A DNA stretch of 34,799 nt, taken from the NCBI GenBank assembly GCA_000934665.2, contig JYFJ02005688.1, forward strand, positions 1 through 34,799, written 5' to 3'. Origin of the DNA: Catajapyx aquilonaris (taxonomy: Eukaryota). Every line of letters starts with the position of its first letter. The stretch's first letter is position 1. The notes below the pieces were generated by a model that had not been told where the DNA came from, did no database searches, and saw only the letters and a list, made by a program, of their open reading frames with translations. A program made the position numbers and the translations under genes. Positions 1 to 34,799 of the stretch are shown piece after piece.

Positions 1-97
1 TCATAATGACGTCTAAAAGACGTCACTAAGTGACGCCTAAATGACGTATCCAGTGACCCAAAAATGACGTCAAAATGACGACAGCTTGTTGCCTGGG
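1..97. mobile_element. Right end of a non-autonomous DNA element (possibly CACTA/EnSpm-like) with TGACG subterminal repeats
   Basis: Several TGACG/GACGT motifs within 80 nt, ending in TTGCCTGGG. The other end is outside the window. Confidence 0.4.
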
Positions 98-160
98 AGG
101 CCTAGAGAGAACAGTCAACTTCTTCGTTTTTCTGTTGGTATATCAACAATTTATTTACAG

Positions 161-1249
161 ATACTCACCTATTGCCGTTCAATGTAACACATTATGCCAC
201 AATGCAACTGAAGGCCCTCAATGTGTTCTACCAAGATAAAGCTTGGAATGAACTTGCAGATTATGGAGTAACAGCTCAATTAAGTAAGTGCAAATTCCTT
301 GGCTATATGCTTTTAATACCTTTAACTCGGGGAGGTGTGGTGGCCGAGATGGTAACGTCTCGGCTTGCTGAGTGGAAGGTCCCAGGTTCGATCCCCGCCT
401 GGGAGTTCCCTTCCACCTGCGTCAGGAGGGTCTCTGACCTGCACCAAGGAGATGTCTGGCAACCTAACCTCCTGGGGAACAGCACATGACCCCTTTTCAG
501 ACAATGCACTTGCACCCATGTTCCCTTCCCAAAACTCCCTATCCTTTCCCAATCTCCTTGATTTCCTGCACCGGAGTGAAGTTAACTTAGAAAATTGAGG
601 AAAAATGGTGGTGTACCACCCCCCTATAGAACCAGTAAGGGTCATCACGGGGTACAAAAAAAAAACAACCTTTAACTCCTGCATTCTTCTACACTATCAT
701 GAACAGATATTCTTAGAGACTCCGTGGTGGATTTCCAACTTGCGGCTGCTAATTGGCACGACCGCGTAGAAAAAGACAATCCTTCAAGGTGAGTAATTAT
801 AATTTTTCACGCAGAAATACCTGCCCGATAACTTGAGCTTGAAAGCAGAACTGCATATAACATGCTTAAGTAATATTTCCTTGCATATACAGTCCTTCTG
901 AATTTCGTCGACTAAACGATGTGGTAATGGCTGTTGAGAGGTCTTTCATCCTCCCCAGAGGCCTCCCAGGTCGACCTGACACGCTGTAAGTTCATTCAAT
1001 GGCCTTGAAAAATATTGGCAACTAACTGTAAACATATCTTACAGCCACGCCCTGTTTGCACCAAGTTCTGGAAACAACTACGTAGGCTCCGGTCTACCAG
1101 GACTGTCAGACCTATTGCACCATCCTGCATCATCTTTGTCGCCATATGAGAAAGAAAGGCGAAGGAAGGAATTGTTGCGACACTTGTCTGACTTGCTGGT
1201 TATGACCAGGCAGGCGACGAAATTGTTGAATCCCAAAAGTATCGTATGA
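161..1249 (+). CDS. M28B NAALADase / glutamate carboxypeptidase II (PSMA)-like protein, paralogue 1, last 4 exons (5' part lies outside the window)
   Basis: Exons 161-283, 707-788, 893-985 and 1045-1249 have AG/GT boundaries and compatible phases. Spliced translation DTHLLPFNVTHYA...NILRDSVVDFQLAAANWHDRV...FRRLNDVVMAVERSFILPRGLPGRPDTLHALFAPSSGNNYVGSGLPGLSDLL...KSIV* matches the TfR-like dimerisation domain of the GCPII family. TGA at 1247-1249. Confidence 0.9.
329..667 (+). mobile_element. tRNA-derived SINE in an intron of paralogue 1
   Basis: A box TGGCCGAGATGG (341-352), B box GGTTCGATCCC (385-395), A-rich tail, 11-bp TSD ACCTTTAACTC at 318-328 and 668-678. Confidence 0.9.
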
Positions 1250-1538
1250 GATGTTTTTCTTGTGTAAACTAAAGATGTGCTTGTTTATGGATGTATTCCC
1301 TTTGCTGTACCGTACTTAATTATAGTTATATTTGTTACTTATGCACTGTTAAGTGTATTTTTTCAACTGGAACCTAATACAATGGAAGTCTCGCGATCTT
1401 GAGTTTTTAGAAATGGATGCTGTTGTCGTATTTACCGTATAGGATAAATTGCAACTCACCTTTAGTGTGTAAGTGCCACATGATGCTCCACATGCAAAAT
1501 CGCGTACGGTACCTCATAAGTCATAATCTATTAGTAAA

Positions 1539-1543
<5 letters not shown>

Positions 1544-1615
<72 letters not shown>

Positions 1616-1738
1616 GGGGTTAGTACACCGCCCATTGATGGGCATCTGGCACGGTACCTTTATTTGCTTTTTAGATGTGCAGCTACATTTTTGGTCATTT
1701 TCCGTAACGCCCGGGTATCATACCGCGAGCGATAGGGG
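1544..1738 (-). mobile_element. 5'-truncated SINE/LINE 3' end with (ATT)n tail
   Basis: (TAA)~25 tract at ~1542-1615 and 14-bp TSD ATTAGTAAAATATA at 1530-1543 and 1739-1752. Shares CCCGGGCGTTAC and AATAAAGG..CCGTGC motifs with the SINE at 22408. Confidence 0.8.
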
Positions 1739-2104
1739 ATTAGTAAAATATACTGTAGACTCAGCGAAAATAACGAATTTTGCAATGCTCACAAAAAAGC
1801 CTAAAGACATGGCGAAAGACTACGTTGTGAAGTAATGCTGATATATGATGTAACGGAGCGCGTAGGCTGTATTTTAGGAACCATTTCTACATACAATTAA
1901 CCGAAATCACGAAATAAAACCAATTAACAAATAACAATTATTAAGTTACAAGTTCAAGGGAACATTTAGTAAACTCCAGAGTTATTATATTACATGAATT
2001 CTTGAATAAATTATAAGTTATTGTAGGCTAATATTACACCGATTCATCAATTTATTGATGTCAACATTTATTAACTAGGCCTACTGTATGCTACGTATGA
2101 TACA

Positions 2105-2611
2105 CAGGGTTCGGAAATTTAACCTACCGCCGCTTTGGGAAATTGCGATCACTTTCAGTATAATTATGCAACATGGTTCTTCGACGCATAGTTACGGAGA
2201 TAATTAGCATTAAATAAAAAGCGCATTATCCCAGCTTATATAGGTTTTGGATACTGTTTACGATACTTCCATCGCCTAGGGCCCTATAGGCCATTCCATG
2301 CTACACCAAAAAGGATCGTAAATTAAAATTAAATTACAAGGTAACACCTTAAATAAATGAAAAAGGTAAGGTCGCGTGGAGGGATGCCTACGTGCCAGGA
2401 TATTATACCTTGTCTTTGAACTTTGAAGCACATTATAATAATGATTTTTATTAACCTGCGGGGTCAACCACCCTTTTGCAGTTGAAGCACATTACCTCGG
2501 TAACTATGCGTCGGAGACCCATGTTACATAATGCACATACTTAAAGTGATCGCCTAGAACCCCTCTATCATTTCCCAAAGCGACGACGGTAGGTTAAATT
2601 TCCCAACCCTG
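2105..2611. mobile_element. Tc1/mariner-type MITE with long imperfect TIRs
   Basis: CAGGGTTCGGAAATTTAACCTACCG... versus ...CGGTAGGTTAAATTTCCCAACCCTG, TA on the right side, and inverted similarity extending about 100 nt inward. Confidence 0.8.
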
Positions 2612-3255
2612 TAGGCTATGTCAATTTAATGAATTTATATACCAAGTATATATTGTGTGACATATTGAGTTACTTGTCCACGGAGGAGCCGTTTTTCAAT
2701 ACACCATGGTAGGGCAAAGTGGAAAAGCTAATGGGGAAAAGTGGATAAGGTAATATTGAATAAATAGTAATACAGTATTACGCTTTGTATGTAACATCTT
2801 GTTGGTATATAATAATCCTAATTCTTGATTCAGTGCCGCTTTAGGTCCTTTCTATTTGTTATGTAAGGTGTTTCGCTAGACTATTGTATCTATTGAATAA
2901 CATACGATCGTAAAACGGATCAAATGTTCTCATCGCATATTTCTGCATCAAAGGTAGTACATTCGTCTTGAGCCCATTTCTTGCACTTGCAGCACGTAAT
3001 CCATCATCCTTCCCCATGCTTGGACTTACAGATTGGACCTGAGCAAAAAAAACAAAAAAAGGCACTATATGTCTTCTTCCTTATTGCTATCAGAGCTGCT
3101 CAAATACTCTCCAGCACGTCCCCTTTTGAGTCCAATTTTTCTTTAGACTTCTCTGATGTAAACAACAGCTTTCGGTAGCCCTTTGTGTTGAAATCTTTCT
3201 TTGGCACATGCCTACCAGCTGGCAGTTTCCGTTGCTTGAAGAGTTCTTGCAGATA

Positions 3256-3803
3256 CAGTAAAACTTCTATTAGTCGAACTTCCCTAACTCGAATTTCTAT
3301 AACTCGAAGTTCTCCGTAACTCGAAGTGCTGGCAGGGCCTTACGATGGGATATCAATGCATTTTCAGTCTCCCTAAGTCGAAGTTCGTGTTCGCGCGCGA
3401 ACACGAACTTCGACTTAGGGAGACTGAAAATGCATTTCTCATGTCCCAGCCGAAGAGTCGAGAGTAGGCCACATGTACAGAAAGGCTCAATTTCCGGATT
3501 TCCGTCTATCAGACGTACCGAAAGAAGTGTTTGACTCGATTGTGACAATTGAATCCTTGAATCTAAGAGTAGGTAAATGTCCATATAACGGACATTTTTT
3601 TACAACAAAACAACGAGGAACATTGTAAGTGTGATAGTGACAGTTATTTTTAAGTTTTGAACACCTTTCGTCCCTGGATATAAAGATAGGCTTCCTTATA
3701 GAGTTCTGGGCTTTCAAAATTCCAATCTTCTATAACTCGAATCTTCTACAACTCGAAGTTTTTTCCCGGTCCCATGGAGATTCGACTTATAGAAGTTTTA
3801 CTG
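3256..3803. mobile_element. Tigger/pogo-like MITE
   Basis: TIRs CAGTAAAACTTCTAT / ATAGAAGTTTTACTG, TA on both sides, repeated (T)AACTCGAA subterminal motifs. Confidence 0.9.
3355..3436. repeat. Perfect 82-bp palindrome inside the MITE
   Basis: AATGCATTTTCAGTCTCCCTAAGTCGAAGTTCGTGTTCGCG|CGCGAACACG...AATGCATT, with no spacer. Confidence 0.95.
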
Positions 3804-4380
3804 TATAGACCTTCATATCATCACAGCATAGTTGAACCTCTCTTGCAATTGCGCATTCTTGGTCCTGCTTCACTACTGTTCTTCACGTACGGGGATTAGA
3901 AGGATAGCTTGTGGAAACACCTATCTGTTGTTTTGGCGACCACAAATGCTCAGAAAATCCATTCAGATTTCTTGGCCATATTCCTGCCGCCCTGAATCCA
4001 TTTACACAAAAAATCGATAACTTTATAGCCTACTCACTGTCAGAAATAAGTTGAGACAAAATTCCTAAGTTGATGGGACTATTTACAATAATTGTATGTA
4101 GGTTATTATATTGTCAAAGTCGGGTAGGCCTATCTAATTTCTGTCGGCTGTGACCTATACTGATGTACCGTACCGTATACTTTTTTATTAGATCTCAGTA
4201 CTCAGGTAAAGGCAGTGTGCGCCAGAATTTGAGCCCGAGAGCGTCATATGACGTCATATGCGCAAATTTTCCCTCAATTCCCTCTTTTAAAGAACGGCCT
4301 TCAGTTACGTCATTATTGCATGCTTGCAACCACCTTGCAACTCCCTCTTCAGCCACCACAGACAGCCTGGCTCGCGTTAT

Positions 4381-4453
4381 GCCTCGGTAGCGCAGTAGGT
4401 AGCGCGTGAGTCTCATAATCTCAAGGTCGTGAGTTCGATCCTCACCCGGGGCA
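4381..4453 (+). tRNA. trnM-CAT: tRNA-Met (CAT), elongator type
   Basis: GCCTCGG/CCGGGGC acceptor stem, A box TAGCGCAGTAGG, anticodon arm TGAGT-CTCATAA-TCTCA with the U31:U39 mismatch typical of eukaryotic elongator tRNA-Met, T arm GTGAG-TTCGATC-CTCAC, discriminator A. Nearly identical to the animal elongator tRNA-Met as I recall it. Confidence 0.97.
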
Positions 4454-4461
4454 TTTTTTTT
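4454..4461 (+). terminator. RNA polymerase III terminator (T8) of tRNA-Met
   Basis: Run of 8 T immediately after the discriminator base. Confidence 0.85.
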
Positions 4462-5819
4462 ACCTCCTCTTAATATTTTTTTAAATATCATAATATATTT
4501 TAATTAAGATCAACGTTTCAGCTATTGTCACTATCACTTATGTACACTATCTTGTGCAGGCAAGGTTTGTGTTAATTCCCATTTAACTTATTCCATCAAA
4601 ATACTGTACTCTAATTCACCTGATAAATAATTATAATCAAACTCCTTTATTAATGTAGGGCATGGCCTCTTGCAGCATTTATATGAAGCCTCTGAGCTTT
4701 GTGGCATAGTTGATGGCCATTATGAATTAACAGATTGTCACTATCTAGAGAAGATCCATTTTCACTTTTTCAGAGCAAAATAATACAGTAGCTTGCTATC
4801 CATAAAAGTGAAACCTTACTTTCCCAGTTTTGTTACCACTTTCACAGGTTGGCTAAAATGGGCATGGTGGAGTTCTGGATATAATTTTGAAACACCTAAT
4901 CAATCACCTGAAATATTTTAAAATTGTGACATCTAATTCATTCATAAATTCATTAAGCTGGTCATGAGACTGCTACCGACATTCTCTACTGAAACATTGT
5001 CATGGTACCAATAAAGTACAGGTGCAGTAATAGTACAAGAGGCTCTCCATATCCACAAGGGATTGGCATGTACAGTACACAGATCTTCCCAGAGTTTCGG
5101 TTAGGTGATGCTGGATTGATACAATAAAATTAAATTAGCAGTTAGCAATTCTTGATCAGGTTTTATTACAAGTCACTGTGCAAACATAATAATTATTAAC
5201 TCACTAGTGTGCTCGTCACATATTTGCCACAAATTGTGTAATGGTATGTAGGCTACTGTAGGCCTACTTTTTATCCAACATCATTCAAAAAAATAAGAAT
5301 AGAATTAACATTTAAAATATACGATCACAAAAATTTTCACTTCCTTACAAACCATATGTAGGTAGAAGAATGAACTTTTCCTATATCGCTATGTGAGATA
5401 TTTGATTACCTTGTCTCAACAGTAAAGAGCATTTGGGCATGAATAAATTTGACTGTCCCTATACTTTTGCCTAAAATAATTTTTGTAAGTGGCAAACCAT
5501 GTGAAGGTGACTTGGTTCAAGGTCTGGACCATAGTCTGTGTGCTCAAATGTGCATCATTTGAACTATTAGATAGACTGACTAGGCCTAATGCCCATGCAA
5601 GGACTACCATGTGCAATCATGCACTCTTGTGCATCCTTCTCCTTTGAGCACCCTAAAAAATGTTCAATATCATGGTCCAGAATTTGAATCAAGTTACCTT
5701 CACCTGTTTTGCCATCTCCATTTTGTCAGGCAAGCACCTATGACCAAGATACAAAGGAATCGGCTTTGCAAGTGAAAGTGCTCAACGTTGCAAAATATGG
5801 CTGCATAAATGATATGATA

Positions 5820-5917
5820 GACATATTATTTGGGCCAAGTAGTATAGCTAACAATTTGTGCCAGAACACTTTCTGGCACAAATTGTTAGCTATACTACTT
5901 GGCCCAAATAATATGTC
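5820..5917. repeat. Perfect inverted repeat, 47-bp arms, 4-nt loop
   Basis: 5820-5866 is the exact reverse complement of 5871-5917. The loop is CACT. Confidence 0.95.
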
Positions 5918-6008
5918 ATGTTGATTTCTTGAAATGGTCAAATGGTACTTACTTTTGAGATAAGGTAATAATGGTCCTGTGCATGGCCTTAAAATACTAA
6001 GGTCTGGT

Positions 6009-6351
6009 CACTCCCCCTTATCGCCTGACGGGGCGTTTTGCGGGAGGTGCTCACTTGAGAGCGCCTTTCACATCTGTAGGCCTAATGATTGGTAAATACA
6101 TATGGTGACCCTACCAGACCGCGCTGAACTTAGGTAGAATGGATGAGTCGGTCAAAATTAAGAATCTCATATGAGTATACTAGTTTGAGATTCTTAATTT
6201 TGACCGACTCTTCCCTTCTACCTAAGTTCAGTGCGGTCCGGTAGGGTCGCCACACGTATTTACTGATCATTACAGATGTGAAAGGCACTCTCAAGTGAGC
6301 ACCTCCCGCAAAACGCCCATCAGGCAATAAGAACTGATTATAGGGGGAGTG
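6009..6351. mobile_element. Fold-back MITE
   Basis: Termini CACTCCCCCT / AGGGGGAGTG, with ~150-bp imperfect inverted arms around a short spacer at ~6170-6185. Confidence 0.8.
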
Positions 6352-6919
6352 TCCGGGGGCTGGTCCTGTGTTAGGTATTCATAAGACTAGAATCATCTCT
6401 ATGCATTACTTGTTTGTACAGCATGTTCCAACTGAAGCACCCATAGTGATTAGTAAATTTTTGGCATTATGGTGCTTATCATATAGATGCGGATTATTTG
6501 CAAGCACTTCCTTTTAAATGTTTTATTGTAGGGGTGAAAAATATACTGATTGATAATATTACAATGGATGGAAGGTATGTCTGGGACCAGTTGCAGCTCT
6601 AAAAATGGGAAACAAATTAAAACTCTATGGAATGTATTTTATGGATCAGTAACTGGCGATACCTAACATACTGCTAGCACAGACATTTTTGGTGCATCAC
6701 CAGTGGGTGGGAACTGGGAAGGTGGTCTGCATACCACCCTCTGACCCAGATGCTTAGAGCTTAGACCATACCTGTTCCACCCTTGGACCTTGACCTCCCC
6801 TACCCTTAAACCAGACTAATTTGATCCCTGCCTAGAGCGGAATGTGGGAAGTGGGCAATTCTGCTCAAAAATAACACAGGAACATGGGAGTAATTCTGTT
6901 ATCAGACTAATATTTATCG

Positions 6920-7053
6920 GCACGAAATTTAGCGGAAGATAATAATCAGTCCGCTAGCTGGTTGAAAACTGAAAAGTTAGCGAAAGCGCTAAACAGCTAA
7001 CCGGAAAGTTAGTTCTGCTATTAGCGGGTTAACGGCGCTAATGCCCACCACTG
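6920..7053. mobile_element. Terminal fragment of a hAT-type MITE
   Basis: Repeated TTAGCG/CGCTA motifs ending in GCCCACCACTG, the reverse of a CAGTGGTGGGC TIR. No partner end found. Confidence 0.45.
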
Positions 7054-7324
7054 CAAAATGGGTCAGTGAGACCTGTCATACTCTTTATTAGCCTTTGCAC
7101 TAGGATAAATCATTTCTTAGCTTTAGCAAAACTGCTACTTATAACTTTCCTCCCAAAGGCACTTACGCTGTGCTCATTGTAACCACCCACCAGGTCAGAG
7201 AACAGGAGTATATAATTATGTGATCCTCTAGCCTGAAACTGTGAATTCTGCTGCAGTGCCCGGAGGAAAATAGAAACAGAAACCAGGAAGCAGTGCAACA
7301 ATATTCTTGAACTATGCAGGTCAT

Positions 7325-7581
7325 CGTCGGCCGGCGATCAAAACCTCGTAACTCCATTTTGCGCGAAAATGGACTTACGTACCTCGTAAGTCCCTTTGCA
7401 CAACTTTGCAACGGTGTACACATGAATTCAACATCATCCTCATGAAAGGTAAGGTTACGTTATGCTACACTGTAGGAATAATTGTCAGCATGAACAGAAA
7501 ACATAATTTTACAAAATGTTTTTTGTCCCTCCTGTAAAATTTGGTCTTGAGGAGTTACGAGGTTTTGATCGCTGGCTGACG
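7325..7581. mobile_element. MITE with 31-bp TIRs and a 4-bp TSD
   Basis: CGTCGGCCGGCGATCAAAACCTCGTAACTCC / GGAGTTACGAGGTTTTGATCGCTGGCTGACG, flanked by TCAT at 7321-7324 and 7582-7585. Confidence 0.85.
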
Positions 7582-7952
7582 TCATGTTTTCTCACTTCCT
7601 GGTCAAGAAAATGTTTCCTGAAACCAGTGAAACTGACTCTCAGACATGTCCATTCAACTAAATATTACCCTTCAATAGTTTAGATAGGACTTAAGTGAAA
7701 CTGTTTGAAAGTAACTGTTTCATAATAAGTACCTTAGCAGTAAGTATCAAAAATTTCTGGTCATAACAGACAGTACAATTAGAACACACTGAATAATCTT
7801 AGTAATTACATAACTGAACATAATTATATTACATTTCAACATCCCTTTTGTCACGGGAGCTGTTGTGGCAATAATTCTTCAGTCCAACCAGGTAGCCCAC
7901 AAAATTATTTCAACTCTCAGACATGGTGATGGCCCCTTCCAATAAAAAAAAA

Positions 7953-10900
7953 TTACACTGCTGTTATGTCTCCCTTGAGCACAGTTGCTGCACGCTTGAC
8001 ATAAAAGATCACTTCAGACAAATGCTTCTTGACGCCTTCCCATCTTTTAGCTTGCTCAGTTGAGTTCAACCTATCCACATTGTGTAAAAGATCCCAGAGA
8101 CCAGCAAAACTGGTTCCTGCATAAGAATCTGAACTACTGGGGGCAAACACAACGTGACTGCCCAGGGAATAAAATTTAGTTAGCTGGGTGACAATTTTAC
8201 AATGCCAATATACAACTCACTTGACATCATTTCTTCCCATTGGTAGTCCCCATGGATTAATAAATGCTCTTTCCAGGAGCATTAACCGGTCATTCACTGC
8301 TCGGACTGCCAGTGGACTAGAAACACAGTACAGAAATAACTTGTGCAATGTCCATTTTATTAGTATTTACTTACTTGCTTTTGTCAACATATGGAAGAAC
8401 ACTGTTTTGAAACTCTATGGCACTGTGTGAAAATTCTTGAATGGCTTCCTCAAAGTCACCTGTGAAAAATTATAATATTAATTTGCATTCCTAGGATTAA
8501 ATGTGATATTTTCTTACCCAAGCTCAATCCCTTTTGTGATAATTTTGGCCCTAAGCCTTCCTTTATGGCATCTAAAGCCCTGCTGAGATATGCTGCATAT
8601 TCAGTTGCATTGAAAGGGAGAATCAGTGAATCTGCAAGGTCACGAGCCATTTCTCCCCAAACCTTAGCCAGGGCCACATGAAGGTGAAACCCATTGTCCA
8701 TCAAATCCTTAACCAAGTGGTAAGTGTCATACAGAGTATGGTACAGAGGGTATGTATCATGGTACTGAAAAGATAATTAAATCATAAGCCATGCAGGAAA
8801 TATGGGATTTATCAGGTAAATTACCTTTGGATCAATAAATCTCACATCTGCTGAGGGAATCCCCAGATTGTGAATAAAACCAACATAGTCACTGCCACTG
8901 CCAATATCTTTGACCCTGCAGGAGACAAAGGCAATACTGACAAGGACTCTGTATCTGTACATTTTTTTGAGGTACCGGTACTTACTCAGGCCTATTTTTT
9001 GTGATATTGTCTGGCATATGATGGAGCCAGGAGTCATAAAGAGTCTTCATCCCATGATCATATTCAAACTTGTTTGGATTCTTAACCTTTTTGGCAGCAT
9101 TAAAGAGAGCTGTGTAGAGCAAGGGCACGGATTCGCCCATAAGAGTCACATTTCCACTCATTGCCATGTCTACATTAATGTATGCAACTGCACGTGCATC
9201 TAAAAGCTTTCTCAGGTCTTCAGTCCATTCCATAGAGCCCACAAGTCCATGCTCTTCAGCTCCCCAGCTGCACAAGACCAGGCTGCGACGTGGCAACCAA
9301 GCTGGAAGAATAGTGACATATTAACTCATCTTAATGGAAACCATGTGTTTCATAATTTAGCTCACATCTGCATCAGCAGAAATATCATGTATGCCCACAA
9401 GTCATGTTGGCCCCCTGCAGGGGAGAAAATGGAGAGAGGAAAGTGAATAAGGGATAGTTGCTTAGGGAAATGCATGTTCAATAATTCTTTTGATGACTAA
9501 AATTGGTGGGCATAGGATTAGGAACTTAACACAGGATTGTCCATGACATTTCAACCAACATGAACATGAGCTAAATTCTGAAACATGATGTACAGTACAC
9601 AGTCATTTTCACCATGATCTTTTTTGAGCTGGCCAAACACACGTCCCAATTCCATCAGTAATGCTGTGCCACTTGACGGGTCCACTCCACCAAATGTCCA
9701 AGCATCTCTGTGGTTCCCCAAAATCACATATCGATCTGTAAGGCAATGTATTTTGTGGGAGTGTCATATTGAGACCTTAAAAGCATTCCTGTGTTTAACC
9801 TGATTCAACACGCCCATGCATAACAGCAATGACATTATAAGTGACCCGTTGTTCATTAGTCGTTTGAATTTTCATTCGAATGGCTTGTCTGCTAGGACCA
9901 ATTTCATACGAGCAGTTGAGTCCTCCTGTCCAGTTTGTTGGGGATGGCTTGGTCCCTGCCATGGTTCTAAAAACAAATAAATCAATTTAACTGCACTGTA
10001 ACCATTATGAAGTCAGATTCTACCAACCTCAACAATTCCTGTGCATCTTGATATCCAATGGGTTGAACTGGAATTTTGGGAAGTAAGGCATCCTTCTCTG
10101 CAATTCTGTAAGCAGTTTCTGAAAATTGGGGAGTCAGTTTTCTCCTAATTGGAACAGACCTCAGATCTTAACTTACTTATGGATGGAAAGTGAGGTGTCA
10201 AGGGATCTCCCTCAGTTAGTTTGACTGTTCCACTTTGTGCGCCCAAAGGTGGTAGATATACAGTATCTGGGTACACCCCTTCTTTTCCAGGCGGGCCAAA
10301 GTCTTTTGGATCCATAAAAAATATTACTCCTTTTGCACCATATTGTTCAGCAAACTTGACCTGTGATCAAAATATTTCAGTTTCCATATTAACAGAGCCA
10401 AAATCATCACTTACAATGTTGGCGCGAAATATCTGTCCTAATCGAGCCAATACCACATTTCCTTTGACACTGACGCCATTGTCGTTTAAATACTGAAAGT
10501 CTTCTTCCCGGCCGTAATTTACATACACCATATATGCCTGGAAAGCTCACATCAGTAAATACGTCTTCAAAAGTGTAAAATAGAAAGCATTCACTCTAAT
10601 TGTGGCCGCAATTTACGAGGAAATCGCCATTATAGTCACGGTGTATGTGTTCATACGCGCCACTGACTGCAGCATGTCACGATAACGCCGATTCCCACAT
10701 AAATCCACGCCTTTACACGTTACCTCCACTATTCCGTGTCCAGAATACGCATTAAATGTCTGTATTTTGAATTTTTCTTCCCCTGGATACAGAGCTGGCT
10801 GAGAGTCGTTAATTCTGTAGACTATATCCCCTTGTTCAGAGAGGATAAATATCTGTGGAAGAACTACCTCACCTAGAGTTTCCGATCGTGGTAATCAATA

Positions 10901-13038
10901 CATTTAATCGTACCTCATTTGGAGTACTCTCGTTAGGGTAGGACAGTAGCACATTGTAAGGCACTATCTGGACTTGATCAAATCCCGCCCGTTTGAAATG
11001 GCTTTCTAGCCATTGGGCTTGCTCCAAATCTTCAGGTGTTCCCGCCAAATGCGGCTGACTTGTCAGATTTCTGCAAGAATATCGGCATGTGAAACCTTCA
11101 GGCCAAGACGTGCACTACAGGCGTTAATGGTGCCTCGAAACTAGGCTATCGGTTAAAGACACGTCAAAAATTAAGTAGCCTAGCTTTCTAGGGTCTACAA
11201 CCTCTAGGATTCAGTTTGTCTCCTTAGCAACACTACAGAAACAAATCGATACACGAAGAATCCCTGAGGGATGACACCTGTTGAATAGTACTGTGCAAAT
11301 AACATGTGCTATAAAGTAGAGACGTTTGGCAGAGATACACATGTAAGATTTACACCCACTGTAAGTATCCAGAAATGGATTCAGCATCCACTCGGGAAAA
11401 GAGGTCAGCATCGCTGACCGCTAAAGGAGTTGTTGTTACGAACGCGTGCGGCACACGCTCCGGAATCATGGCATAGTGTCCCAACAGCATCCCTGTTCGT
11501 AGTCATACGAGAAGGAAAAAAGCACACAAATAATATCCAATCAATCAGGAGTCTATTTACAGCTACGGCGCGGCGCACCAATATTCTAGCGTGGGTGGAG
11601 AAGGAGAGAAGTATTCACACACGATTTATTGACCTTTTTGAGAAACCTAGGAAGCTATAATTATGTCCACATTCTCACTGTATATTCCAGTTGTGGTGCA
11701 GTACCGATTGCCTTGCACCAACATAATTATGACGCACGCCACTGGATGCTATTCACTGTATAAGCTAACTAATCAGACATGTTTTCCCGTCCTTCACGCA
11801 TGATATGAGAGATAATCATAAGCAACAAACGGCGTCATTAGCAATACGACATAATAGACTTATTACGGCTCCATGCTGGGAATAATGCACGCAATGATTG
11901 GTCCTCTTGAGGGCTACAAGTTGGGCGGCTAGGGAATAGTGCAGTATTTACACCGCAACGGGCCAAGGCTACCGGAGACGAAGAGCTGTAAATAATATCT
12001 CCGTTCTTTTCCTAGCTATGTCCATTATATGGTCAGGTTTAATGCGGAAACGGTAGTTGAATCAATTGGAACGACGCCGACGCGGCAATTGTATATGTAA
12101 ATCACGGAAATTATGAGCAATGCACAATACAATAGGGATGATGGGACGTTGCGGAAAAACAAACCAGTAAATAATACCCAGCATAATCCTGCTAATAATT
12201 CCGTACTCTACTGCAACTGGTTTGCACATGCACGCATTTCATACCGGTATCGTCTTCATGTGCATGTTATTGTCGCATGTTCGAATTTTTACTACGTACT
12301 AAATCATAAGATAACCATTTTTGCTGCAGTGACTTTCTATAGTATCCTCGTTGTCAATATCTGTAACGAAACAGAAAATACTAAGAAAAAAAAAAAAACC
12401 TCCACATGACATAATTATATTCGTCCTTACGTCGGATTCATGTAGCAATCCCATAATATACGCAGGTCACAGGGGTTATGCAAATTGAAAGTCCCCATAA
12501 TGCAATTCAAAGTCAATTAAGAAGTTGTAGTTCATACATTTTGACATAATATTACACAAACTCCGGATTCCCAGGCTAGACTCAGAGGATTGGGTCATAA
12601 TATCTAATCAAACTAATATTATTTTGCAGGGCTGATATTTTAGTAGTAATGTGCGGAAAGAAATGTCTTTAAAATCGTCTCTCCTCCTCCTCAATTCTGA
12701 GAAAAAGTTTTGAGCTTCCCGAAAAGTAGCTGCAAAATTAACGCAAATATTTGCATGCATTAACAACTGGAAAAACACTTCCTAATCTTATCACATATAG
12801 CTGGTGTCACCCCCTGACCGCCACTGATGTGGCGCGAATTTTGAACGACTCATGCAAGGGACATTGTCCTCCCAGTCAGGTAAAGACCACCAATAAAAGA
12901 AATGAAAACATACGTACCGACAATGATACCAATTATGAAGGCCGCCAAAACAGCTGAAATTAGAACCTTCCTGGGCACGACTCCCATTGGCTGTCCAAAT
13001 TCGCGACCATCCTCGTGAATATTCAGAGCTCGGTTCAT
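7953..13038 (-). CDS. Paralogue 2, alternative isoform B (~755 aa) with a different first exon and TM anchor
   Basis: Exon 12918-13038 ([41 protein letters not shown], donor G|GTACGT) and exon 11360-11492 ([13 protein letters not shown]...[14 protein letters not shown], donor CA|GTGGGT) join in phase to shared exon 10914-11070. Total 2268 nt, in frame. Confidence 0.75.
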
Positions 13039-16000
13039 GTCCGAGTAGTACGGGACTGTCGCGCGCTGAGCAAGTAAGCACCTTGGAGCACAGCTGCGAC
13101 CACCTCGTTTTTGTGAGCAATGGCAAATGTGGAGGACATATGTTTTACGGCGTGACTGTGTTCTAAGTATCGACCAGGTGTATACGAGGCCGGGCGTGCC
13201 ATTGGTCGCTACCCCAGCCGAGCAGTTGAGGATTTTGTAGTGCTTTACGAGACCCTCCAAAGACCGATGTTTACGATTCATTACTCAGAGGACAAGCTAT
13301 AGGGCATATCCCTTCAGATGAAACGGAATCCATGAAACCCTCATAATGTAACACGACGCTGGGGGTTGTCGCCATTATCATGTTACTTTGACTAATGTCG
13401 AGGCTTGTTTGCCTGGCTGTCCCGGTGAAGATGCTCTACTAGTCTACATAATTGAATGGATCGGATGCTACAGTATAGATGGCGACGAAAATCGAAAAAA
13501 TTGAGCTTATATCGGAAATGTTCAGAGTACACGCCATCTTTCCCTGTAAAAAAGTAATGAAACAAACGTTCAACAGCAAGTTAGATCTGCAACGGTGAAA
13601 ATCTCGCGCACAATCGCCTCTGTTGCCATATCATCAATTGCGGAGACTACTACTGGAAAGTCTATTAAACAGGCGCTTGTATTATGTGTCAAACAAGTTT
13701 TTCGGACAAAAGTATCCACCTGACACTGTACAGCAGTGGTTCTCAACATGTGGTACGCCACGCGTGCGACTTTCAGGGGGTAGTACGCGAGCAGCGCTGA
13801 AGGGAAAAACAACAGAGAAATAAAATGATGTGGGAAATTTCGAGGCGACTTGGATTATTATATATATATATATATATATAATAATCCAAGTCGCCTCGAT
13901 TATTATATATATATATATATAATAATCCAAGTCGCCTCGAAATTTCCCGCATCATTTTATTTCTCTGTTGTTTTTCCCTTCANTATATATATATATTAAT
14001 AACCGCGGAATGTGGCCGCAGAATGAGGTAGGGGCGTTCGCGTGTGTGGTTAAGGCCTTTTTTTCGGGTGCATTTTAGCTTTCTCTCTGCACAAACGATG
14101 TGCTTTTCGGCACAAACGGGCACGAACGAAGCACAAAGATTGCCTTGATCGAAAAACTGATCGGAAAACTGTCATTCTTTCCGTTTTTAGAAAGTTTTGT
14201 GGAGGAAAATGAACTTGAGCTTCATTGTTCTGTTGTCAACGACATAAAAGAGCATTGCCTGGGATTAATAACCGACTTTGGCGAATATTTTCCTGATGAT
14301 TTAACCAGCGAGTTCTGGATTCGAGACCCTTTCTGTGCCGTGGACGACGCCAGTTTACCGGACTCCTTATCGACGACAGAAAAAGAATAAATTATTGAAC
14401 TATCATGTGATGACACCCTCAAGTCCAGTTTTAAAAAGACATCTTTGACCGACTTTTGGCTGCAGCGATTGAACGAGTTTCCTCATATCGCTAATCACTG
14501 CATGAAGTTCGTCATACGGTATTACGGTACCTTTCTCGACAACATATCTATGCTGTGAGCGTGGTTTTTCATCCATGGTGTACCTAAAGAATAAGTACCG
14601 CAACAGACTATATGTTTGGAGCCGGACCTCCGCTTGAAAATTTCAACTGGACATCCAGACATAAGGAAACTGTGTCGAGACATGCAAGCATAGCCTTCGC
14701 ACTGAAATACTGATGATTATCTCAACTTCAGAACTAGGAATCAGGTATTTTTTATCATACCATTTTGTGTTTTGGTTTATTAATGATTTCATGTCCGATG
14801 TTTGTTTTTTTTAATTAAGCCTTCAATAAAAATATCAATTCTGCATTCTTTCGACAATATAATATTGTTATTTTCATTTGATATTTTCAACTGATCATAT
14901 CGATTTTAAATAAGATATATTGTTTGGAAAAACTTGGGATTCTTTAAATATAACTTATTAAAACTGCCCAACTAAAAAAATCCACCAGGTAGTCAAAAAT
15001 GTTAAAACCTATTATTTTTGAACATGTTATCGTGGGGGTACATTCGACTTTTAGTCATGGTCAAGGGGTACAATGTGGGAAAAGGTTGAGAACCACTGCT
15101 GTACAGTGTAATAATAATAATAATAATGGATACCCCGTGATAGGCCTTGGGCCTCTTAGGGGATCATCTTTTCGTGAACCGTCTTTAATCATTGCCTGCG
15201 TGTGATGGATTTTGAATAGTGGGAGGAAACGGGAGAACCCCGAGAAAACCCACGCGAACACGGAGAGAACCCATCGAAACTCTATCCACATAAGCATCCT
15301 TTGCGCGACCCGGGGATCGAACTCGGGACCTTAGAGGTGGAAGGCTGTGGCACTAACCACTCCGCCACCGTGTCGCCCCACTGCTGTACAGTGTACACTG
15401 AAACTTGCAGCACTCTACCAAGGTGAAGCTTATTCTTTCCCCTACTCAACTAGAGTGACGATTGCATAGTGCAAGAATACGTTTATCCTACCTTTTTAAA
15501 TAGTACAAAACTTACGGTACGTGTTTTGTATATTTTTAAATTCCTTACATGGTAGCAGCAGAATTAGTCATTCGAATTACGCGTACCTTTACCTGGAAAG
15601 GATAATTGCGCCAAACACACGCGAAACCTTGTCGACGTTTCCGTGTCGCCGTATAGGTTTGCATTGCCTATATAATTGGTACGTGGAAAATAATTCAATA
15701 TGTACGGAAATATTTGTGGTACATTTATTTTTGCAGAATGGCGAAAGACTATACGTGTTAAGTTGTATGTACACTCCGACGGGCAACAAAAAAGAAATGT
15801 CACTTTTATACTGGTTTCTCATCTTTCTAATTTTCTTTCCCGTGAGTAATTCATTGTTACTACTCTTAGCATTCAAAATCCTATCTCGTAATGAGCACAG
15901 CCAAAATTAATTACACTTAAAAATATATTCCTACCCTTCAGTCAAGTAATTACTGCCGCGAGAGGAGGTTGACGTCTCTCCAGGCAGTAGTCATTTCAAT

Positions 16001-19000
16001 TAATATGATTTCCCACTAGATACATAATGACAAGTGATTACTTTGCGTTTCTTTTGCTTGCTTTTGCTTGCTCTGGTGTTTGAAGTTACTGTGTATGTAC
16101 TGTACTGTGTACAAACTGTGCTCAAACCCCGAAAATGGCCATTGGGCGAAAAAACCGTCCAGCAGATTGAGGAATGCCCCATGTCAAACCATCCATTCCG
16201 CGGAATGGTCGCTTTAAAACCATGCATTCCGTGGAGTGGTCGTTTTTAAAACAGCCCGACCCCGAAATGCTCTTTTTTAAAAGACCAGGACGCTTTCTGG
16301 ACTTGTCAGGACGCGAATTTCGTGTCGTGATGGCTGGTTTAGAAAACGCAGATGACATGTTGTGGCAGTTTCTTGTTTCCCACTATATTCCCAGTATATT
16401 TACTAGTACTTAAATTTTTTTGTTACTGCATTTGTAATGGAGAACTCTTTGGTAAAAAAATTATATCTCCTGTTTGAAGGGTACTTAAGCATATGTGAAC
16501 ACCGTCATATGTGAAGACCTATACAGGGTGTATCTGAACTCAGTGCCCCGACGTATATGACTGCCTTCCTAGCTATATTACTGCCTTCCTAGCCTTCCTA
16601 GCCACCAGTCATATGTCTGGGCAGCCTCATTACGGAGATAATTGGCCGCAAACATGTAGTACAAAATATCCTGTCGGTTAGGCCACCCATCGAACCCTCC
16701 CCCAGTCAGAAGGCTCTGGAAGGTCTGGGGGTGGGACTTTGTTGGTTTGTTGCCCACAGGTGGTAAGGCCTCTTTGGCTAGTTACACCAGAAAATTCGAT
16801 TTAAAAGTCAGAAGGAGCGATTAGGCAAAAATCGCTAAAGAGTGTATCTCAGTAATGAGGCTGCACAGACATATGACTCCTACACTTAAATCGATCCTCT
16901 GGTGGCTAGGAAGGCAGTCATATACGTCGGGGCACTGAGTTCAGATACACCCTGTATAATACCTTCCTCATCCACTTCGCGCTTGTAAGGTGGGGTAAAT
17001 CTAAGAAAAATCACAAAATGTAACAACCCAATTTGACACTCTCAATCTACTGATGGGCACAAAAAATCAGGTGCAAACTTTGGCTTGAGAAATGGCACAC
17101 ATAGCAGCATGTAGGCTATGCAGTAAATTGTGTACACTTTTGTCAGCATGCATGGGAATTTCAGGGACTTAGAATACATGACCCACCCAACAGAATGCCA
17201 TTGACTAACAAAAAATAATTAATAGCCCACCCTGTTGCCTGCTTTATTCCATCAAATACACCCTCCTATTTGTCCTGTACGAATTAGGTCAGTGAGATCC
17301 TGTCATGTGCACGAGTTTATATCCAATGTTTAAATGGTAGCCCTAAGGCAAACAGTTTCATATTTCTATACTTTTACCATGGTGCTGCTGTGGCATCATT
17401 CCCATCTGTTGAAGCTCTACCTCAAACAGAAATCATTTACACATTGTGTATCTCTGCCAAGTGGCAATGCAGGGGTCCAATTTCTTGCATGAGCTACCCA
17501 GCCATGTACAGTACACTACACTGCCACACATACTCACTTCAGGAATAGCGAAATGGACTTGGCATCAACTCCATCCATAATCCACTGTGGAACTTTGGGA
17601 TTGGCTTCTTGTACCAGGAGGGTAGGAAGTTTCATATCCTCATTCCATTGGGTCAAGAAGAGTGCATAACCAGCAAGAAAGCCCAGGGTCACAGAAACAG
17701 ACCCAACACATATTAGTGGCAACCATTGCAATCTATTACTCTGCTTGCGAGGCCTAGTAAATGTGGTAGGGAACAAAATTGATATCAGGGGGTTGACATA
17801 AATCAAAATACAATGCTGTCTGAACAGTATATTATTAAATGTTCACAAAAATGTAAGCCACTATCTCAGTCACCTCCCAATTTCAGAAAGGCACTGTGTG
17901 GAATGTTGCACATGACGTACAGTCTGTTAAACCAAAGAACGATATGGCGTCACATTCAGCCGGCCTCCACCTGCTTCCCTCCCATCATGTCTCTGAATCG
18001 CTCTGCAAGCCTACTACTGTTCATGCTCAGAAAACATGGCTGGTGTGACGCCACATCGTTCTTTGATTTAACAGACTGTATATGATGTGCCAACAAGAGG
18101 GGGGGGGGNGGGGAGAGGGAGAGAGAGAGAAAGGACAATGGGAGTTTTGCATGTAAGCCATTGGCCAGCAATGAAAAGATAATGAAATAATGTTTCAAAA
18201 GTCAGCTTAATTAGTATAAGTGGGAATCCCGCAAATGCTTGCCTTCCTCATTCAAGTTGGCAACGTGGCTGAATTTCATGCAGTCTATATCACCTTTTGT
18301 CAAGGTGGCAGCTTGGTTCAGAATAGGGAGGTGAGAATTTGAGGTATGGTACCAGTATTTCTATAAATACCTGATAAATACAGACCTAGACTGCATTTTT
18401 AAACACAGGGTAAGTTACAACAATTATTGTAGCCCACACAGCTGCAGCCTGCTGTCAATGATGTTATACATTGGTTACATCAGGTCACATGATACTTGAT
18501 GAGCTGAGCTTCCAAGCAAGACTGTGACTTTATTTAAACGTGGCCTTCACACACTTTGTATTTTGAAGAGGGCAGCATTTAATGGAAACATTTCAACATC
18601 TCTTGAAAAGTGTACATTATTATTGATGCAGTGAAACCTGTATGCATCTGAATTCCTAAAAGTTGTTTCAATTAACAAATATCTATTACAGAGGTCAATA
18701 CTAAATGTAGGACAAGAATTTAAGGCAAATTAGCATATCTCTGAATTACTGACCTAGAACAGTCATTCAGGGCCTGTTCACAGTCCTTTGGGTGATATGG
18801 TCAAGTCTACTGAAAGCACATTAGGAATTCAAGTTACTAAATTTCCATCAAGTGGAGTTAGTAGCTGGAATTAGGAACATGCCTGCACAGTAAAGAAGAA
18901 GTCAGCTGGAATACCCCTCGGCCAATTTTCTTCTTCACTGCACTGATGTATACCTAATTCCAACTACTAACTCATGTCCATGAAAAGAAAGTGTCACAAA

Positions 19001-20971
19001 CAATTTCAAGCAAGTCAGGAGGTATGTCAGTCTTGTCGGGCATGAATAATAATCTGCTAATGTGCTCCCCCCCCCCCCCNCCCCCCAAATGGCCCCCAAA
19101 TACCAAATGTGCAGAAAGTGCGGGCCCAAGCTGTAATTCAGTGTGGGATACATGAGAAAGCATCAGCATATATCTGACATGTGGGTCCCCAAGTTATGGC
19201 TGACAATAATACAGTAATATTTCCCATGCAGTCAAGGTTTTCATTACTGATGAATCAAAAAATACTCTCTAATGCAGTAGCATTAAACTAATTCCCTTAC
19301 ATCTAACAACAATGCAAAGTTATATCTTGATGCTGGGACAACAAAATTTTTCCACAGCCGACGTGTTTCCATTACTACCAGGGTCTGCTACAGGCACGTT
19401 TCACTTCATTAATTTAAAAAATACTTGTGCGCTAGTCATAGTCATGAACATCTAAAGCCAATAAAAGTTAACTACTAACTCATTTACATAAATTATGTAC
19501 GGTAATTTGAGTTGTGAAATTATTTATTTTCTGAAAGTCCTTGGTATCAAACCAACCTACATACTTTGAAATGATTTGCAAGGCGGTCTCCTCACTAATA
19601 CGTGGGTCATTGGAAAATTATTGGCAACACTGCTGTAATTTTCGTATCAGTATGGGTACACACTTGAACATTTCACATTCCATAGAGGTAATCCTCAGCC
19701 ATTTTTATGCCATTTTTTCCATATCCATGCTGGAAAGCTTCGAATGCTGTCAGATTCCGTTTTTTGTCGAGGCATCAAGCTGAGACCACCCTAAGACATG
19801 CTTCCCTCTTACAGAAATGAAAGCCATCTAAGGGTTCCTTCATTTTTGTAGTTGATTGTAGTTACATGTACTCATGTCAGATGAATAGGGAGGATGTTCC
19901 AACAGCTCCCATTCCCATTTCTGAAAAAAAAATCCGAACAGCGATGGCCACATGACAGCAAGGGTTGTCATGGAAGACAATGGGTCCCCTTTGCAACAAA
20001 TCCTTCCTCTTAAGGCGAATTTCTGGGCAGAGATGATGTTTGTAATTATGGTATTGATGCTGCTTTCCAATTACCATTGCCAATTCCATGCAGGTCCATA
20101 TCCAACAGAGTTGTCACAGCTACGACATGGGTCGGGTCTGTTGCAGTACGGCAGGGGGCCTTTTTTAAAAGCTTGTACGAACCTCGCAATGGCACAATAC
20201 GGGAGGCAGAGTCATGACACATCTGCACAATAACTTTATGACGCTGTCTGGCAGATTTTCCATGTGAAACAGAGATCTGATGAAGCAGGGATGTCTTAGG
20301 GCGCTCACGTAAATGGGAACACTTTGAACAGGCACTGCTCCGCACATACTCCTGCGACTGCGTCGCAAATGGTACAGTAGGGTGCCCCAGGGCTGACTCT
20401 AAAAGTACCCCCGCGAGCATAAAGATGGAGACGGCAGGCCCTTTTTTGACCTTTCTTTATCCGACTCAAATTAATGAACTCTTTTGGGACCAAGTTAGCT
20501 GCATCAGGCGTGTGTTCGTGTATTTATGACAGTATATTTGATACCATAATAGCTGCAATTGGCAGAGCAGCCTGCCGAAGGTGAGGGCCTGCCGTCTCCA
20601 TCTTTATGCTCGCGGATGTACCTATCTGCATTCGATCCTGGCAGCCTGGGGTGCCCAGTGGTAACAGTGTTGCCAATAATTATCAGACAACCCTTGTATA
20701 TAAGTAGTACTTTGCAGACTATAAATCTTTGCAGATTGTGTTACTATTCTGTAAAAATGGCCTACCTATGCTTCATATGTGCCAGCAAACTGTCAAAAGC
20801 ATCTTCCTCCTCCTCATCTGAAGTGTGGTCAGCCCCATGAAGAGCTGCAAGGGTCTCCTGGCTGTTCGTGAGCATCATGAGTGGCATAGATGACAGCCTG
20901 TCAGAATCCACAAATGTTGGCTCCCTTGATCGTTGTCTTGCACTTCGGGGCCTTGCGTAGTTCTCTGTCAT
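7953..20971 (-). CDS. M28B NAALADase / GCPII-like type II membrane metallopeptidase, paralogue 2, isoform A (~811 aa)
   Basis: Exons on -: 20766-20971, 17538-17753 (TM), 10914-11070, 10724-10852, 10415-10537, 10177-10360, 10028-10118, 9800-9966, 9613-9735, 8986-9301, 8825-8915, 8518-8764, 8375-8459, 8221-8316, 7953-8157. All introns are GT-AG and the total of 2436 nt is in frame. Motifs: [71 protein letters not shown]. An AG at 20977-20978 suggests a further upstream exon, so the ATG is less certain than the rest. Confidence 0.9.
13734..15098 (+). mobile_element. Internally deleted hAT (Buster/Charlie-type) transposon with a decayed transposase C-terminus
   Basis: TIRs CAGTGGTTCTCAAC / GTTGAGAACCACTG and 8-bp TSD CTGTACAG (13726-13733, 15099-15106). 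14100-14704 encodes [39 protein letters not shown] and EPDLRLKIS...MQA*PSH with stops and frameshifts. Confidence 0.92.
15111..15377 (-). mobile_element. tRNA-derived SINE with V-domain (V-SINE-like), (ATT)n tail
   Basis: Minus strand: A box TGGCGGAGTGG, B box GAGTTCGATCCC, V-domain-like GTGTTCGCGTGGGTTTTCTCGGGGTTCTCCCGTTTCCTCCCA. 18-bp TSD CCACTGCTGTACAGTGTA at 15093-15110 and 15378-15395. Confidence 0.9.
16524..16954. mobile_element. Tc1/mariner-type MITE
   Basis: ~50-bp perfect TIRs beginning CAGGGTGTATCTGAACTCAGTGCCCCGACG, flanked by TA. Confidence 0.92.
17904..18095. mobile_element. Short fold-back MITE
   Basis: ACAGTCTGTTAAACCAAAGAACGATATGGCGTCACA (17919-17954) is inverted at 18044-18079 with 2 mismatches. 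Confidence 0.7.
19601..20696 (-). mobile_element. Decayed, internally deleted mariner transposon
   Basis: Imperfect TIRs sharing AATTATTGGCAACACT, flanked by TA. Minus-strand remnants of the N-terminal HTH ([11 protein letters not shown]...[13 protein letters not shown]) and catalytic domain ([24 protein letters not shown], cf. HPPYSPDLAPxDY). Confidence 0.85.
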
Positions 20972-22407
20972 CACCGCTATTCAAACCATAATTGTGTCAT
21001 TACTTCCCAGTGGAATAGGGTACAGTAACACCACAAACAGTACCTTTGGCCAATCTAAGGGCCAAATAAATTGCTAAGCAAAATTGTTCATAAAAACATC
21101 AAAAGAGAAGAGCAAACTTCTTTTTTTTTTTTTTAAGGAAGGGTCCATGACTGTTTCTATTGGTCTAATGGATCACTACATTGTAGATCCACAGATATGG
21201 TAACAATTTATGTTGTCAATTTATGCCAGGTTGTGGACATACTGTATATTTGCACAAAAATGACCTTGCATTACAGAAAGTCACTGGTCTACGAACGAGG
21301 ACGGGGTTATGTTCCTGAGCATGTATGTAAGTTGGATTTGTACATAACTCGGATCCCTGATGAAAAGTGCATATCCGGTAATAATAACAATAGCTGCTAA
21401 CGTAAAGATACTGCGCCAACACACCGTTTAAGTCATGTGGGTTTGTTTACATGTGCGGAATAAAGTAGTTCTAAAATAATTTATAAATTATACAGTATTT
21501 TTGTTGAAATTGGTGTTGGTCAACGTATGCAGAGGTGATTGAGAGTGGAGGATAACTATAAATGATCCTTATGACTTATGAGGAGCCTTGGAAGCCCGTT
21601 CCTAAGTATGGATCGCCGTAAGTCTGGTTGTTTGTAAACCAGGGACTTCCTGTATTATTGTAAAATAATTGCTGAAAAATGCCTTTTAACCTCAATTAAG
21701 TCTTACTTTCAAAAACGAGTAAAAGTAAGTTAAACACATAATTTTACAATGGAGTACTGATATGGTCAAGATGAAAAGGTATAAATGGCTGGTATTTATT
21801 GAATTTTAAAAAGTAACAGAACTGTTGCAACACATTTTTTGTTGCATCTGCATGCTGTCTGCTGCATTCCAAGCAGAAGACCATAAGTAAAAGCCATTTA
21901 CAAAATCTTATTTTATCTTCTGTAGAGTACACATGGTGGTAGAAAACACGTGCATTTGCTCCCAGACTGAATTCCATTTGAATTCCTAAGGCAATAAATA
22001 ATCAATCTGACTTAGATAATTTCAGCTACTTTGCAGAAATAATTATTGCATATCAATTTTGCTTGTTACTATTGCATTTGTACCATTTTGGTTGTCATGT
22101 GAATGACGGAATATCCTGCTTGTCAGACCAACCAGCTGTCACATTATGATTATATTATTATTTCCATAAAGGGAATCCAAACTTGCCATACTCAACTACA
22201 ACATTTTTCTGTTAGATATGTCAGCCCATATCTGCCTCCCATTTGTGTAACCAGCTGATAACTGAGTCAGTAACATTCTTCTCTGATCTAAATATCAGCT
22301 AACTTTTGGAATATCCTGTGTAAGAAGACACATGCACCAGAACAATAATACATCTACTACTTGTACATATTTTCTTTTACTTTTAGGAAAAAATATAATG
22401 AGTTTGG

Positions 22408-22732
22408 GGGGGAGGCGGAGTGGTGCTGCGGTAACGTATGCACCCACGGATGTTAAGGTCCCGGGTTCGATCCCAGCCCGGGGACACCCCCTTCATCTCG
22501 TGCAGAATTCATTGGGTCACCTCTGGCTTCGTCTCGGGTGGTATTTCCAACAGACTAAACCACCCGGGGGAGTTCACTAAAAATGGCCACATAGAGACAT
22601 TGCACTGCACCTTGCGCATCCCCTCCTGTCATCCTGCCCGTGGGCCCGGGCGTTACATATAAAGGTTCCGATGTATGAGTATAAAATAAAGGTCCGTGCT
22701 ATATACCTCAGATGAGGTCAAGCACTACCCGG

Positions 22733-22795
<63 letters not shown>
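22408..22795 (+). mobile_element. tRNA-derived SINE with (ATT)n tail
   Basis: A-box-like TGGTGCTGCGG, B box GGTTCGATCCC, (ATT)~21 tail, 15-bp TSD ATATAATGAGTTTGG at 22393-22407 and 22796-22810. Confidence 0.92.
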
Positions 22796-22800
<5 letters not shown>

Positions 22801-23303
22801 ATGAGTTTGGTAATTATAGAGGTGCTTTAAAATGTGGTGCATGATACAAAATGTGACTGGGTCCAAAGTCCAGGCAAATCTGTATGGTACTAAGGGGTTA
22901 ATAGTATATATGTAGTTGTGCTCCCACAAATCTGCAGTAATTAAATAATAATCACTAATGATCCTAATTAATATATCACGATCATCATTTCTGGGCATGC
23001 TTGTCCAAGGCTGCATCATACTTCCTATGCTACAAATGTGACGCAGTTTCCGCATATTACCTGCTCTGTGAAAATTTTCACTAAGACATTCAATCAATGA
23101 TTAGCTAGAGTGCTGTGTGTGCTATAGACAGTGACTACCGAAATTATTTCTCCAACAATAGGGTAGTGGGTAGACTATCTACATAAAAATATTTACATCA
23201 ATATGCTATAAAAACAGTAGGAGCCATTAGAAAACGATCATTTTTAGACACATTTCAAGGATTAGTTAATTTGTGGAGGAATTAGAGAGTCTATACTTTA
23301 GAG

Positions 23304-23502
23304 CAGTTTCTCAACCGGAACCCCATGGTTCTGTGAGCAATTGCCAGGGGTTCCGCAAGGAATAGTGGTATAATAGGCTAATCAAAATAATGTAAATGTA
23401 CTTTTTAATCATTAATCGGTATATAATTTTTTTGTAGGGGCTCCCTGAGACATGAATATGATTTACAGGGTTCCCCAAGGATAAAAAGGTTGAGAAATGC
23501 TG
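23304..23502. mobile_element. hAT (Buster-type) MITE
   Basis: TIRs CAGTTTCTCAACC / GGTTGAGAAATGCTG and 8-bp TSD CTTTAGAG. Confidence 0.88.
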
Positions 23503-26471
23503 CTTTAGAGCACGGGTTCTTTATATGCATTCACAAACTGATCAAATATTCAATTCTTTATTGGTGTCTGACTGGCAAATGCAATTTTCTTACAGGAGTA
23601 GGGTTCAGATTGATTTAGAGAACGTTTTTGGCCTTCCCAAAAAATGCAATGAAAAGTAAATTTGACAAACACGGATTTAGAACAATGTCATTGTATTAAA
23701 AAGTGAAAAGTAAAGAAGGATTTTCCTATGACACATATGATAACGAATAGGTCCTATATGTGTAATATGACATGTTAAGGCTTGATATAAAACATGTAAT
23801 GGCTACACAAATCAGGCAAGTCTCACAATGTGGTGCTATACAATCCTATGACAGGTTACAAACTGATCAGTCAAACTACAAGTGCCACAGTGCCAGTGTG
23901 TTCCAGAATTTGGCTCATCCATTTCAGTTAATATGTGGACTCCTCTGTTAAGTTGGTACTCCTGTGCACACATAGTCCGTCAGAAACACTTATGGCGGAT
24001 CCGCCAGGGGCGAATCCCCTCTCTTCATTTCGTCTCCCATTCATAGTGCCAACAGGACTTGTGGGAATGCTTGACATTTTTGCTGATATGGATAGGAGCT
24101 AAATTTTTAAAAGCAGTGCAAGTTCTTGCTATATCTACAGTGACAGTACACCATTATGGTACACATATGCCTTCGAAAACACTAAATATGGGCACCGGAT
24201 CATCTCAGCGCACTCTCACCGCTACTGACCTATAGTCAAAAACATCTGCTCTATGAGAAAAACCTTTACAATGCAGTATTTTGTCCAGTAGTCCTATATG
24301 CAAGCCAGCACTTATTCAGTAGGCTAACCTTAAATGACAGTCACCTGATTATTTCACCTGTTCACAAATGCACATCCCAACCCCAGGCAACAGAGGCTAG
24401 AAGGACAAGGTGTCACCACCACATTATCTGCAAAATGCTACCAAGTCCTTATCATTATAAAAAAGCCGGGGGGGGGGGGGGGGGTGGGGTAGGCTGGAGC
24501 GTGTCAACAACATAACGTATTGTAGTCCCTTCATCACCTATCAGAGCCATGCACACGGACGCCTCCTCATTGCCAACAGCACACCGGAATATGTAGTGTA
24601 AATGCAAGACCTTGCTCGCGATGCTTTCATTTTCCTTCAGGGGAGGGGGAGGTGACAAAAATGTTTATCCTGCTGGACTGCAATAAAAAAAATACCCGAC
24701 ATCTCAGATACGTTCTGATATGGTGTTACTCTATATTTGAAAAGCACAAAGGTCAATATCAGCTGGAAATTTCTCATCTACGGAAAGATGAGCCAACCCT
24801 GCTTCCTGCTAACAAGTTATCACCTCGCGGCGACTTATACTCACTGCTATTTTCAAATCACATTTCGCTAGTCTGATACTCCACCATGCTACATGGCTGC
24901 TACTCTGAATCGCGCTTTGTAGCTTGTAGGTATCGTACAGTGTATGCGGATGTGTTACCAGATGGTTTTGGTCAGACAGTTCCTCTAGTCCTCTGTGGTG
25001 TGAGCTGGCGGGCTGGCGGTGGGAAGTCATCTGGCAACAACGCAACGTATTCCCGCTCTCGTTGGCGTGTAGATAGAGAGCTCTCGAGTCGTGGTGTCGG
25101 TTGGCCGACGCGAAGGATTTCTGGATTTGTGTTCGGCTCTCCGTTGTTTGATAATCAGCGACAGAGGACGGACTGCCCAGAGGACCGCGACAGCGAGTTC
25201 CGTGGCGTGGCGTGTCGTGGGTAGTGGTGAGGTTCTGGAAGCTTCCGGGTCTGATTTTGGAACCGGCAAGTACCCGTTGGGAATCGAGTAGGCCTAGCTG
25301 TGTCGCCCCTGTGTGCTAAGGAGTAAATCACTCATTCGGTGCTTGAGTGCATCAAGGACTTGCACAGTGCCGGACATTACGTGTGTGTGACAAACTGACA
25401 GAGTGATTTACTCCCATTCGCGTACGGTGCTCGTGCAGGCAGAGGCTGTTGCACCAGTGTGCCCATAACCGATTCCCAACAGGTGGCCTTAGTATATACC
25501 ATTTGGGATTACCCTGGTATCCTGATAGCCGAATTACCCATGTCTTCTCCTGGCCTTAGTGGTGATCACCTAGAAGAGAAAGCCGACATGCCTCCAAGGG
25601 GACGTGATCCTCGTGACCGGATGGAAAGGGTAATTATGCGTTGGTGTGAGCGTGTGTGACATTGGACATCAAGGCAGATTGGAAACCCACTCAGAGGGTG
25701 ATATGCACTTAAATGTGGGAAACAGCTATTTCTGAGGTGCCAGAAAATAACTAATGGGATATCATCCATAGTCCTCTAATCCAGTATGTTCCACTACTAT
25801 GGGAATGTCTCAGCAATAGTTTCTTATGCTCCTGATTGAAAATTGCAGCACTGTGACATATGTTCTTAATTTTATGGTGGTGCAATAGTGTATTGGTTCA
25901 TGTTGCAGTCTTTCACCTCTGAGGCCCAGTTTTATCCCCAACACTGTGTGTTCTACCCTTTTGCCCCATTTCTTGCTCGAGATATAGAGTACGGAACTTT
26001 TGGCCTATGGTCTAGCCACCACTTCACTTACAACTTCCTACCAACTAACATTACAGTGAAACCTGTATAAAGTAGAATCATTACATTCCCCATTAATTGT
26101 CTGCAATAAACAAGTTTCCACTCTCAGACAATACCAAAGTAGTAAGAATATTAAAATGCCTTCTAATTGGTGCCTCAGAGCCTGCCATTTGGAGCTTTTG
26201 AGTCTCTTTCGGTTGGGCAGTTATACTAGATGTAGTAGGGGCAGGTCCATGCAGAGCTTGACTGAGACCCAGGGCAGGAGTCATGATATAACAACATTAA
26301 AATACGATAACAGGAACTAAAGTGTGGAAAACGAAATGACGATCTGACTTCATCATCACATAACAATATGAGTAAACAGTGTCAACAAAAAGAACATTGC
26401 TTACTCCTATTGTTGCATGAAAACAAAATGATGACGTCAGATCGTCGTTTTGTTTTCCGCACTGTATAGAC

Positions 26472-27832
26472 AAGCGTTTCTCAACTGGGGTTCCGCGAGA
26501 AATAGTGACGAATAGGCTATTCATATGTAAAGGTATTTTTGAGTCATTAATCGATATTTATGTACAGGAGTTGGACAAAATAATAGGGATACTTGCAAAA
26601 AGTGGTTGAAAGGTCGCGTCTGTTTTATTAGAAAACTGGAAATGTTACAAAGATAAATTTTACTGAGTTTTGAAGCTCTGTCGATGAGCATTTGTCAAGG
26701 TATGCAGATGGGGTCATTCCATGTCAAATCATCAAAGAAATAATAAGTTTTGGATTTTGATGCCATGGATTTGGCTAATTTTTGTGATACCTGTTCCTTT
26801 CCATCTGACATGGACAAAATTTTTTTTTTTTTTTCAATTTTTCCTGTCATAGGTTTTTGAGTTTTGGAATGTTCAATAATTGGCAAAACCTCCCAAAAAC
26901 CTCTTACCGCCAAACCTTTAAATACGATTTCCCAGAGAACCGTTCCAGATACAGAGCCAATATGTGTGAATTTTAGGACAATTTTAAATTATACCGATTT
27001 TTGGAACATGTAAAATGAAGTTTTGAAAAGTTCAGAAAAATGTATATGTCCTGAATAACCATACATGTTACATATCATATGAAATCCGTCTTCATTGGCT
27101 TTATAATGAGACCATTGCCAGCCCTGTATCTGGAACGGTTCTCTGAGAAATCGTATGTAAAGGTTTGGCTGTAAGCGGTTTTTGGGAAGTTTTGCCAATT
27201 ATTGAACATTCCAAAACTCAAAAACCGATGACAGGAAAAATTGATTTTTTTTCTTTTTATTTGTCCATGTCAGATGGGAAGGAACAGGTATCCCAAAAAT
27301 TAGCCAAATCCATGACATTGAGGTCCAGGTCACTCGTTGAATTCACATGGAATGACCCGATGCCGAAAAAAATGATGAGAGGAGGGGGGAAACGAAAGTC
27401 GAACGACACCTCCTCAGCCACAATTTTCGACCAGTGTCCCACCCTATTCATTTGAAAACGACAAGAGTTACAGATATGAACATTACTGTGTTTTTAAGCC
27501 TATCGATGTCACTTTGTGTGGTATACAGATGGCCCAAAAAGCTACGAGAGAGTGGGCAAAAAAAAGAAATAGCACTCCCCCAGCACTAAATCATAGTTGC
27601 ATGAATAGAACTTCAGTATCCAGTGAAGTAAATATCTGTAACTGACTAACTGCTTTCGTTTGGAAATGAAAAGGGAGGGATACTCTGGTCGAAAATGACA
27701 GCTGGGGCGTGTCATTCAATTTATTTTACCCCCCTCCTCTTGTGACTTAATTGTAAAATCGGCATACCTAGAATGATGTACATCAACAGAGCTTCAAGGG
27801 TTCCGCATGGGTAAAAAGGTTGAGAAACGCTG
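26472..27832. mobile_element. hAT (Buster-type) MITE expanded by nested insertions
   Basis: TIRs AGCGTTTCTCAAC / GTTGAGAAACGCTG and 8-bp TSD GTATAGAC (26464-26471, 27833-27840). Similar to the 23304 element. Confidence 0.82.
26710..27359. mobile_element. Nested fold-back MITE with ~250-bp inverted arms
   Basis: Termini GGGTCATTCCATGT / ACATGGAATGACCC. The arms give the near-identical opposite-strand ORFs 26695-26913(-) and 27165-27455(+). Confidence 0.85.
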
Positions 27833-28403
27833 GTATAGACCTTCGGTCACAAATGGAGCTGGTTCAGTGCAATTGTTGGTACCATAAATTCCTAATAGTG
27901 CAATTGTAGGGGTTATGTGCCCCTCTGTACATAGGGAACTTCCCAACACAGTATTTGTGAGCATTTATTGCCCCTTTCCCTTTTCCATGTCTCGAGTGGT
28001 TGCATTTTCAGGGTGAGTGAATTAGGCCATGTTTGTTATATGTGTTGCCATATGTGTTGAATAAAACTGGTGCGCATGAATTTTTGTAGCTGACTGCATA
28101 ATCTGATACATCATCATTTTAGCACTCAAGGTCCTACGTTCAGGTTGAAGCAGCTGATTCCCGTTTTCTTCCTAGTTCTTACAACACGCCTGCCATCTCC
28201 CCATGTTTTTGCCCAACATAATTCATAGATGTAGCTATTGTAAGACATGATGGTTTTTACTAACTGATGCCTTCAGTTGCTACATCCTAGTTCTTCACTA
28301 CTTTTAGTGATGTGTAGACAAAATGCTGAGTAAAAGCTGGGGTGAAAGGCTATACTTTTCCCATTACTGACATGGTGAGTACAATACTTCTCAATTATTT
28401 CAG

Positions 28404-31400
28404 GTCAAGAAGAGCAAGGAGAGGGTGAATCGTAAGAAGGAAGAACTGGAACTCCGACGAATGAGCCAGGAGCTTGTGGACAAGGCCAATGAGCAGGTTG
28501 ATCCAATGGCCGAATTGACAGCCTTCAGACAGTTCACGAATGGCCGCATGCAAGTTAATATGCAGTGCAGTAAAATTGGGGCTCTTGATGAACCTACAAA
28601 GGAGTGGGTTTTTGACCTGACCAAACGCAACATGCAATACCTGTGAGAGCACTTCAGATATTTTGCTCAATTTCATAGTCTGGAGATCATAAGATTGCAT
28701 GCCTAAATTGTCCCTCATTTGGTGATATGGGGAGGATATCTACTGGGTACAGTGCTGAACATTAATTTGGTCGTACTGCTAGTGACAGAAGTGCACATCG
28801 AAGTGATCAAGTGCGAGCCATGCGAGTAAGAAATGGTAGGCCTAGGGTGACGTCACCAGCTGGGGGCAATGGAGAAAAGGGTTTGTCCCCAGCCGGTGAC
28901 ATCACCCAAGGACCATTTATTATTCACACGGCTCTCACGCCATCACTTCGTGTGCACATCTGCCACATCAGAAAATGTTGCTAGCAGTATGATGGAATGA
29001 ATGTCCAGCACTGTACCAGGTGCAATGAATATGATGTGATGCAATAAATTCAATACAGTCGTAGGACTACTACCTGCTTGACCGTGACTCTGACCTCTGA
29101 ATGCAGCATATTTGACAGTCTTGGCATTTCAGATTTAGAAAAGCCAAACCAGGAGTGAAAAATTATGGGAACTTTTTGGGGGGTGGGTCAGAGACATTGT
29201 CTACCCTTAGCCAAAACAATATCACGAAAGCTAAGAGTTGCTTTACTACATAAGCAAAATATCTATGCAATTATTGATAAGCGTGGGAATACCGTATTAC
29301 CTCTCATAAAGCGGCATGCCAGTGTAGTCGGGGTTGACCAGTTTTAGAAATGACTGATCTGGTGGCTATTCTGGCATTCCGGTGTAAGGGGAGGTATGCC
29401 GGTATAAGGCGAGGTTTTCGCATAAGTTACATTATCCTTTCTGAACTTGACATATTTGCCTGAAAATCAAAATTCACGTAGGCACATTTTCGAAATGTAT
29501 TGTTTTCAATTGCAGTGCCTGGCAATAATCTATATTTAAACAGTATGTTGGAGCAGGGGGTTCCCCTGTCAAAGCAGGCTGACGATGGGATTGGTCACAC
29601 AATCTACATATTTTATATGCACTGTTCAACAGAACTTGCATATTCTCACAGCCTGTACACTCGCCCATTTTCATTATAACATTGTTTTAGTATGGTACCA
29701 GAAGCATTCAAAAAATTTTGGCAATAAGGATCAAAATTACGGAAATCTACCTCAGTTATTGCAGCATGCCAGCCACCCCGGGTTATACTCGCAGGGTTCC
29801 CACACTGTCGGGAAACTCCTAAGAATGTCGGGAATTCGTATTTGCTTATTCCCGACCTTGAAAAAGTCGGGATTTCAAGGAAAATGACAAAATGTCGGGA
29901 AAATGTTGGGAAAGTGCAAAAATATTCAGAAAACCAAAGAATGGATGGACCTTATAGGTACTGAGTTCATGGATTTTCTATCACCACCCCACCACCAAAA
30001 TGCCCCACCCCCACTTCCCAACAAGCTTAATCCTCAAAAGGGATTGGAAGCTAAAGGGGAGTTCACACTAGCTGACGGGAGCATACGAAAAGAACGATCT
30101 GAAAGAGTGGACCAATCAGAGCCCACTTGAGGATGACGAAAAGTGAAAGGGATTACGAAACGGAAAAATCGGGAGAAATCAACTTTTGACGGACACGGAA
30201 TACAAAATACGTAGGCTTACGGACCTATCCACCAATGGAAGAGCCAGGAAAGCGGTAGGGGTGTGGCGAGCGAAAGTGAAAGGGAAAGCCGGCAGCGCCT
30301 CTGGCGGGGACAGGACGAAGGACATCAGTCGGGAGTGGAGACCCAGGGGGAGCGGGCCTCGGGAGATGGGAGAAGAGAAGGGTATGATACCGGTCCGAAG
30401 AGAGGGAGAGCCCGAGGGAGATCCGGCTTCCTCCCCGAGAATTCAAGCACAGCGCATGCGCTGCGGGATACGGAGGCATAAACCCACGCCACTCGCTTTT
30501 GTGTCTGAACACCTTTCCCCTCTTTCCGTTTGTTCCGTCATACCGTTCCGTTCGTTTCGTATGCTACCGTCAGCTAGTGTGAACCAGCCTTAACCCTTAT
30601 GAGGATGAAGAATTTTGGTGGTGGNACCGGAAAAACCCAGGAACTCAGTCGCAACCCAGGCGGGATTGTTCAAAAAAATGTTTCGCTAAAATGTTGTGGG
30701 AAGTCTTTCAGCATGATACGAAGGTTAACTTGTCGCCATTTTAAATTTTGATAATATGAACTGTTCAAAAAATAAAGCAAAAATAACATTCTGCCGCCAT
30801 TTTTCCAAGATGGGTGCTGTAATAGGTAGTGTAAAACAGGCGAAAACTATTCTTCCTCTGGGTGAGATCAATATTGTAAGAAACAAGTCAATTGGTTGGG
30901 GTTAGTCCGTTTCATGGGGATGGGTGAAATTCAATTGTAATTAAAAATATTCCAGACTTGGGGTCGGGAAGAATTAGGCGACTCCAAGTCTCGAATATTT
31001 TTAATTGCAATCGAATTTCACCCGTGGCAGCAGTGGCGTATGCAGGGGGGGGAAGGGGGCCCAGGCAGGTCGCACCCCCCCCCCCCCCCCNCCCCCCCCC
31101 CCCCCCCCAAGAGGGGGCTGCACGAAATGTTTGAAATAGCATTAAAATTACTAATTCATGATTTTTTTTTGAAAAAGATCTACCAATTTCATCAAATACA
31201 CACCCATTCAAATCTCCAACATTCACCTAAGCTTGTGTGACCTTAACTCAAAAAATTTCCTCCCCGCCCTTTACTGCTTGTTCGCCTAGTGCTTATGAAA
31301 TGGGCCCCCACCTGAAATTTTTCTGCCTACGCAGCCTGCCTTATTGTTGAATATTTTAATGGGGGGCGGGGGATGTACAAAACTTAAACGAAAATTCACC

Positions 31401-34274
31401 TAGGCTTGTGTGACCTTGAAGCTTGGACCTCCAAAAATTCGCCTGCCACGCGCAATTTTTTGCTCCTCTCATTGGCCCTACCACTACGCTGGCTTTTGGA
31501 CCTTGTCTCGTGTCCGGTTTTATTAATGCGGTAGCTTAGGCTCTGGAAGAGACTGTATTCTTCCTTAATTTGCCTTCTACAATCCAGCTACTGAATAGGG
31601 CTAAAACGGGCTATAAGTACTTATTTACACCCGCTGTATCGATTTTATCGATATTTTTGACCGATATATCGGTATATCAAGATCGTACGATTAATGATGA
31701 TTTTTTACGTTTTTCAATTTGAAATTAGTTAGCGAAATTTCAGGGAGCGGATATTAAAACTGGGCGAAAATACTCAGGCCATTTTAGCGGAAACAGTAGC
31801 CCATGTGTTGGGGAAAAGGGCGGGGAATTACGATAAAATGGTCGGGAAAACCTGGACACTATACGATCTTATTGACTAGTGTTTTCAAGTCTCGTCCCCC
31901 AAGTCCCAAAGAAAGCGAATTTTTTGCAGATACTTGCAAAAACGCGAAAAACCACCCGTCTTATTAGGGTTAAAAACTGAGTTTCACTTTTTCATGTTAT
32001 GCTATTAGGAACAACTACCAATAAAAATTATTCTGCCACATGGCAAAATCAATCCTGGAAGACAGCCTTTTATCTGTATTCATTTATCCTAATTGCCTGT
32101 GACCCATTCCGTAATTTTGCTAGCAGTTCTACTGAATGGAGGGGTGAAGATGTGTGTAAATACCTTTCTTGTGAACAGCAATCATTTCAGAATATGTAAT
32201 CCCGGAGAGGGAAAGAATCAATATTATTTATACGTGGGTTGTTTCATAAGTCATGGCGAATATCTTTTTATTCAAAAACGGAAACACATACAGAGATGAC
32301 CTTTGCTGAGTTTTGAAGATCCGGTGATTACAGTATGATCTGGCATATAGATGTCGCCCATATTGCGTGAGGAAACAAAGGGGGAATGTGACCACACCAT
32401 CGCCCTAAGACGGCCCAAGCTGATGCTCTTGGAGCTGTTGGACGTTGCATGCTGGAGACTCGGCGATGGACAACACGGGAGCTTGATTTCGAGTGTGGGA
32501 CAAGTCAGAGCAGTATGCTCTCTGAAAGACTGAAAGACTAAAAGGTCTCAGGAAGTTGGCATCCTCACTGGTTCCTCGCCATCTCTTTGAGGTGCAAAAG
32601 TGCCACCATTTTGTCCTCCCTTGGAACTCTTATCGCATTGAGGGCGATGGTCTTTTAAAACTGTTTGTGGCAATGGATGACATGACTCAGGTCATGGTGC
32701 TCTGACTTGTCCCACACTAGAAAGCAAGCTCCTGTGTTGTCTATCTCCGAGTGTCCCGCACGCAGCGTCCAACAGCTCCAAGAGCGACAGGCTCTGGCCG
32801 TCGTAGGGCGATGGTGCGGTGAGGGAGTCACTATCCCCTATTGTTTTCCTGCCCCCCTTGCGATATGGGCGACATCTATATGGTAGATGAAATTGTAATC
32901 GCTAGAGATTCAAAACTCAGCGAAGGTCATCTCTGTAAGTGTTACCATTTATATCGAAAGAACCTGCCACATGGCACCAGGAAAAACAAAAGAAGAGCCT
33001 TTATAGTTGTGTTTGGACCACTCAGAAGTGTTGCAGTGATGTGTTTGGGTGGAATGTTCCCCCCCACCCTACTGATAGATACTGTTCAGTTAGCAGTACC
33101 AATGCGAACACTGGTACTGCTAACTTAGTAGTATCTAGCAGTGGGACTGAAATGCCACCCAATGAGGATGTTGCTAAACTCAGCAGCTGTCAGCACTGCT
33201 GAGCTCGCTGATTGGACGATCTTCACTGAGTTTAACAACGTTTTTGCTGCCGAGTTCTGCTATTCCAAGATGGCCGCCATTTGCATACTCCACGGCCGAG
33301 GAGTGTTGTATATATATGCAGGTCTGGAAAGTAGCCCCCTTATCGCGTGAATCTCCAGCGTCCCACCCACCAGCTTCTACGCCACAGTACATGGAGCAAC
33401 ACCCCTCACTGCAACGAAAATTATTACTATTAATTGAGAACAGAGGGGGGAATGAACCTGAATGAATGGACCATTCCTACTAGATTTGAATTGGCGGTTT
33501 GGGAGTATTGGTTTGTCTCATTCCCCCACCAGGTTTGCTGTATGTGGTCCGGCATAGAGCACTAAAAAACGGGACAAAAGCGCCACAAACCCAGCGATTC
33601 GGCACGCTACCTAACTACTGATGAGCCTCTCCTTGCCTCTCGAAAGTCACAGGGGTCGGAGGGGGAAGTCTATGTGAAACTTTGTGAGACTTTTACCAGA
33701 AGTTAAACTAAAAATATACTTAAAGTTTATTATTATTCGGATTAAACCATATTTAAAGCAGCATACAGTATGTACAGTAGTTCATTAAAAACCTGTGAGC
33801 TCATTTTTACGGCACCGAGACCTTTTGTGGATTATCTGTGTTTTCTGATTATACAGGCACAACTCGTGCATTCATTAGCGTGGATAATCAGGAGTACAGT
33901 GTAAGTCCAGGCAATTATCAGACTATCGCAGTAATTTGCTGGCGAGCTCTACTGACTCGGACAGAAAGGATTATATTGAAGTCCTGTGTAATTTGACTGA
34001 GGTATTGTGATCTGTCTTAATGTCTAAATTTTCTAATGCTTGACATTGGTGAAATACAGAATGATAAGTTTATATACTTTTAAAACTTTGACTTACTGAA
34101 CCATTTACATTGCAGGTACCGCCTGTGCAGGTGGGGATGGGACGATGCGTTCAAGAAGCAGGAACTTATGGATGACACGGCATGGTACCTCATCGCAAAG
34201 AAACCAAATGGGAAGCCTCTTGCTTTCTCCCATTTTCGATTTGATATGGACTTTGGAGTCGAGGTTCTGTACTG
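28404..34274 (+). CDS. NAA40: N-alpha-acetyltransferase 40 (NatD, histone H4/H2A N-terminal acetyltransferase), two internal exons; start exon unresolved, 3' exons beyond the window
   Basis: Exon 28404-28642 (VKKSKERVNRKKEELELRRMSQELVDKANEQVDPMAELTAFRQF...EWVFDLTKRNMQYL) and exon 34116-34274 (YRLCRWGWDDAFKKQELMDDTAWYLIAKKPNGKPLAFSHFRFDMDFGVEVLYC) match human NAA40 motifs WAFDLTKTNMQ, WGW, AWYLIA and AFSHFRFD..VLYC. The phase-2 junction is consistent. Confidence 0.92.
28750..29013. mobile_element. Fold-back MITE (TA-flanked) in an NAA40 intron
   Basis: CAGTGCTGAACATT / AATGTCCAGCACTG, TA on both sides, imperfect palindromy throughout. Confidence 0.75.
30055..30590. mobile_element. PIF/Harbinger-type MITE
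   Basis: TIRs AGGGGAGTTCACACTAGCTGACGG / CCGTCAGCTAGTGTGAACCAGCCT, flanked by TAA at 30052-30054 and 30591-30593. Confidence 0.85.
30594..31969. mobile_element. piggyBac-like non-autonomous element (contains assembly Ns and a nested GC-rich MITE-like piece at ~31031-31338)
   Basis: TTAA|CCCTTATGAG ... CTTATTAGGG|TTAA with imperfect TIRs. The N at 30625 makes the pairing of the two ends uncertain. Confidence 0.5.
32344..32882. mobile_element. Fold-back MITE with ~170-bp inverted arms
   Basis: CATATAGATGTCGCCCATAT / ATATGGGCGACATCTATATG, plus internal inverted blocks such as GCTCTTGGAGCTGTTGGACG / CGTCCAACAGCTCCAAGAGC. Confidence 0.85.
33400..33627 (+). mobile_element. Possible decayed Penelope-like element 3' end / pseudo-LTR
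   Basis: Frameshifted RKLLLLIE...MNLN..GPFLLDLNW resembles the end of a Penelope GIY-YIG domain. It is followed by CTGATGAG (33618), the first half of a hammerhead core. Confidence 0.3.
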
Positions 34275-34799
34275 GTTAGTACCGAAATACCCATATTCTC
34301 TAGCATAATTATACACATAGCTCCCTGAGAGTCATGTGAGAGTGCCGAAAGGGCTTCTTCTGAGATTGATTTTGTTGTGAGGCATGATATATATTTTTTT
34401 GAAGTTGTTCCTAATAATCTTAGATGAAAAACTGAAACTCAGTTTTTAAACATGGGGTGTGTTTTCTGAGTAGTGAAAACGTGGATTTTTAAAGTTAAGA
34501 ATATATTTGCAATCGAATCAGTTGTTTTGAAAACCACTAACAAGGGAACCTCTCGAAGTGTCACTCAAAGTTAAAGGTGATTTTTTTTTTTTCGGGTTCC
34601 TTATCAGCTAGAAGGACAACACCCTTCTGGAGAAATCCTCGATCTCAAGCGTTTTCGAGATACAGGGGTCAAAAGGTCAAGAATGGACCACTTTATGAAG
34701 GCCCTGAGGAAGCTATCATTAGTGCTATCGGCAAGATTTTTGGGATCTAGAGGTTTTTTGGGATGGGGAATACAGTGGCATAACCAAAAATCATGAATT

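Follow-up and report, generated by a model that had tools for sequence, protein, structure and literature searches.

Two candidate N-terminal membrane-anchor modules upstream of a single GCPII/NAALADase-type peptidase body in Catajapyx aquilonaris

The window analysed here (34,799 nucleotides of Catajapyx aquilonaris contig JYFJ02005688.1) carries on its minus strand a single, intact GCPII/NAALADase body with complete catalytic motifs (13 exons and 671 aa in the gene model). Upstream of it lie two sets of 5' exons, modules A and B, each of which supplies an ATG, a stretch that spans the membrane and canonical GT/AG sites, and both sets fit one common exon. We put the chance that two promoters would give two type II isoforms on one ectodomain at about even (roughly 0.5). 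A promoter upstream of the first exon of module A (A1) would give transcripts running A1-A2-exon 3 and onward, with the second exon of module B (B2) skipped of necessity; a promoter upstream of B1 would give B1-B2-exon 3 and onward. The same dimeric zinc-peptidase ectodomain would then be shown on two different tails, membrane spans and stalks, and the two isoforms would differ in sorting, endocytosis or partners. Both promoters are inferred, as are the joins themselves, the mutual exclusivity of the modules in vivo and any difference in trafficking.

Results

The first common exon (exon 3, 10914..11070, minus strand) takes either module in frame through the acceptor ...cttgcag/ (slashes mark exon boundaries), which lies at the 98.8th percentile of 770 AG sites scored with a PWM, and resembles residues 21-71 of human GCPII chain 1z8l_A (E 1.2e-9). 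Common exons 4-15 (7953..10852, minus strand) encode the PA, M28 catalytic and TFR-like dimerisation domains and the stop codon. Scanned singly against Pfam, the exons gave PA, Peptidase_M28 (E 3.1e-8) and TFR_dimer (E 6.8e-10) in the order found in GCPII/NAALADase (MEROPS M28B, with human GCPII structures such as 1z8l); the PA match (E 0.0013, 19.2 bits) stayed under its 23.9-bit cut-off. The whole body aligned to family proteins over ~665 residues, and its alignment with P0054, a vertebrate GCPII-like protein, kept the metal-ligand and Glu-Glu motifs (SWGAEEHG and YPLYH among them), with the residue roles presumed. Judged by these active-site motifs, the body is catalytically competent. BLASTP identity was 44-45% to Darwinula, Haliotis, Lottia and sturgeon-type proteins and, against Darwinula, 47% over 649-650 tree-alignment columns; in body trees the body grouped with crustacean proteins.

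Module A is distal and totals 141 aa. Exon A1 (20766..20971, minus strand, 206 nt) holds the ATG and a 68-codon acidic cytoplasmic tail and ends 2 nt into a codon at the donor TAG/gtaggc. Exon A2 (17538..17753, minus strand, 216 nt) follows the acceptor ...tttactag/ with a basic stop (PRKQSNR), the membrane span, a stalk and the first ectodomain helix, and likewise ends 2 nt into a codon, at a donor (GAA/gtgagt) in the 99.0th percentile of 780 GT sites. Module B is proximal and totals 85 aa. Exon B1 (12918..13038, minus strand, 121 nt) starts with the ATG and encodes a tail of 22 residues, then PRK and the 17 residues that open the membrane span, ending 1 nt into a codon at TCG/gtacgt; B2 (11360..11492, minus strand, 133 nt) has the acceptor ...cgaacag/, encodes the remainder of the span (MLLGHYAMI), a stalk and the first ectodomain helix, and ends 2 nt into a codon at ACA/gtgggt. 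The coordinates, phases and peptides of both modules agreed with those in the initial annotation. Its report that the ORF track lacks B2 did not hold for a plain ORF list, which at a 40-aa cut-off shows the frame as 11350-11502.

Joined to exon 3, both modules remain open and in frame (A1+A2+exon 3, 579 nt; B1+B2+exon 3, 411 nt), and the claim that module B is a second complete type II N-terminus was borne out in its ATG, span, splice sites and frame. A join of A2 to B2 shifts the frame and reaches a stop after 28 codons; modules A and B are not combinable in frame, as had been proposed. Hydropathy and the preceding basic residues predict a type II signal-anchor in both: the best 19-residue window averaged 1.92 in A and 2.89 in B, each with basic residues on the N-terminal side, in line with the membrane spans previously assigned. 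The strong A2 donor and exon 3 acceptor, set beside the B2 acceptor (-2.4) and donor (1.9), which are the weakest in the gene by a crude PWM built from only 12 donors and 13 acceptors, fit an exon that A transcripts must skip; the weak B2 sites also speak against efficient use of B. Codon usage in all four module exons fell within that of the body exons and exceeded the non-coding null, which matched the scores of A1 (0.117) in 0/198 cases, A2 in 9.9%, B1 in 4.9% and B2 (0.113) in 1.5%. No Pfam family was found for any of the four module exons or for the 144-aa frame around B1. Upstream of the B1 start, a further ATG in the same frame lies at 13281.

The coding conservation that the initial annotation had named as a check was present for both modules, each of which is matched by homologous N-termini in proteins of relatives. 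In a 151-protein set, residues 24-141 of A, which span the A1-A2 join, matched the N-terminus of P0087 (E 8e-8), and P0087 as a tblastn query found 17713-17537 in the window. Module A also resembles Strigamia T1J8L1 (P0181) and Centruroides proteins. Against 81 N-termini its scores were 103 (P0087), 85 (P0181) and 62 (P0180), and 0/200 segment-preserving shuffles reached the best of these (shuffle maximum, 66); the A1 tail alone scored 58 against Strigamia P0181, which again 0/200 shuffles reached (maximum, 56). By these comparisons module A is a real, intact type II N-terminus of the GCPII family, of an old arthropod long-tailed type.

Residues 6-49 of B, spanning the B1-B2 join, are 43% identical to Ixodes NAALAD2 (P0027), and B also resembles the mollusc protein Lottia P0008; its best score of 80 was reached by 0/200 segment shuffles (maximum, 62). 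That B is a chance intron pattern is highly improbable, weak as its overall likeness to A is (matched by 64/2000 shuffles), since several measures besides these shuffles and codon usage are contrary. The hydrophobic run in B1, 17 residues with a mean Kyte-Doolittle value of 2.69, ranks second of 1,681 stop-free 17-codon stretches that precede an in-phase GT on either strand, outranked solely by a poly-Ile microsatellite reading. Among the 33,827 14-mers without a stop in the six frames of the window, the one closest to the final 14 codons of A2, A2 itself aside, is the end of B2 (score, 30; runner-up, 19; background, -13.5 +/- 7.7), and a GT in matching phase comes after it. From these sequence measures, neither module is a chance pattern.

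A gene that now starts at A1 only, with B as a disused relic of the original N-terminus, would account for the weak B2 sites and for the cytoplasmic tail of B, which alone has no significant likeness to relatives (its score was reached by 193/200 shuffles) and is also counted against two isoforms. We consider this very unlikely, given that B1 and B2 are open, that the membrane span is rebuilt exactly across their join with the family ending G-x-L-L-G-[HR]-[YF], that the likeness of B to N-termini from a tick and a mollusc is significant, that codon usage in B2 is exon-like, and that, of the N-terminal types, B comes nearest to those of the proteins with bodies most similar to the one in the window, such as Lottia P0008. 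Module B, on this sequence record, is a real, intact type II N-terminus of the ordinary type of the family. In a word-indexed protein collection, none of the 9 candidates found with B2 scored and the exon 10 frame gave 1 match among 86 candidates (50% identity), outcomes from which we take this species and its near kin to be absent from that collection. No PDB match was found for B2. Metagenome contigs queried with exon 10 gave 8 loci, with no close relative and no module-like sequence among them; tblastn of A and B against these loci gave only E values of at least 0.9.

The ectodomains behind A-type tails differ from the body in the window. None of the five A-tailed relatives examined (P0087, Strigamia P0181, P0020, P0180 and P0067) retains the Glu-Glu pair, whereas the body here keeps it. 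This loss ties the A tail in those relatives to a different, probably inactive ectodomain, and the Glu-Glu pair in the sole downstream body means that the gene as a whole is not placed in the A-type lineage. The pairing is counted against two isoforms. Counted in their favour is that a single body follows A2 on the minus strand: a search of the same strand over the 17.5 kb to the window end found no second body.

Module A might instead be the orphaned 5' remnant of a catalytically dead A-type paralogue whose body has been lost, with only B in use and A transcripts rare or non-productive. The pairing of A tails with Glu-Glu-less bodies in 5/5 relatives and the lack of an A-type body in the window agree with such an origin, as does the convergent third paralogue at 133-1249, at the left end of the window, which makes the locus a family cluster; intron phases are common to the paralogues, so that A would fit exon 3 in frame as a matter of course. 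We regard it as unlikely all the same: A1 and A2 are still open, with an ATG, canonical splice sites and a strong A2 donor; A1 has exon-like codon usage (0/198 null); A differs from its relatives at conserved positions mostly conservatively (L/F, E/D, V/L and R/K); and a tblastn search (E <= 1) of the 4.5 kb that separate A2 from B1 turned up no decayed body exons. The convergent paralogue was considered as an A-type body and rejected: its 3' exons best match P0182 (101 bits in sum), which carries Glu-Glu, has a signal-like N-terminus and is not an A-type protein.

The same pairing in relatives would also suit a separate A-type gene that starts at A1 and has its other exons beyond the window, with the B gene nested in a very long intron or with the two parted by a rearrangement or assembly error. 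The locus has long introns, of 6.5 kb and 3.0 kb, with MITE-like inverted repeats in them. Such a gene, distinctly unlikely in our view, would need an intron of > 17.5 kb enclosing an entire paralogue on the same strand, which has a strong acceptor at exon 3 and a 3' end of its own, as well as the 3' end of the convergent paralogue, and exon 3 would be expected to capture A2.

Relatives provide examples of both kinds of join. P0087 (789 aa) lies on a contig of 3,096 nt, P0166 (742 aa) on one of 2,483 nt and the P0067 cluster on contigs of 2.3-4.3 kb; these short intron-free contigs are taken to be transcripts, so that both join types would exist as mRNA in relatives. The named Ixodes and Centruroides entries in RefSeq that we looked at bore no isoform labels, a point against two isoforms. 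In the body tree, one neighbouring clade mixes B-tailed proteins (Ixodes and Nilaparvata) with A-tailed ones (scorpion and P0087), which is the expected legacy of an ancestor with both modules. A tree constrained to monophyly of the A-tailed proteins was not rejected and was slightly better (lnL +2.4; p-AU 0.52). This result, counted against two isoforms and for an orphaned A, means that A, instead of being an alternative module, may be the sign of an old paralogue of its own; the body trees, in which long branches are involved, leave a single A-tailed clade neither supported nor refuted.

An old exon duplication within the gene had been suggested as the source of the two modules, and this part of the initial annotation was not upheld. 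The likeness of A to B is marginal (local score of 33, the one reached by those 64 shuffles), their intron sites differ (before the basic stop in A and within the membrane span in B), no DNA repeat linking them was found, and each is much closer to N-termini from other arthropod classes, and B also to that of a mollusc, than to the other. Together with the Glu-Glu-less lineage of A, these observations point to an origin other than duplication in the gene: A and B are probably two ancient N-terminal types. Either a very ancient split or the placing of 5' exons of a neighbouring A-type paralogue upstream of a B-type gene is the more likely origin.

Discussion

Alternative-promoter N-terminal isoforms are well known in type II membrane peptidases, where usually only the tail changes, and GCPII/PSMA is an enzyme family of medical interest. 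The gene described here has in common with GCPII/NAALADase the type II topology, the PA, M28 and TFR-like domains and the metal-ligand and Glu-Glu motifs, and differs in having two candidate N-terminal modules upstream of one body. Module A has the tail, span and helix of the long-tailed arthropod NAALADase-like proteins (Strigamia T1J8L1, Centruroides XP_023243081.1, a C. vittatus entry, P0087 and P0067), but their ectodomains are without the Glu-Glu pair, whereas the body here has it and groups with crustacean proteins. We found no published description of the scorpion and centipede long-tailed proteins in a search covering few subscription journals; literature searches likewise returned nothing on GCPII with alternative first exons and nothing relevant on NAALADL2 splicing.

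A close parallel in arrangement is that of the type II dipeptidyl-peptidase-like proteins DPP6/DPP10, in which alternative first exons give N-terminal variants by alternative mRNA initiation (PMC3973911; PMC3366920) and the alternative exons encode the cytoplasmic N-terminus only, with the membrane span in the common core (PMC3973911). The likeness is one ectodomain-coding core behind several 5' exons, which in the window are candidate alternatives. The modules in the window differ from that description in having two exons each and in also swapping the span, stalk and first ectodomain helix, and one of them includes an internal exon (B2) that transcripts of the other must skip. Endothelin-converting enzyme-1 isoforms are of the same alternative-promoter N-terminal kind in an unrelated peptidase family; such use of the two modules is a prediction here. 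Within the family itself, isoforms a and b of C. elegans gcp-2.1 differ in the presence of the intracellular part (PMC10794815); one isoform is just without the tail, and tail, anchor and stalk are not swapped together.

A broader and rather doubtful proposal is that the arrangement predates the split of the arthropod classes, with one NAALADase ectodomain and two alternative anchor modules (long acidic-tailed A and short canonical B). Chelicerates and myriapods would later have distributed the modules over separate genes, and the copy with A would have lost its catalytic activity and taken on a receptor-like character. An ancient two-module arrangement of this kind would account for the mixture of A- and B-tailed proteins in one body clade.

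Should a single module be in use, the locus would be an ordinary gene with the remnant of a paralogue next to it. Were both joins to prove real, the tail, span, stalk and first ectodomain helix would all be exchanged together, and one catalytic domain could be sent to different membranes or partners; the gene might then be an intermediate toward the long-tailed NAALADase-like proteins, catalytically dead, that scorpions and centipedes have.

Results

The window is animal DNA, with GT-AG splicing and long introns, and its minus strand carries a member of the glutamate carboxypeptidase II (GCPII)/NAALADase gene family. The shared part of this gene (the body) was modeled by aligning a relative's protein (P0001) to the window and then fixing the splice sites, giving 13 exons (11070 to 7953, minus strand) with canonical AG/GT sites throughout and an open reading frame of 671 residues with a terminal stop. 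Scans of single body exons against Pfam returned Peptidase_M28 (E = 3.1e-8) and TFR_dimer (E = 6.8e-10), with PA scoring slightly under the cut-off. The zinc-site and catalytic-glutamate motifs of the family are complete in the window's body ([35 protein letters not shown]); we take them to bind the two zinc ions and to supply the catalytic glutamate in the GCPII family. Exon 3 (11070-10914), the first common exon, aligned to residues 21 to 71 of the crystallized human GCPII chain 1z8l_A (E = 1.2e-9); because that construct starts 20 residues ahead of the match, the end of each N-terminal module corresponds to a stretch of the ectodomain construct.

Two in-frame modules precede this one body, as the initial annotation had observed, and its coordinates, phases, and peptides were all correct on re-check. 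Module A (exons A1, 20971-20766, and A2, 17753-17538; minus strand; 141 residues) and module B (exons B1, 13038-12918, and B2, 11492-11360; minus strand; 85 residues) each have an ATG and canonical splice sites and run in frame into exon 3. An A2-to-B2 join causes a frameshift and a stop after 28 codons, so a productive combination of both modules is impossible. With the A2 end as query, the top nonself match among 33,827 stop-free 14-mers (six frames) was the B2 end (score, 30; runner-up, 19), and the donor next to it has the phase of the A2 donor. The B1 hydrophobic run ranked second among 1,681 stretches ending before an in-phase GT, outranked solely by a microsatellite read as poly-Ile. 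All four module exons had codon usage inside the body-exon range (-0.12 to 0.29 per codon, leave-one-out) and above the noncoding null (about -0.21), which reached the observed score in 0/198 cases for A1, 9.9% for A2, 4.9% for B1, and 1.5% for B2. The A2/B2 end match, B1 hydrophobicity, and codon usage show that the modules exceed chance, which is an extremely improbable explanation.

The B1 frame is open for 81 codons 5' of its ATG (13039-13284, minus strand; no Pfam match), with an extra in-frame ATG at 13281 and out-of-frame ATGs at 13202 and 13139; the stretch may be 5' untranslated region, a longer tail, or chance. Without use of the B1 donor, the frame continues for 22 mainly hydrophobic residues before a stop (12850-12917, minus strand), with two more in-phase GTs, at 12891 and 12888.

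Relatives were identified by searching exon 10 with HMMER against 1.84 billion representatives (collections without Catajapyx and near kin). Out of 1,595 family members at E <= 0.001, the best 150 were used; the top match had 58% identity. A query of protein collections with B2 gave no match. The best-matching full-length proteins, those of Haliotis, the ostracod Darwinula, and Lottia plus one of sturgeon type, shared 44 to 45% identity with the body. Trees joined the body to Darwinula and to the shrimp Palaemon, with FastTree support of 96 and IQ-TREE quick-run support of 83 to 94. Several relatives sit on short contigs with an uninterrupted reading frame of 742 to 789 residues, which are taken to be transcripts, so that tail, span, and body would be joined in mRNA there for both module types.

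Residues 24 to 141 of module A aligned, across the A1-A2 join, to the N-terminus of the relative P0087 (789 amino acids, contig of 3,096 nt; E = 8e-8 in the 151-protein set), with weaker alignments to P0067 and P0020. When 5.8 billion proteins were searched with a profile of these N-termini, six were retrieved: P0067, P0087, two scorpion entries (Centruroides), T1J8L1 (P0181) of the centipede Strigamia maritima, and P0182, the last matching through the ectodomain part of the query only. Residues 6 to 49 of module B aligned, across the B1-B2 join, to Ixodes scapularis NAALAD2 (P0027; 43% identity), with Lottia P0008 second best. Significance was assessed on 81 N-termini, with tail, span, and stalk each shuffled separately (200 shuffles): the best scores of module A (103; shuffle maximum, 66) and module B (80; shuffle maximum, 62) were each reached by 0/200. 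By itself, the A tail was borderline (58 versus a shuffle maximum of 56) and the B tail was not significant (193/200 shuffles reached its score), so the module B signal lies in tail and span combined.

The initial annotation had proposed conservation in relatives as a test, and it had read the modules as mutually exclusive products of an old exon duplication within the gene. Both modules are real and conserved, matching N-termini of relatives, and they exclude each other in frame; the duplication, in any recent sense, did not survive. Pairwise comparison placed window A with P0087, Strigamia, and Centruroides and window B with Ixodes, Nilaparvata, and Lottia; each module is nearer to N-termini of other arthropod classes than to the other module, and module B is also nearer to a mollusc N-terminus. 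Window A and window B scored 33 against each other, a value reached by 64/2000 shuffles. Their intron sites differ (A is split directly before the basic stop, B inside the membrane span), and they are not connected by any DNA repeat, the introns carrying MITE-like inverted repeats only. What they have in common is family-wide, namely, a span ending G-x-L-x-G-[RHY]-[YF] and a helix ahead of the N-L-T/PH-x-AG motif. The inverted repeats (16520-16958, 13798-13982, 17908-18090, and 20405-20621; arms of 38 to 79 nt, 89 to 100% complementary) lie in introns between and around the modules.

The Glu-Glu pair is gone in 5/5 A-tailed relatives examined (P0087, P0181, P0020, P0180, and P0067), the site reading SWSAGAYG in P0087, SWDSVHDN in Strigamia, and SWSASLYG in three scorpion-type sequences, so the A tail of these relatives accompanies a probably inactive ectodomain. 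The pair is kept in the B-tailed Ixodes protein and in the window's body, and it is also gone in Nilaparvata P0130, which has a B-like short N-terminus. Judged by sequence, these five and P0130 look like an arthropod branch of the family that has lost catalysis; some also lack other ligand motifs. In trees, the scorpion proteins grouped with Ixodes (support, 90 to 92), and P0087 and Strigamia sat on long branches with shifting placement; a tree constraining the A-tailed proteins together was slightly better (lnL +2.4; p-AU, 0.52) and was not rejected. Module A may be the mark of an old separate paralogue; alternatively, an ancestor may have carried both modules in one gene, with later sorting among lineages. 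Both modules in the window look alive: their frames are open, start codons and splice sites are in place, codon usage resembles that of exons, and substitutions at sites that relatives conserve are conservative. We consider it unlikely that module A is an orphaned remnant.

Searches of the window by tblastn with six relatives' proteins (P0087, P0181, P0180, P0027, P0012, and P0024) found one minus-strand body only and no match in the A2-B1 interval. At 133-1249 (plus strand; pieces about 133-282, 891-977, and 1037-1246) lie the final exons of a third gene of the NAALADase family, convergent with the studied gene and with a weak TFR_dimer match (E = 0.0017). They were rejected as an A-type body, since their best match is P0182 (Glu-Glu present, signal-like N-terminus) rather than an A-type protein. 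Module A might belong to an A gene continuing past the window, where such a body would lie; this seems quite unlikely. Upstream of the peptidase gene, protein-like open frames at 28371-28646 and 34084-34308 (plus strand) had no Pfam match. Long trinucleotide microsatellites lie at about 1540-1620 and 22720-22800 (ORF readings poly-Asn, poly-Ile, and poly-Leu), and five single N, which ORF translations show as X near 13,95x-14,0xx, 18,1xx, 19,0xx, and 31,0xx, fall outside all described exons.

Among 780 GT sites the A2 donor ranked at the 99.0th percentile, and among 770 AG sites the exon 3 acceptor ranked at the 98.8th; the B2 acceptor (-2.4) and donor (1.9) were the gene's weakest (crude PWM from 12 donors and 13 acceptors). 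This combination fits the pattern of upstream-promoter transcripts skipping B2. In such a transcript, A2 would be spliced to exon 3 past B2. Because both modules look alive, the body is single, and the A2/exon 3 splice pair is strong, we favor two promoters and two predicted type II isoforms on a single ectodomain, with a probability of about 0.5. The weak B2 sites make efficient B1-B2 splicing less certain; that module B, conserved as it is, has fallen into disuse is improbable.

Discussion

Type II proteins are already known to form N-terminal isoforms through alternative first exons; in DPP6 and DPP10, those exons encode the cytoplasmic N-terminus and the membrane span lies in the common core (PMC3973911; PMC3366920). 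Likewise, ECE-1 isoforms are described as arising from alternative promoters, with differences confined to the N-terminal region (PMC2133129), and Caenorhabditis elegans gcp-2.1b as being without the intracellular part present in isoform a (PMC10794815). Here, in contrast, each module comprises two exons and would swap tail, span, stalk, and first helix all at once, which would be unusual. A literature search, with most subscription journals outside it, turned up no paper that treats alternative anchors in GCPII-type genes or long-tailed, Glu-Glu-less arthropod proteins. If both joins are used, this gene would extend the N-terminal isoform arrangement known in type II proteins; if not, it would be an ordinary gene adjoining a paralogue remnant.
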